Shown: piece after piece, positions 1 through 64,000 of the stretch
Layout of the letters: each line of letters opens with the position of its first letter
How positions within the stretch are numbered: position 1 is the stretch's first letter
NCBI RefSeq assembly: GCF_006345805.1
Contig: NC_042998.1
Location: forward strand, 42,718,001-42,782,000
DNA from: Octopus sinensis
Lineage: Eukaryota
DNA: 64,000 nt
Direction: 5' to 3'
The notes under the pieces: model-generated
The model's input: the letters and a program-made list of their open reading frames with translations, nothing else
Told to the model about the DNA's origin: nothing
The model's database searches: none
Translations under genes and position numbers: made by a program

Positions 1-43
1 TGCTAGTTATGATGACAATGATAGTATTTAGCAATTCATTTAA

Positions 44-455
44 TAGGTGTAAGAGTGGCTGTGTGGTAAGTAGCTTGCTTACCAACCACATGGTTCTGGG
101 TTCAGTGTGGCACCTTGGGCAAGTGTCTTCTACTATAGCCTCGGGCCGACCAAAGCCTTGTGAGTAGATTTGGTAGACGGAAACTGAAAGAAGCCCATCG
201 TATATATGTATATATATATATGTGTGTGTGTGTGAATGCATGTGTATGTTTGTGTGTCTATGTTTGTCCCCCCAACATCGCTTGACAACTGATGCTGGTG
301 TGTTTACATTCCCGTACCTTAGCAGTTCGGCAAAAGAGACCAATAGAATAAGTACTAGGCTTCCAAAGAATAAGTCCTGGGGTCGATTGGCTCGACTAAA
401 TACGGTGCTCCAGCATGGCCACAGTCAAATGACTGAAACAAATAAAAGAGTAATA
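44..455 (+). mobile_element. SINE family A (tRNA-like head, internal TA/TG microsatellite)
   Basis: GAGTGGCTGTGTGGTAAG...GGTTCAGT head and ...AATGACTGAAACAA(G)TAAAAGAG tail. Similar copies at ~12525-12955(-), 13640-14044(-), 18390-18778(-), 27385-27757(-), 29850-30260(-), 58740-59045(+), 63180-63432(+). Source of the recurring 'RRHLPKVP' ORFs. Confidence 0.9.
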
Positions 456-2379
456 AGTAGATTAGTAATAACTCTATCAAATTTTGGCACAAAGTTAGCA
501 CTTTTAGGGGAGGGGAAAGTTAAGTACATCATCCCCAATAGTCAACTGGTACTTATTTTATTAACCCCAAAAATGTGAAAGGCATAAGTCCACCTCAACT
601 GAATTTTACCTCTGAATGTAATGAGTCAGGAGAAATACTGCAAAGCATATTTTTTTCTGAAACTAACAATTCAGCTTGCTCATTGCCTGAGCTCAAATTA
701 GTAATAACAAAATGAGAAATCAATAATTCAAAACACCTTTAATATTGCATAAGCGTTGAAATCCAAAGTGATGGATCAAGATATTGAGTAATGTGAGCCA
801 TCTGTTGTTCTTGCAATATAAACATTTACTAATAAAATAAACCATCACCACAAACTTGAAAGTCTAAAATGACTCCCCAAGCATTGTGAGTGAAAACCAG
901 TTGACAGAGATAGTGTGGGACCCCGTTCAATTGACCCAACCTACATTCAAATAGTAGACGTAATCTGTCATCCAGTTAAACACCACGACCTTGCTCATGG
1001 CTGCCTTTAACTGAATTCATTGATATAGCTGTGCAGGACAACCTTTAAGCTTATTGCTTTCGCCTCTGACCCCATACAGGCTGATACAGCAGCCTCAAAA
1101 GTGCTGCTCCCATAAAAACGTCACTTGGGAAGGACCACCTCCTTGCCCTTTCCCTTGCTATGTTACAGGTTGAGCCAACTCTTGTTACAATCATTTGGGA
1201 CTGGTTTCTGTTTTGAATGTAACTCAATAGATTGTTGTGCTACTTTCTACTGCAAAAACTCATAAAACAATTTTTCTGCAACTCCTTTCGACCAATATCA
1301 GAGACTCTACTTAAAAAGACAAAAGGTCATGACTGCTGTCCATTCTTTGGCTAAGCCAGAGTCTAACATTATTTTAATTAAACTTATTGCAACATTAACT
1401 ATTTGAAAAATCAGAAAAGGTTTTGGTAATATTGTTGTAAATACAGAATAATTTGAAAGAGTTGAAGTAGCATATAGATACCAACTACATGAAACTGTCT
1501 TTGGTTCTATGAAACAAATTTGCTTTTAAAGCCCTCCTTCAAAATTTCATATTAATTTTCTGTTTAATTTGGTAAGAAACTGATATTTGACAGAAAATAA
1601 TAGTAATTAAAATATCACCGCAGCTTATAACTGAACTTCATAGAAAAGCTTCAACATGGTCGCTTGGACTACTAGATACAGGAGCTAAATCTCATTCACA
1701 GCACATCCTTATAGTCTTAAAGGAAGGACACTGGATAAAGTAGCCCTAGATATACTTAGTTTGGGGAAAAGTATGATAATCGAGTGTTCGATCACGATTG
1801 ATATTGGACTAAACAACAAATATTAGATGAAAGAATCTCGGTAAATATTGTAGAGATCAGAATTACATTCTTTTATACTGCATGGGTAGTCTCTCGACTC
1901 CGAGAATGACGATTCCTTAATTTATTACTGATCAACCAACACATGATTTGCTTATAATGATCAAATGCTTGTGCGTAAACGAACTCACCCACCTTCCTCT
2001 ATTCGACATTGAATGTACAAATGTACGGTGTACCACTGTTAAATTTAGTGATCGCAGAGTAACATTAAGTGAAGCGGTTTGCTAGACAACACGAAGTACC
2101 ATCCAGTACGAGAATCGAAACCACGATCTCGCGATCATGCGAGCAATACTCTCACTCTTTAATATTAATAAGTGGGCGTAACTTCGGTATATGTACCGGA
2201 TACATTTCAAGAAAGTGTTGTTTTCTTTTTTATATATATGGGAGGTTAGGGGTGGGAGAAAAGGGTTTCTGTTATCTTCAGAAATATAAACAAAGTCACG
2301 TGTGTACTTATACCGAAGCATCGCGAATAAGTGAAAATAAAAGAGGAAAAAAGTTTATGTGTTTATTAAACACAAAATT

Positions 2380-3280
2380 TACATGACTCGAACGAAGTAC
2401 GTACAGAACCAGAAGAAGAAACAGCTGAGAAGAATTCCAACTGGATCTGGTCAAACAGGAAGAGAAGTGAATTCCAAAGCATAATTTACTCTAAATCAAC
2501 TAATGTCTTCAAATGAACAGGTTACAACACCAAGGTATCGTGGATCGGAGCACCTTAAATGTAGACAACGATACAGAATGTCGAAACAGAGTGACCTGGA
2601 TGCGACCCCCTTAGCGTAAGGGCCGAAAAACTTGCTTGTGAAGATCTGAAAAAATACTTGACACCGGTTCCACATAGTTCTCTCCCCTTAGTTTATAAAT
2701 TCTCTTGGCATGTTTATGCTATTTGATCGCGTAACTTTGTTTATATAATATTAAATCTCAATGTGAATAATGTCAAAATCGTTTTGCTTTCTGATTAGTC
2801 TTTAAAGGTAGGAAATCATTTGTAATTTTCCCTTCTTTTAAATAACTGATATGCATTGAAATAATATTAGCTATTTTATATGAGGAAGTTTTAGGGTCTG
2901 TCTCTAAGTTCCACTTTGTAGGGATTTGTAATGGTTAATTAAACCTGACACGGTTTTTTAATGGTAGTTCTTTTATCGGTTCATTCGAGATAATAAGCTG
3001 TATCAATTTTCGCGAGAGTTGATCTTTACATCTTGTTTTTGACGCTTAAAGCTGTTTTAAGTTGAGTAAATTTATAAGGTGGTCAGATATATGGTGTTCT
3101 GAAGGACATAGCGACATGTGAGAACCGGTTTCTGCGGAATCCTGGTTTAAGCACCCTGTATAACCCCTCGTATCCTTTTTATTTTTTGGAATTTTTAGAA
3201 AAGTTTTGCGAATTTGTTTTCTACTCACGGGAATTCATACAATTATGCAAAAACGAAACAAAATCATGTTTAGGCGTGTG
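2380..3280. promoter_or_regulatory. Candidate IBA57 promoter / non-coding first exon region
   Basis: Non-repeat stretch visibly richer in CpG than its surroundings, with TTTCGCGAGA at 3008-3017. The IBA57 ATG directly follows a splice acceptor, implying an upstream exon. Confidence 0.45.
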
Positions 3281-4043
3281 ATTTAAGTGCTATTTGTCTG
3301 TTATTTTTAGCATATCTCACGACCACCTACCTTTCGTTTTTTTTTGTTGCTGACATGTTTTGATGTTTTCTATTATTTTTCTCCCAATAAACACATTTAA
3401 TGGTCCAACTAAAATTTCGAATTGTCCGTATTTTAAATTTGGATTTTAAGGACTTATAAAAAATCTTTTTTAAACTTTTTAGCTGGTATATTTTTTTAAA
3501 TGTTTTGTTTTCATAATCGTATGAATTCCTTGTGAGTGGATTTGATAGACAGAAACTGAAGGGAGCTTGTTGTATGTATATATCTGTGAGTGTCTTTATA
3601 TCTGTGTTTGTTCTCCCACCACCACTTGGCAACTGGTGTTGGTGCGTTTATGTCCCCGTAACTTAGCGGTTTGGCTAAAGAAATCTACAGAATAAATACC
3701 AGTCTTAAAAAAACGGGACTGTGGTCGATTCATTCGACTAAAATTCTTCAAAGTGGTACCTTAGCATGGCCACAGTATAATGACTGAAACAGGAAAAAAT
3801 AGAAATATAAGAAATATAAGATCTTACAAGTTTATATAATATATCCTTTATGTAAGTTACTACAATACTATTTATATGGAACAAAGTTACTGTTTCTAAT
3901 GGGTCAAGCAGCATCAATTGATAGTAGATTTGTATAGAGGAAAATATGCTTGAGAATTTATATAACGGTGGTAACACTCAAGATTAAGGTGAACAGCAAT
4001 AAACAGATGAAAAAATCCACCTATATCATTATTGAGTGTTTAA

Positions 4044-4265
4044 CCCTTTAGCATTCAGAATATTCTATCAAATGTAATGCTTATCTATTCACATTGTTTT
4101 TGAATTAAGCATGCATTATCTCATATCTTTGAGATTTCAACGATGTGATTTTTTTATTTTAAAAATAAAATTGTAGGGTATGTGTGAAAACCTCGATCTG
4201 CTCAGTTTGAATGTAAAACAGATGGAATATTTTGGCTGGATATGGCCAACTTAAATGCTAAAGGG
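4044..4265. mobile_element. piggyBac-type MITE
   Basis: TTAA-CCCTTTAGCATT...AATGCTAAAGGG-TTAA: terminal inverted repeats with TTAA target duplication. Confidence 0.85.
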
Positions 4266-5179
4266 TTAAGGTTTGATAATTCTACTTTAACAAATGCATC
4301 TTTATGTGTTTTCTTTTACTTGTTTCAGTCATTAGACTCCGGCCATTCTGGGGTACCATCTTGAAGAATTTTAGTCAAATGAATCAACCCCAGTACTTAT
4401 TTTTTAAGCCTGGTACTTTTTCTTTATTGCCCTCAAGGGGCTAAACATAGAGGGGACAAACAAGGACAGACAAAGGAATTAAGTCGATTACATTGAGCCA
4501 GTGTGTAACTGGTACTTAATTTATCAACCCCGAAAGGATGAAAGGCAAAGTCGACCTCAGCGGAATTTGAACTCTGAATGTAAAGAACTCTAAGCGTTTT
4601 GCCTGGTGTGCTAACGTTTCTGCCAGCTCACCACCTTAATAAGCCTGGTACTTATTTTGGTGATCTCTTTTGCTGGGGCGCTACCTTGAGGAATTTTAGT
4701 TGAACTAATCAACTTCTTTTTCTTTTTAAACCTGGTACTCACTCTATTGATGTCTTTTGCCGAACTGCTAAGTTACAGGGACACAAACACAATAACACTA
4801 GTTGTCAGGTGGCAGTGGGAGATAAAAGACAGACACACACACATGATGGACTTCTTGCAGTTTCTATCTACTAAATCCACTCACAAAGCTTTGGTTTTCT
4901 TGAAGCTATAGTAAAAGACAGTTGCCCCGGGGTACTGGAGCTAAGCAAAAACATCCTTTTTAGGTGCATATTAATTTTCTTTGCTAAGAATTAAGAGGAA
5001 ATAAAGATATGGTCAAAGGGATAAAATAGTTTCAGAAATGCTATTTTCTGTGAAATATTAGTACTTCAAGGGATGTTTACTGTAAAATATTGTTATATAT
5101 TATATTTGTATTATTTCTTTTATGTTATATTTTTTATTTATATGTTTCATATTTTGTCTTTTTTCATTTTTCTTTCTAG

Positions 5180-5689
5180 ATGCTTCAGAAATTCACCTCA
5201 CTGTCTATGAAACCATTTTTGAAAAAAGTTCCCATATCTTCGGCCATTAATTGTTGTTCATATTCAGTATTTAAGTCTTTACAAAGAACCCCCAGAAAGC
5301 TTTTAGAAACAAATTTAGCCAATTTTTATTCGAGGCATTTGTCATATTTATCTGAAGAATATTTCTCAAGTTATTCAAATGCTTTCTTTAGAAGATGCTT
5401 TCCAAAAAGCTCCAGTGGTTTCAGGGCATCTCGTTTATTTTGTAATCAAATAGTTAATAGGTGTAAGATTGATGATAGAATAAAATCACATCCATTTACC
5501 TCAGATGTAGGGAATTCTTCAGTTAAAAAGCTGAATAATGTTAAACTGTTTCATCTGAAATCTCGGGGCCTAATTCAGCTTGCTGGCACAGATACTTCTA
5601 GTTTTCTACAAGGCCTTATTACAAATGATATGGAGCAGTTTCAGACAGACAATAAAAGAACAATGTATGCCATGATTTTGAATGTTCAG
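5180..5689 (+). CDS. IBA57: IBA57/CAF17 coding exon 1 (probable mitochondrial targeting region plus start of the GcvT-like domain)
   Basis: Long polypyrimidine tract ending ...tctttctAG|ATG at 5180. Translation ends ...SRGLIQLAGTDTSSFLQGLITNDM...YAMILNVQ, typical of the YgfZ/IBA57 N-terminal domain. Donor CAG|GTAAGA at 5689/5690, phase 0. Confidence 0.93.
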
Positions 5690-6481
5690 GTAAGACTTTA
5701 TTTCAAATGTAATTTTGTCAGTGTTTATGATAGGCACAGGTGTTGCCATGTTGTTAAGAAGTTTGGTTCCCAACCACGTAGTCTTGAGTTCAGTCCTATT
5801 GCATGGCATCTTAGGCAAGTGACCGGCACTTCTTTATACAGCTGTCTTCATTCATACGCATCACATGTCCAAACAAATATAGTTTTCTCTCTTGCATGCT
5901 GCATCTGATACTTCTTATGCCCTGTTGTATATAATCCATGGCCATCCAAAAGCCTTGTAAGTGGATTTGGAAAATTGAAAGTAAAAGAAGACCATTGTAT
6001 GTGTGTATGTATGTGTTTATACACACACACACATACATAACAATGTGAACAAGAATGGAGAAAAATCACATCTTTATTTGATAATTACACCATACATTGC
6101 TGATGATCATTTCTGTTGTGCCAGCATATTTAGATATAAAGAAAGGGTACATAATATCAATCAGACCAGTGTATCAGAAAATTTATACTTATCTTATCAA
6201 GGTAACCTAAAACAGGTTAAATTCAAAGTGAACTGAAATAATATCTATAATACATGAATGCATACAAAATGAATGTTAAGAAAAAATAGAATATTGAAGG
6301 AAAAACCAGTTTGATGATGTCAATAGATAACAAAAGAAAAAAAAATAAGCATAGAAATTCTACATCACGACATTTAGTTATCTATCTATCTATTTATGTA
6401 TGCTAAAAGAATCTACAAAAATTATGCTTATTAGATTACAGGAAAAGCAATTATTATTAAGGTATTCTATATTATTGAAAT

Positions 6482-6778
6482 GTGGAGGTGCAATGGCCCA
6501 GTGGTTAGGGCATCGGACTCGTGGTTTCGATTCCCAGACCAGGCGTTGTGAGTGTTTATTGAGCAAAAACACCTAAAGCTCCACGAGGCTCCGGCAGTGG
6601 GTGGTGGCGATCCCTGCTGTACTCTTTTGCCGCAACTTTCTCTCACTCTTTCTTCTGTTGGCCTGCTCGCTTAGCCAGCGGGGTGGCGTCATTTGAAGGC
6701 TAAAACAATGCGAAGCGCATTGTGACCAGCGATGTGTAGCAACATCTGATAGCCTGGTCGGTCACGGTGACAGTGATA
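6482..6778 (+). mobile_element. SINE family B
   Basis: tRNA-like boxes (TGGCCCAGTGGTTAG, GGTTTCGATTCCC). TSD ATATTATTGAAAT at 6469-6481 and 6779-6791. Confidence 0.9.
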
Positions 6779-8173
6779 ATATTATTGAAATATTTAAATG
6801 GCTTTCTATATTTATAGGAACATTTCTACGTAAGATTGGTTATACAAGAGGAAGATAAAAATTAACTGCACTTTCACCATAACATATCTGTATTATTGTC
6901 ACCCTGCCTTCTGCACATGCATGCTTATAGTTGGTACTATTGTGGTCACGTGATCGAAGTTTGAGCCTGATTGTGCCATTTTTCTTTCTGGCTTTACAGT
7001 GTAAGCATGACCACTCCATTAGCAATGTGTGCCAAAGAAGAACAGAGAGCAGTGATCCAAGAGATAGTAATGGTGAACCATTACATGTTTGTCCTTGATA
7101 GTCCTGTTTTTTTAACTGTAATGATGGGTTGAATGCTGATATTCTCTGAAGGGAGAGAATTTACTTGAATTTAGCTATAGTTGGACTATCAGTTGGAAAA
7201 TGACATTGATCATCGAATTTCTTGAGAAGGCATGGCACTTTACTTAATGTTTCTTCAGTTTATTCAGCTGGGCAAAAATAAATATTAAAACTGACAGAGA
7301 ACCTGATTGGTGTCAAGATAGGACAGCAGGATCAATGGGTCAATGGTCTGACCAAAAACCTTTGGGCATGAATAGGGATATGTGTAGTGTAACAATGAAT
7401 TGCTATATCCTATCTTCATTCTTTTCTAAAATTTCTTGGGATTAAATTCATTTCATCATCATCATCATCATCATTGTTTAATGTCTGCTGTTCCATGTTT
7501 GCATGGTCTGATGAAAGTATGTTGGAGTTGAGTTTTCTACAACCAAATGCCCTTCCTGAGACCCCCCCCCCCCAGCTGTTTCCAAGTGAGATAATAATTT
7601 CTGTCATATGACAAATAGCCAGGACATGGTTATGCAGGGAATCTGAAACAAAGAACACCATATGAATGAGTCTTTTGTGTACAAAGATTGTGCTACATGT
7701 CAAGACATTTCGAGATCTCTGGACATGTTTTCATCATGAACTGCAAGTAAATGACAATATCACTGTTTACAACTAGCTAGCAAATATATGTGATGATGAG
7801 AGAACATATGAACTGAAACAAATATACACACACTCACAGACACGTATGTATGTTGTATGTACATATATACATACAGCAGGCTTTTGACATTTCCTATCTA
7901 TCAAATCTACTCACAAGGCTTTGCTAAAGACACTTAGTAAAAGGCCATAAGGTTGTAGTAAAAGATACTTGCTCAAAGTGCCATGCAGTGGGATTGAACC
8001 TGAAAGCATGTGGCTAGGAAGTGAACCTTTTAAACCACACAACCATGCCTGTGCCTATTTCACAAGAAATAAATTTTTTGGTAATATTTGTTGTCAAAAA
8101 AAAACAAACAAAGCAAATAGAAAGTAGATAATTTATTAAAAAACAACAACAAACTTATCAAATGATGTGTTAA

Positions 8174-8596
8174 CCCTTTACCATTCAGATTACATTGTCA
8201 AATGATTACATAATCAAATGTAAACTAAAGGTGGTTCAAATTCCGCCAAGGTCGACTTTGTCTTTCATCCTTTCAGGGTCGATTAAATAAGTATCAGTTA
8301 TGCACTGGAGTTAATATAATTACTTAATCCGTTTGTCTGTCCTTGTTTGTCCTCCCTGTGTGTAGCCCCTTGTGGGGAGTAAAGAAATAAGATTACATTG
8401 TCAAATGTAATGCTTATTTATTCACATTGTTTTTAATTAATTGTGCATTATCTCATAATTTTGAGATTTCAACGATGTGATTGTTTATTATTAGAATGGC
8501 ATTGTAGGGTAGGTGAGAGAAGCTTTATCTGGCCAGTTTGAGCATTAAACCGATTAAATATCCAGGCTAGATATGGACAGTTTAAATGCTGAAGAG
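8174..8596. mobile_element. Second piggyBac-type MITE copy interrupted by a family C SINE fragment
   Basis: Same ends and body as 4044-4265, with TTAA flanks. The insert is bounded by the duplication AGATTACATTGTCAAATG (8187-8204, 8390-8407). Confidence 0.8.
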
Positions 8597-8700
8597 TTAA
8601 ACCATGACAAAAATAACTTAATTATATGTTATATTATAGAAACTGGAGAAGATGACATTGGGTTATTGCTGATGAATGATATTTTACTCAATATTTTCAG

Positions 8701-8829
8701 GGCCGCATTCTCTATGACATTTTCATCTATGCTCTTCCTAACCAATCTTCAGCTTTCTTCCTGGAATGTGATACCAGTATTATTAATGATGTAACAAAAC
8801 TCCTAAAGAGATACAAAATTAGGAAAAAG
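8701..8829 (+). CDS. IBA57: IBA57 coding exon 2
   Basis: Acceptor attttcAG|; reads GRILYDIFIYALPNQSSAFFLECDTSIINDVTKLLKRYKIRKK, continuing LNVQ-GR..D and the YKIRKK family motif. Donor AAG|GTATGT. 129 nt, phase 0-0. Not in the ORF track in this frame. Confidence 0.93.
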
Positions 8830-9053
8830 GTATGTGCTTTGTATATGTCTAATTTTTAAAAAATTACCATTGAACAACACTTGTAAAATTATTTTCTAGT
8901 GATGACATTAGGAAGAGCATCCAGCCATAGAAACCATGCCAAAGCAGACAGTAAAACTTCACACCGTCTTCTGGTTCATCAGCTGCTGTAAAAATGTCCA
9001 ACCCATGCCAGCATAGAAAGCAAATGTTAAATATGATCATCATCATCCACATC

Positions 9054-9274
9054 TACTCGGAGGTGCTGAAAAGTTCCTGGCTTTAGGTAAAAAAAAATAC
9101 AGGTGGATCAGTTAATTATGATTTTATTCAGCATATTCATCTCTCAGATTCACACACTTATTCCAGCAGCCCTTCATTTTTTTAAAGCTCTGTAAAAGAA
9201 CTTAGAAGGCTGGGCCTCCAACTAGGCCTTTCACAACACCCTTAAAACCAGGAACTTTTCAGCGCCCCTTCATA
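9054..9274. mobile_element. Mariner-derived MITE
   Basis: Inverted ends GGTGCTGAAAAGTTCCTGG / CCAGGAACTTTTCAGCGCC with TA flanks. Confidence 0.75.
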
Positions 9275-9465
9275 CTTAGAAATTTTCATTGTTTCTTGAT
9301 TAGTGAAATTTGCAGTCTCGCATGCAATTAAAACTAGTTCTGTATCTTCTTTTAAATATGGTACTTCCTTGTCTGTATGTGCACATGCATGCATATGTGT
9401 GTGCATGTGCTTCATATGTGTGTGCATGCATTTGTGTAAGTGTGCATGTAAAGATTAGTGAAATT

Positions 9466-9897
9466 TGTATGGCTCTGAAACATGGAGAGCCACCTGCAGC
9501 AACTACAAGATGATCCAGACCTTCATCAACAAATGTCTCCGGCAGATCCTCCATCCGAAGTGGTTCGACAGAGTGCCAAACACAGACCTGTGGGAAAGGG
9601 CCAACTAGGAGCCCATGCATGTTCAGATTAGATGAAGGAAATGGAGATGGATCAGACACACACTGCGGAAAGAACCTTCAAATGTGATACAACAAGCACT
9701 TGACTGGAACCCGCAGGGGAAAGGGAAGCAAGGACGCCTGAAGCAGACATGGAAGCAAAGCATTTTGGACGAGCTCAGGACCACCGGCCTGACATGGGAA
9801 ACAGCCAAGAAACACGCCAATGACTGCAAAAAGCGGAAAACAACTGTTGAGGCCCTATGCTCCACAAGAGGCAAAAAGGATTAATAAGAAGAAGAAG
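9466..9897 (+). mobile_element. 3' end of an RTE-clade LINE (degenerate)
   Basis: Translates LYGSETWR...FINKCLRQIL..KW.D...N.DLWE...RKWRWIRHTLRK...QALDWNPQGKGKQGRLKQTW with internal stops, then a TAA/GAA repeat tail. Confidence 0.9.
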
Positions 9898-10389
9898 TGT
9901 GTAAAGATGCAGGATCTAATTATTTTGAAGCATTTTGATAAAGAGTTTATAGGGAGGATTAACATATGTTAACATGGGGTTTGAAAAATAGTAAGCTAGT
10001 GAGTTGTGAGCTCTTATAGAAGAGAAAATATTTCTACAAAGTTATACAGCACTGAAAAAAGAATTGCCTGATGGGTTTAAGGCAAGACACATTGTGTGAA
10101 TGGCAATAAATAAGAAGATTGATGCAACGGGGGGTGGGAGTAAGAGGAAGGTGTAGCAAACAGACTTTGAAGAATAGAGTTCATTATAGCAGAAGAAACA
10201 CAGACATGAATTCCACTTATTTATAATCAAAGTGGCTGTTGTGGTTTTGGTTCAATCCTATTACGAGGTACCTTGGGTAAGTAAGTGTCTTCTAATATAG
10301 CCCTGGGCCAACCAAAGCCTTGTGAGTGGATTTGGATGTAAACCGAAAAGTCAGTCCTCTCTCTCTCTATATATATATATATATGTATG

Positions 10390-10430
<41 letters not shown>

Positions 10431-10435
<5 letters not shown>

Positions 10436-10728
10436 CGTCACCATGACCAACCAGGCTATCAGATGCTGCTATACATCGCTGGTCACAATGCGCTTTGCAT
10501 TGTTTTTAGCCTTCAAATGACGCCACCCTGCTGGCTAAGCGAGCAGGCCAACAGAAGAAAGAGTGAGAGAAAGTTGTGGCGAAAGAGTACAGCAAGGATC
10601 GCCACCATCCCCTACCGGAGCCTCATGGAGCTTTAGGTGTTTTCGCTCAATAAACACTCACAATGCCCAGTCTGGGAATCGAAACCGCGAGTCCGCTGCC
10701 CTAACCATTGGGCCATTGCGCCTCCACA
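10431..10728 (-). mobile_element. SINE family B, nested in a family A fragment
   Basis: Reverse complement of 6482-6778; ORFs 6390..6572(-) and 10637..10894(+) share KHSQ..VWESKPRVRCPNHWAIAPPH. Confidence 0.9.
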
Positions 10729-11499
10729 TATATATATGCATGTGTGTGTGTGTTTGTGTGAACCTTGTCTTGACATGACGGTTGTAAATGAGCATGATCA
10801 TCACACAAGCAATGTTGTTTGTTTCCACTCTTCCATCAAAAACTTATCTAGCTATGGGGAAATATTACCTTTTTTGGAAACAGGTGAGGGTTAGTGACAG
10901 GAAGGCCATCTGGCCATAGAAAACCTGCCTGAACAAATACCATTTACTAGTATTTTGTAAATCAATACATATAAATATTATAATCCTTGAAAAGGATTTT
11001 CTTTCTACATTCGGATTTCATATTGTTTAATAACAAAACATCTGTATGAACGTAAGATAAAACTTTAAAACTTGTTTATAGAATAAAGTTTTTATAGTAA
11101 TGCTATTTATGAACTTCTATTTGCTGCATTGTAACTTTTTATAATTACATTCATCATTATCATTATTTAACATCTGCTTTCCTTGCTGGCCTGCATTGGA
11201 CATTGTCCAACTCTCGAGCCTTACAAACTATATTTATATATCACTCTTTAAGCTCACAGTTTAGATGCAGTGCAATGTTATCAGTGATCAAACTGCAGTT
11301 TTGAGTGATGAAAATTTTGACATCATATTACAAGCAATAAATTTTTAAGTGAAGTTAATAGTCTTTGAGTGTTTCTGAATGGCTAATATTTCTTCCACAC
11401 TGTGATCACTTTTTATAAAAGTCAACTGAAATATTATGACATACAAGTTAATGAAGAAGTATTATGATGTTTACATTTATATCTTTCTATTTTTAAAAG

Positions 11500-11671
11500 G
11501 TTTCTATTGAAAATACTGAAGACAAATTTCAAGTATGGGCTTCATTTAGTCCTCCTTTAGCACTTTCAAACTTATTGTCATCTGAAAAGAATTCAAAGGT
11601 TGAAATTTGTGAGCCTGATCCTAGAATTCAAGACTTTGGTTCCAGATTAATTTTACCTCATGATACTTCTT
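11500..11671 (+). CDS. IBA57: IBA57 coding exon 3
   Basis: Acceptor ttttaaaAG|; reads VSIENTEDKFQVWASF...EPDPRIQDFGSRLILPHDTS (conserved DPR....G.R). Donor T|GTAAGT. 172 nt, phase 0-1. Confidence 0.9.
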
Positions 11672-14600
11672 GTAAGTTAAACTGATAATTATTTTGTGAT
11701 ACATTTTGAAAATAGCTTAGGAATAAATAACTATTTGAGAAAAGTAAGGTAACATCTGATTTTTCTTCCAGCAATGAATGAACCATGAAAAACTGTCAGA
11801 TCACACACAATTTATATTTAGGTTCATACAGCTGTTTCTACAGCTGGATGCCCTTCCTAATGGAGTGGTTGGCTTTAGGAAGGGCATCCAGCTGTAGAAA
11901 CACTGCCAGATCAGACTGGAGCCTGGTACAGCCTCCTGGCTTCCCAGACCCCGGTCGAACCGTCCAACCCATGCTAGTATGGAAAACAGACGTTAAACAA
12001 TAATGATAATGATGATACATAATCTATATAACAGATGCAGGTGTGATTGTGTGGTTTGAAGTTTGCTCCTTAACCACATGATTTTGGGTTCAGTCCCACA
12101 GTGTGGCACTTTGGGCAAGTGTCTTTTATCTTCACCACAGGCCAACGTCCAGCTTGTGGATTTGGTAGGCAGAAACTGAAAGAAGCTTATGTATATATAT
12201 ATAGCATGGAAGGCAGACGTTAAACGATGATGATGATGATGATGATTATATTTACAAATATGTGTGCGTGTGTGCTTGTTTGTGTGTGTTACTATCTCTT
12301 TACTTTGACATTGCATGATAGTTGTCACTGTTACATAAGTGCCCTTAGTTTACAATCTTCTGAGAAATGTCTGGTCATGGGGAAATATTGCCTTACTTGG
12401 AAACAGGTGATGGTTGGTGACAGGAAGGGCATCTGCCTCAAAACGTTCTACACAACCCATGCAAGCATGGAAAAGGGGATGTTAAACAACGATGATGATG
12501 ATGATAATATTCCTACATTACTCCTTTTTACTCTTTTACTTGTTTCAGTCATTTGACTGCGGCCATGCCGGAGCACCACCTTTAGTCAAGCAAATTGACT
12601 CCCGGGACTTATTCTTTGGAAGCCTAGTACTTATTCTATCGGTCTCTTTTGCCAAACTGCTAAGTTATGGGGGACATAAACACACCACCATCGGTTGTCA
12701 AGTGATGTTGGAGGGACAAAAACAGACACACAAACACACACACACACACACACAAATATATATATATATATACACATACATATATATATATGACTGGCTT
12801 CTTTCAGTTTCCGTGTACCAAATCCACTCACAAGGCTTTGGTCGGCTTGAGGCTATCGTAGACGACACTTGCCCAAAGTGCCACGCAGTGGGAATGAACC
12901 TGGAACCATGTGGTTGGTAAGCAAGCTACTTACCACATAGCCACTCCTGCACCTATTGTTCATATCTGTTATAATTCACAACCATTTGAATACTACACCC
13001 ATCATTCATCCTCTATCACTTCTCTATTCCTTAACTGCTCTTATCATTCATCTGTCTAACACTTATGTCTCTGTTTCTCCTGCTTTTAATATTCATGCTT
13101 CTTGTGCTCATATCATACAAGCAGCATCATTCATTTCCATTTTCAATATATTGTGAGAACAAGTCTGGCCATGGGGAAATATTACCTTGCTTGAAAACAG
13201 GCAAGGATTGGTGACAGTGAGGGCATCCAGACAGAAAATCTGCCTCAATGAACTCCATCTGACCAATGCAAGCATAGCATAGTGGATGTTAACTTGATAA
13301 TGACTGACGATGGGTTTTTAATTGAGTGATAAAATCCAAAAATTAAAACCACATGGAAACTTGAAATAAATTTCATTTAATGTTGTGTTTTAAATTTAAT
13401 TTTCTTACTTAAAACATTGAAAAGCATAGTTTATTTTTCTCATTTGTATAATGTTGTAATATAAATTATGTTGTCATTGGTTACAAGTTATGTATTGTCA
13501 TTTAATGAATCACTTTGTTTAAGTACATTAACTATTATTTATCATATTTAAATAAAATCTGCTATTCTTGCCTATGGTTTTATTTCTGTTCACCTAATAA
13601 ACAGCTAAGAAATCTGGTGTTAGGATATCTTATTCTATATTCTACTCTTTTACTTGTTTCAGTCATTTGACTGTGGCCATGCTGGAGCATTGCCTTTAGT
13701 CGAGCAAATTGACCCCAGGACTTATTCTTTGTAAGCCTAGTACTTATTCTATTGGTCTCTTTTGCCAAACCGCTAAGTTACGGTGACATAAACACACCAG
13801 CATCGGTTGTCAAGTGATGTTGGGGGGACAAACACAGACACAAAAACATACACACACACACACATATATATATACATACAATGGGCTTCTTTCAGTTTCC
13901 ATCTACTAAATCCACTCACAAGGCTTTGGTCAACCCAAGGCTATAGTAGAAGACACTTGCCCAAGATGCCATGCAGTGGGACTGAACCCAGAACCATGTG
14001 GTTGGTAAACAAGCTACTTACCACACAGCCACTCCTACGCCTATAACTTTTTATTAATTGCTTTTATTCTTTAGAAGTTGGCTACAGTTGTAATACAGAT
14101 TTAAACCTATGACTTGGCTTTAATTTCCAATTAGCATCCTCACCCATGCCAGTGTCACATTAAAAGCACCTGTACAAGTGCCATGTAAAAGGCACTCAGC
14201 ACACTCTGTAAAGTGACTGGTGTTAGGAAGGGCATCCAACCATAGAAAAATAAGCCAAATCAGATCAGCACCTGGTGCTGCTCTCCTGTTTGACAGCTCT
14301 GGTCATACTGTCCAACCCATGCCACCATGGAAAATGGATGTTAAATGATGATGAAATGGTAAATTGGCAATTGGTGGTGGGTTGGCAATAAGTACTGAGT
14401 TGGCAGCAGTGAGTTGGTAATAGGTGGCAAGTTGGCATATTGACAGTGAAGTGGTAGTAGGTGAATTGGCACAGTTGTTAGAGTAATCAGACAGAATGTC
14501 TTATGTATATGTTCTGCTCCCCTGTGCTTTAAGGTCAAATCCTGCCAAGGTCTACCTTGCCTCTCTTTTTTTTTTCTTTCTTTTTTGAGTTGATCACAAA

Positions 14601-14889
14601 TGTACCAATCTATGTCAGCCAATTATCAGAATTGTAAGTAATGTTGCACTGGATGCTTTGTGTGTCCTCCTTCCTCATTGTGTTTTGCATTCAAATTCCA
14701 CCCTGGCTTATATGAGTGACAGACCTTTTCTATTACTGTCTAACACCACCACTTGGTGCCTTGGGGTCCCTTTAATAGATTCCACTCTGATGTAGGCATT
14801 TGATTTGAAAATACCTTCCTCCTTCCCTCCAGTTTCCAAGGATCTGTAAAGGGTCATAAGCACTGAACATTAATGGAATTTGTAGTTAT

Positions 14890-15222
14890 GTGGTACCAGT
14901 GCCGGTGGCACATACGAAAACCATCCGAACGTGGCCGTAGCCAGTACCGCATTGACTGGCCTCCGTGCCGGTGGCATGTAAAAAACACCATCCGAGTGTG
15001 GCTGTTCGCCAGCCTCGTCTGGCACCTGTGTCGGTGGCACATAAAATCACCCACTACACTCTCGGAGTGGTTGGCGTTAGGAAGGGCATCCAGCTGTAGA
15101 AACACTGCCAGATCTGACTGGGCCTGGTGCAGCCTTCAGGCTTCCCAGACCCCAGTTGAACCGTCCAACCCATGCTAGCATGGAAAGCGGACGTTAAACG
15201 ATGATGATGATGATGATGATGA
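14890..15222 (+). mobile_element. RTE LINE 3'UTR-type repeat (family D) with (GAT)n tail
   Basis: GGAGTGGTTGGCGTTAGGAAGGGCATCCAGCTGTAG...GGACGTTAAACGATGATG. Copies at ~11861-12016, 17985-18267, 22325-22676, 60465-60740 (+) and ~26575-26940, 32435-33360, 41150-41490, 42783-43083, 61964-62155 (-). Confidence 0.85.
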
Positions 15223-16019
15223 TCCCTCTTGACTAACAGCAAAAAAAAAAAAAAGTATATCTTTGAAATAAGATTGAACATAGTACCTTTATTTTAATGC
15301 ATACTATCAATACTTCTACTCTGCCAAAACATTTGCTCCTGAGCAGCCACCATAGAAAAATAGATATACAATAATGGATATTACAATTTTCAACCTGATG
15401 CAGTACCTTCACATCAGTCCTAATAATGTATCTGAATTTAGATTGTTATCATTTAACGTCTAATGTTTTCAAAAGGTGTTTGCTACATCTGGGTCCTTTG
15501 TTGTTGGAGGTAATTACGGCATTATCTAATTCTTGGTTTTTACTACTTCTTTTCCTAAATAAAAGCCTTTATTGTTTAACTGTCAACTGATAATGGTAGT
15601 CATCGCAACAAGTTTACAATTACTTTAGTTACACAATGGAAAATAGCAATCCTAGTTGGTGCAATGACACTGAAGCCACAACAAAGCAGAGTTGTTTAAA
15701 GAATTGTTTCTTATATGAATGCTTTATTTCTGTTGTATATTGAATGTCATCTCTGATACATAAATATATATGTCAAGAACAAATGTGAAATCAATTTTCT
15801 TTTTTTTTTAATTTTTATTTTGTTACCTCCTGTGATACCCATTTAGTGAGTCTTTCTTAATTTTCGTGTAGTGAAAATTTCAAACAATTGTGGGATGGTG
15901 AAAATTTAGTTCTCGGTTGTTTTGCATATGTCATTGTAGTAACTTGGGCTAGTGTCTTCTACTGCTCCAAGCCAATCAAGGCTTTGTGTCTGGGTTTGGC
16001 AGACAGAAACTGAAAGAAG

Positions 16020-16248
16020 TGGCGAGCTGGCAGAAACATTAGCACGCCGGATGAAATGCTTAGTGGTATTTCATCTGCTGTTACATTCTGAGTTCAAATT
16101 CCGCCGAGGTTGACTTTGCCTTTCATCCTTTCGGAGTCGATAAATTAAGTACCAGTTACGCGCTGGGGTCGATGTAATTGACTTAATCCCTTTGTCTGTC
16201 CTTGTTTGTCCCCTCTATGTTTAGCCTCTTATTGGCAATAAAGAAATA
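16020..16248 (+). mobile_element. SINE family C nested in a family A fragment
   Basis: GGCGAGCTGGCAGAA...GAGTTCAAATTCCGCCGAGG...TTTCATCCTTTCGG. TSD AGAAACTGAAAGAAG at 16005-16019 and 16249-16263. Other copies at ~4420-4637(-), 20200-20820(+, nested), 35610-35822(-), 37948-38175(-), 44489-44705(+), 52720-53080(-). Confidence 0.9.
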
Positions 16249-16349
16249 AGAAACTGAAAGAAGCCTGTCGTGTGTGTGTGCATTTGTAGACATACTTGTG
16301 TCCATGCATAAATACACATGTACATACTTGCATGTATACATATATACAT

Positions 16350-16822
16350 GTATGCATGGGGCATCAGTTTTTTTCTTTTTGGGGGAGTCATTTGTATGAA
16401 TTTAGAGAAAGATGTTTAGCTCATCAAAGAAAAGCTGTATTTGAAAACAAATCTGTAGAAATAATCTTGGGAATCATTTTATCAAACTTATGTATTGAAT
16501 CTGCCATTTGCATCAATGGCTGCTTCAATATGCAGAAGCATTGACATGCCTGAATCAGATGATCTCTATCAATATAGACAGAGCAGATTTGAGAGATTGT
16601 ATAGTGTTATGGGGGTGTTGACTGACCTCTCTCTCAACTATGCTCCATACATAATAGTCCAGTGGATTGAGGTCTGGTGAGCTAGGAGAACATGATCATG
16701 GAGATTAGTATGCACCCACTCTTGGGTTGTCCTAGCTTTATGAGACAGTGCATAGTTTTGTTGGAAGACACATAGTCTTCTGTTGCATACTCTGTCCATC
16801 CAGGGCCTCACAATTTTCTCAA
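16350..16822 (-). mobile_element. Tc1/mariner-superfamily transposase C-terminal relic
   Basis: Minus strand reads ...VFQQNYALSHKARTTQEW... then, after a frameshift, SSPDLNPLDYYVWSIVE. Confidence 0.75.
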
Positions 16823-16976
16823 GAAACAAATATAAAACTACTAGCATACATGTATAAACTGAAATGTGCATTTCAAAATGTTTTGTTACATAATAATGAT
16901 AATGTTAATTGTGGTATGTTTATGTATTGTTTTACAAGATTCTTGATGTCAAAATGTCTCTTGAAACAAATATGTT

Positions 16977-17671
16977 TATATTTGGGGATGGTTATGTTTT
17001 GCCAGGTAAACACACACACACTATTTATTTGATCTTCACTTTAGTTATATTAGTATTATTTTTTGTTTAGTTTATTTGTCTGTGAAAGTCCTTCCGTCAC
17101 ACATTTTGTGACCTCTTCAGTGACACTTTATTCCATGTGTCTCCTCTTGCCCTGCCTTTTCCATTTTTCTCTTTTGTAGTAATAAAACTAATGTGAAATA
17201 GAAATAATACATTTCTAAATATCTCAGAGAGATTTATGCAGTAGTGGTACGATAAAGGCCCTTTATAGTTTTGTAATCAGTGAATTTATTTCACTAGAAT
17301 TCCTATATGTTTACAAGAGCTAGATAGGCATCTCCAATTAGCAGGCCATGCTACTCCAGACTGATGATGAGCAAAGACTCAGAAACTAGTCTCTGGGTGC
17401 AGGCTTAGCTGAGTGAAGGTGCTAATCGCCCCCTTGTAAACATAAGGACACAGGAAATGTGTCAAGGCCGACAGGAAGCATTGCTGCTTCCTAGGGCTAA
17501 ATAGCAGTAGCATGATTCCCTTCATGAGACTCACATTAAGTTGACAGTATACAACTACTTTACCGTACCACTACTGCATAAATCTCTCTGAGATATTTAG
17601 AAATGTATTATTTCTATTCAAATAAATAGTGTGTATGTTTAATTAACAAAAGATGACCATCTCCAAATATA
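16977..17671. mobile_element. Fold-back element with nested inverted repeats enclosing a hammerhead (Penelope/retrozyme-like)
   Basis: Inner IR 17197-17257 / 17558-17618 (61 bp, 1 mismatch). Outer diverged IR ~16977-17032 / 17618-17671. Confidence 0.7.
17356..17396 (+). ncRNA. Minimal type I hammerhead ribozyme motif
   Basis: CCAGA-CTGATGA-TGAG(caaaga)CTCA-GAAA-CTAG-TC-TCTGG: perfect stem I and stem II, both catalytic boxes, palindromic ACTAGT helix III, GUC cleavage triplet at 17389-17391. Confidence 0.8.
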
Positions 17672-17804
17672 GCAATAACCGTGGTAGTTATGATCAAATT
17701 TGTATGTGCCAGTAATAGAGGCAAAGGTAAGTAAACTTTCCATAATATTCATGATGCCATCTGAAATTATTATAATTATAGTCACTTTGCATATTTCCAT
17801 ATAG

Positions 17805-17930
17805 GTGTATCAGATCCAGAAGAGGAATATCACATAAGACGATATGAAATGGGTATTGCTGAAGGAACATCCGATCTCCCTCCAGGCAGCTGCTTTCCTT
17901 TAGAAAGTAATCTGGTATTTTTAAATGGTG
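17805..17930 (+). CDS. IBA57: IBA57 coding exon 4
   Basis: Acceptor ttccatatAG|; reads (C)[41 protein letters not shown] (YH..R...G..EG..DL, PLESN). Donor G|GTAAGT. 126 nt, phase 1-1. Confidence 0.93.
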
Positions 17931-18266
17931 GTAAGTTGTATCATTTCAGTCAAAGTTTTTATTCATATACTTATATATATGGGGTGCCATGTAAAAGCAC
18001 CTGTGCTGGAACCATGCAAAGGTGCGACTGCCAGTGCCACATAAAAGCACCCGTTGTCAGTGCCATTAAAAGTGCCTGTGTTGGTGTCATGTTAAAAGCA
18101 CCCAGTATGCTCTGTAAATTGGTTGATATTAGGAAGGACATCCAGCTGAAGAGACCATGCCATAACAGACAAATGTAGCCTCGGCAGCTCTCCAGCTGGC
18201 CAGTTCCTATCAAATCGTCTAACCCATGCCAGCATGGAAAATGGACGTTAAACAACAATAATGATG

Positions 18267-18311
<45 letters not shown>

Positions 18312-18321
18312 CACACCCACC

Positions 18322-19230
18322 CACCCAGAATCACACTAATAACTTAGGAATGAAATTTAGGATTTCTTGTTTCTCTCTCTCTCTCTCTCTCTTTTACTCT
18401 TTTACTTGTTTCAGTCATTTGACTGCGGCCATGCTGGAGCACCGCCTTTAATCAAGCAACTCGGCCCCGGGACCTATTCTTTGTAAGCCCAGTACTTATT
18501 CTATCGGTCTCTTTTGCCGAACCGCTAAGTGACGGGGACATAAACACACCAGCATCGGTTGTCAAGCAATGCTAGGGGGACAAATACAGACACACAAACA
18601 TATATATATATACGACAGGCTTCTTTCATTTTCTATCTACCAAATCCACTCACAAGGCTTTGGTCGACCCGAGGCTATAGTAGAAGACACTTGCCCAAGG
18701 TGCCATGCAGTGGGACAGAACTCGGGACCATGTGGTTGGTAAGCAAGCTACTTACCACACTGCCACTCCTGCACCTATGAATTGATTTTGATAAAACTTT
18801 TCCCAGATGGTTTGTACACTATGGAAACACCATTGTTATGTTTTCATTATTCTGTGTAACGTCCTTTCTTTTTTATTTCCTTGGTGCTCATACGGCTAAA
18901 TAATTCATTATGTCAATAAATGTTATAATATTATTATGGTTTTCTGTTAAATATATACTTAATGTATGCTTAATATGTATCATTACCCTTCATTTTCTGA
19001 AAAACAATGTCTAGATGGGTTATTTTCATTCAAAAGCTATTAGCCTGGTTCACCCAAAAACTAAAGAATCTGAAATAAAAAAAGAAAGGACTTTATGAAG
19101 AATAATAAAAACATAACAATGGTGTTGCCACAGTGTACAAACCATCTGGGAACAGTTTTATCAAAATCGATTCACAGAAAACTGAGAAATCCTAAATTTC
19201 ACTTCTGAGCTATTAGTGTGATTCTGGGTG
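18322..19230. mobile_element. Long-TIR MITE; left TIR split by a family A SINE
   Basis: CACCCAGAATCACACTAATA... at 18322 is the inverse of ...TATTAGTGTGATTCTGGGTG ending at 19230. The IR continues at ~18776-18888 / ~19072-19175. Confidence 0.8.
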
Positions 19231-19234
19231 TATA

Positions 19235-20106
19235 TACGAGGTCTGATCAATAAATATCTGGACTTTTACCATAGTAACGAAGCTAAAGCATGCAGAGTGA
19301 AGCCACTTGGCAAAGATTAACCTTGAACTCTGCTGTGCATGCGCACTAAGTTTTAACGTTCTAGCTCATTTCTGCTGTTTACTGCAGTGCTTGGAAGGAA
19401 GGTATGTAGCGTGTAATCATCGCATTGACCATGACAGAGAAAGTTGTCATGGCGATATCTACTCAGAGGCCTAACCAAAGTTGCAGAAAGTGTACAAAGA
19501 GGAATGTATGAGCTGCACACAAGTGTACGAGTGGTTCAGATATTTCCAAGATGTCCGAAAAAATGTTGATAGTGACGAATTTTCTGAGAGACCCACAACC
19601 AGCAGAACTGAGAAAAACATTGCAGCGGTGAGGGGAAATCATCGAATCACCATCTGTGAGTTATCAGAGGATGTACAGATTAGTTACGGTTCAGTTCAGT
19701 CTATTATCACTGAGAATGTGTCTGCCAAGTTTGTGTCAAAACTGCTTTCAGCTGACCAAAAAGACTCTCGGGTTTCAGTTGCACAAGATCCCCTTGATTG
19801 TGTTGAGAATGATGAAAACTTTTTGAAAACTTTGCCTAGGTCTCTGAGCAGGTATCGCCAAGCGTTTGGCAAAATTTAGTGCAGATTCTCTACTCAACTT
19901 TCTCTGTCATTGTCAATGTGGCAATCACATGCTACACACCTTCCTTCCAAGCACTGCTGTAAACAGCAGAAGTGAGCTAGAACGTTAAAACTTAGTGCGC
20001 ATGCGCAATAGTGTTCAAGGTCAATCTGTGCCAAGCAGCTTCACATCCCATGCTTTAGCTTTGTTACTAAAGCAGCAGTCCGGATACTTATTGATCAGAC
20101 TTTATA
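19235..20106. mobile_element. Mariner-derived element with two inverted 5' ends and a transposase HTH fragment
   Basis: TIR TACGAGGTCTGATCAATAA... ORF 19481-19879 resembles a mariner N-terminus (VYEWF..F, D..SERPTTSRTE.NI, RITICEL, AKFVSKLL...QK..RV). ~19826-20104 is an inverted copy of the 5' end. Confidence 0.88.
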
Positions 20107-21627
20107 TATGTATAATCATTTATAATTTGGCTTTGTAATGTCCCTATATCTCTTTATGCTTGTGGCAAATCAAAGAAATCAATCTGTTCAATAAGAAGGC
20201 AGTGAACTAACAGTCATTAGCATACCTGATAAAATGCTTAGTGGCATTTTGTCTGTCTTTACATTCTGAGTTCAAATTTTGCTTTTCATCCTTTTGGGGT
20301 TAATGAAATAACCCCACCAAAAATTTCAGGCCCGGTACCTCTAGTAGAAAAGATTATGAATATTATTAAGGTGATGAGCTGGCAGATTGATGGACAAAAT
20401 GTAAGGCGGTGACCTGGCAGAAACGTTAGCACACTGGGCAAAATGCTTAGTGGTATTATGTCAGCTGCTATGTTCTGAGTTCAAATTCCGTCAAGGTCGA
20501 CTTTGCCTTTCATCCTTTCAGGGTCGATAAATTAAGTACCAGTTATGCACTGGGGTCGATGTAATCGACTTAATTCCTTTGTCTGTCCTTGTTTGTCCCT
20601 TCTATGTTTAGCCCACTGTGGGCAATAAAGAAATAAGAATGCTGGACAAAATGCTTAGAGATATTTCTTCTGGTTTTATATTCTGAGTTCAAATTCCACC
20701 AAATTAACTTTGCCTTTCATCTTTTGGGGGTCAATAAAATAAGTACCAGTTGAACACTGGGGTCAATGTTACTACCCCCTCTTGTAAAATTTCAGGCCTT
20801 GTGTCTGTAGTAGAAGAATTATTATGATTCTTACTGAAAATTGCTATCACTGAGTGGATCATATAATGTATTTCTAGACGTTAAGTTTTTGAGTTTACAC
20901 CTTACTGCAGAAACCATATCTGAACCTTCAGAAAGACATTAGCTCTGTTTGTCAGGGATTTTTGCACTTGGTCTAGAAATTATTGTCATTACTGTCATTT
21001 TCCTTTTTCTACTTAAATTTTTTATGAGTAGTGGAGTGGAGTGGAAGAAATAATAGGTATACATAATTACGCCCCTTCCTATTGCTCGAGGACAATAGAA
21101 TCAGTAGACAAAAGCAATATTTTTTTAGTACTTATTTTTTACTGTTAATAGAACACGTTTGTACTGATTTTTGTTGGATAAGTTTAGCTAGTTACATCTT
21201 TCTCCTCAGATCAGCAGTTGTTTTGGCCAATGTAATTCTCCTCCTCCTCATTATCATCATCATTACCACCACCACCGTCATCATCATCATCTCATCATCA
21301 TTTCTTCCAGATGTTTGCATGTTAGGCAAAATGCTTAGTGGTATCTCATTCTGAGTTCACATACCACTGAGGTCAACTTTGCCTTCCATCCTCTTGGTAT
21401 TGATAAAATAAGTACCAGTTGAGCATTGGGGGTAATCAACTTACCCCTTCCAAATTTGTTAGCATGTGCCAAAATTTGAAACCATTGTTATTATTATTAT
21501 TTTTGCCTTTCATCCTTCAGGGTAGATAAGTACCAGTTGAACACTAGGGTTAATGTAATCAACTTACCCCCTCCCCCGAACTTGCTGGCCTTGTACCAAA
21601 ATTTGAAATTATTATTATTTTTTTTAG

Positions 21628-21727
21628 TGAGTTTCCAAAAAGGTTGTTACATTGGACAAGAACTTACTGCTCGGACTCACCATAGAGGAGTTATTCGAAA
21701 ACGCCTCATGCCTATTTTCTTCCAAAG
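21628..21727 (+). CDS. IBA57: IBA57 coding exon 5 (signature motif)
   Basis: Reads (V)[32 protein letters not shown], containing the YgfZ/IBA57 KGCYxGQE signature. Donor AG|GTAAGA. 100 nt, phase 1-2. Confidence 0.97.
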
Positions 21728-21868
21728 GTAAGAACTGATTTATACAATTTAAAAAACAAAAGAATTTTTCTCTTTTTTTATCTATATAGAATTGCTTAAA
21801 AAGAAATTGTTTACTTTTTATGTCATAAGAACTTTAGAAACTTCGAGAGAACGTGAAATAATTCAGTT

Positions 21869-22320
21869 TTAAAGCAGATAAAACTATAAATAATAGCATG
21901 TGAAGCCTTCAGCTTTTACTATCCAAAGAGTTTTTAACCCAGTATTTACTCACTATTATTTATAGCTTTATTTCAAGTGCCTATATTTTAGTACAGCTCC
22001 TTAGGTGAAAAAGAAAATCTTAAATTCTTTTATTGTTCTACTCATTGAACTGGTGCACTGCCAGAGCACTATCTTCAAGTGTTACAATCAGTTATATTAA
22101 CCTGGTGTCCTGTCTGGTTGTTATTGACTCATAAAAATGAACGTCAATGTAAAGTAACATAACATGCCAAATTTTGCCTACATGGCATTGGTCAGCATTA
22201 AGGTATGGAACTCAATATAAAGTTATAAATAATAGTGAGTAAATACTGAGTTTAAAATCCTTTGAATAGTAAAAGTTGAAGGCTTCACATGCTTATTATT
22301 TATAGTTTTATTTACTTTAA
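21869..22320. repeat. Fold-back/MITE-like element with ~105-bp inverted repeats
   Basis: 21869-21972 (…GCATGTGAAGCCTTCAGCTTTTACTAT…CAGTATTTACTCACTATTATTTATAG) is the inverse of ~22216-22320. Confidence 0.8.
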
Positions 22321-24164
22321 CTAAATGCACCATCCAAGCGGGATCGTTGCCAGAGCAGCCAACTGGCTTCCGTACCCGTGGCACGTAAAAGGGCACCATT
22401 CGAGCGTGATCATTACCAACATCGCTTCACTGGCACATGTAAAAAGATTCAAGCGAGGTCATTGCCAGTACCGCCTGACTGACCCCCGTGCCGGTGGCAC
22501 GTAAAAGGCACCCACTACACTCTTGGAGTGGTTGGTGTTAGGAAGGGCATCCAGCTGTAAAAACTCTGCCAGATCAAGATTTGAGCCTGGTGCAGCCATC
22601 TGGTTTGCCAGACCTCAGTCAAAATCGTCCAACCCATGCTAGCATGGAAAGCGGACGTTAAACGATGATGATGATGAAATGCTATGCAGTGAGGCCAAAC
22701 CCAGAATCATATGTTTGTAATCTACATAGCCTGGTAGCCATGCCTGCTTCCATACATGTGATGGCAGGAAATGAGAGAATTAACATATAATTATAGTGAG
22801 GAGGATAGGAGATGAAGCACTGAAGGCCACTCTGAGCCTTATGAAGGAGATGACTAAGGATCAAGATATCTGGCACACTGCTGTACTCAAGAAGACTCGT
22901 CTGCCACAATAGAATTGATACTGGAGCTGGTGTCACTTAAAAAAGCACTTGTACTGGTGTCACATAAAAAGCACCCAGTACACTCTGTGGAGTGGTTGGC
23001 ATTAAGAAGGGCATCTAACCATAAAAACCATGCCAGAACAGACAATGGAGCCTGGTGTGGTCCTCTGGCCTTACCAGCTCTGGTCAAATTGTCCAACCCA
23101 TGCCAGCATGGAAAATAGATGTTACATGATGATGATGTAAGTGGTTGAGTAATCAATAGTGAAATAAAATTACAAGTTTATTCATTCATTTCTTGTGATG
23201 TGATCCTTGAAAGTTAATGTGCAGACTATATGGAATGTTGCCAGTTTAAGAGTGAGTCTTGGGTAGAATATTTGAGCAGGATCTTTAAGCATAGATAGAA
23301 ATCATGCATAGAAGGCATAATGTACTGGATATCGTTATAACTTCATAAAGTTGAATAGCGCATTTTCACATGTTTACTCGTGTGCAAACAGGTTAATATT
23401 GCTACAGTTTCTCTAGTTGCCTTCTTTCTGGCTTAGAAGTGGTTTTCAAATTATTGGTGTAAAAAAAAAGTTTATGTTCTAGAAAATGTTTTGAAGTAAA
23501 TAAAATTCCTTATGATATTCTTCAATTGAATGTAAACTCCACATATATGGAAATAGGAGAGTTCTGCGAGTTCATTTGCTGTTAGGGTGGGTGAATTCTA
23601 CTATTTTGGGTGCTTGTCCTGTCTGAGATATCTCAGAGAGAAAGAGGTGGGGTACATTTAAGTGTTGTTGCCTTGTTTACAAAATTGAGAATAAAAAATG
23701 GTAAAAGTAAAAGAGTGGAAAAAAACTGTGAGAGGGTAATGTGAATATTGCCCAAGGTGAATGACGGGGTGGTAGTAAAGTGTGAATCAAATTCTCACAG
23801 AACCTATCTCCCAAACAGCAATTCATTTCACTTCTGTTTAATGCAGGACAGAACTTGCAAGTTATGCACCATGTAAGAGAAAAGATTGTAAAGTAACAAG
23901 AATCTCCATTTGCTTTTCCACAGACAAGGAACTCAGCAAATACATTATTGGAGGCGGTCATAGTAAAAAGTGAAGCAGTTCTGATTTAATAAAGTTTATA
24001 TTTTATGTTTGGAATTGTTTATTTATTTTTGACTTATGTATGAAAGTCAAATGTTGATATTTCTCTTGAAAAAAAATGTATACTGGTAGAAAAATTTAAG
24101 GAAGAATAAAATTTATTAAACAGATAATGATTGTTTCATTTTTAAAATTTATGTTTTACATATA

Positions 24165-24505
24165 GCAGGCATGGCTCAGTAGTTAGAGCATTGGTCTCAC
24201 TATCATGAGGTAGTGAGTTTGATTCTTGGAATGGGCTGTGTTTTGTGTTCTTGAGCAAGACACTTTATTTCATGTTGCTTCAGTTCACTCAGCTGTAGAA
24301 ATGAGTTGCAACATTTCTGCTGCCAAGCTGTGTCAGCCTTTGCCTTTCCCTTAGATAACATCAGTGGCATAGAAAGGGGAGGCTGGTATGCATGGACGAC
24401 TGCTGGTCTTCCATAAACAACCTTGCCTGGACTTGTGCCTCAGAGGGGAACTTTCCAGATGCAATCCCATGGTCATTCATGACCAAAGGGGATCTTTACC
24501 CTTTT
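24165..24505 (+). mobile_element. SINE family E
   Basis: GCATGGCTCAGTAGTTAGAGC tRNA-like head and TTCTTGAGCAAGACACTTTATTTC core. Copies at 28878-29210(+, TSD ATGCACTGAG 28863/29214) and ~49070-49402(-); related variants at ~1880-2160, 30480-30797, 31740-31990 (-). Confidence 0.88.
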
Positions 24506-25573
24506 AACAGGTAAGCCACCAAAGAGATAGGCACAGCTGCTGAAATCAGCTCAAGGTGGCCATGGTTGATAAGAGACCAAAAGTGGAACCCTTCCATTGG
24601 TGAGGACTAGTTCAGTCCTTGCTACTTCACTCAGGCAAATTGTAAAGGCTAAAGGGGGGAAAATATTTGTGACCCTAAGAAACCTGTTAATGACACAAAG
24701 GTTCCAACATTGCAATGAATTTAGAAAGAGAGCTTGTAAAATCTCTGAATTACGCTTGCAGTTTTTGCATGGGGCAAAGAATCACCAATGTTTATTTCAT
24801 TCCAGATAATGTTTAAAGAATAAGATGCATTACAAACCTTTAAACCATAAAGCTTATTTTGCACAATTATTGTTAGACATCACATGCTTAAGGCTTAGTA
24901 CATGCTAGACAGGGTATCCCAGATTTAACTCTCTGTTTCAATGAAATTGAGCAAATTTTTTTAAAAACTCAGAATTTTATGTCTATTAGTTAATTATCAT
25001 ACAAAGACAAGTAGATTTATAAATTTTCAATAAAGTTTTGATACTTTATTGAAAATTTTCAACATGTATTGTGTCTGTATCCCTGCAAATTTCAAATCTA
25101 TTCTTAGCATTGCAAAACACATTTTGAAGCATTTCAGGAGTTATCTCCTACACTGCTAACTGAATGCATTCTTTAAGTTCAGCTAAACTATTGCTCTATC
25201 CCGGGGAGAGTGGTAGAAAAAAAATGATTGCAGCCAAATTGAAAAGAAGTTGTCATGGGCAGATAAGTGGGATCCAAAAAGAATGAAACTAAAATTATAA
25301 AAGAATTTATAAAAATTATAAAATTATAAGCAAAATTTTAAATTTATACACTTTTAACACAATATACTTAAATAATGGGAGTTTTTAAAAAAATTGCCCA
25401 ATTTCACTGTTCATTCTGGGACTCCCTGTATTTACTCAAAATTGAAAAGTTATTGCTTATTTAGTAGTTCATTCTGTTGTCTTGTAATGTGAGTTACTAG
25501 ATTTTGGCAGATTCTGTGTCAATAACATTTGGCTGCTAATTCTATTGTTCATAGTTTTTGTTTTGTATTTTAG

Positions 25574-25778
25574 CGAGCCCGGAGAGATTATGAAAGACAA
25601 GCCAATTGTTGATTCTACAGGGAAAAGTATTGGCAAATTTCGAGGTAACATTGGAAAACATGGCTTAGCTTTATTGCAATTGAAACCTGTTCTACAGATT
25701 CAAGATGGATATTTTGATTTGGACAATCACAAAGTGAAAGCTAAAATACCTGCATGGTGGCCAAATCTGAATATTTAG
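25574..25778 (+). CDS. IBA57: IBA57 terminal coding exon 6
   Basis: Acceptor ttttgtattttAG|; phase 2 fits. Reads (S)EPGEIMKDKPIVDSTGKSIGKFRGNIGKHGLALLQL...IPAWWPNLNI* (GKFR, GLALL, P.WW C-terminus). The six exons sum to 1242 nt = 413 aa + stop. Confidence 0.93.
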
Positions 25779-27354
25779 CAGTTTGAAGAAGCTAATTAAA
25801 TATCTTACTAAACCCAGATGTACCTAACCATCAGAAATTATAATAATTTATTAAAAATATGTTTGAATATCTGAAGATGTTTCTTGCTTATTTTAAGATT
25901 TTTTTCTGTTTCCAAATTATATAATTTTATAAAAGACATACTAAAACACACTTTTTAGATATCCTGATTTTATGAACAATCCAGAAAGTTTGATTTATTC
26001 CAGAAATGTTTTAGTTATAAATTAGATGTTCAGATAAAAGGTGTTGTAAACATATTTTGCTGGCATTTGATAATTAAATAATTGGGCCACATTCTTCTCT
26101 GATCTTGTTACCAAAACAACAATACAACCACATGTGATATTTGTAACAATATGAGTGTTTCCAATATTGTCAAGATTCAAGCAAGTGTTAAATTTCTATT
26201 CACTGTTTTGCTATTTTCTATCACAGCACATTAACAAAACCCTTAACCCACATTCTGCATTGTTAAATCACAAACACCTCAGATTTCAGTCATTTCCTTA
26301 ACCTAGTTCCTTTCTTCAGATTTATAGATGCTTCACTATCACAACCATTTATATACACAACTATGTTCATCATATCTCTATTAGGTCTGCTTGATCGAAG
26401 TTGACTCAGACTACACATCAACAGCAACAATGAAGACAAGTGCTCATTGCATACTCCTTCATTTTCTGCATACAAGTTTGATTCCTTATGAAAGTCATCA
26501 TCTACTTGGTAATTAACTCTTTTACTAATGAAGGGTAACTATATAGCTTAGACTATTGTTCTTATGTTTGTGAATCATCATCATCATCATCATCATCATT
26601 GTTTAACATCCGCTTTCCATGCTAGCATGGGTTGGATGGTTCGACTGGGGTCTGGGAATCCAGGAGGCTGCACCAGGCCCTGTCTGATCTGGCAGCGTTT
26701 CTACAGCTGGATACCCTTCCTAACACCAACCACTCCGTGAGTGTAGTGGGTGCTTTTTACGTGCCACCAGCACGGAGGTCAGTCGGGGCGGCGCTGGCAA
26801 TGGCCACATTCGGATGATTCTTTTATGTGCCACCAGCACTGGTATCACAACTACAATTTCCATTGATTTTTGAGCGATTTCGATTTCACTTGCCTCAACA
26901 GGTCTTCGCAAGCAGAGTTTTGTGTCCCAAGAAGGAAAGGTATGCAAAAAGTGGACCTCAAACTATTATCCTTACAACTGCTGATCATCATCATCATCAT
27001 TTTACATCTACTTTCCTTGCTAGCTTGGGTTGGACGTTTGATTGGATTCAATGGGTGAGAGGAGCACTTCTTACTTCAGTGTCACAGTTTTGGTATGATT
27101 TCAATGGCTAAATGCTTTTCATAATGCCAACTGCTTTACTGTGTGTACTGGGTACTTACAAGACTGAAGAACACCTTGGTCTGAGAGGAAGGATAGAAGA
27201 TATGGTGGTTGTTTTAAAGCAAGGTATTGTTGGGGGAGCAGGAACAGGTGAAGATTTATGGCCTCCATGTATTTTACACTGGTGCCAAGCAGTGAGAGCT
27301 GAACAAAAACACAAAGGCACACACACACACAAGTTAAATGATGATGATGATTTA

Positions 27355-27388
<34 letters not shown>

Positions 27389-30300
27389 CTTTTATTTGTT
27401 TGTCATTTGACTACGGCCATGCTGCAGCACCACCTTTAGTCGAGCCTAGTACTTATTCTATCGGTCTCTTTTGCCGAACTGCTAAGTTACAGGGATGTAA
27501 ACACACCTGCATCGGTTGTCAAGCGATGGTGGGGGGACAAACACAGGCATACAAATATATACACACACATATATACACACACACACATATACGACAAGCT
27601 TCTTTTAGTTTCCGTCTACCAAATCCGCTCACAAGGCTTTGGTCAGCCCGAGGCTATAGTAGAAGACACTTACCTAAGGTGCCATGCAGTGGGACTGAAC
27701 CCGGAACCATGTGGTTGGTAAGCAAGCTACTTAGCACACAGCCACTCCTGAGCCTATACAACAGATTTCTATGCATTTATCAAATTCACCTACAAAGCAC
27801 TGGTTAGTCTGGGGCTATGATAGAAGACGCTTACCTAGACACTGTGTGATGGTACTGATCCTGAAACCATAGGATTACAAAGTGTACTTCTTAACCATAC
27901 ATTCATACCCACACCTGCATGCATATGTGTGTTTGATAAAGAATTTTATTGATGTAAGGTATCATGAAAGAGAACAGCTGGAGGATATGTAGAGAAAATT
28001 GGTGATGTTGTGACTAAACAGTTTAAGTTTAGTTGTTATGCTATTATTTTCACCAATTATAGAGGTAAACTTTGGTTAAGCTAGAAAGAAGAGATTCGAT
28101 AGCATTAATAGGAATGTGACATAATTTTATGATGCTCAGAAAGATAGAGAACATTTTAATAATGTTAAAAGGTGCAAGGCAATATTTGGTGAAAGTGAGC
28201 TTTTTCTTAGCTGCTGTTGAGCTGGTAACTTGCAGTAAATATTCTGTTGGAAAATTGTCTACATACTATTTTGGTTTCATATACATATTATGTAAGATGT
28301 ATATTTGTATATTTTTTTTACTTAACACACACATGCTTGCACTCATATTAACTGAATCCAATCATTTAGACTATCCAAACCACAGGAAAAAAAATTAAAG
28401 AACATGAACCATTAACAACATTACTCTCAGTCCTGATTTCCAAAACCTGGAAGTGTCTATATTAACCAGACACACTGCTATCCTGTTCTCAAATTAAAAA
28501 TGAAAAGCTAATTTAACCTATAGAAATAATGAGATGAGATATGATGGAACTGAGTTTTACTTATGCCTCCAGTATATTTTGAAGTTTATTGAAAATGAGA
28601 AAGCTAGAAATGATTGAATGGCTTGTGAGAGCAATTCAAGTCATTGGAAGATAATTATAATTATTAATTGTATAGTTAGTGTGGAATTCATTGCAAGAAC
28701 TTAGATATTAATTATCTACAAGGACTTATGATAAAGTCATGAAGTATTATGCTGGACAAAATACTTTGCAGCATTTTGTCTGTCTTTACATTCTGAGTTC
28801 AAATTCCCCTGAGGTTGACTTTGCGTTTCATCCTTTTGGGATTGATGAAATAAGTACCAGTTATGCACTGAGGTAAAGGCGCATGGCTCAGTGGTTAAAG
28901 CATCAAGCTTACAATCGTGAGGTTGTGAGCTCAAATCCTGGACCGGGCTGCGTGTTATGTTCTTGAGCAAGACACTTTATTTCACTTTGCTCCAGTTCAC
29001 TCAGCTGTATAAATGAGTTGCAACGTCACAGGTGCCAAGCTGTATCAGCCGTTGCCTTTCCCTTGAATAACACTGGTGGCATGGAGAAGGGAGGCCAGTA
29101 TGGATGGGTGACTGCTGGTCTTCCATAAACAACCTTGTCCTGACTTTTGCCTGGGAGGGTAACTTTCTAGGTGCAATCCCATGGTCTGTGTCGTGACCAA
29201 AGGGGATCTCAGAATGCACTGAGATTGATGTAATTGACTGGCCCCCAACCCACAAATTTCAGACCTTGTGCTTACAATAGAAAGATTATATATAATTATT
29301 ACTTTCAATCATTAGTTATAATGGAGATGGAAAGATTTCACTAGTATGTTGGTATTGCTGTCAATGGAACCATTTAAAGTTTACCTTTCTTTGTGATAAA
29401 AAAAACAATAATGTAAACAACTGAATCTGAATTGTTTAGTCACATCTTCTGCATATTCTTCAGTTTTTCTCTTTCATAGTACACTACATTGACAGCATAT
29501 GGTACTTTTTCACCTAGAACTCATTGTCAGTTCACATCCTATGTACATACCAGTGCAGTCATCCCTTGCAAACATTCATTCAACAACTTGCTACTACCAT
29601 TAACTCAAAGATATGCTGTTTCTCCTCTTTGCCTCTTCTTTCACTATTACAATGTCTCTTGTTCTTTTAAACTAGCAAAGTGTCTAACAACTCCACATAT
29701 TGCACTTGCCTCCTCTCTTATCATTCCTGCTGTACTCAGCTCCCCAAATCACATACTAAGCATTTTACTTTATCATTTCTACCTTTAACTACAACTCTCT
29801 GGAATTTCCCTTTTTCTCATCATTATGCCTTTTATATTTTTCGTATATACTCTTTCTCTCTTTTACTCTTTTACTTGTTTCAGTCATTTGACTGCGGCCA
29901 TGCTGGAGCACCGCCTTTAATCGAGCAAACTCGACCCCAGGACTTATTCTTTTGTAAGCCTAGTACTTATTCTATCAGTCTCTTTTGCCAAACCGCTAAG
30001 TAACGGGGACATAAACACACCAGCATCAGTTGTCAAGCAATGCTATGGGGACAAACACAGACACACAAACACACACGCATATATATATACGTGCATATAT
30101 ACGATGGGCTTCTTTCAGTTTCTGTCCACCAAATCCACTCACAAGGCTATGGTCGGCCCGAGGCTGTAGTAGAAGACACTTGCCCAAGGTGCCACGCAGT
30201 GGGACTGAACCCGGAACCATGTGGTTGGTAAACAAGCTACTTACCACACAGCCACTCCTGAAAAGTGTAAGGTGTGAACTAAGTAAGATTTGGTTAATAT

Positions 30301-30987
30301 CTCCAGCAAGTCAAGCAACTGCATTGGTTTATGTGGAGGACGGGGTAGTTGTACTTCTGTCGACATGAAATGCATATGAATGGTAGCTACTGGATGAAAA
30401 TAAATATGCTTTGTTCTGAGACAGTACATAAATGAAAAGTAATGAGGTGAAAGGTGCTACAACAGGGTTTCCTTAAAAACTGGCACTCTGTCGGTTACAC
30501 TGACAAGGGTTCAAGATCAATGGAACAGCTTCCTTGTGAAATTAACATGCAGGTGGTTGCACACTCCACAGACATGCATACCTTTAACGTAATTCTCAGA
30601 GAGATTTAGTGCGACACAGAATATGACAAGGCTGGCCCTTTGAATTACAGGTACAATTCATTTTTTGTCAGCAGAGTGGACTGGAGCAACATGAAATAAA
30701 GTGTCTTGCTCAAGGACAAAATACACTGCCAGGAATCGAACTCATGACATGACGATTGTGAGCTGGAAACCCTAACCACTTCACCATGTGCCTTCACTAA
30801 TGATATAAAACAAAACAAAAAAACTGATTATGTGTCATACTGCAGACCCACCCAGTATGTGCTACTATTGAACAAAGGATATCAAAATTATAATGAGTAC
30901 ATACCTAAAAACATATATATCTACTTACCTACCGACCTACCTACCTACATATGCATGCACACACACACACACGCACACACGCACACA

Positions 30988-31041
<54 letters not shown>

Positions 31042-33843
31042 ACACACACACACACGACTAAAAACTACAGCTATCACTTGCAAGTGAGTATGATTTGGTA
31101 GCAGGCATCATACTTTCCACTAGTTGCTTTAGTTGCCTATTTAGTTGTGAGCATACATAGACATCTCAGAAATCCAGCAGAACATTCATAAGAGAAAAAA
31201 GAAATGCACCAGTATTTGGCTGATAGTCATTTCATCAGAATTGACAGGAGCAACAGGAAATGTTATGCTTTACATAAGGACACCAAGCAATGCTCACTCT
31301 AAGAACTGAATTCTCAATGTTATGATCATAAGCCCAACACTGTAACCACTTAACTACATACCTTCACCCCCACCCCCCACACACACAATTTATTGTTGGT
31401 TAATCCAGGATTAGTGAAATATGCTAATATGAAAAGTACTCACATTTGGGTAAATAATAATGTACAGTTCAAAAGAAAACAAAAATCAATAGACCAAACA
31501 AGCTTACTTACTGTAAAGACATGACAACTTGCTTTTAGCACCAAATTATTCCTAATTATTTTCTGTACAGCAGGTTTACCCCTTTGTACATATATCTACC
31601 AGTAATCTAGAATGAAATTTGATGTGGCAAAAAAATTCATCCTAGAGAACATATAAAGCAGGCATGGGTAACCTTCTTTTGAGAGACAGGCTGCATAAGA
31701 CATGGCTCATCATCTGACAGTAACTGCAATTAAAAAAAAAATCAAGATTCTTCCCCAGCCATATGCTCATAAGGCCGTTTCCTGGATTTTGTGGTGTATA
31801 TATTCCCTACCCTCTGGATGGTGTGCTGGTCTGTCACAGAATTACTCATTTTTGTCAGCTGAGTGGACTGGAGCAATGTGAAATGAAGTGTCTTGCTCAA
31901 GAACAAATGCCTCACTTGATCAAGGAATTGAAACCTCAGTCTTATGATCATGAGTGCAACACTCCAGCCACTAAGCCACATGTCTCCACATCATCCACTT
32001 TTTAATGTTCAGTCAGATTCAGCAAGTTGAAGAGTGGTACCATAGAGATAAATGGTTGGAATATCAGGGTTAGTGTTAGGGTGGTGCACTGGCAGAATTG
32101 TTAGCACACCAGGCAAAATGTTTAGCAGCTTTTCACCTCTCTTTGTGCTCTGAATTCAAATGCCGAGGTAGACTTTGCCTTTCATCCTTTTGGGGGTCAA
32201 TAAAATAAGTACCAGCTGAGCACTAGGAATGGTGTAAATGACTTAGCCCCTCCCACAACACTGCTAGCCTAATATTGAAACTTATATTGGAATCAGTGTT
32301 TTGTTATCTTGCAGAGCTGAGTTCAACTCTTCCTGTTGTTTTAACTTGGAGAAGGATGGATTTTACTTGCTTTAACTGCTCAAAATATACATGAAGATGA
32401 AAACTTATTTAGAGCTTGCTGTCATCCATGGGGATCATCATCATCATCGTTTAACGTCCATTTTCCATGCTGGCATGGGTTGGACAGTTTAACTGAGGAT
32501 TGGTAAGCTGGGAGGCTGAACCATGCTCCAATCTGATCTGGCAAGGTTTCTACAACTGGATGCCCTTCCTAATGCCAACCACTCCAAGAGTGTACTGGCA
32601 TGAGAGCCAGTCAGGTGGCACTGACCTTGACCATTCTCAAATTGTGCATTTTATGTGTCACTGGCACGGGAGCCAGTCATGTGGAATTGGCGTTGACCAC
32701 GCTCAAATGGTGTTTTTTATATGCTGCTAGCCAGTCAGGCAGTACTGGCATCAGCCATGTTCGAACGGTGCTTTTTACATGCTACTGACATGGGTACCAG
32801 TCAGATATTACTGACATCAGCCATGCTTGAATGGTACTTATTACATGTCACCGGCACGAGTGCCAGTCACATGGCACTGGTATTGGTCATGACTACAATT
32901 TCATGGCACTGGTATTGGCCATGCTTGAATGAACCTTTTTACATGCCACCGGCACAGGTGCCAGTCAGGTGGTACTGGCATCGACCATGCTTGAATGGTG
33001 CTTTTTACATGCTACCGGCACGGGTGCCAGTCAAGTGGCACTAGCATTGGCCATGACTTCGATTTCATTTGGCTCAATAGATCTTCTCAAGTACAGCATA
33101 TTGTCCAATGATTGAAGGGTACTTTTAAATGGGCCAGTTATGCAACACTGGCATTGGCCATGGTTATGATCTCACTTGGACTGCTGGGTCTTCTCAAGCA
33201 CAGCATATCTCTAAAGGTCTCAGTCGCTTGTCATTGCCTCTGTGAGACCCAAAGTTTGAAGGTTGTGCTTCACCACCTCATCCCATGTTTTTCTGGGTCT
33301 ACTTCTTCCACAGGTTCCCTCCACTGTCAGGGTGTGACACTTCTTCATATAGATGTCTTCATCCATAGTTAAGAAGTTCACATCTCAACCACATGCCTCT
33401 ATATAGTACTATGTTTGGGCAAGTTGCCAAAGATCAACCAAAGCTTTCTGAGTGGATTTAATTAATGGAAATTGAAAGAAGCTCATTATATGCGAATGTG
33501 TATATACATGCGCATACTTTCAAATTCACATGCACACACACATACATATACTGCTGAGTGGACAAACAAAAGAAAGTGGCACTCAACACATTTGGCAGGA
33601 GTTACACATATTATTATTTGATAAGGGCTTGATGAGATAGTTTTCGTTTGACAAGCCTATGAAATTTAAAGTTGCATTGAGTCAAATGAAATTACTATTA
33701 AATAATAATAATAATAGTTTCAAATATTGGCAAATGGCTAGCAATTTTGGGGGAGGGTTAAGTCAATTACATTGACCCCCCCCCCCCCACTGCTGATCTG
33801 ATGCTTATTTTATCAACTCTGAAAGGATGAAATAATAATAATA

Positions 33844-33886
<43 letters not shown>

Positions 33887-34102
33887 GTAATAATAATTAA
33901 TCCTTTGTACTGCAGGCACAAGGCCGCAGATTTGTGGGGAGGGAACTACTTGATTACATCAACCCCAGTGTTTCACTGGTACTTAATTTATTGACCCCCA
34001 AAAGGAATGAAAGAGTAAGTCAAACTCTGCAGAATTTGAATGTTCCAATTCTTATTCTGTGTACCATAAAATCAAATTTCTGAATTTTTATCATTTCTTA
34101 TT

Positions 34103-34145
34103 TTGAACTTGACAAAGACTGACGTACTGTTGAAATACTGTTCAA
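34103..34145 (+). ncRNA. Minimal hammerhead motif, degenerate upstream copy
   Basis: TTGAAC-TTGACAA-A-GACTG(acgta)CTGTT-GAAA-TACT-GTTCAA: perfect stem I, one mismatch in stem II, cleavage-site TATC changed to TACT. Confidence 0.5.
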
Positions 34146-34490
34146 TAAAATATCTTACAATCTTCGTCTTGACTGTTTACCTTTGTGAAGAGTTACATCA
34201 ATCCTTTTTTAAAATATAAAAATCAAGTAGATTGAGATGATTGATTTTATGGTACACAGAATAAGAATTGGAACATATAGAAATTCTGGAAGTCACCAAA
34301 GCAGCCGGGTGTCTAAGGAAAATCGTAATGTAAATTACAGCTTTTGCGTTTTATTCCTTCTCACGGTTGGCTTGTCGGCCCTGTTAGTTTTGCTAGACCC
34401 CAGTGTTGAACCCAATCCTGGGCCCATGGATTTCATGCCATTCAAATATGAATCAGAAATTAAATTTCTGAATTTTTATCACTTCTTATT

Positions 34491-34533
34491 TTGAATTTGA
34501 CAAAAACAGACGTACTGTTGAAATATCGTTCAA
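34491..34533 (+). ncRNA. Minimal hammerhead motif, U3-A8 variant (downstream copy)
   Basis: TTGAAT-TTGACAA-A-AACAG(acgta)CTGTT-GAAA-TATC-GTTCAA: stem I with one G-U, U3/A8 covariant core, perfect 5-bp stem II, predicted cut after C34527. Confidence 0.65.
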
Positions 34534-34604
34534 TCAAATATCTTACAATCGAATCGCACTCTTCGTCTTAATAATAATAATAATAATAACAATAATAATA
34601 ATAA

Positions 34605-34670
<66 letters not shown>

Positions 34671-34672
<2 letters not shown>

Positions 34673-34888
34673 TCCTACGCAAAATACTTCTTTGTAATCT
34701 CAAGTTTTAAAACAAACATAATTTTCGTATGGTTTTTTAGGCATTCACTAGTACAACACTAAGTACAAAACCAAATATATGGCACCCTAGTCATAACACC
34801 AACATGAACTTCCAACTTGTTGTCTCTTGAGGTCTCTGGGTGAGACTTGGAGCCAGCTTGTGCAAATGTAAAACAAAAGTCAAACATA

Positions 34889-34890
<2 letters not shown>
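34671..34890 (+). mobile_element. 3' terminal fragment of an R4/Dong-like non-LTR element in (TAA)n
   Basis: Begins ATC CTA CGC AAA ATA CTT (ILRKIL, like the ORF end of RLE elements), then a UTR and an (AAT)n tail. Confidence 0.55.
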
Positions 34891-34940
<50 letters not shown>

Positions 34941-34963
34941 CATAATAATAATAATAATAATAA

Positions 34964-35519
34964 ATGCCCTGATGCAGTACCAGGCAGTAGCACTCATGGC
35001 TTCTGATCTTAACTGATTGGAAGTGTTATCATGTACATTGTTTTGTCTTGGTATAAAAGATGGGCTACAGCAAATATTCTGCTCAATACCACAGATTTGC
35101 TTGTCAGTTGTTTGACCTTAACCAGTTGAGCATGTCCCTTAGTGGCTGAAGATATGTGCATCTCTGATCACGAGCAGAAGTAGTGGGGGAGCATCATAGC
35201 CATGTGTTGAGAGGGATTCTTTGGGGTTTGAATAGTTCACCTCTGGAAACATGGGTGGTTCTTTCAACATCCTTAAACAACCCTTATTCAGGGACCGTTT
35301 GAGCGGGATGGGCTACTCAACCTGAAGAAAATTCTAACTGGGTCCCACCTGCAAGGTCATGTGCTGTTTATCTTGATATGAGATCACCATGTCGCGCACA
35401 TATGGTTGTGATGCATGTGCCTGGTGTACCTTTATCAGACGGGTAGTCATGATGGGTATATTGGACTTCGTATATTTTACCCCAGTGTCACTTTGATGGC
35501 ATGAACTGCTCTCTCACTC

Positions 35520-35520
<1 letters not shown>
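34964..35520 (+). mobile_element. ~560-bp non-coding interspersed repeat flanked by (AAT)n
   Basis: TGCCCTGATGCAGTACCAGGCAG...CTGCTCTCTCACTC-AATAAT; a second, more diverged copy at ~36078-36638. Confidence 0.8.
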
Positions 35521-35555
<35 letters not shown>

Positions 35556-35849
35556 AGTAGTAGTAGTAATAATAATGACATTGATAATAATCATAATAAT
35601 AATAATAATCCTTTCTACTATAGGCACAAGGCCTCAAATTTGGGGGAGCGGAATAGTCGATTACATTGACCCCAGTACTCAACTGGTACTTAATTTATCA
35701 ACGCCAAAAGGATGAAAGGCAAAGTTGAACTCGGTGGAATTTGAGCTCCGAATGTAACGGCAGACAAAATATTGCTAAGCATTTCACCTGGTATGCTAAC
35801 AATTCTGCCAGCTCGCTGCCTTAATAATAATAATAATGATAATAATAAT

Positions 35850-35880
<31 letters not shown>

Positions 35881-35961
35881 GTTTAGCGTCCGCCTAAATG
35901 ATAATGATGATGATGATGATGATTATTATCATTATTATTATTATTAAGGCAGCGAATAATG

Positions 35962-36075
<114 letters not shown>

Positions 36076-36681
36076 ATTGCCCTGATGCAGTACCAGGCAG
36101 TGGCTCTCATGGCTTCTGGTCTGAACTGATTGGAAGTGCTATTATGTTCGTTGTTTTGTCTTAGTATAAAAGATGGGCTACAGCAAATATTCTGCTCAAT
36201 TCTACAGAATTGCTTGTCCGTTGTTAGACCATAACCAGTTGAGCATGTCCTTTGGTGGCTGACAATAAGTGCATCTCTGATCATGAGCAGAAGTAGTCAG
36301 GGAGCATCATAGCCATGTGTTGAGAGGAATTTTTTGGAGCTTGCGTAATTCACCTCTGGAAACAGGGATGTTTTGTTCACATTCTTAAACAACCTTTATT
36401 CAAGGACCATTTGAGTGGGATGGGCTACTTGACCTGAAGAAAATTCTATCTGCCCTCCCCCCACCTGCAAGGTGATGTGCTGTTTATCTTGATATGAGAT
36501 CGCCATGTTGTGTGCACATATGGTTGAGATCCTTGTGCCTGGTGCACCCTTATCAGACAAGTAGTCATGATGGATTTACTGGGTTTTGTATATTTTACTC
36601 CAGTGTTACTTTGGTGGCATGCACTGCTCTCTCACTCAATAATAATAATGATGATGATGATAATGATAATAATAATAATAG

Positions 36682-37105
36682 TTTGTAAGAAAGTGTGGCA
36701 TTGGCAATTGTGTGAAAAGTGTGGGTTAAAGAGAGAGGCAAGAAATGGTATGAAAACAAACCACTGAAACAGTAACTGGGTTGAAGGCTTGCAAAATCCT
36801 GTGGGATATCCCAGTCCAAATTGAACAGGTGCTTGTGCACAACAAGCCAGACCAAATGGTTGTGGACAAGGCAAGCCACATGTGCATTATAATTAATGTT
36901 GCATGCCCATGTGACCCGTTTTTAGTTCAGAAGGAAGGTGAAATAATCCTCTTTAATACAAGCTAGTCTGAAAGAGGAAAATGAAAAAGGTGAAGATAGT
37001 GCCCAACTACTGTTGGGGCCTTGAGGACAGTATCAAAAGATATTGAGAAGAATATAAAAGAAATAGGAATAGAGTGCCCAGTGGAGCTGTTGTTAAAAGT
37101 TTGAA
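36682..37105 (+). mobile_element. R4/Dong-like restriction-like endonuclease domain relic
   Basis: HWQLCEKCGL / KKWYENKP / KILWDIPVQ....HNKPD.MVVDK....C.IINVACP.D across frameshifts. Confidence 0.8.
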
Positions 37106-37389
37106 CCCTTAACATAAGTATTAGGAACAAATAGATTTAGTAGATGGAAACCGAAAGAAGCTTCAATCAAAACAGGGACCTGGAAATGCTGTTATAGATT
37201 ATGACTAACTGAAAACGATCACAGCCACATCATCCAAACAGACTGGGTGAAACCAGGCTTAGCTACTAGCATATGTATGTGTGTGTGTGCGTGAGTGTGT
37301 AAAAATAAAATACATATATCTATCTATCTATCAATATATATATGCATACACACATATATATTATATATATATATATATATACATAATAT

Positions 37390-37470
<81 letters not shown>

Positions 37471-37697
37471 GTGTGTATGTGTGTTGTTGTTGATGCCATA
37501 AGAAGTTTAAAAACATCAGGAGCACATATTATAATTCTTCTTTAAAATAATGAATCTCAAAGCAAATAAAGCAGCCTTCAACTTCTTCTGGTCAACCATA
37601 TATTTGCACACTGCTATTTATAGCTTTATGCACTTTGTGATTCACTGTTCCAAAAACGAATGTGTGCGTGTGTGTGTGGGTGGGTGGGTAGTGTGTG

Positions 37698-37762
<65 letters not shown>

Positions 37763-37774
37763 GGATAGATAGAC
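37698..37774. repeat. (TAGA)n microsatellite
   Basis: Direct reading. Confidence 0.95.
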
Positions 37775-38464
37775 AGTCAGATGGATAGCTAGCTAGCTAG
37801 ATAGTGTATGTATGTGTGTATGTACAAGTGTTAGTGTCTCCTTGTTTTGATGTTAGTTGTTAATGTGTGTCACCTTCATAAAAGCAATGCCTTTCACTTG
37901 CAATCATCTGTGAAAATATGGCTGATCATGGGAAAATATTACCAATATCTTTACTACCCACAAGGGGCTAAACACAGAGGGGACAAACAAGGACAGACAA
38001 ACGGATTAAGTCGATTATATCGACCCCAGTGCATAACTGGTACATATTTAATCGACCCCGAAAGGATGAAAGGCAAAGTCGACCTCGGCAGAATTTGAAC
38101 TCAGAAAGTAACAGCAGATGAAATACGGCTACGCATTTCGCCTGGCATGCTAACATTTCTGCCAGCTTGCCACCTTTTATGGGAAAATAATACCTTACTT
38201 GAAACAGGCAAGGGTTGGTACCTGGCATTAGAAATTCTGCCTTGATGAATTCTGTCCAATCCATGCAAGCATAGAAGAGTAGGTGTTACAATGCTGATGA
38301 TAATGATACATAGTTTAGACTGATCTTCTCTAGCACAAAGCCTCACCATTTGTTACAGTCTCTTCTGTTTCTTAAGATCAGCTTTCACTAGTTTTTAATA
38401 CAATTTCCTCTGCTACAGGCTCCTTCCACTTGGATTGCTTGGCACTTCACCCACTATGTAACAA

Positions 38465-38964
38465 ATGTATGAATGTATGTATGTATGTATGTATATATGT
38501 ATGTATGTATGTATGTATATATGTATGTATGTATGTATGTGTGTATTTATGTATGTGTGTATGCATGTATGTATGTATGTATGTATGTATGTTTGTATGC
38601 ATTTATGTATGTATGTATGCATGTATGTATGCATGTATGTATGTATATCTGCAGGTATGTATGCACATATATATGTATGTATATTTGTATATATGTATGC
38701 TTGTACATATGTGTATATATATATTTGTATGTATGTAAGTATGTGTGTATATTATGTATGTATATCTACCTTCACAAACATATACACAGACACAAACACA
38801 CATACACATATACATATATGCACATTTACACTCACACCACACACACCACACACACACACACTCTCTCTTTCACACACACACACACACCACAAACACACAC
38901 ACACACACTCACATATACACACTCACACACACACACTCTCACCACACACACACACACACACACA
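38465..38964. repeat. (ATGT)n followed by a (CA)n-rich compound microsatellite
   Basis: Direct reading; source of the MYVC/HT ORFs. Confidence 0.95.
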
Positions 38965-39696
38965 ATCTTTCCAGTGAGATGTAATTACATAAAAATAGTT
39001 ATACTTCACATTTCTTAACCTTTATTAAGAACTCAATGGTACATTATTGAATTCTCACAAAATTTAGCTTGCTGGAGAGATGACAGAGTTATCATCATCA
39101 TCATCCTCATCATCATCATCGTCATCATCGTCATCATCGTCGTCGTCGTCGTCATCATCATCATCATCATCATCATCATTGTCCTCAACATGATTTAATG
39201 GTCACTTTCCATGCTTCCATGGGTCAGACGGAGTTTTATTGAGGCAGATTTTTCTACAGTTGTGTGTTCTTCCTGTTGTCAACCTTCATCTGTTTCGAAG
39301 CAAGGTAACATTTTCCCCTTTTTCACAGAGGACTGGAAATGGTCAACCTCACTTGTATGACAACGACACTCATTTACAACCATTGTGTGATGTTTAGACA
39401 AAGGTACACATAACACACACATGCATACATATCCATGTATTATATATATATATATTCCTTTATTTTTATTCTTGTTTTAGTCATTTGACTGTAGCCATAC
39501 TGAAGCACCACTTTGAAGATTTTAGTCAAATAAATTGAGCCCAGGACTTATTTTTTAAGTCTAGTGCTTATTCTGTCTCTATTTTGTCAACTGCTAAGTT
39601 ATGGGGACATAAACACACCAACACCAGTTATCAAGCGGTAATGGGGGATAAATGCAGACACAAAGATACACACACATAGATATATACTTATATATG

Positions 39697-41064
39697 TTGG
39701 GTCATCACACAAATAATGTGGCTTTTTTATACTTTTATTTTTCAAAATTTAGATAAACAAAGTTCTTTTTTAATCTAAAATATACTCTCCTTCATTTTCT
39801 ACAATGCTCTTCCATCTATCCAGTAGACTTGCAAGGCCCCTTCTCTAAAATTCACTTGTCCATGACAGAAAATACTCCTCCAGTACTGTTCTGATCTTGT
39901 CTACAGAATTCAAATAATTTTGAAGACTGCACAATAAATGATAATCAGATGGGGCAATATGGTGGGTAGGGCATTTTCCCATTCAAACTGCTCCAGCCTT
40001 TGGAATGTCTTCCTTGCTATTTGTGGTTGAGCATTTTCCTGATTGAAGAACACCTTTCATCTTGAAAAACCAGAGATGGTCGTTTTCTTTCTAGCATTAA
40101 CTCAATTGCACACAGTAGATTTCCTTTGTTATCATTTGGTTTGGGTTTAATAGTAACTGGTGACAAAAAAGTGTCAAGTGCCAAAGACAGTGGGCAGAGA
40201 AAAGAGAAACACTGGCATCCCAGGCTAAAGAAGGTCTTCACCCACATAAGATGTTATCTGTTTGGTGGGATATGAAAGGTTCCACTTTGAACTTTTAAAC
40301 CCAAACCAAATGATAACAAAGTGGAACCTTTCATATCCCACCAAACAGATAACATCTTATGTGGGTGAAGACCTTCTTTAGCCTGGGATGCCAGTGTTTC
40401 TCTTTTCTCTGCCCACTGTCTTTGGCACTTGACACTTTTTTGTCACCAGTTACTATTCGGTCCAAAAAAGGTTCATTTGTGAGATGTGACAGCAAAGAAG
40501 AACACACATTCACTCTCTGTGTGCGATTAGACTTGGAAAGTATGTGAGGGACCCATTGACCCAATTTGCTGACTTTCTGATGGCATGCAGGTGTTGATGA
40601 ATGGTTGAATGACCACATCTAAGCTTCTCTGCTAGTTCCTCAACAGTTACGATGGGATTTTGTTCCACCAGGGTTTGCAGGACATCCTCGTCGAGCTCTA
40701 CAGATCTTCCAGGACAAGGCTCGTCTTCTAGGCTGTAGTTTCCAGCTTGAATTTCTGGAACCACTGTTGACACTGGCTTACACTTATTGTCTGATCCCCA
40801 TATACTGCATTAATATTCCTCGCACTTTACTTTGTGTTGTTGCCTTTATTGAACTCATAAAGTAAAATATGCCGAATATGCTCCCTTGTTATTTCCAGAA
40901 AAGAACTGTTAAAATAGAACTCTTCAAAATTTTCCCTAAGAATAAGCACAAGGTAAAATTACTACCTACTTTTATAGCAAGTTGATGCAGGTAGTTTATC
41001 CCATCCCACTCTGACTTTTAGTTCATGCATTTGAAAAAAACCGCATTATTTATGGGATGACCCA

Positions 41065-41065
<1 letters not shown>
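39697..41065 (-). mobile_element. Degenerate near-full-length mariner with an internal inverted duplication
   Basis: TIRs TTGGGTCATC(A/C)CA(C/T)AAATAATG. Minus-strand fragments SLEDEPCPGRSVELDEDVL..LVEQNP..TVEELA, KLGQWVPHIL, FLDRIVTGDKK. Confidence 0.9.
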
Positions 41066-41095
<30 letters not shown>

Positions 41096-42488
41096 TATAT
41101 ATACACACACACATGTATACACACAGATGTATGTATATATATATATATATCATCATCATCATCATCATCGTTTAACGTCCGTTCTCCATGCTAGCATGGG
41201 TTGGACGGTTTGACCGGGGATCTGGGAAGCCAGAAGGCTGCACCAGGCTCCAGTCTTATCTGGCAATGTTTCTACAGCTGGATGCCCTTCCTAACGCCAA
41301 CCACTCCGTGAGTGTAGTGGGTGCTTTTTACGTGCCACCTGCACAGGTGCAAGGCGAGGCTGGCAACGGCCACGGTTGGATTGGTGTATTTTATGTGCCA
41401 CTGGCACGGAAGCCAGTCGAGGCGGCGCTGGCATCGGCCACGAGTCGGATAGTGCTTTTTACGTACCACCAGACCAGGGATCCTGGCTGGTTCAATTCAC
41501 ATACACAACAGGCTTCTTTCATTTTCTGTCTACCAAATCTGCGCACAAGGCTTTGGTTGGCCCAAGGCTATAGTAGAAGACACTTACCCAAGGTGCCACA
41601 CAGTGAGACTGAACCCAAGACCTGATGTTTGCAATAAAAGCTTCTCAACCACACAGCCACAGCTGTGACTATATCCATGAAATAATCATATTCTCATTGC
41701 AGACCCAAATCAGAAATTACAATAGATCCAGTCATGAATACAAATCGTTTTAAATCAAAAAACTTGTAAAATCTTCTTTAATTATTCAACATAATTGATG
41801 TGAAAGAAATAATATTAAAAAAAAATTGAGAAAAAAACCAAATTTTTCTCAAATGGTAAAGTTTCTAGTGAACTAAATCTTTTGGATCCTGACTAAAATC
41901 ATTTTACTTAACTTTCTTAGATAATTAGTACCCGTTTGCAAATACTTTGTAAATGGTAGGAACGTCTCAATTTCCAATGCAGCATCTAAAGTATTCATAA
42001 AGTGTCAATTCTACAAATGTGACCATAGTTGATAGCTTACAGAGAGAAAAGTTGATGACATTTTAACATAGTTGCTTGGCTTGCCTTTCGTATGCTCCTG
42101 TTCAAATTTACCTGTTCTCTGTTATTTATAATTATAAAGATATAATACAGCAGTTTTAATATACATGTATATGTTTGTTTCACTTTACTGCAGACTTCCT
42201 GATCACACTATCATGATGGAATTGGTCAAGACAACCATATTTGATATTTCTACAATGGACCATATGATGGAATCTCCCATTGAAGATGATGTGTGACTGT
42301 TCAGTTTTTGCCAAACAACCTGTACAAATAATTTATTTATAGTGATCAAATGTATGTGCTCTACTTTAGCTCACTCCCTCCATAAAATGGATGTTGCCTG
42401 AACAGGTGCATGGTGTACCAGGAATCAGGTTTTGAAGTGATTGCAGAGCACATTCTAACCATTAGGCCATGCTTCCTCACTGATAATA

Positions 42489-43857
42489 TACAAGTACACA
42501 ATCTTTTATTCAAAATTCCAAAAATGCAATTTTTTTTCATAGAGCTTGTCAAACATGACCACATGAAACCTACACTACACTTACGCCACACTCCACATTT
42601 GGCACCAAATATGTCAGGGCATGAGCCACACTCAACCCATACTATTTGTATCTCAACAATCCTCCCAGTTAGATGTGTCTCTGCTGCTTGCTGATATATA
42701 TTTTTTTAATGATTTTTGTAACTTTGAGGACTGAAAATGTTTAAAAATGTTAAAAAGAGCTGCAGATTTCTGTATGGGTAACATCATCATCGTTTAACGT
42801 CCGTTTTCCATGCTAGCATAGGTTGGACGGTTCGACTGGGGTCTGGGAAGCCAAGAGGCTGCACCAGGCTCCAGTCTGATCTGGCAGTGTTTCTACAGCT
42901 GGATACCCTTCCTAATGCCAACCATTCCGTGAGTGTAGTGGATGCTTTTTACGTGCCACCAGCACAGGTGCCAGGGGAGGCTGGCAACAGCCATGATCAG
43001 TTGGTGCTTTTTACCAGTCGAGGCGGCACTGGCATCAGCCACATTCGGATGGTACTTTTTATGTGCCACTGGCACAGGTATCACAAAAAGAAATATCTGT
43101 CATTGTCAATAGCATAATAAGTAGATTTGCTGCAGAAGCTTGACCATAGTGTATCTCTACAGTGTCTAACAGAAGATTATAGTGTGAGAACTACCACAGC
43201 GTATGACATTAAGAAACAATGAGATAAGTTGGTAAAGTTGTAACTAATGAAAAATTGGAAAACATTGCAGAGGGCAAACAATGAAGATCTTGACTGTGTG
43301 TAGATTGAATTGGTTCAGTAGCAAAGAACTGAACATATGTCACTGTCTGGGGATTGATGGATATGAAATAAGCTAGAAAATACCTTGAAGAACTAAACAT
43401 TGAAGGTGGCAGGAAGTTGGCAGCAGAAATTTTAAGAAATGTCATAATGTAAAATGCCTGAAAATCTGTGGTGGAAAAGCATCTGCTGATTTGATGCAGC
43501 TGAAAGTTACACTGATAAATTTACCAAGATGGTATCTAATGAAAATGTTAATCCAAAACAAATTTACAATGCAGATTAAACAACTCCTTACTGTTGCTAT
43601 GATCCTAAAAAATATTAACAACGGTTGATGAAAATATCTCTATCGACTTGAAACTGAAGTTCAACCTTTGATTGAAATGCATACAAATTTGAATTTTGTT
43701 TTCAAAGTTGGGGCAGGGTTGACCTAAGCTATTCCTGGGAACCATGGCTCATGATAAAGGATATGTACTGTGCTGTGATTTCAAAAATATAGAAAAACAT
43801 TTGGAATTCTGAAATGTGTTTGGTTTCAAAGGTTTTAGATAAGAGATTGCACATGTG
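42489..43857 (+). mobile_element. Tigger/pogo (jerky-like) DNA transposon relic, interrupted by a family D repeat
   Basis: Degenerate TIRs. Fragments KKKYLSLSIA..VDLLQKLD...YSVRTTTAYDIKKQ (psq-type HTH), CLKICGGKASAD, and ENVNPKQIYNAD. Confidence 0.75.
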
Positions 43858-46800
43858 TTTTTGTTTCCCAGTAACTCACTATAATGACCTCATTACATTT
43901 ATGGGTCACCCAGAACAGTAAGCAACAACCTGCAGGATCTCTGAAAAACAAGTAAACTTAGAAATGCCTGGATGAACTACATAGACAATTTTGTTAGAAA
44001 TGTAATACAAATGAATTGCAAAGTTCAGTTTTTAGCAGTGTTACAATGTTAAGGGACAAAACAAAATAAGGATAAATGAAAGGCAAACTAACCCTTGCTG
44101 AAATATGTCAAAAAAAACAAACAAAACAAAGCATATGATGTAGTCAAAGGAAGCACCCATGACTGCTTTTAGGGACTTTGTAACTTGTGGGGAAAAGTGA
44201 TCTGCAGACTGCAGATCCCCAATATTTACAACAGTGTGCTTCACACACAATATTTCCAAGCAATGAATTAAGTTTAACAGGTGGGCCAGGTGGTAATATT
44301 AAACCAAGCAATGAATTAAGTTTCCTACCCAAGAATAAGTATGGTCCCTCTGACATATGATCCACGCAGTTTCCATCTATCAGATTTCGCTCACAAAGCT
44401 TTTATGTCCTTTGTCACAAAGGTTATGACAAAGGACACTTAATCAAGATACCATACAGAAGTGGTACTAGTGTATGAGTGATATTCATAAGGCGGTAAGG
44501 TGGCAGAAACATTAGCATGTCGGGCGAAATACTTAGCGGTATTTCGTCTCCCACTACATTCTGAGTTCAAATTCTGCCAAGGTCGACTTTGCCTTTCATC
44601 CTTTCGGGGTCGATAAATTAAGCACCAGTTGCATACAGGGGTCAATCTAATTGACTGGCCCACTCCCCAAAAATTTCGGGCCTTGTGCCTAGAGTAGAAA
44701 AGATTAATTTTGCCAATCCCAGAGAGATGAATGATAAAGTCAGCTTCCACTGGATTTGAAACTCTGAATATAGAGGGATAAACCTGGATATTATTCAAAC
44801 TATTTTTAGTGCTCTAACACTTCTGTCACTTTAGAAATATTAACTTCAATACATAATAAAGAAATACAAAGTTTTGAATGAATAATTTCTTGTGATTAAA
44901 AAGTTTATTTCTGACTACATTGTTTCATCAGTCTTGCTATACAGCACTTTGGGCAAGTGTCTTCTACAATAGCCCTAGGTTGACCAAAGTTTTGTAAATG
45001 GAGCTGATAGATGGAAACTGCAAAACAAGCCTGTCATATTATATATGTTTGTATGTGTGTGTGTGCATGTGCATGTGCATACAAGTGTGTTTGTCTATGT
45101 GCTTACTTACCACTTACTTATTTGAAAGTCACAGCCTTTGCATAGTGTTCTGTTGGCATTTCTCCTGTCAATAAAACACCTGCTCATTTTGTGCCTTTGA
45201 AGGCACATGGAATAAAATATCTCTTACTTGTAAAACAGGTAATGTTAATGTCAAGAACATCCGGCTGTAAAACAATACCTCAGTAATGTATTTATCTAAC
45301 CCATGTTAACATAGAAGAGCAGCCATAAATCACAATGAACAATTTGTATTGTTTTAATATATTGTGTTGTTTAAATATATCATTCTAATTGTCAAAAGAA
45401 TAACTCAGTTAATGATATCAACAATTATTTAAACTTTGTTAATTAGTCACTAAATACTTTACATGAATGAGAAGAGGTAAATGGCCTATGGCTAAAGGAT
45501 TGGACAACTATCTCCTGCATCAAGTATTTAAACATTACTAGCTTTTTGTTGTGTCTGGGTAAATCATTCTACAAAATTCACTTCCTTTAGTTGTCCTGAA
45601 TAGCATGTACTAGGCTTTATTGGGGTTATATTAACCTAAGATGGTGTTCTATCAAAGGGAGAGTTTATCTTGCTTTCAGTTCATGAGACTAAAACTAGAG
45701 TCAAGCACTATCCCAACAATCTATGTTGGATATTATACTTTAATGTATGTTTCATGCATGGATATTATACTTTAATACATTTATGATGATTTGATCTACA
45801 AAGAAATTATATTGAGACAACATCAGTCTATGTTATGATCAGTCACATGCACTATCAATCATTTTTAGTGTTGATAACTAAACTTGCCAAGATCCAGTCC
45901 TACTCTTACTGTCCAATTTTGCTTTTATGAACCACAACTAAGATTTTCTTAGAATATTAAAGCATATTTCTTTTTCAATGGTGCGATGATGCTAGGTATA
46001 GGGAAAGTGGAAGTTTGAATCAGTTCTACCTTAACTTATATAGGAAATAGTTAGTGTGTGTGTATGTGTGTGTGTGTGCGAGCACGCATGTGTGTGTGCA
46101 TGTGTGTGCACATGCATGTGCATGCAGAGGGGCAATGCCTAGTTTCTGAGTAAATTATCAAAATGGGTGCCTCTTTTTGTTGCTTAATGGTTTTGTGATG
46201 CCTGTTGGAGTTAGGTTGTTGTATAAGAAAATTAAAATCAATGCTTGCTTTATTTCTGATATTCTGATAATGTCAGATCATTGCTTCCTTAAAAATGAAT
46301 GTAATTACTTCTTAGATTAATGAATAATTTATAGATATTAGAATACCAATGTTACCAATTGTTATGAGTAATGTCTAGCAGGTCTCTACATCTTTACGGT
46401 TATTAATTGTTATGTTGCTTTCCTTTGAGAACTACTTCTCGGATTAGTTTTCTGATAAAAGACAGAGGAACATGAAGGAAAGAAGACAGGCGCTGGTTCA
46501 ATCAGTTATAAGAAAGCTTATGTGTGCAACAGAGATGTGTCATGGTTGTTATGTGTTTTTGATTGTTTTTTATATGTAGTTGGTTTCTTGAGAAATGGAA
46601 AATAGCTAATTACTTCAATTAGTTATTGTTTTTCTCCTTGACTATTTTTGATCAAGAACTAATCCGACTCTAGAGCTGGACAATTAAACTAATGGGCATC
46701 TCTAAAATTCTCCTCTAATGGTTAGTTGCTTTCAAAATGATTCCTATCCCCATCATGTGATGTAGTGTAATATTTTATTCATCTCTATGGAGACCAAACT

Positions 46801-48932
46801 CTAACAATATAGAACCAGAGGTTTTTGTAAAGGATATTTTGCTAGTAAGTGCGAGTGTGTGCGAGAAAAACGCTGCTATCATTGTACAGGTGAGTAGTTT
46901 TAATAAAATATAAGCAACTATTGTTATCAAAAATATATTGAAAAATGTGTGAAACTTACATTATTAAGTTAACCAAAATCATATTATAATCTTCAAACAA
47001 GAAATTAATGTTTAAAACTATAATCTTTACAGTTTCAGCAAGCAGTTCTTGTAAACTAAGAGATTATTCTTTAAAAATATTAAACTTACTTCAAGTACAA
47101 AGTACTTTTTTATATTCATTTGTAAAACTTTGTTAAAATCATGGAAGTTAATTTGAACAAGTTTGACAGGTTGCTATAAGAAAAACAATAATTATCATAA
47201 ATCTTAAAAAGTGATTTAATCTAATCTTATAGAATTTATAATTTCTTTTCAAGTAGTTTATGAATGAGGCCAATAGATAATGATATATATTATAAGCAAA
47301 TCAGCTTTGAAGTTACCTGTAAAATAAAAGATTTTGTTAAGTGATTTCATACTTTATAATTCTAAACTGTTTAAACAGAGTTTTACAAGCAATACCTTTC
47401 TTTAAACTATTCATAATTTATGATAATGTTTAAGATTTCTGTAAAAATAGATAACTTATAAAGTCTTTCCATAAGTCATCAGACTTCCAAATCATGTTCT
47501 ACTTATGAAATAATTCATTCTACTTACCTTAGTATATTCAGCTACAGATTAGACAGCAGCTTCTCTAAGTTGCTTATGATTGTCTAACCTCCCTTTCCCA
47601 GTAAAAATGAGTTTCTTTTCTATCTAACATTTCAGTAAATGGAGATAAGTACCATTCTATAGACTTTTGTAGTTTATAGAAGGATTCATCGTTTTGGTTT
47701 TTAAATTGTATAAAACCTATGTGCTATGTATTTCCTTTTCTTAAAAAAAGTACCTATTTTCTTTGACTGAAAAAGTATTTATTTTAAACAGTATTTATTT
47801 GATACTAAACCTTTGGAAGGTACATAAAAGGAAAATATTAATATGAGATTTATTTGCATTAGAAGTGCCAAAGTCCTAATGAAATGGAAGCAGAAGGCAT
47901 GACAAGACTAGATCTTTATTCCCCTCTCCATCAGCTCTTTGCCTGCAAACATTTTATTCATAACATATGATTAAACTTCCAGTTTACTGAGTACTACCAT
48001 AGTCTCAGAGTTTTATGAATCTCTCTATATAAATGATATCATTAAACTATCCTTCTTTTTTTCTACTGCTCTTTTATTCTAACACACTACTCAGTTCAAC
48101 ATTCTTTGTTGTTGCAAGCATTCAGGGCCACATTTCTTGTATGAAGGTAACTTTCTCCTTTCCTCCTAACAGTTTTGGAGGTTCTATTAAAATCCAGTTT
48201 TTCACTAATGATTCTTGCGAATGTGATGATCAAACATTTTGTATGTAAAATGTGAATCAAAACAACTAAAATATCGAAATGAGACAGTGTTATGGATTAG
48301 TTGGGCTCTGGAACAAGGAGTGGGAGTTGAACTGGAAACCAGAAATTAGCAGTGACTGGCTATAACTGCTGACAGAAGAATATTGTAGTTTAATATAGAA
48401 ATACCCAAGGAAAATTGGATACCACCTGATAACTTTTTCCTTCTGCCTGAAAGCTACAGTCATAAGCACTTGCAAACAGCTTGTTTGTGCAAGCACTGCC
48501 ATTTAAAGCTCCATATACTGGACAGCAGTAGGATGACTTGTTGTAGTAATCACAAGAGATTGTATAATGTTATGGGGCTTTCTCTCAACAGCTTTACTGT
48601 GCACCAGACCTTATCACTGGTGTGAATCCCCTCTCCTTATTGATAGGATCGTTTAACATTATCTTTATTTTTGTTTTGATGCAAGACCAGGAATAAATTT
48701 TACAAGAATGAACATAATCTAAATGGTGGTGCCCCAGCATGGCCACAGCTTGTGAGCTGAAAATAAATAAATAAAAAATAAAATAAAAGTGTAGGATTTA
48801 AATCCAGAATCTAGAGAGAAGAAATCAAATATTCTAAAGCAGCAGTTGCCAGCAATTTTTCCACAGACCAGAGGATCATGTGCATAACAAAACACTATAA
48901 GGTGCAAAATATATTAATTCAATTATTACCTG

Positions 48933-48980
<48 letters not shown>

Positions 48981-49964
48981 CATATATAATATATATATAT
49001 ATTATATATATATATAATGCAAAAACATCCTGCAGACTGCAAGTCTTTAAAACAGAAATAAAAAGGGTAAAGACACCCTTCAGTCTGAATGACCATGGGA
49101 TTGCTTCTAGATAGTTACCCTTCGAGGCCCAAGTCTGGTCAAGGTTATTTATGGAAGATCAGCAGTTGTCCATGCATACCAGCCTTGCCTCACCATGCCA
49201 CTGATATTATTCTAGAGAAGGGTAAATGCTGATACAGTAAATGCCAGTGATGTTGCAACTTATTTCTACAATTGAGTGAACTGGAGCAATGTGGAATAAA
49301 GTGTCTTGCTCAAGAACACAACTCACAGCGCAGTCCAGAAATCGAACTCATTACCTCGTGATTGTGAGCCTGACACTCTAATCACTGAGCCATGCACCTT
49401 CACCCACCAAAAAAAAATCAGAAATAAAATTGAAAAACTTATTCTTACAGAGTGGCCCAGTACCAAATGATTCACAGCCTGGTGCTTGGGGGATTCCTGC
49501 TCTACAAAAGCATTTTTAATGCTTATGTTTCTGCATTATTACATCAAAAGTTGTAAGCCTTGCAAAGTATCATTAGAATCAAATGTGGAGATCAGAATAG
49601 AAATGAAATATAATCTTCAATGTATTTCTAAAAACGCATTGTAGTCATGAGGGAATGTGTATTACTTGCACATAAGTATATGGAATGTGAGAAACAATTA
49701 CAGGTAATATTGTTAGAATGAATGCAAAGCAGACATAATCTGGAAACTTGTAACCTGTTTGTGGGGTACAGAGGCCAACACTGAATGTGTATGCTTTTAG
49801 TTTCAATTTGGATATTTAATTTCATTTCAAACTATTTGAACATCATTGTAAAAATTTATATTAAAAATTTTCGAATTCACCGCTGTATTCATAATCGTTA
49901 TTACTGTAACAACCACTACAACAATCACCACCCCCATTGTCACAACTACTACCATCGTCGTCAA

Positions 49965-49995
<31 letters not shown>

Positions 49996-50608
49996 TTCAT
50001 TATCATCATATTCCTCATGTTCATTATTATCATTGTTACTTTCATGATTGTTTTACAACACTGGCCTGGATTATACTGATTTGCCATTCTCCATCCAATA
50101 TCATACATCAACTCCTAACTCAACTTCATTTCCAATCTTTCTTCATTAATCTATGCAACAACCAACTAATAATAGATTTTAACGCAGTATGTATATGCAT
50201 TACTTATCCATATGACCATGTTTGTATCTCCAGCATTCTTAAGACAAAACTTTTTGTTTCTTCAACTGGGAAAATGTTCAATCCAATAACATGCATTCTG
50301 CTTTTTGTGGAGCTTTAATATCCCCAGATAGAGTCAAATCAAGCTTGTCATCAGACTTTGGTGCCTAAGAGTGCTTCAGAATTTTCCGGGTGAGCACTAA
50401 TTTGTAATAATGTTAAAGTGAAGTCACTAAAGTGGAGTAAATCTGAGGGTACACTAGTGAATAGTGAGGGACAGTGCTGCCCTTAGCAACGGGCATGTGT
50501 CAAATTAAATATGTCAAACTTCAAAAAGTAACAGACTGAGCACTTTAAATTCCAAGACTGATATCCTGTAATCTTTTCTTGAAGGTAATGTTTTAGTAAA
50601 TTAGATCA

Positions 50609-50683
<75 letters not shown>

Positions 50684-51553
50684 TGCATAAATAAACAGGA
50701 AGTATATCCACCTCAGTGGTTAGCTATCAATACATTGCATTCTTCAAAAATTCCATGCTTCCCAATATTTGCCAATAACTACTCCTGACATGCCTATGCA
50801 CCCTTTTGTCTTTATAACTCTTTTACTGTTCCTTTTCTATCTTTTTGTGTTTGATTTTGGAGTTCATAGTTGTGTTCCTTTACTTGACTTATTGCTGTTT
50901 TCTGCCCTTGCTTTTGCCATTTTCCAATGAGTTATAATGCACCTGATCACTCTATATAAAAAGCTCAAGTTAATGAGGCAATGAATAACAAGGCAAAGAG
51001 TCCACAGTTTGTATGCTATCATCAGTAGTAAGTTTAGTCCGTGGCTTGTAGACACTCAGCTGTTAATGTTAACTATAAATATGAATAGATACAGTTAGAG
51101 TTATAATTCACAGAAGTATACAGCAAAAGCATTGTTGGATTCTTCCGAGGACAAAAACCTACATGTACTAAATAAACATTATGTCCCATGAAATGTTTGT
51201 ACTCTATTGAAACCGAACATAAAGACTAGCCATATGGGTCCTTCTGTCTCAGAACAGGATTCCATTTTCATTTTAGACCAATGGAATATATATTGAGTAA
51301 AACTAACAAAAATATGATATAAATCATTTGTTTCTTTTCCAAAATCATACTAGACATAAGTTTTAATTATGTGGTTTGTATATGCGTGTGTGTGTAAGGG
51401 TGCATGAGTGAAGAATAACAAAAATGACCATGTGTCTGGTTAAAAAGTTTTATAGTGATTTTTTCTAAACATTAATATTGTCTTTTTCTTTTTGATATAT
51501 TAAAGATGAAGTTTATATATATATTAAAATATATCAAATATTATAATAAATTC

Positions 51554-51594
<41 letters not shown>

Positions 51595-53313
51595 TTTCAA
51601 ATTTTGGCACAAGGCAAGCAATTTCTGGGAAGGATAAACCAATTACATTGACTTCAGAGGTCAACTGGTACTTGTTTTATTAACCCCTAAAAGGATGAAA
51701 GATATAGTCAACCTTGGCAGGATTTGAACTTAGAATGTAAAGACCGTCAAAATGCTGCTAAGCATTTTGGCCAACATGCCATACATTTATGTTGTATATC
51801 AAAAATATATTAAGTGTATTAAATTTATATATATTAAAAATACATAAAATATTAACAAAAGATATGTTAAAAAATAAAACCATATTGTTCAAAAATTTCA
51901 GGTATTTTATACTCTTTTAACTATCAAAATTTTATTAAGAAAGACTACTTAACAAAATTAAGTAGTTAGAGAAAGATAAAGATGTATGACTGAGCAGAGC
52001 ATAGTTAGATAAGCTTTTATGAGTTGCATATTTCAGTATGTATTATAGACTTTCAATTATTATTCAATTTTGTCTGGTGAAATACTTTAAAACTAAATTC
52101 TCCTGCATGGAAATCGACCTTTGATATGACATGGGCATAACTGTTGGATAGTCATATAAGGTTGTTCATTTTTTTTTTGTTACATACTTGGCTTTCCATT
52201 GTTATATGTTTAAAAAGAGGTAAAATTTATTCAAATTTCAAAGACAATAAGCAAAAACTGCAGAGAAAGAATAGAGCGACAAAAAAATAAGCTTAAATCA
52301 CTGCAATAAAAATAGTTTTTGTGTTAATTTAAATAACATTGGAAAGGATTCAATAGGTAGGAAAAAAGAAAAAAACTGAATGATTTTACTTGACAATCCA
52401 ATATTACAATATTTTTGGAGTATCTACAAATGTATAGTAATGAATATTGTTTGCATAACATGATTGTAAAAATCAGTTATTTTTTTCTCCCTTCCTCCTT
52501 TACACACACACACACACTACACAACTAGTGAAAAACGCCTTTTGTGAAAAGCATAAATTTGAATGAATGAATTCAACCAGCTCATAACTAATGATACAAC
52601 CAAAGTTTTTATTTTCTGTTAAACTATTAATTCTCTTTGTACTTATTCTGCTGCATCTCTGCCTCTTTCCACCATACATGCATCTTTCTCCTCATTTTTT
52701 TTTTTATAATTTTATGTTGGTTTCAAGTTTTGGTACAAAGCCAGCAATTTTGGGGAAGAGGTTAAGTTGCTTACATTGATCCCAGTGCTCAACTGGTACT
52801 TATTTTATCAACCCCAAAAGGATGAAAGGCAAAGTTGACATGGGTGGGATTTGAACTTATAGTAATAATTTTTTCTGCTATAGGCATAAGGTCTGAAATT
52901 TTTGGGGAAGCACCTAGTCAATTACATCAACCCCAGTGCTCAACTGGCACTTACTTTATCAACCCTGAAAAGATGAAAGACAAAGTAATCCTCAGCAAAA
53001 TTTGAGCTCAGATTGTAAAACCAGAAGAACTGTTGCGAAGCATTTTGTCCAGTATGCTAATGAATCTGCTAGCTCGCTGATTGTCACCTGTGCTGGCATC
53101 ACAATAAATTTATGACACTACCAGATCCTCGAAACATATGTGGTGGAGTTTATTCTGTTAAAGGGATTGGAAAAATACCCTTCCCCTCTTGGTTCCTTCT
53201 TTGCTTCCAATTTTCCTCCCAAACATTGACTTACTTATGATCAGACATGACCAATCTCACCCGTCAAAGAAAGTCTATCAAACATCATGGACGCTATTCC
53301 TCCTCCTCCAACA

Positions 53314-53345
<32 letters not shown>

Positions 53346-54519
53346 CACCACCACTACTACTTAACTATTTCAATTCTATACACACACAAAGACACTAACA
53401 ACATATTTTCGTTTCTTTGTTATTATTTTATTCATAAAATGATTTTAAAATTAATTATTGCTTTCTTTTTAGAATAACTAACTCGGATATATCTACTTCT
53501 TCTAAAACCAGAAAGAAAGAAGAGGTTGCTTAACATTTCCGGCAACAATGATAAAATATGAAGAAATTATTGGAAATAGTTGTGTGACATCAATGAAAAG
53601 AATGAAATTACATACATATTTATTTAGAAAAATAATTGCAAAAATAACAAACATATAATAATATATTGCTTATTTTTCTAAATATTATCTAAATTAATTA
53701 TCAAGTCATCAAAAAGTTTTTTCCTACATCTTGTGCAACAAAATATTATTGGTCTTTGAAATTTATTAGTAACCAATATCAATAAATATTGTATGATACC
53801 TTTGTAACTGCTTGTTGTCACACACAGTATATTCAGATATATATTCATTCTACAAAATAATATTCAGAACCAAATCTGTGCTGCTCATAAAATAATATCT
53901 CTTTACCTTTTTGTAGCTATAGCACAAATATTTTTTATCTACAACACACCTTCAGTCAACAAACTGGCATCCAGTCAACAATATTATTCCAATTAGTAAA
54001 TTAATAATAAAATATCAATAATAATGAACGTTTTCAACTGTTGTATTGAAAATAAATTCCCTTTTTATAAGGTGATTAAGAATCGCCTGCTAAATAATGC
54101 AAAAGATCTTCTGAAATCTACCTGAAAAATTATATTTTTAACTTGGAATACAATTTTCGCTGTTTCTCTTCCAAATTGTTGGTCTACATCTATGAAGTTG
54201 TTTCTCTTCCAAATTGTTGGTCTACATCTATGAAGTTTGATATATGCAAAAAACATTGATTGGATAATATTTTATTCAGATTTTATTCAAGACAACATAT
54301 TTTTGTACTATAGTTCAATTTATTTCTTAGCTTTCTCTTTCTCTTTCTGTGACTTCCTAACTCCGTGCGCGTGTGCGCGCACGCATATACACTCTCACAC
54401 AAACACATATATATGTATGCATATCTATATTTCTCTCTTTTGCTGTTATTGTTGCTCTTATTGCTGCTGTTGATAAAAATTTAAGCATTATAACTGATTT
54501 TTAACTGATTGCTTTGTGA

Positions 54520-55467
54520 ATGGATAACCTAACCATGGAAGAAGTGAACTCCGACAGCTCGTGTGATTTTGCACGTTGCTGGACTGTTGCCCTTCAGGTC
54601 ACCTTATTGGGACTAATCTCAGCTGTGGGCACATTCAGCAACTCTTTAGTCATCCTGGCTATATTTTTGTTTGATGAACTTCGAACCAAAGCAAAGTCTT
54701 TTGTATGTAATTTAGCTGTCGCTGATCTGATTTTGTGCCTCTTCGTAATTCCTCTACGTACAATGATGATGTTTGCCAGACAACCTTTTGGCTTATGTCA
54801 TGTAACGGTGGTAGCACAAGCCACCTTCGTCTATACTTCAATAAATACACTAGCTGCCATTTCATATAATCGTTTTGTATTGACGATGAAGACCAGGTCT
54901 CAGTACGAGAACACTTTTACTAAACGTAACGTGTTCCTCATTTTATCAACAGTTTGGTGTTTGGCTTTTGGTGCTTCCTTCATGGCTGTCATGTGGACTG
55001 GAGCACTTAATGTCACCTATGACAACAAGACACGTGCATGTGTGTTTTTGAGAGGAAATGCAACAATTTCAGCCCTTCTGATGGTGCCACTATCATTACT
55101 CTTTTCACCGTTGTTATTAACTCTTTATTTCTATGCCCGTATTTTTTACTATGCTCGTCACTCCGCTGTGTCAGTAACTGGCCATCGCCCAGATGACATT
55201 AGTTTCACTTACAAATTGTGTTGCATCACCATTCTTTTCGGAATTTTAAACTTCCCAGCTTGCATTTTGGCTGTAGTACAGGTATTTAGTAGTCCGGATG
55301 CAAATGAAGTTTTGATTCGTTTTTCCATCATCATCCAGCTACTTAATTCTGCTGTCAACCCAGTTATATATGGATGGAAAGTGCCAAAATTTCGAAATGC
55401 GTTTATTCGGATGTTACGTTTGAATACTTGTTTCAAAAGGGCCACAGTGCAGCCTATTAACCACTGA
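54520..55467 (+). CDS. Rhodopsin-like (class A) GPCR, single coding exon, 315 aa; resembles the melatonin receptor/Tre1/Moody/GPR84 group; orphan
   Basis: Seven hydrophobic segments: TM1 GTFSNSLV, TM2 NLAVADL, TM3 C...ISYNRF, TM4 W, ECL2 Cys (TRACVF), TM5 FYARIF, TM6 FGILNFP, TM7 NSAVNPVIYGW, helix 8 FRNAF. N-glycosylation sequons present. AATAAA at 55548 and 55679. Confidence 0.93.
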   Translation: MDNLTMEEVNSDSSCDFARCWTVALQVTLLGLISAVGTFSNSLVILAIFLFDELRTKAKSFVCNLAVADLILCLFVIPLRTMMMFARQPFGLCHVTVVAQATFVYTSINTLAAISYNRFVLTMKTRSQYENTFTKRNVFLILSTVWCLAFGASFMAVMWTGALNVTYDNKTRACVFLRGNATISALLMVPLSLLFSPLLLTLYFYARIFYYARHSAVSVTGHRPDDISFTYKLCCITILFGILNFPACILAVVQVFSSPDANEVLIRFSIIIQLLNSAVNPVIYGWKVPKFRNAFIRMLRLNTCFKRATVQPINH

Positions 55468-56589
55468 CAAGAATCTCTGTAAAAATATATAAATGGAAAA
55501 AAATTAAAAATTAAAAAAACTGTAATATTACAATTTTAAAATTAAGTAATAAAGAAAACTTCCCAGAAATATTTTCAGAAATATTTGAAAACTAAGAGCA
55601 TTCAGGTTAATAAGAAAATTAGATTTTTTTTTTTTTTGTATGAAAATAACTGTGAAATGTGTAACTTTTTATTGCTAAAATAAAGTTGTTAAATATGAAA
55701 TATTTGGTTTGGGCTTTCAATTGAGCTGAATGAAATTGTCGAAAACTCAACAATATTCTATTTGCAATGTTTGCACACCGATAGATTATTGGTTGAAATT
55801 GCGTTGCTGTTTTCTTTTAATTTTGGTTTGTAAACGATCATCTAATATCGATTTGGTTATTGCAACTTCCTTTGTTTACAGATGCTATGGTATTATAAGC
55901 CTCAAATCAATTTTGATTCAGAAATTCTTTTATTATATAAACCTAAGTCTACTTTCCTAATAAATTATTTTTTATTAGGCAATCAAAACATCTATTTTAA
56001 ATGAGCACTGTTCTGATGAAGTAGCCACAGGTCTAGATAATTGTATGAACATTTAGAAATCTGAGTATGAGTCTGACTTGTGTTTGAAGTCTTTTACAGT
56101 GGAAATCAGATGTATCTGCTCAAAATCTCATTACCTTTGCAGAAATAACCTTAATCTATCTTTTGTTGAGTTATGTCAAATTTATTGAGGTAACGTGACC
56201 TACACAAAATATCCAGTCTATATAGTCTAGATATTTAACATGATTATAGAAATAACCATGAAATTTACTTTTACAGTTAAATGATTAATCTAGAGATAAT
56301 TATGGACTTAAATGTTCTCTTGCCATCGTATGATTTTAGGTTATTTCAGAAACTGATGATTTGGGTTTGTTTGGGATTTTGCTTTCTTTTCATGTTTAGT
56401 ACTTTCATAAATTAAATATTTTTTCTGGTGATGGGTACTTTGTGAGAGCCAATCAATCTAAGACCCAGTTTTAGTTACTGGAGAAAATCATTTTACATAC
56501 TTGAGAAGACATGCATGTGACAATTGCATATTTTACTTCTAAAATAGTAGGTAAAATCTCTGATATAAAGAGAGATATGCTTCATCTTG

Positions 56590-57060
56590 TTGACTTACTT
56601 TGTGACGTTGCAAATATTAAAAAAAAACCACATTATTTCACACTTTAGAAAAAGCTTAAATTCAGTAGTCTGGAAATGCTAAGAAGAAAGTTAGCTTGAG
56701 AGTGTTGTTGTTTCAGCCATGGGTAAAAGTCCTGTAAGAAAGGATTTAGAAGTGAATTCAGTAATGAATTAAGTGTACAGATTGGTGTAGATCTGTCATT
56801 AGTTCCCTTCAATTTATTAGAAGACCTTAAAACAAGTTCTTGTGTTGGGAATTTTATATGCTAATGACCTTGTTCTCATTTATGAATCTCTTATGTTCCA
56901 AAACTAGAAGAATGGTCTAAAATTTGAAAGTTAACATTGCAAAGACTAAAGTGCTTTTGTTTGTAAGAGAGAAATTGAAGCAAGTAATGGTACCTATAAG
57001 ATGATGTGAGATCTCTGAGAGAGTGATAGAATACCAAATATACTAGATGAACTGAAGTAG
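56590..57060 (+). mobile_element. Highly degenerate LINE reverse-transcriptase fragment (RTE-like)
   Basis: ATTTTATATGCTAATGACCTTGTTCTC = ILYANDLVL (YADD relic), followed by GLK...N..KTK-like sequence. Confidence 0.55.
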
Positions 57061-57260
57061 TCATTAGAAGGACATCCATAAAATGGTCAATGAACTGCAC
57101 AGATAACTTGCTAAATGAATCAGACAGTTTCTCTGATCAATCGAACTCACTTAATGCCAGAGGATGTTGCATTTGAAATTATAGTAGTTAAAATAAGAAA
57201 AGGTGGAACTGAATTGTTGACAATGAAGAATTTCTCTCTGTATGAAAATTAGTAGAGAGT

Positions 57261-57349
<89 letters not shown>

Positions 57350-58790
57350 GGGTGTAAGCAAAACAAAGTCAGATTTCAAAATGTTTGGCTTTACAGATAT
57401 TGAAATGATGCAGGATTTAGATATATAGTTTACTGCAAACCCAACCAAACTGTGGCAGCATGGCTAAACAGATAAATGGTAGTGGTGGTGGTGGAGGAGG
57501 AGGGGGGAGGAGGTAGTGATAGTGGTGATCATTACTGATCGTAAGGATCAACATCATCATGACACTAATCATGTTCAATGGCATTGAAATCCTCTTCCAT
57601 TTCTATAAGGAATGGTACATAATATAAAAGATGCCATGCACTCAATACCAGATGATCTGCTTTGTTATTGGGCTCCTTGTCATTGATAATAAGGTCAAAA
57701 GCTTCAGTTTATCTAATAATGCATCTGACCTGATCTTTATAAACTTGTGAAATCTTTTGCATAGTCCCTACAACATGATGTAAATGTACTTGACTTAACT
57801 AATTCAAAATAGTAACCAATGGTATATTTGGTTTTCTCAGACCAATTTTCCAATCTAAATTAATCTTTTGAATGTAAAAATGCTCTTCACCATTTTCTCT
57901 TGCAATTGTTTTATACAAATATAGAAGCATTTTCTCGTTTATAATATCTTCTTGCTTTGGAACTAATTACCTGTATATGGTTTTCTTCAACATTTATTTG
58001 ACATCACAACAAACATGTGCAACATTTCAGTAACTACTAAGGTGTGCACCATCTGGATATTTTCACATTCTTTGTTAAAATAATGCAGTCATATACATTT
58101 GTGGTTTTGAAAATGTTTGTTTGATGACATAGAAGACTATTGTACATAGTATTTCCCAATCTATATGATGGGAGTTCATAAAAGAACATTGTAAATTATC
58201 AGCTACTTATAGCTTTTCTGAGCAGCAGTGTAAATTCTTTTAAATAAAGAAATAAACTATACAAATGACTATTTGCATATTATTATTGATGTTGTTGTTG
58301 TTGCTGTTGTTTAGCCTCAAGTCTGTCATAATTTAGAAGATTTATGGCAGTCATGGGCAACCTGCATCCTGTGAAGCTTTCTGAAATTACCTTGCATATT
58401 TTTTAGCAGCACAGACTGCCTGATGAGGATGAGGCATGTTTCATATAGCCCACTGCTCGAAAAAGGGATATCCATGTCAGATCTATGATCAAAAGTATCT
58501 AATCCATGATCATTCAAGCTCCCTTCTTCAGGAATGATTTATACTGGACTAAATTATTCAATGTGCCATTTTTCAAGTTAGTAAGAAAGAGGTTTGAGGG
58601 AGCATTGTCTATTTTGATAGCTAAAACAGCTTTCTAGAGGTGAACATATTGGCTCAAGAGGATTCCTCTTTCTTACTTAATGGTGGAAAAGAGGAAAAAT
58701 AAATCTGCTATATTACAGAGTCTTATGTTATAGCTTCAGGCTGACTTAAGTCTTGTGAGTAGATTTGGTAGATGGAAACTGAAAGGAGCC

Positions 58791-58839
<49 letters not shown>

Positions 58840-59054
58840 ATACATATGTGTGTGTGTGTGTGTTTGTGCTTGTCCTCCACCATTACTTGACAACTGATGT
58901 TAGTATGTTTCAATCTCTGTAACTTGGCAGTTCAACAAAAAATATCGATAAAATAAGTACCAAGCTTTACAGAAATAATAAGTACTGGACTCAATTCATT
59001 TGACACAAATTTTTCAAGGTGGTCAAATGACTGATACAAGTAAGAGATAGAAGA

Positions 59055-59060
59055 TATACA

Positions 59061-59114
<54 letters not shown>

Positions 59115-59115
59115 C

Positions 59116-59177
<62 letters not shown>

Positions 59178-59179
59178 CA

Positions 59180-59219
<40 letters not shown>

Positions 59220-59268
59220 ATATATATATATATATATACATACATACATATATATATATTATATATAC

Positions 59269-59301
<33 letters not shown>

Positions 59302-59371
59302 CATATATTATATATATACATATATTATATATATATATATACATACATACATATATATATATTATATATAC

Positions 59372-59461
<90 letters not shown>
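59055..59461. repeat. Long interrupted (AT)n microsatellite
   Basis: Direct reading. Other (AT)n at ~37360-37470 and 48934-49016; (GA)n at 50611-50666 and 57268-57344; (CA)n at 30958-31055. Confidence 0.95.
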
Positions 59462-59465
<4 letters not shown>

Positions 59466-59579
59466 ATTTTGAGTTAAAATAACTTTTGTGGCTTATAATT
59501 CTTTAATTTTTCATTAACTTTTCAAATCATGTTACATATCCCTTTCTACTATAGGTACAAGGCCTGAAATTTTTGGGAA

Positions 59580-60177
59580 AAGGTGGGGCATATGGACAAG
59601 GACAGCTGTGTAAAGAAGTGCTAATCTCTAACTGTGGAGGGAACTTGTGGAAAAGGTAAACCCAGGAAGACATGGGATGAGGTGGTGAAGCATGATCTTC
59701 GAACTTTGAGCCTCATAGAGGCAGTAACTAGTGACTGGGACATTTGGCAATGTACTGTGCTTCAGAGGACCCATCAAACCTAGTGAAATCATAATCATGG
59801 TAACTGGCACCCATGTTGGTGGCACATAAAGAACACCTTTCAAGCATTGGGCCTCACGGAGGCAAAGTGGCTGAGTTCCTTTCGAGTGTCGGACCTCATG
59901 GAGGCAATGCCTGAGATCTTTGGCATTATGTCATGCTTGAGAAGACCCATCAAGCCAAGCAAAATCACAGTTGTGACAGATACTGGTGTCACATTAAAGC
60001 ACACATTACACTTTCAGAGTAGTTGGCGTTAGGAAGGGCATTCAGCCATAGAAAACCATGCCAAAACAGACTGAAGTCTGGGGCAGCCTTCCAGTGTACC
60101 AGCCTGGTCAAACCATCCAACCCATGCCAGCATGGACAGCAGACGTTAAATGATGAGGATGATAATGATGATGATGA
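59580..60177 (+). mobile_element. RTE LINE 3' end: ORF C-terminus joined to the family D UTR
   Basis: EGTCGKGKPRKTWDEVVKHDLRTL..., followed by family D sequence and (GAT)n. This links family D to an RTE LINE. Confidence 0.8.
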
Positions 60178-62716
60178 TATATATATATATATGTATGTGT
60201 GTAGAAATACTTGGGCTGGTGCCTAAGGTTGCAGTAAACTTACTGGCAGTGAGGGATTCCTGTTCTTTGTTAAGATATCCTTCAAAGAGAAGGCTAACTC
60301 GTTTATGCAACCTGCTGCTCTACCGACCATGATATTTTGTTTTGCTTGTCTATGGGACCCTTGGTATTGCTAGTGAGAGTCATTGTGGTGTTGTGCAAGT
60401 TACACTTGACTTAAAACCCTTGCCACCACTGACACTCACCTGTCAGTGGTGGAAATGAATCAACAGCCACCCCGACTGGCCTCCGTGCCGGTGGCACATA
60501 AAAAGCACCATCCGAATGTGGCCGTTTGCCAGCCTCGTCTGGCACCTGTGCAGGTGGCACGTAAAAAGGACCCACTACACTCACGGAGTGGTTGGCTTTA
60601 GGAAGGGCATCCAGCGGTAGAAAAACTGCCAGATCAGACTGGGCCTGGTGCAGCCTTCTGGCTTCCCAGACCCCAGTTGAACCGTTCAACCCATGCTAGC
60701 ATGGAAAACAGACGTTAAACGATGATGATGATGATGATGAAGGAATTGGCCAATCCAAACTATAGTAGAAGACATTCGCTCGAAGTATCAGGAAGTGAGA
60801 TCAAACTTGAAAACTTTTGGTTGCAAAGTAAATCTCTTAACCACACAACTGTACCTGAACCTCATATATATTTATGTTTGTATGTATGTGTATATTTTTA
60901 AGAAGTTCCTTTTTCAGTTTGATCCCACTGCACTATATAAATGACTACTGATGGAGTCTGAAGTGAACCCAAGCCTGTGAATAAAATTGATAGTTGGAAA
61001 CTGTGTGGAATCCTCTCACCTCATTTTACATTACTTTGGTACCTAAATTGGAGTCAATTCTGTTGCAGGTATTTTGACAAGATTTCAGTCTGAAGATAAT
61101 GCAGTATCTTGATGCACTGCTTCCTAATGCAGTGATTCATAAACTATGTATGTAAGTGTATGTGTTTATGTATATTTCTACATATGTATCTGTGCAAATG
61201 TATGCTTGTAAGTATGCGTGTATACAAGCATATCTATATGATGTACTTATATGCCACTAGCCTTTCTGAATTATTTCTCTTAAGTCATTTTTGTTTAATT
61301 TATGCAAATTACCTTGTTCTAATCCTTTTGTGGAAGTCTAAATCCCATGGCTACAGGTGGAAGGGTAGGACAATTTTTGTTTTGATGACGCCTGCTGAAA
61401 CAGAAACACATGTTTATGATTGTCGTCTTATCACCAGACAATAAACCTGTCCTTTTCCTTTTATAACATGTTAACTTTGAAGAATTCTTATTGAGATTAT
61501 CTCCCCTCCTAATATGGTTCCGGTCTCAATTGCCATTTTGTGATTATGATACATTCTTGAGAGGTGGAGATATTTTTTTAATAAATCAAGAATTGGTTGG
61601 AAAACTCTGCTGTTGAATTAGAAACAACTGCAATGTGAAATTATATTTAAAAAATATTAAGTTCACTGTATAGTAATGTTTTTATTCATGCTGTATGACC
61701 TGAAAGTATGGATATAAATTTGCAATATGTACATTCACTTACTTGAAACACCTGATACAGAGATCAGCAACATTGTAATAAAATATTGTACTGTAATTGT
61801 ATAAGTGGTAATACATTAAAACTAACTACAAAGTTACTTATCAAAACCAGAAGTGTTTAAGCATCAGGTTATGTTTTCAAACTATATATCATATAAAATT
61901 ACTGGTGTGTTAACAGTCTTTCATTTTATTACTATAATATATTATACAACATATCTATAGATTTCATCATCATCATCATCATCATCATTTAACGTCCGCT
62001 TTCCATGCTAGCATGGGTTGGACGATTTTGACTGAGGGCTGGTGAACCAGATGGCTGCACCAGGCTCCAATCTTGATCTGGCAGAGTTTCTACAGCTGGA
62101 TACTCTTCCTAACTCCAACCACTCTGAGAGTGTTGTGGGTGCTTTTTACGTGCCAATATCTAATATTGTGTTATGATAAATGTTAGCACTATATCTATAA
62201 ACTATGTTTATGGATAGAAAAAGATGGAACTGATGATTGTATGTTTCAATTCTTGTTGAAGTTTTCCTCAGTAACTACACATTCTCTCTAGCTATCCACA
62301 AAGATACTGCTAATAAATCTTCTCTAATATTAGGGGTTAAAGCAAAGTGAATTGACCAATTTGGATATTTAACATTTCTCTTGATAGCCAGTTTCATTTC
62401 GTTGATATAATACTATATAATGTACTATAGAATATATCAATAGATTTAATAGCCAATACAGTGCATTATGATGAATGTAAACAATATGTCAATACAGTAT
62501 GTTTGTGAACAGAAAAAGAGGGAACATTTAAATCTATGTTAATTCTTGTTGGAATTTTCATCAGCACATGGACACTTTCTCTAACTATTTACAAACATAT
62601 AACTTGTAAACCTTAGAATAAATAACACTGTATGATGTGGCTTTGGGTGCACTATGCCTGAGAATGTGATAAGGTAGTCATAGTTGGAATACATTTGACT
62701 ACAAGTCTATACCATT

Positions 62717-63013
62717 GTTCCTTCTCGAGCCATGCCTGGCTCATAAGGGCTGGTTTCCCGGTTTCCTTGGCGTATAGGTTCCCTATCTGGATGGGACGTC
62801 AGTCCGTCGCAAGTGAGCTGCTAGATGCAGAAGGAAAGAGTGAAAGAAAGTTGTGGCGAAAGAGTTAGCAGAAGTTTGCCATTACCTTCTGCTGGAGCCG
62901 TGTAGAGCTTAGATTTTTTCACTCATAAACACACAAATCACCCAGTCTGAGATTCAAACCTGTGAGCCCTCGACCGCGAGTCCGCTGCTCTAACCACTAG
63001 TCCATGTGCCTCC
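62717..63013 (-). mobile_element. SINE, family B head with a different tail
   Basis: TSD ACAAGTCTATACCATT at 62701-62716 and 63014-63029. Confidence 0.85.
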
Positions 63014-64000
63014 ACAAGTCTATACCATTAGGACTGGCCAGGTGATATACAACAAAAAGTGCTTCCCAACTATTTCTATGAACTAATGGAATAAAGATGT
63101 ATGAAAATGATTGTGGTTTACAGGATTCATATAAATCCATTCTAGATAAATTCCTTGTAGATAGTTTGACTTGTGTCATGTTATTACTAAACAATCATCC
63201 ATGACAAAATCCATGTTTCATGTTCAGTTACACTGCATGGCATCTTGGGCAAGTATATTCTGCTATAGCCCCAGCTATGTGAGTGAATTTGGTAGATGGA
63301 AATTGTGTGGAAGCCTATTGTGTGGAAGCCTGTTGTGTGTGTGTGTGTGTGTGCTTGACAACCGGAGTTGGTGTGTTCAACTAAACTTTTCAAGGTGGTG
63401 CCCCAGCATGGTCACAGTCCAATGACTGAAAAAAAAAAACAAAATAAAAAGTGTAACAAAAATAATATGAAGAGAGAAAAGCAGATAGAAATAAACAAGA
63501 CAATACATTAAAATGTTTAAATTGTAAACTTTATTTATAAACAGTTGACCTATTAGATCACTGCACACTTTTCAGAGGCCAACCTTCTACAAGAAGGCAC
63601 TCAGTGGAATTCCGTAGAGATTACAAATAAACTGTAGGGAGAAATGTAATTGTTTATTAAAGGGGCCAATTCATTGATTTATTCATTTATGAAATTCAAT
63701 CACTTGATGCCAAAACTTCATGTGTCAGGGGAAGATCAAGGATTCAACTGCTTAACATAACATGGAACTCTACCTCCAACCAAAGCTGATTCGGTAACAG
63801 CAGTAGTGGTAGGAGTGAGGGAGTTGATAACAATGATGATGAAGATGATTGTGGAGATGGTGATGATGAATATGCAGATGAGAAAGATTATGATAATGTT
63901 TATATTTTTATTGTAATTAGTCATGTCGTCTTAGGAAGAGGCTTTGTTTCTTTGCATTCAGGCCTATCAAACTGGGCTAAACTGGACTATATAGTGCACA

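Follow-up and report, generated by a model that had tools for sequence, protein, structure and literature searches.

The usual type I hammerhead of metazoans has a helix I of 6 bp, a helix II of 4 bp and a helix III of 1-2 bp that is capped by a small palindromic loop (PMC4209133). As described there, this weak palindromic helix III impedes cleavage of the monomer, which is rescued by a second copy; a tertiary contact between loops 1 and 2, formed by U1.7 and the A that ends loop II, has also been reported (PMC11875169). The retrozymes of mussels are 350-390 bp in length (Cervera and de la Pena 2020, PMC7229834). Metazoan Penelope-like elements (PLEs) carry minimal hammerheads, in which A9 is followed by an extra base and a long helix II has a G10.1-C11.1 pair (PMC4209133). 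For PLE insertions, a truncated 5' copy in inverted orientation, which gives flanking inverted repeats, is a described trait (PMC8557442). It has been claimed that retrozymes derive from pseudo-LTRs (pLTRs), in a study that reported about 44% of the X. tropicalis copies to be intronic (bioRxiv 10.64898/2026.07.22.740005). The mechanism by which retrozymes insert is still treated as hypothetical (PMC7229834; bioRxiv 10.64898/2026.07.22.740005).

The window analysed here, a stretch of 64,000 nucleotides from Octopus sinensis, contains a canonical type I hammerhead within intron 3 of the IBA57 gene (Table 1). The locus is best explained as one solitary member of an abundant repeat family of cephalopods, with a unit of about 349 nt; it is likely a non-LTR retrozyme that Penelope-like machinery inserted into the intron, and it is predicted to be nearly silent on its own. 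We regard this explanation as probable.

Table 1. Features of the hammerhead-bearing locus and its host intron, with positions in the window.
Feature	Position	Strand	Basis or remarks
Canonical type I hammerhead	17355..17398	+	Sequence, descriptor and published geometry; predicted cut 17391/17392
Rod that extends helix I (56 pairs predicted)	17301..17448	+	Folding
One complete unit of the repeat (about 349 nt; GC 0.40), a circular permutation with respect to the cut site	17270..17617	+	Go-back joints
3' end of the unit, forming the right inner inverted arm	17558..17618	+	Arm search, family joints
Left inner arm, inverted copy of the last 61 nt of the unit	17197..17257	-	60/61 identical
Inversion junction, perfect 7+1+7 palindrome ATAAAGG-C-CCTTTAT	17252..17266		Sequence
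Repeated AT-rich tail with second hammerhead	16930..17196	-	Repeated in both DNA runs; outer left arm at 16977-17032
Second, decayed Penelope-type minimal hammerhead	17082..17124	-	CTGAAGA, extra G, 6-bp helix II closed by G-C, GGAA
Outer right arm/tail	17618..17691	+	Left-tail family minus the 164-nt part that holds the second hammerhead
IBA57 exon 3, bordering the host intron on its 5' side	11500..11671	+	GT-AG and phase join
IBA57 exon 4	17805..17930	+	PDB, E 9e-9; exact match of an X16 contig

The core of the hammerhead was read directly from the sequence as CTGATGA (17361-17367) and GAAA (17382-17385), and the positions that define a hammerhead core in PMC3088659 (C3 U4 G5 A6 N7 G8 A9, G12 A13 A14 A15 and U16 H17) were all matched. 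Helix I comprises 6 bp (17355-17360/17392-17397), including the CCAGA/TCTGG stem (17356-17360/17392-17396); its sixth pair is U-G in the window copy and U-A in 71-77% of the family depth. TGAG and CTCA (17368-17371/17378-17381) form helix II around a 6-nt loop, with a U-A closing pair, and the palindrome ACTAGT (17385-17390) supplies a helix III of 1-2 bp with a palindromic loop, followed by the GUC that ends at 17391. The core, stems, palindrome and GUC site had all been named in the original prediction, and each was found in its place. The accompanying description of the motif as minimal was wrong: the helix lengths, the unpaired U1.7 (T17398) and the A that ends loop II (A17377) are those of the canonical metazoan type I geometry, and the bases for the predicted tertiary contact are therefore present.

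A structural descriptor consisting of the hammerhead core plus three helices found a single site in the 64-kb window at each of three stringencies; the background in 300 shuffled windows was 0.003 sites per window at the strictest setting and 0.11 at the loosest. The hammerhead motif is real, and far beyond chance. The Rfam hammerhead models, which had been suggested as a check using Infernal, gave no match at the gathering score in the window, nor at E values of up to 10 in 17100-17700. Four sub-threshold Rfam matches at E values of up to 10 (two C/D snoRNAs, preQ1-II and mir-724) were rejected as chance. The absence of an Rfam match, together with an opposite strand that is almost as stable as the rod itself, could be taken to mean that a chance motif lies in an old DNA inversion. 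This idea is largely refuted already by the strictest background rate and by the membership of the motif in a repeat family whose changes fit the fold, and its probability is close to nil.

The G10.1-C11.1 pair that usually, but not obligatorily, closes helix II is absent, with U-A in its place. The caveat raised about this pair was correct as an observation; as a defect it was not sustained, because no change was seen there among the 40 listed of 174 family variants, and the U-A pair is probably a family trait rather than damage. Natural or active variants at the closing pair of helix II have been described (PMC3088659; axolotl, PMC7229834).

Contigs from four sequencing runs of 24, two of DNA (X1 and X5) and two guessed to be RNA (X12 and X16), were aligned to the locus at 80% identity; an insect-metagenome row (share 0.05) was left out of the run comparison. 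Runs of five organisms contained parts of the stretch. The aligning contigs numbered 2,850 of 17,829,103 in X1 and 3,019 of 36,192,745 in X5, mostly at 80-95% identity, and 263 and 85 in the two guessed-RNA runs, counts that indicate an abundant repeat. Depth was not converted to copy number, since the filter drops records; for the same reason, the gap in DNA-run contig cover over 17692-17950, exon 4 included, is uninformative. Exact-pattern scans for relatives returned 0 loci in metagenome contigs, viral contigs and prokaryote genomes, none of which is a cephalopod collection.

Among the joints listed (12 of 20), several led from 17611-17617 back to 17270-17304 with 1-36 letters between (17617 to 17270 in X1; 17616 to 17276 and 17611 to 17304 in X5; 17616 to 17304 in X16), and the longer fillers resembled 17267-17303. 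These joints indicate that the repeating unit of the family is about 349 nt long and arranged head to tail (or circular). Two of the listed joints, from 17559 to 17306, may represent a shorter unit variant or another inversion. In copies elsewhere, one unit followed another directly and without intervening coding sequence, and no stop-free frame of at least 90 codons was found over 17197-17618. Head-to-tail units of 150-450 bp, a criterion for retrozymes, were evident from the X1 and X5 joints at the family level only, and the GC content lies under the retrozyme limit of 45-50%. The circular fold of 17269-17617 was predicted at -112.2 kcal/mol (z = -6.2), with none of 100 shuffles as stable. 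As for RNA expression, one guessed-RNA run contained a go-back joint; because the same joint was present in the DNA runs, such joints cannot show RNA circles. The original proposal of a retrozyme- or PLE-type RNA was supported; the inverted 61-nt arms, the tandem unit and the second hammerhead had gone unnoticed in it. Exactly one unit was present in the window, and no second copy was found. With one hammerhead-bearing unit, the locus fits the "monomer" class rather than the two-unit working definition of an active element (bioRxiv 10.64898/2026.07.22.740005).

Family variation was available as unphased summaries, in which 40 of 174 variants were listed. The core, the pairs of helix II and pairs 1-5 of helix I were free of change among these 40; the other 134 could affect them. 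Twelve of them lay in the rod: six were at unpaired positions, two kept a pair as G-U, two made up one two-sided change (U17338-A17412 to C-G), one improved helix I by converting its sixth pair from U-G to U-A in the hammerhead register, and one broke a pair. Loose ends in X1 and X12 (among 24 listed of 1,069) revealed a subfamily in which the closing stem was altered on both arms and was still complementary. In these unphased data, the family variation fits the RNA fold. In both DNA runs, the summed depth over the two-hairpin part of the unit (17440-17511) was about 3-4 times that over the hammerhead part; the two-hairpin part may be common to more subfamilies, or it may be the most conserved one.

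The inner arms enclose exactly 300 nt (17258-17557), and at their single mismatch (17563) the right arm departs from 99% of the family depth in X1. Beyond them lie outer arms of 56 nt that are 82% alike. An inverted, truncated 5' copy, a trait of Penelope-like insertions, was found at the locus, and the junction palindrome is a possible snap-back scar. Mismatches were less frequent in the inner arms (1/61) than in the outer arms (10/56; Fisher p = 0.003), a difference that points to more than one event or template, or to later conversion, and that a one-event model fails to explain. In other copies the strand-switch joints lay in other places (17275/17379, 17432/17531 and 17442/17557, among 15 listed of 80).

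Inner arms of 98% complementarity that enclose exactly 300 nt, and a further pair of arms outside them, would also suit a MITE-like DNA transposon that has the 61-nt or nested 56+61-nt arms as its terminal inverted repeats and the hammerhead as cargo. Such an origin is highly improbable. The right arm of other copies runs on into the start of the unit, which makes it internal to the tandem repeat, and the inversion points vary among copies; neither fixed ends nor a target-site duplication was found, the longest shared word being 7 nt.

In the IBA57 pre-mRNA, 17197-17257 and 17558-17618 would form a near-perfect duplex of 61 bp, a possible substrate for A-to-I editing. Such editing is abundant in cephalopods. 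No excess of A>G changes was found in the guessed-RNA contigs (22 and 19 places vs 22 and 20 in DNA).

The left tail continues the left inner arm, and the right inner arm runs into the same kind of tail. The second hammerhead, which is located in the left tail, has an extra base between positions 9 and 10.1, a G10.1-C11.1 pair and a long helix II. The window copy carries GGAA and a mismatch in helix I instead of an intact GAAA and helix I. In the unphased majority of the family, the letters present at 17094 (in 91-96% of the depth) and at 17084 (in 75-77%) give both GAAA and a paired helix I; because these majority letters are the consensus, the motif is taken to have decayed in the window copy. 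The tail at 16930-17196 is likely to be the 3' end, the putative pLTR, of a Penelope-like family, a reading that fits the derivation of retrozymes proposed in bioRxiv 10.64898/2026.07.22.740005. No long frame encoding a reverse transcriptase (RT) plus GIY-YIG was found at or near the locus, and no autonomous PLE partner was identified.

The linkage of a PLE-type minimal hammerhead and tail to an inverted 5' piece, as well as the reported homology of Xenopus retrozymes to pLTRs (bioRxiv 10.64898/2026.07.22.740005), raises the alternative that 16930-17691 is the terminal region of a truncated PLE, tandem only through the partial-tandem insertion of such elements and with no circular RNA life. 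We consider this unlikely, since a canonical motif on the plus strand is at odds with the minimal ones of metazoan PLEs (PMC4209133); moreover, successive units abut without intervening coding sequence, and the predicted circle of the unit is strongly structured.

On folding, the rod reached -62.5 kcal/mol (z = -5.7), with none of 200 shuffles as stable, and was closed by a perfect 12-bp stem (17306-17317/17433-17444) plus TCCT/AGGA. This extended stem I and both of the downstream hairpins had been foreseen in the original prediction, and the folding that it had proposed as a check reproduced them; the hammerhead junction, in contrast, was absent from the minimum-energy fold. The associated argument, that G-U pairs and bulges indicate a selected RNA structure, is weak on its own, because G-U accounts for only 6 of the 56 pairs in the rod and the minus strand is nearly as stable when folded (-56.3 vs -62.5 kcal/mol).

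In all six contexts that were folded, helix I slipped and the core was buried with a probability of about 0.98, either because 17358-17363 paired with 17387-17392 or because the core paired with loop III. The open-core form was less stable in all six contexts, by 3.8 kcal/mol with helix III open and by 9.9 kcal/mol with helix III closed. Substitution of the commoner family letter at 17397 reduced the former penalty only to 3.2 kcal/mol, so the buried core is not merely damage of the window copy. The dimer hammerhead, a pseudoknot, was estimated by the sum of its parts: the opening of two monomers (+5.8 kcal/mol) and the palindrome duplex (-4.8 kcal/mol) would make dimer formation in trans about neutral energetically. 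The weak palindromic helix III is of the kind that requires a second copy, and the earlier view that the motif probably needs a dimer partner was supported.

Published cleavage data for related motifs vary. Axolotl monomers with a weak helix III were 6% and 22% cut in an hour, coral and mussel monomers cleaved fast, at 0.8 and 0.1 per min (PMC7229834), and one of nine Xenopus dimers was reported to be cut at all (bioRxiv 10.64898/2026.07.22.740005). Cleavage of the lone octopus motif is predicted to be too poor to affect the gene; since the folding models ignore tertiary contacts and Mg2+, and since the coral and mussel monomers cut well, its activity could exceed that prediction.

If the family behaves as outlined for other retrozymes in PMC7229834, tandem arrays would be transcribed, and the hammerheads of adjacent units would pair through the palindrome of helix III and release monomers; a host ligase would circularise these, and a Penelope-like RT would copy the circles into new sites. 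The window copy is one whole unit, with an intact cut site in its middle, and in front of it lies an inverted repeat of its 3' end. Because the cut site is intact mid-unit, the template would have been a ligated circle or an uncut multimer and not a cut linear monomer. A more specific scheme can be offered tentatively, as a possibility about which we are doubtful. The Penelope-like RT may have been primed on a 61-nt segment common to the retrozyme and the Penelope pLTR (compare the tails of SINEs and LINEs), gone round a ligated RNA circle exactly once and then folded back at the 15-nt palindrome, which would have produced the inverted arm; the slipped helix I of the family would act as a built-in lock, under which monomers and circles stay uncut until the palindrome is paired with a second copy. 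Within the pre-mRNA, the lone motif is predicted to fold with helix I slipped and the core buried, and a rare cut would amount to a nick in a long duplex.

The host gene on the plus strand was identified as IBA57, since exons 2 and 4 match CAF17/IBA57 chains in the PDB (E 6e-7 and 9e-9, respectively). The exons at 5180-5689, 8701-8829, 11500-11671 and 17805-17930 are connected by GT-AG joins into an open frame of 312 codons, and the last of them matches the CAF17 C-terminal Pfam domain. Exons 1 and 3 had no PDB match and were assigned on frame and phase; exon 1 also gave a weak Pfam GCV_T match (E 0.016). Intron 3 extends over 11672-17804, with the hammerhead on its sense strand and the cut site 413 nt before exon 4, in agreement with the distance of about 410 nt that had been given. 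A 1,827-nt X16 contig matched exon 4 from end to end and no further, with 0 differences, as a spliced mRNA would. Another X16 contig spanned the cut site with one difference; it represents an uncut or religated sequence, of this or of another copy.

After a cut, the two halves would still be joined by about 106 predicted pairs, and splicing of IBA57 would go on because the rare cut is a nick in a long duplex. It has been reported that splicing can tolerate a broken intron (PMC5126111) and that slow intronic ribozymes leave splicing unchanged (Fong 2009, as cited in PMC10919898). For CPEB3, 2-3 min are available over 9,931 nt (PMC10919898); scaled to 413 nt, these figures from a different animal leave 5-8 s until the 3' splice site appears. 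The insertion probably has no effect on IBA57, and control of the gene by the hammerhead is unlikely.

The contrary proposal, that an active intronic ribozyme cuts the nascent IBA57 RNA before exons 3 and 4 are joined and thereby tunes output, as proposed for CPEB3 (PMC10919898), can draw on that precedent, on the sense orientation and intact core, and on the presence of U1.7 and the loop-II A. Near-identical contigs in two organisms (17040-17223 in X1, 17017-17223 in X5 and 17357-17463 in X16), which may reflect a shared insertion, also speak in its favour. It is nevertheless very unlikely. The motif is a lone copy with a weak helix III and a buried core, the scaled interval before the 3' splice site is short, the slow ribozymes cited above were without effect on splicing, the halves would remain paired, and a sense intronic copy is expected by chance in a high-copy family. 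The earlier suggestion that the motif could cut the pre-mRNA of an Fe-S assembly gene thus holds as a possibility; as a function it gained no support, given the lone copy, the buried core, the abundant family and the spliced contig.

Several other features of the window were recorded. At 58420-58480 on the plus strand, CTGATGA...GAAA precedes a palindrome (GGATATCC) and GTC but lacks helices I and II; this candidate failed the descriptor even at the loosest setting, and is possibly a decayed hammerhead, possibly chance. Inverted arms of 100 nt (18775-18874 and 19078-19177; 90% complementary, 203 nt apart) possibly mark a MITE in the next intron. Fragments at 16600-16692 (-), 19475-19879 (+) and 40331-40809 (-) resemble what we take to be Tc1/mariner transposase, and two of the four pieces scanned gave weak Pfam helix-turn-helix matches. 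Frameshifted pieces at 9462-9881 (+) look like the C-terminus of a LINE reverse transcriptase; no Pfam match was found for the piece at 9636-9881. A single-exon, 315-aa rhodopsin-family receptor is encoded at 54520-55467 (+; PF00001, E 1e-33); its relatives are named adenosine-receptor-like, and proteins of Argonauta and Sepia fall into one cluster with it at 90%. The window also contains dispersed SINE-like repeats of 150-430 nt, which make up at least three families, all of them present in many copies.

At the family level, most of the features tested agree with a non-LTR retrozyme; the motif is real and of a known kind, and its cleavage and RNA circles are putative. It shares with the metazoan non-LTR retrozymes described in PMC7229834, especially those of mussel and the axolotl Rtz331/Rtz353, a non-coding tandem unit of about 350 nt, a low GC content, one canonical type I hammerhead per unit and a self-paired predicted circle. 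As in the axolotl HHR_Amex1, helix III consists of one pair plus a palindromic tetraloop. The window copy differs from these retrozymes in its cephalopod host and in the U-A rather than G-C pair that closes helix II. According to PMC7229834 most metazoan circles leave the core free, some mussel circles excepted, whereas the predicted octopus fold buries it. The octopus locus is also a monomer with an inverted 5' piece.

Like the Penelope-like elements (PMC4209133, PMC8557442), the locus has an inverted, truncated 5' copy that gives flanking inverted repeats, and its second motif shows the extra base after A9, the G10.1-C11.1 pair and the 6-bp helix II of PLE minimal hammerheads. In contrast to those elements, it has no RT or GIY-YIG frame, its main motif is canonical and its minimal motif is decayed. 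The solo retrozyme monomers of Xenopus (Li, Clavereau and Pollet, bioRxiv 10.64898/2026.07.22.740005) are similarly dispersed, derived from tandem families, often intronic and pLTR-related; the sample described in that study comprised 31 vertebrates, three insects and one coral, and no mollusc. The amniote intronic ribozymes (the RECK and C10orf118 hammerheads, PMC3088659; CPEB3, PMC10919898) also place a self-cleaving motif on the sense strand of an intron. They are reported to be conserved and to cut in vitro, whereas the octopus motif is one of many repeat copies and has a helix III of the dimer type.

No description of a cephalopod retrozyme was found in the literature searched, of which coverage was partial and in which the supplement of PMC7229834 may list one. 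The locus itself is ordinary, since intronic solo copies of hammerhead repeats are common; the family would extend the non-LTR retrozymes to cephalopods. Because a complete permuted monomer lies here next to both an inversion junction and a minimal hammerhead of the Penelope type, the ideas of a circular template and of a shared tail can be tested by the comparison of junctions.

Follow-up and report, generated by a model that had tools for sequence, protein, structure and literature searches.

A probable decayed copy of a Penelope-like element with paired minimal hammerhead motifs and a 2A-like polyprotein start in octopus DNA

Organization of the locus

The window, the whole 64-kb stretch of octopus DNA analysed here, contains two direct repeats of 94 nt (34069-34162 and 34457-34550) that are 91% identical, differ by 8 mismatches within their first 92 nt and are spaced 388 nt apart. 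With one 11-nt indel allowed, they reach 34170 and 34569. The preliminary description of this DNA had reported the repeat pair and, between the two predicted hammerhead cuts, a complete open reading frame (ORF, 34237-34494) whose TGA lies inside stem I of the second motif; both observations hold. The ORF has 85 codons, a length reached in five of 5000 base shuffles, and no ATG occurs between the predicted cut and 34237. The locus is low in GC (34%) and holds 1.3 units of the 388-nt repeat unit. The sequence from 34040 to 34569 is likely a one-off insertion of about 530 bp, with the following features and flanks.

33905..34040, + strand: abundant host interspersed repeat, the left flank, cut off at 34040 by the insertion
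34040..34075, - strand: exact 36-nt inverted copy of 34241-34276 (ORF codons 2-14), an inverted 5' segment typical of Penelope-like elements (PLEs)
34069..34170, + strand: upstream pseudo-LTR (pLTR) copy; 34069-34075 is common to it and the inverted piece
34103..34145, + strand: minimal type I hammerhead 1, U3-A8, stem I 34103-08/34140-45; damaged
34171..34236, + strand: rest of the element 5'UTR; same order in the relatives L001 and L003
34237..34461, + strand: codons 1-75 of the parent PLE polyprotein, with RIG start motif, hydrophobic segment, 2A-like motif and start of the next domain
34339..34395, + strand: hydrophobic segment, aa 35-53; mean Kyte-Doolittle 2.64, position conserved in relatives
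34396..34425, + strand: 2A/StopGo-like motif DPSVEPNPGP, aa 54-63; Ser where listed cores have D/G/C/N
34453..34471, + strand: junction where the ORF start meets the second repeat; perfect 9-bp inverted repeat with one central base
34457..34569, + strand: downstream pLTR copy; its tail is the 42 nt beyond the predicted cut
34462..34494, + strand: read-through tail of 10 codons plus TGA; repeat sequence, not found in relatives
34491..34533, + strand: minimal type I hammerhead 2, U3-A8, stem I 34491-96/34528-33; every pair intact
34570..34671, + strand: (TAA)n microsatellite, the right flank and probable target

Most of the 12 other window copies of the left-flank host repeat run on as ..GAATTTGA(A/G)CTC(A/C)GAA.., whereas the copy at 33905..34040 stops. 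No target-site duplication was seen at the insertion. Inverted pieces, partial tandems and tails are described as standard for PLE insertions (PMC8557442), and the direct pLTRs, inverted piece, tail of about 40 nt and microsatellite flank are the same as in the EN+ PLE insertions of Craig et al. 2021 (PMC8557442), with the inverted 5' segment, the tail and the AT-rich or microsatellite target all present here. The 36-nt inverted copy had gone unmentioned in the first reading, as had the U-U mismatch in the first hammerhead and the 2A-like motif.

Hammerhead motifs of the window and its relatives

The hammerhead motif occurs twice in the 64-kb window and in none of 100 shuffles. Both copies combine the core UUGACAA, one extra A, a 5-bp stem II, a 5-nt loop and a GAAA-UA-NH segment, with cuts predicted after 34139 (copy 1) and after 34527 (copy 2); the earlier parse as minimal type I hammerheads with U3-A8 and an extra A before stem II is borne out for both. 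A U3-A8 box and GAAA core with stems I and II, which mark the minimal hammerheads of PLEs, are thus found. Copy 2 has a UC cut site and a palindromic helix III (AUAU). Copy 1, already suspected of being partly dead, has indeed a C at 34138 in place of U16.1, so that its cut site is not NUH, together with a U-U mismatch at 34120 in stem II and a non-palindromic helix III segment, AUAC. The base of stem II is G-U in copy 1 and A-U in copy 2 rather than G10.1-C11.1, which is kept as G-C in the hammerheads of two relatives, L001 and L003; the unpaired base between positions 9 and 10.1 is present in the window motifs and in both relatives.

The defects of copy 1 look like later decay, since related contigs from public sequencing runs mostly carry the intact bases: among the rows listed, A prevails at 34120 in 4/4 runs and T at 34138 in 3/4 runs. 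C at 34496 and G at 34505 likewise prevail in 4/4 runs, among the 40 of 167 rows listed. Excision and circularization of a 388-nt monomer, as proposed earlier, find no support at this locus. The upstream cut of the double hammerhead needs U16.1 of copy 1, which is now C, and there are only 1.3 units; under established hammerhead rules, release is predicted to fail and no 388-nt monomer would be released from this copy.

The window motifs share with the minimal hammerheads of PLEs, including the U3-A8 variant of Schistosoma Cercyon, the same core and unpaired base (Cervera and De la Pena 2014, PMC4209133), the palindromic 15.2-16.2 positions without a real helix III, and the presence of one motif per flanking repeat. 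They differ from the hammerheads described there by a 5-bp stem II that starts with G-U or A-U, by the absence of U16.1 in copy 1, and by their new host family. Minimal PLE hammerheads cleave weakly in vitro even as dimers (PMC4209133).

L001 and L003 are metagenomic relatives with the same hammerhead, short 5'UTR and start motif. L001 is full-length, with one U3-A8 hammerhead ahead of the start codon and another following the stop. In L003, positions 1-4060 form a partial tandem of a relative, lying like the window copy in (TAA)n, with a U3-A8 hammerhead at 2216-2246 between the two tandem units. The motif precedes the equivalent start motif by 71 nt in L001 and 81 nt in L003. A hammerhead-bearing pLTR before the start and after the stop is therefore seen in the window layout, at both ends of L001 and between the units of L003. 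Scanning both strands of 85 loci (1.42 Mb) for the motif turned up 4 matches, all beside PLE coding ends, and exact motif scans gave none in the viral and none in the prokaryote contigs. A covariance model built from the 4 motifs matched in the window only its own training motifs, and in the 85 loci added one new cut-off motif, in L004, and one chance-level match. The L004 motif (1-42, - strand) is an inverted hammerhead at the locus edge. Another locus, L056, has a C3-G8 hammerhead at 2657-2700, about 660 nt after its RT match.

Covariation in the stems, suggested earlier as a check, was found: 7/11 pairs are changed on both sides among 4 motifs from 3 families, a count reached by 1/500 shuffles and compared with 0-2 in slid controls, in a small sample in which the structure was defined from those same 4 sequences. 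Across the three families the core bases are invariant, helix III is still palindromic, and the stems change on both sides. No hammerhead model appeared among the 24 weak Rfam matches at E<=10, and in isolation the motifs show no folding advantage over shuffles (z -0.70 and -0.40), with stems I and II nevertheless contained in the predicted fold. Because of these two results, the case for real hammerheads rests on motif, position and covariation. The same two results, along with the loss of G10.1-C11.1 in both window copies, favour the view that the hammerhead-like motif has ceased to be a working ribozyme in the family, or never acted as one, and has been retained in the pLTR for protein binding or as a promoter element. 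An anole element, moreover, was inserted in vitro without need for hammerhead cleavage (PMC11167929). Against such a role stand the invariant core, the palindromic helix III across three families and the two-sided changes in the stems, and we consider it improbable.

A second, unrelated minimal hammerhead lies elsewhere in the window, at 17356-17396 on the + strand, with an ordinary CUGAUGA core, a palindromic helix III and a UC site. It sits in nested inverted repeats (17197-17257/17558-17618, 98%), and together with them looks like the stump of another PLE family.

The open reading frame and its parent polyprotein

Four proteins match the ORF at 81-88% identity, three of them named Octopus vulgaris or O. 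sinensis. The fourth, P0003, is a 370-aa fragment with 83% identity to the ORF across 36 aa; it extends into a protease domain. Among its 10 longer relatives are full-length proteins of 1,244-1,461 aa, and Pfam on 8 relatives recorded RVT_1 in 6 and GIY-YIG at the C-terminus in 6. A full-length partner of the type that had been sought, with RT and GIY-YIG in one ORF, thus exists among the relatives and is lacking in the window copy; what ties the window to RT and GIY-YIG is the fragment P0003 and, beyond it, relatives about 40% identical. The N-termini of the relatives align with the window ORF, with tblastn matches limited to 34237-34482, and share the layout of an MxDLxxYRxRIG start motif, a hydrophobic segment and DPx[VI]ExNPGP. 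The hydrophobic segment, aa 35-53, is predicted to be a signal or membrane anchor. All five close relatives go on with YESEIE(K/N), whereas the window turns to KFLNFYHFLF-stop after codon 75 (34461).

The ORF is therefore a junction chimera of a PLE N-terminus and end-repeat DNA, which had escaped notice in the first reading. The protein search found no homologue of similar length, the exact ORF is absent from the protein collection searched, and Pfam gave no domain in the ORF or in P0003. The initial proposal of a mini-Penelope element or coding retrozyme survives in its first half, as a non-autonomous PLE derivative. A coding retrozyme with a peptide of its own is unsupported; codons 1-75 belong to the parent polyprotein.

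The other three matching proteins, P0002, P0004 and P0005, are C-type lectin gene models of Octopus vulgaris and O. sinensis in which a piece of the element, 33-37 aa long and with the 2A-like motif inside it, is present. These models hold either an exonised PLE fragment or an annotation artefact. An origin of the ORF from a C-type lectin was rejected, as the lectin matches share just that piece.

In public sequencing data 24 runs are listed; 20 cover some of the stretch, no run contains half of the sampled words, and none is recorded as RNA. Contigs from 4 of the 24 runs, which may stem from other individuals or species than the window, were compared over 33700-34900. Among the 32 contig pieces listed, 19 lie on the element and none crosses the junction past 34461; 13 of the listed pieces end at 34432-34461, and 11 of these 13 continue for at least 110 letters unlike the window. 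This is support rather than proof, because the listed pieces stand beside 56,065 others, contigs tend to end at high-copy repeats, and the species sequenced in the runs may differ. None of the 15 joints listed, beside 121 others, falls in the element region, and that list is crowded by the flanking host repeats, the left one of which has very high contig depth. In each of the two DNA runs the repeats have about 10x the depth of the ORF, which is not to be read as copy number. The closest long piece listed has 11 differences in 250 nt, and related contigs differ by about 4% or more; that the frame is still open despite this divergence is unremarkable for 75 codons and no evidence of decay.

With a probability of about 83%, we read 34040-34569 as a decayed, broken PLE copy with ribozymes of known type. 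The parent type likewise has RT and then GIY-YIG, as EN+ PLEs do (PMC8557442). Compared with canonical PLEs described there, the window copy keeps 75 codons only, and in the parent clade a 2A-like, hydrophobic leader and then a protease resembling Ulp1 come before the RT. The locus itself is ordinary transposon debris and no demonstration of a coding retrozyme.

The 388-nt unit might instead be an amplified, non-autonomous retrozyme-like mini-element that is cut, circularised and copied by the parent RT, and whose product may be a membrane peptide of 62 aa set free at NPG/P. Metazoan non-LTR retrozymes have the same spaced hammerheads in direct repeats, low GC and a relation to PLEs (PMC7229834; bioRxiv 10.64898/2026.07.22.740005); their sizes of about 170-400 nt (PMC7229834) fit the unit, and a derivation of retrozymes from PLE pLTRs has been argued (bioRxiv 10.64898/2026.07.22.740005). 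The ORF is open and lacks an upstream ATG, related contigs mostly carry intact hammerhead bases, and the shared repeat start at the junction could also result from a rolling template that stalled at the 9-bp hairpin. The window, on the other hand, has only 1.3 units rather than the two or more complete units in a row expected of a retrozyme (bioRxiv 10.64898/2026.07.22.740005), and one of its two hammerheads lacks U16.1. Its hammerheads are minimal, a form that belongs to PLEs and cleaves poorly (PMC4209133), whereas retrozymes carry canonical ones (PMC7229834), and the start of the parent ORF lies inside the unit. The junction is crossed by 0/19 listed contig pieces on the element, which show no sign of unit amplification, and the protein searches returned neither a similar-length protein nor the exact ORF. 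A coding retrozyme at this locus is accordingly very unlikely.

Origin of the insertion

The start points of the two repeats lie within 2-7 nt of one base, and five nucleotides at 34457-34461 (codon 74-75) fit both sides of the junction. We think it somewhat better than an even bet that a template jump made this insertion. The parent RT would have begun within the 5'UTR, where the sequence corresponds to 34569, and copied back across the hammerhead as far as a fixed stop some 35 nt upstream of it, probably the RNA 5' end. It would then have jumped to codon 74-75, at the 5-nt match beside the 9-bp inverted repeat, and not to the RNA 3' end, and copied the ORF start, the 5'UTR and the hammerhead to the same stop. 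A 36-nt piece derived from the opposite strand would have been attached to the product, and the repeats would afterwards have drifted about 9% apart, the divergence they now display. A PLE RT has been reported to start inside its own RNA and to extend both target strands in vitro (PMC11167929). The template jump would account for both repeats starting within 2-7 nt of the same base because the RT stops at the same fixed point twice.

The main rival to the template jump is a deletion at the DNA level, in which a full-length pLTR-ORF-pLTR copy was inserted and later lost about 3.5 kb between 5-nt matches. It gives the locus the same identity as a broken PLE with another history, and takes about one third of the weight of that reading. 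The 5-nt match and the 9-bp inverted repeat at the junction would also suit a deletion, and a loss of DNA at this locus is evident from the flanking host repeat, whose right half is missing. On the other hand, only chance would bring the end of the deletion and the upstream repeat's 5' end to within 2-7 nt of the same base, and a deletion is on the whole unlikely. That the repeats share their start suggests that pLTR formation involves a fixed 5' end of the RNA and a template jump, and such starts can be counted in any octopus assembly.

The 2A-like leader of the parent clade

A leader end was found within the first 175 residues in 30 of the 155 proteins examined (the 10 longer relatives and 145 new ones); in the other 125, mostly short, none was seen. 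The ending is PGP in 25 of the 30 leaders and KN[RC]QR in the remaining 5. Among the 25 PGP leaders, 21 have [VI]ExNPGP, 16 have DPx[VI]ExNPGP and 11 have DPS[VI]ExNPGP, and the 16 DPx[VI]ExNPGP carriers share just 27-53% identity. The window has the [VI]ExNPGP core of 2A/StopGo at aa 57-63. Position 12 (p12) of the core is Ser in the window and in 13/25 PGP-ending relatives, outside the listed residues D, G, C and N, rarely T or V (PMC12846837), while sister leaders carry C, N or G. RT motifs occur in 10/25 PGP leader proteins by pattern and in one more by Pfam.

A tree of 26 leader- and protease-bearing rows, calculated from the stretch after the motif with a midpoint root and including two long rows, places P0003 in a 17-row group (100/98), mostly of the DPx form, beside the RT-bearing P0033 and P0006. 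The KN[RC]QR rows form one group (100/98). This ending stands in place of NPGP in P0012, P0013, P0014, P0077 and P0093, in L001 130-3897 and in L003 from 2327; it is perhaps a different way to remove the leader, and the subclade offers a natural comparison for leader function. The Cys pattern of a Neptune-type RT-EN linker was flagged in 4/30 leader-bearing proteins, a set with many fragments whose tree contains no reference elements.

The arrangement resembles that of the 2A-like sequences in APE LINEs (Odon et al. 2013, PMC3708506), where the same kind of hydrophobic N-terminal leader ends in [VI]ExNPGP before the enzymes, and sea-urchin NLRs have 2A-like signal sequences to which the leader is similar (Roulston et al. 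2016, PMC4981915). In contrast to the leaders described in these two papers, the element is here of GIY-YIG type, D-P-S replaces G-D before [VI]E, and skipping is predicted. Ribosome skipping would remove the parent leader, with its RIG motif, hydrophobic segment and DPS[VI]ExNPGP; the freed protein would begin with Pro and hold a SUMO-protease-like domain, RT and endonuclease. Judged from the sequences, there is an even chance that this PLE clade sheds its leader by a working DPS[VI]ExNPGP skipping peptide followed by SUMO protease, RT and GIY-YIG. If true, StopGo would act in a third class of retroelement, with a new p12 variant that has its own upstream motif. With the leader one can test directly, and cheaply, if StopGo is used by PLEs and if Ser can stand in for Asp at p12, whose side chain is in contact with rRNA in the solved complex (PMC12846837).

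The odds are a little under even that DPx[VI]ExNPGP does not skip and instead is cut by signal peptidase or by the protease of the element itself, or is a relic. Ser at p12 falls outside the variants listed in PMC12846837; no D12 substitution exceeded the activity threshold in P2A or F2A (bioRxiv 10.64898/2026.09.24.754024); several LINE 2A-like motifs are inactive (PMC3708506); and in one subclade KN[RC]QR takes this position. Against such a non-skipping role stands the pattern of constraint, in which [VI], E, N, P, G and P are fixed and x is free, as in StopGo, in 21/25 PGP leaders, and the motif is conserved in the 16 DPx carriers despite their low overall identity. The C, N and G of sister leaders at p12 are listed functional variants, and T12 and other rare variants work in native context (PMC12846837).

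Class A 2As have been reported in telomerase-like elements that might be PLEs (bioRxiv 10.64898/2026.09.24.754024); the search of that preprint would miss DPS[VI]ExNPGP because it was limited to one substitution. The DPS variant does not appear in the passages and supplements of 2A catalogues that were searched, and four DPx words have 0 occurrences in 4 supplements of PMC12338488. The literature on 2A-like sequences that was searched does not mention Penelope, and no link of 2A to PLEs was found in a search that covered sources other than subscription journals and Repbase Reports. The architecture of leader and protease may be known to specialists.

The SUMO-protease-like domain

A protease of Ulp1/SENP type was recognized by Pfam in 1/8 proteins (P0014 passes PF02902), by profile search and by fold. 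The model of P0032, which is 77% identical to P0003, has a pLDDT of 90, with SENP5, SENP1 and Ulp1 as its top fold matches; the fold and the His, Asp, Gln and Cys residues of the Ulp1/SENP family (C48, clan CE) are present. As judged from the predicted structure, the parent clade carries a Ulp1/SENP-fold protease-like domain before the RT. Ulp1 has been found in Cryptons (PMC3212892), and the protease noted in a PLE is a Josephin-like one in Chlamys (PMC8557442). No PLE with Ulp1 was found in the literature outside subscription journals and Repbase Reports. A SUMO-protease in PLEs would parallel other Ulp1-bearing transposons and might suggest a counter to SUMO-based silencing.

Pattern searches with P0003 against metagenome contigs gave 107 matches, of which 0 were confirmed, and alignment A2 gave 0/22 confirmed matches against viral contigs and 5 protease-only loci against prokaryote genomes. 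Most of a set of 80 loci likewise have a protease match only, and were set aside as not being PLEs.

Within the window, a weak tblastn match to the protease-bearing P0050 (E 7e-4) lies at 30370-30558 on the - strand, in a frame with 3 stops, and is possibly a decayed protease fragment.

Other features of the window

An uninterrupted 315-codon frame at 54520-55467 on the + strand encodes a rhodopsin-family GPCR (Pfam 7tm_1, E 1.3e-33). Two probable exons on the + strand, at 5180-5908 and 17765-18178, are folate-binding aminomethyltransferase-like, with a weak GCV_T match for the first (E 0.021), and belong to a gene that may be IBA57-like. The + strand at 19475-19879 holds the remnant of a mariner-type transposase with a weak HTH_48 match (E 0.05), and microsatellite-rich DNA at 35813-35955 forms a long fold-back with unique arms.

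Follow-up and report, generated by a model that had tools for sequence, protein, structure and literature searches.

A 2A-like motif behind a hydrophobic leader in Penelope-like elements with a SUMO-protease-like domain, traced from a deleted copy in Octopus sinensis

The short ORF analysed here almost certainly carries the leader of a Penelope-like element (PLE). It lies in a window of 64,000 nt of Octopus sinensis DNA (NC_042998.1, positions 42,718,001 to 42,782,000). As a locus it is unremarkable, a copy that is probably dead, but its lineage is apparently undescribed: it combines U3-A8 hammerheads, a domain resembling SUMO proteases and, behind a hydrophobic leader, a 2A-like motif of non-canonical form. 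Judged from sequence, it is quite possible, at slightly less than even confidence, that DPSVEPNPGP is a family-conserved 2A-like motif at which productive skipping frees the leader from the enzyme part. More tentatively, we propose that this undescribed lineage is widespread and that its motif, DP(S/G)(V/I)ExNPGP, forms a new subclass of StopGo, in which a shifted aspartate would replace D12 and by which a membrane-targeting leader would be shed from a SUMO-protease-RT-endonuclease polyprotein, while a sister clade would use a basic flank to the same effect. RNA self-cleavage, ribosome skipping and a protease would then be combined in one element.

Translation gave an 85-aa product, MIDFMVHRIRIGTY...LLDPSVEPNPGP-MDFMPF...FLF*, in which NPGP ends at residue 63 and Met follows as residue 64, confirming what had been read from the DNA alone. 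The N-terminal profile of the family matched this ORF with an E value of 3.8e-17. Its most hydrophobic 19-residue stretch starts at residue 35 (mean hydropathy 2.64, compared with 1.45-2.46 in 11 relatives), and the helix at residues 35-53 appears signal-anchor-like. The closest named proteins, from octopus, are 81-88% identical over the motif region. A Pfam search found no domain in the ORF or in the parent-type protein P0002, and a search of the ESM Atlas with the leader gave no usable match. The features of the locus are listed in Table 1.

Table 1. Features of the PLE copy and its flanks, in window positions
Feature	Position	Strand	Basis or remark
Left flank: truncated at the junction, from an abundant interspersed repeat unrelated to the PLE	33900..34039	.	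Many similar copies in the window
Exact 36-nt inverted copy of 34241-34276 (codons 2-14)	34040..34075	-	5' insertion junction
5' pseudo-LTR, 3'UTR-derived repeat	34076..34208	+	Lacks 11 nt that the 3' copy has
5' minimal hammerhead, damaged	34103..34145	+	C for U16.1 (34138), stem II mismatch (34120)
5'UTR spacer, pseudo-LTR to ATG	34209..34236	+	Core-to-ATG distances
85-aa chimeric ORF	34237..34494	+	PLE leader (residues 1-75) and 10 read-through codons
N-terminal motif MxDxxx(Y/H)RxRIG	34237..34278	+	In nearly all relatives having the N-terminus
Hydrophobic helix, residues 35-53	34339..34395	+	Hydropathy; helix 29-54 in the P0031 model
2A-like decapeptide DPSVEPNPGP, residues 54-63	34396..34425	+	Translation, relatives, family variants
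Codons 1-12 of the helical N-terminal domain of the parent	34426..34461	+	P0002 match stops there
3' pseudo-LTR	34462..34569	+	Source of the ORF's last 10 codons and stop
3' minimal type I hammerhead, U3-A8 core	34491..34533	+	Descriptor search; intact
(AAT)n microsatellite, 3' end of the element	34570..34672	.	Sequence; ATT-repeat loose ends in family contigs

The original prediction had taken the leader to be that of a parental retroelement ORF, and this was borne out: P0002 and long relatives carry the leader together with retroelement domains. By protein search, the clade that has the leader is that of the PLEs with hammerheads in their pseudo-LTRs (pLTRs). The leader retrieved P0002, in which DPSVEPNPGP-MDFLPFKYESEIE leads on through helical and protease-like domains to a pre-RT motif. 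A search with P0002 returned 10 long proteins, nine with RT and/or GIY-YIG domains (Pfam) and the tenth a 686-aa fragment; a profile search returned 18 proteins, including seven new ones with the family N-terminus. Intact relatives (1,245-1,461 aa) show the order MxDxxxYRxRIG, hydrophobic helix, DPx(V/I)ExNPGP, helical domain, Ulp1/SENP-like protease, RT and C-terminal GIY-YIG endonuclease, an arrangement that follows from P0002, the Pfam domains of the relatives and the protease fold taken together. A single ORF with RT and C-terminal GIY-YIG, as in endonuclease-bearing (EN+) PLEs, was found in P0005-P0014, P0022-P0026, L002 and L003. The window copy has neither domain and P0002 ends at the pre-RT motif; judging from relatives about 40% identical, the octopus parent would have encoded both. 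Pairwise identity among nine full-length members is 39-51%. In an RT tree with unnamed outgroups on long branches, the four members that have RT and a basic KNxQR sequence in place of PGP formed one clade (91/91), and the PGP members were poorly resolved. No relative was found in viral contigs, and the five matches in prokaryotic genome contigs were all protease-only.

The protease domain is assigned to the Ulp1/SENP family (C48, clan CE) by its modelled fold and its His-Asp-(Gln)-Cys residues. A structure model of P0031 had a mean pLDDT of 86.6, and the top Foldseek matches of its protease were SENP5, Ulp1 and SENP1 (E 4e-5 to 2e-4). The His, Asp, Gln and Cys are conserved among relatives, and Pfam PF02902 reached its cut-off in P0013, P0030 and P0036. 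The domain likely removes SUMO or ubiquitin-like tags or processes the polyprotein. Ulp1-like proteases without the family leader or RT were also seen at about 75 loci (74 of 80 metagenome loci, most of L006-L085), so the module is common to other elements; in L007 and P0028 the same protease is paired with more distant RTs. In L073, near 2900-3000 (+), the canonical LLSLSGDIELNPGP is followed by a PHD-like Cys/His motif, an arrangement of LINE type, with a Ulp1-like domain adjoining. L003 (1-4060) holds a full element as a circularly permuted contig with its break within the ORF, at an AAT repeat, which fits a tandem array or a collapsed repeat.

Conservation of the motif was assessed in 20 distinct leaders, a pool without P0002 (same family as the window copy) and without P0027 and P0031 (close to P0022). 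Fifteen end in PGP and five, all of one RT clade, have a basic DxRxxKNxQR. The larger group was defined by PGP, so that its occurrence in 15/15 is circular, and two of the searches feeding the pool used motif-bearing queries and thus biased it towards the motif. Within the PGP leaders, D10 is found in 15/15, P11, V/I13 and N16 each in 14/15, and E14 in 12/15. Position 12 is S in eight, G in four and A, R or V in one each, never D, and position 15, which varies, is exactly the free position of 2A. The predicted conservation of DPSVEPNPGP with a displaced aspartate therefore holds in the relatives, the fixed D standing two places upstream of the usual 2A position. Among the eight P0002-retrieved proteins with an N-terminus, four have DPx(V/I)ExNPGP, one DGVHRKQPGP and three DxRxxKNxQR; loci chosen by protease patterns alone included three with an N-terminus, one with NPGP and two with KNRQR. 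Full-length ORFs also occur among the 5/20 leaders that lack PGP. The net charge of the motif is -1 to -3 in 11 E-bearing leaders, 0 to +1 in the three that have lost E, and +2 to +4 in the five with KNxQR. In the octopus family, 27 of the variants listed fall in the ORF (14 synonymous, 13 non-synonymous); the three listed within the decapeptide are all synonymous, and 8/10 in codons 13-25 are non-synonymous.

The ORF lies between direct repeats of 94 nt (34069-34162 and 34457-34550; 91% alike, 388 nt apart), and such direct pLTRs with a type I minimal hammerhead are characteristic of PLEs. The distance from hammerhead core to ATG is 128 nt in the window copy, 103 nt in L002 and 111 nt in L003. 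Further hallmarks of PLE insertion at the locus are the 36-nt inversion, the (AAT)n end and the ATT loose ends; position 34208 is a frequent end of family contigs, on ATT repeats. Next to the inversion, the left flank shares 8 nt, CAGAATTT, with the reverse strand of the element, and the (AAT)n tract is likely the insertion target. Insertion would have been target-primed at the AAT repeat, with template switches giving rise to the internal deletion and the inversion. In summed contig depth, a measure that gives no copy number, the hammerhead repeat (34069-34208; runs X1, X6 and X7) exceeded the leader about 20-fold, which suggests many copies standing alone; such solo hammerhead elements likely make up a large family. 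The window copy is an internally deleted PLE, probably dead and single. The repeat of the left flank is SINE-like and occurs at more than 15 other places in the window, often adjoining AAT tracts.

The deletion junction lies at 34461/34462. Contigs from two of four runs cross 34461 and run on into P0002-type parent sequence, which fixes the junction; no bridging of 34461/34462 was seen among the contigs listed from the four runs, which is weak evidence that the junction is private to the window copy. The leader had been predicted to be fused by deletion to an ORF tail in the 3' repeat. The deletion does join the leader to the 3' repeat, but residues 76-85 are most likely not the tail of the parental ORF but 3'UTR read through after the deletion. 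The ORF stop lies 75 nt (L003) or 79 nt (L002) upstream of the hammerhead core in relatives and 2 nt upstream in the window copy, the loose ends of family contigs at the tail position are T-rich with an in-frame TAA, and residues 76-85 had no score against a profile of the family's GIY-YIG end. On these three grounds FLNFYHFLF* was rejected as a GIY-YIG tail, despite its likeness to F/YxxxYxxLF*.

The ORF had also been described as hammerhead-flanked. This stands for the 3' copy, which is intact, but not for the 5' copy, which is damaged and fails the descriptor. The intact ribozyme, with the core UUGACAA, has a 6-bp stem I, a 5-bp stem II and a palindromic UA instead of helix III, and cleavage is predicted after 34527. 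At the two damaged positions, the majority letters in family contigs from three DNA runs (T at 34138, A at 34120) are canonical. The descriptor for minimal type I hammerheads was written to allow a U3-A8 core, as known from PLEs of Schistosoma (PMC4209133), and gave two matches in the window compared with 0.13 per shuffle (30 shuffles). The same U3-A8 core is present at both ends of L002 and, in L003, between the GIY-YIG stop and the leader. Across four rows, two of which belong to one family, 35/36 cells are paired and 7/9 pairs have two-sided changes, within a structure drawn from these same rows. Rfam gave no hammerhead match at gathering or E-value thresholds, a CUGAnGA scan gave none near the locus, and free folding of the repeats produced no hammerhead shape. 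CTGA at 34119 was rejected as a hammerhead core, as it results from a private change where the family letter is A (34120). At 17355-17401 (+), another minimal type I hammerhead stands alone, with a canonical C3-G8 core and a CUAG palindrome, apparently in an intron of what we take, from ORF pieces, to be a YgfZ/IBA57-like gene.

With its topology read from hydropathy and charge, the basic N-region and hydrophobic helix would direct the growing chain to the ER, where its C-terminal part would end up in the lumen. With partial skipping at G/P, the protease-RT-endonuclease would stay in the cytosol, in limited amount. In the sister clade, the basic flank (net +2 to +4) would keep the C-terminus cytosolic and solve the same problem. 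Productive skipping is favoured by the exact 2A register, by acidic and basic flanks that track the presence of the motif, and by its position about 60 aa from the start, within the 40-80 aa of LINE 2As (PMC3708506); in sea urchin NLRs, a signal combined with 2A gives dual targeting (PMC4981915). Through G, 4/15 leaders (P0010, P0018, P0025 and L001) match the expanded functional core, (D/G/C/N)(V/I)ExNPGP (PMC12846837). Against skipping, P11 and S12 fall outside the known functional sets, 3/15 leaders lack E14, and a whole clade lacks PGP. The window motif departs from both D(V/I)ExNPGP and the expanded core by S at position 12, which is not among the functional variants in the available part of PMC12846837; rare natural C, N, V and T variants are active in their own context according to the same source. 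The upstream hexapeptide classes LLLLSG, RDLTxE, DLTxDG and PAPRLV found no match in the leaders, 14/15 of which end in DP upstream; 28% of viral 2A cases also lack a hexapeptide class (PMC12846837). In the available part of bioRxiv 2026.09.24.754024, no D12 substitution in P2A or F2A reached the activity threshold, most G11 changes abolished activity, and 43/580 RT-associated 2A candidates were highly active, with 56% in the mid-range.

Other readings of the motif accept the PLE origin. One, which we consider unlikely, is that it holds back RT synthesis by making the ribosome stall or drop off, with no productive skipping. Non-canonical positions 11-12 and a leucine-rich stretch upstream would suit such a brake, and 59-70% of tested retrotransposon 2A-like sequences mainly lowered protein abundance (bioRxiv 2026.06.17.732966); yet a pure brake need not hold V/I-E-x-N-P-G-P in exact 2A register, and the G-type members match the functional core. 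Somewhat unlikely, in our view, is that D-x5-N-PGP is a structural cap, or a site cut by signal peptidase or the element's own protease, after a membrane anchor, its 2A likeness being inherited or convergent and without effect on the ribosome. The KNxQR clade shares D10 (4/5) and N16 (5/5), intermediates exist (DPSV(A)(R/K)NPGP, DGVHRKQPGP), the motif sits in a low-confidence loop between helices in the P0031 model, and the element does encode a protease. The pattern of fixed and free positions nevertheless copies 2A closely, and Ulp1-family enzymes cleave after di-glycine, not G-P.

Two further explanations concern the locus as a whole. The frame is open between two hammerhead repeats and animal retrozymes derive from PLE pLTRs (bioRxiv 2026.07.22.740005), as would suit an active retrozyme-like unit in which two hammerheads excise a 388-nt RNA encoding the 85-aa peptide. 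We regard this as very improbable: the 5' hammerhead lacks U16.1 and one stem II pair, minimal hammerheads work weakly and as dimers only (PMC4209133), and, as weak evidence, the junction is unbridged among the contigs listed. Non-LTR retrozymes consist of tandem units each with a complete hammerhead (bioRxiv 2026.07.22.740005), and one of the two is complete here. The probability that non-coding DNA produced the motif by chance is negligible. Its first 16 bases resemble the abundant repeat of the window (15/16, E 1.8), but chance is refuted by protein-level conservation in distant full-length elements; (V/I)ExNPGP occurs only in this ORF in the six frames of the window, where base composition predicts about 0.0008 occurrences.

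The family resembles the Neptune-type C-terminal-endonuclease PLEs in its single ORF with RT followed by GIY-YIG, its DKG-type motif, hammerhead pLTRs, inverted junction piece and microsatellite target (PMC8557442). Compared by features and not with named references, it adds the hydrophobic leader, the 2A-like motif and the Ulp1-like protease. The CxxCxxC linker of the Neptune type is present in P0005, P0011 and P0013; a CX2-5CxxC linker before GIY-YIG was seen in 3/11 proteins, is absent or reduced in eight, and is missing from most PGP-type members. Unlike Hydra PLEs, the family keeps DKG, at about 4-5 kb, and unlike Naiad and Chlamys its endonuclease is C-terminal. The hammerhead shares with that of Schistosoma Cercyon the U3-A8 core, an extra base before stem II, a palindromic helix III stub and a position in both pLTRs, but stem II is 7-8 bp in Cercyon and 5 bp here, and Cercyon belongs to another PLE lineage and host group (PMC4209133). 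In marine invertebrates, the RT-bearing ORFs of APE-type LINEs (CR1, L2, Crack, Rex1, Ingi) likewise have a 2A-like motif, 40-80 aa after the N-terminus and behind a hydrophobic stretch (PMC3708506). The LINE motif reads GD(V/I)ExNPGP and stands before an APE endonuclease; that of the present GIY-YIG elements reads DP(S/G)(V/I)ExNPGP and leads into a helical domain and the protease. Sea urchin NLRs likewise have a hydrophobic leader ending in a 2A-like motif and provide the split-targeting model, but theirs are 26-aa N-terminal signals of host proteins with the canonical D and measured activity (PMC4981915), whereas the PLE helix follows a 35-aa basic region and its motif is known from sequence alone. 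Cysteine proteases of the deconjugating kind occur in other retroelement ORFs, Ulp1-like in NeSL and Utopia-1_TSP (PMC4640811) and Josephin-like in Dualen and Chlamys-1_cBra (PMC8557442). These elements use a restriction-like endonuclease or an N-terminal GIY-YIG, and the available parts of both papers link them to neither 2A nor hammerheads.

A literature search for Penelope with NPGP gave no match, and within the literature covered, which lies outside Repbase, Dfam and subscription journals, no 2A or Ulp1-like protease was found in C-terminal-endonuclease PLEs. DPSVE, DPSIE, DPGIE and DPGVE are absent from the supplements of the 2A surveys PMC12338488, PMC13405545 and PMC12846837, and the family's protease motifs from the available PLE supplement of PMC8557442, where the Josephin-like domain of one Chlamys type is the only protease-like mention for PLEs in the accessible text. 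Octopus PLEs have been counted, in the available part of PMC13282606, without detail on leader, 2A or Ulp1; PMC11167929 gives further context. Class A 2As have been described in 'telomerase-like' RT elements, which may be PLEs (bioRxiv 2026.09.24.754024).

In retroelements, 2A recoding is documented for APE-type LINEs (PMC3708506). If skipping is real here, it would extend to a third class, the telomerase-related PLEs. The natural series of S, G, A and R at position 12, the losses of E and the sister clade without PGP would directly test which contacts inside the ribosome tunnel can stand in for D12. Most motifs of this family escape searches that take GD or D as their anchor. The membrane-type leader and the SUMO-protease-like domain point to unrecognised steps in PLE biology, such as the site of protein synthesis and evasion of SUMO-linked silencing.

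Four octopus gene models (P0001, P0003, P0004 and P0017), three of them C-type lectins, contain an in-frame PLE piece equivalent to 34367-34461. At its entry point in these models, the family letter at 34365 makes a pyrimidine tract with a CAG acceptor; the piece is due either to an erroneous gene prediction or to a 2A-like exon truly taken up by host lectin genes. The DPGVESNPGP-type pattern had three matches, two of which look like chance. The other lies in L086 (793-821, -), presumably an RNA-virus-like contig with RdRp-like and capsid-like ORFs, where DPGVESNPGP stands in the third ORF after a phospholipase-A2-like stretch, between two domains, a placement that speaks in favour of skipping. 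Elsewhere in the window, 54520-55467 (+) holds an intronless 315-aa ORF, which by its motifs resembles a G-protein-coupled receptor.
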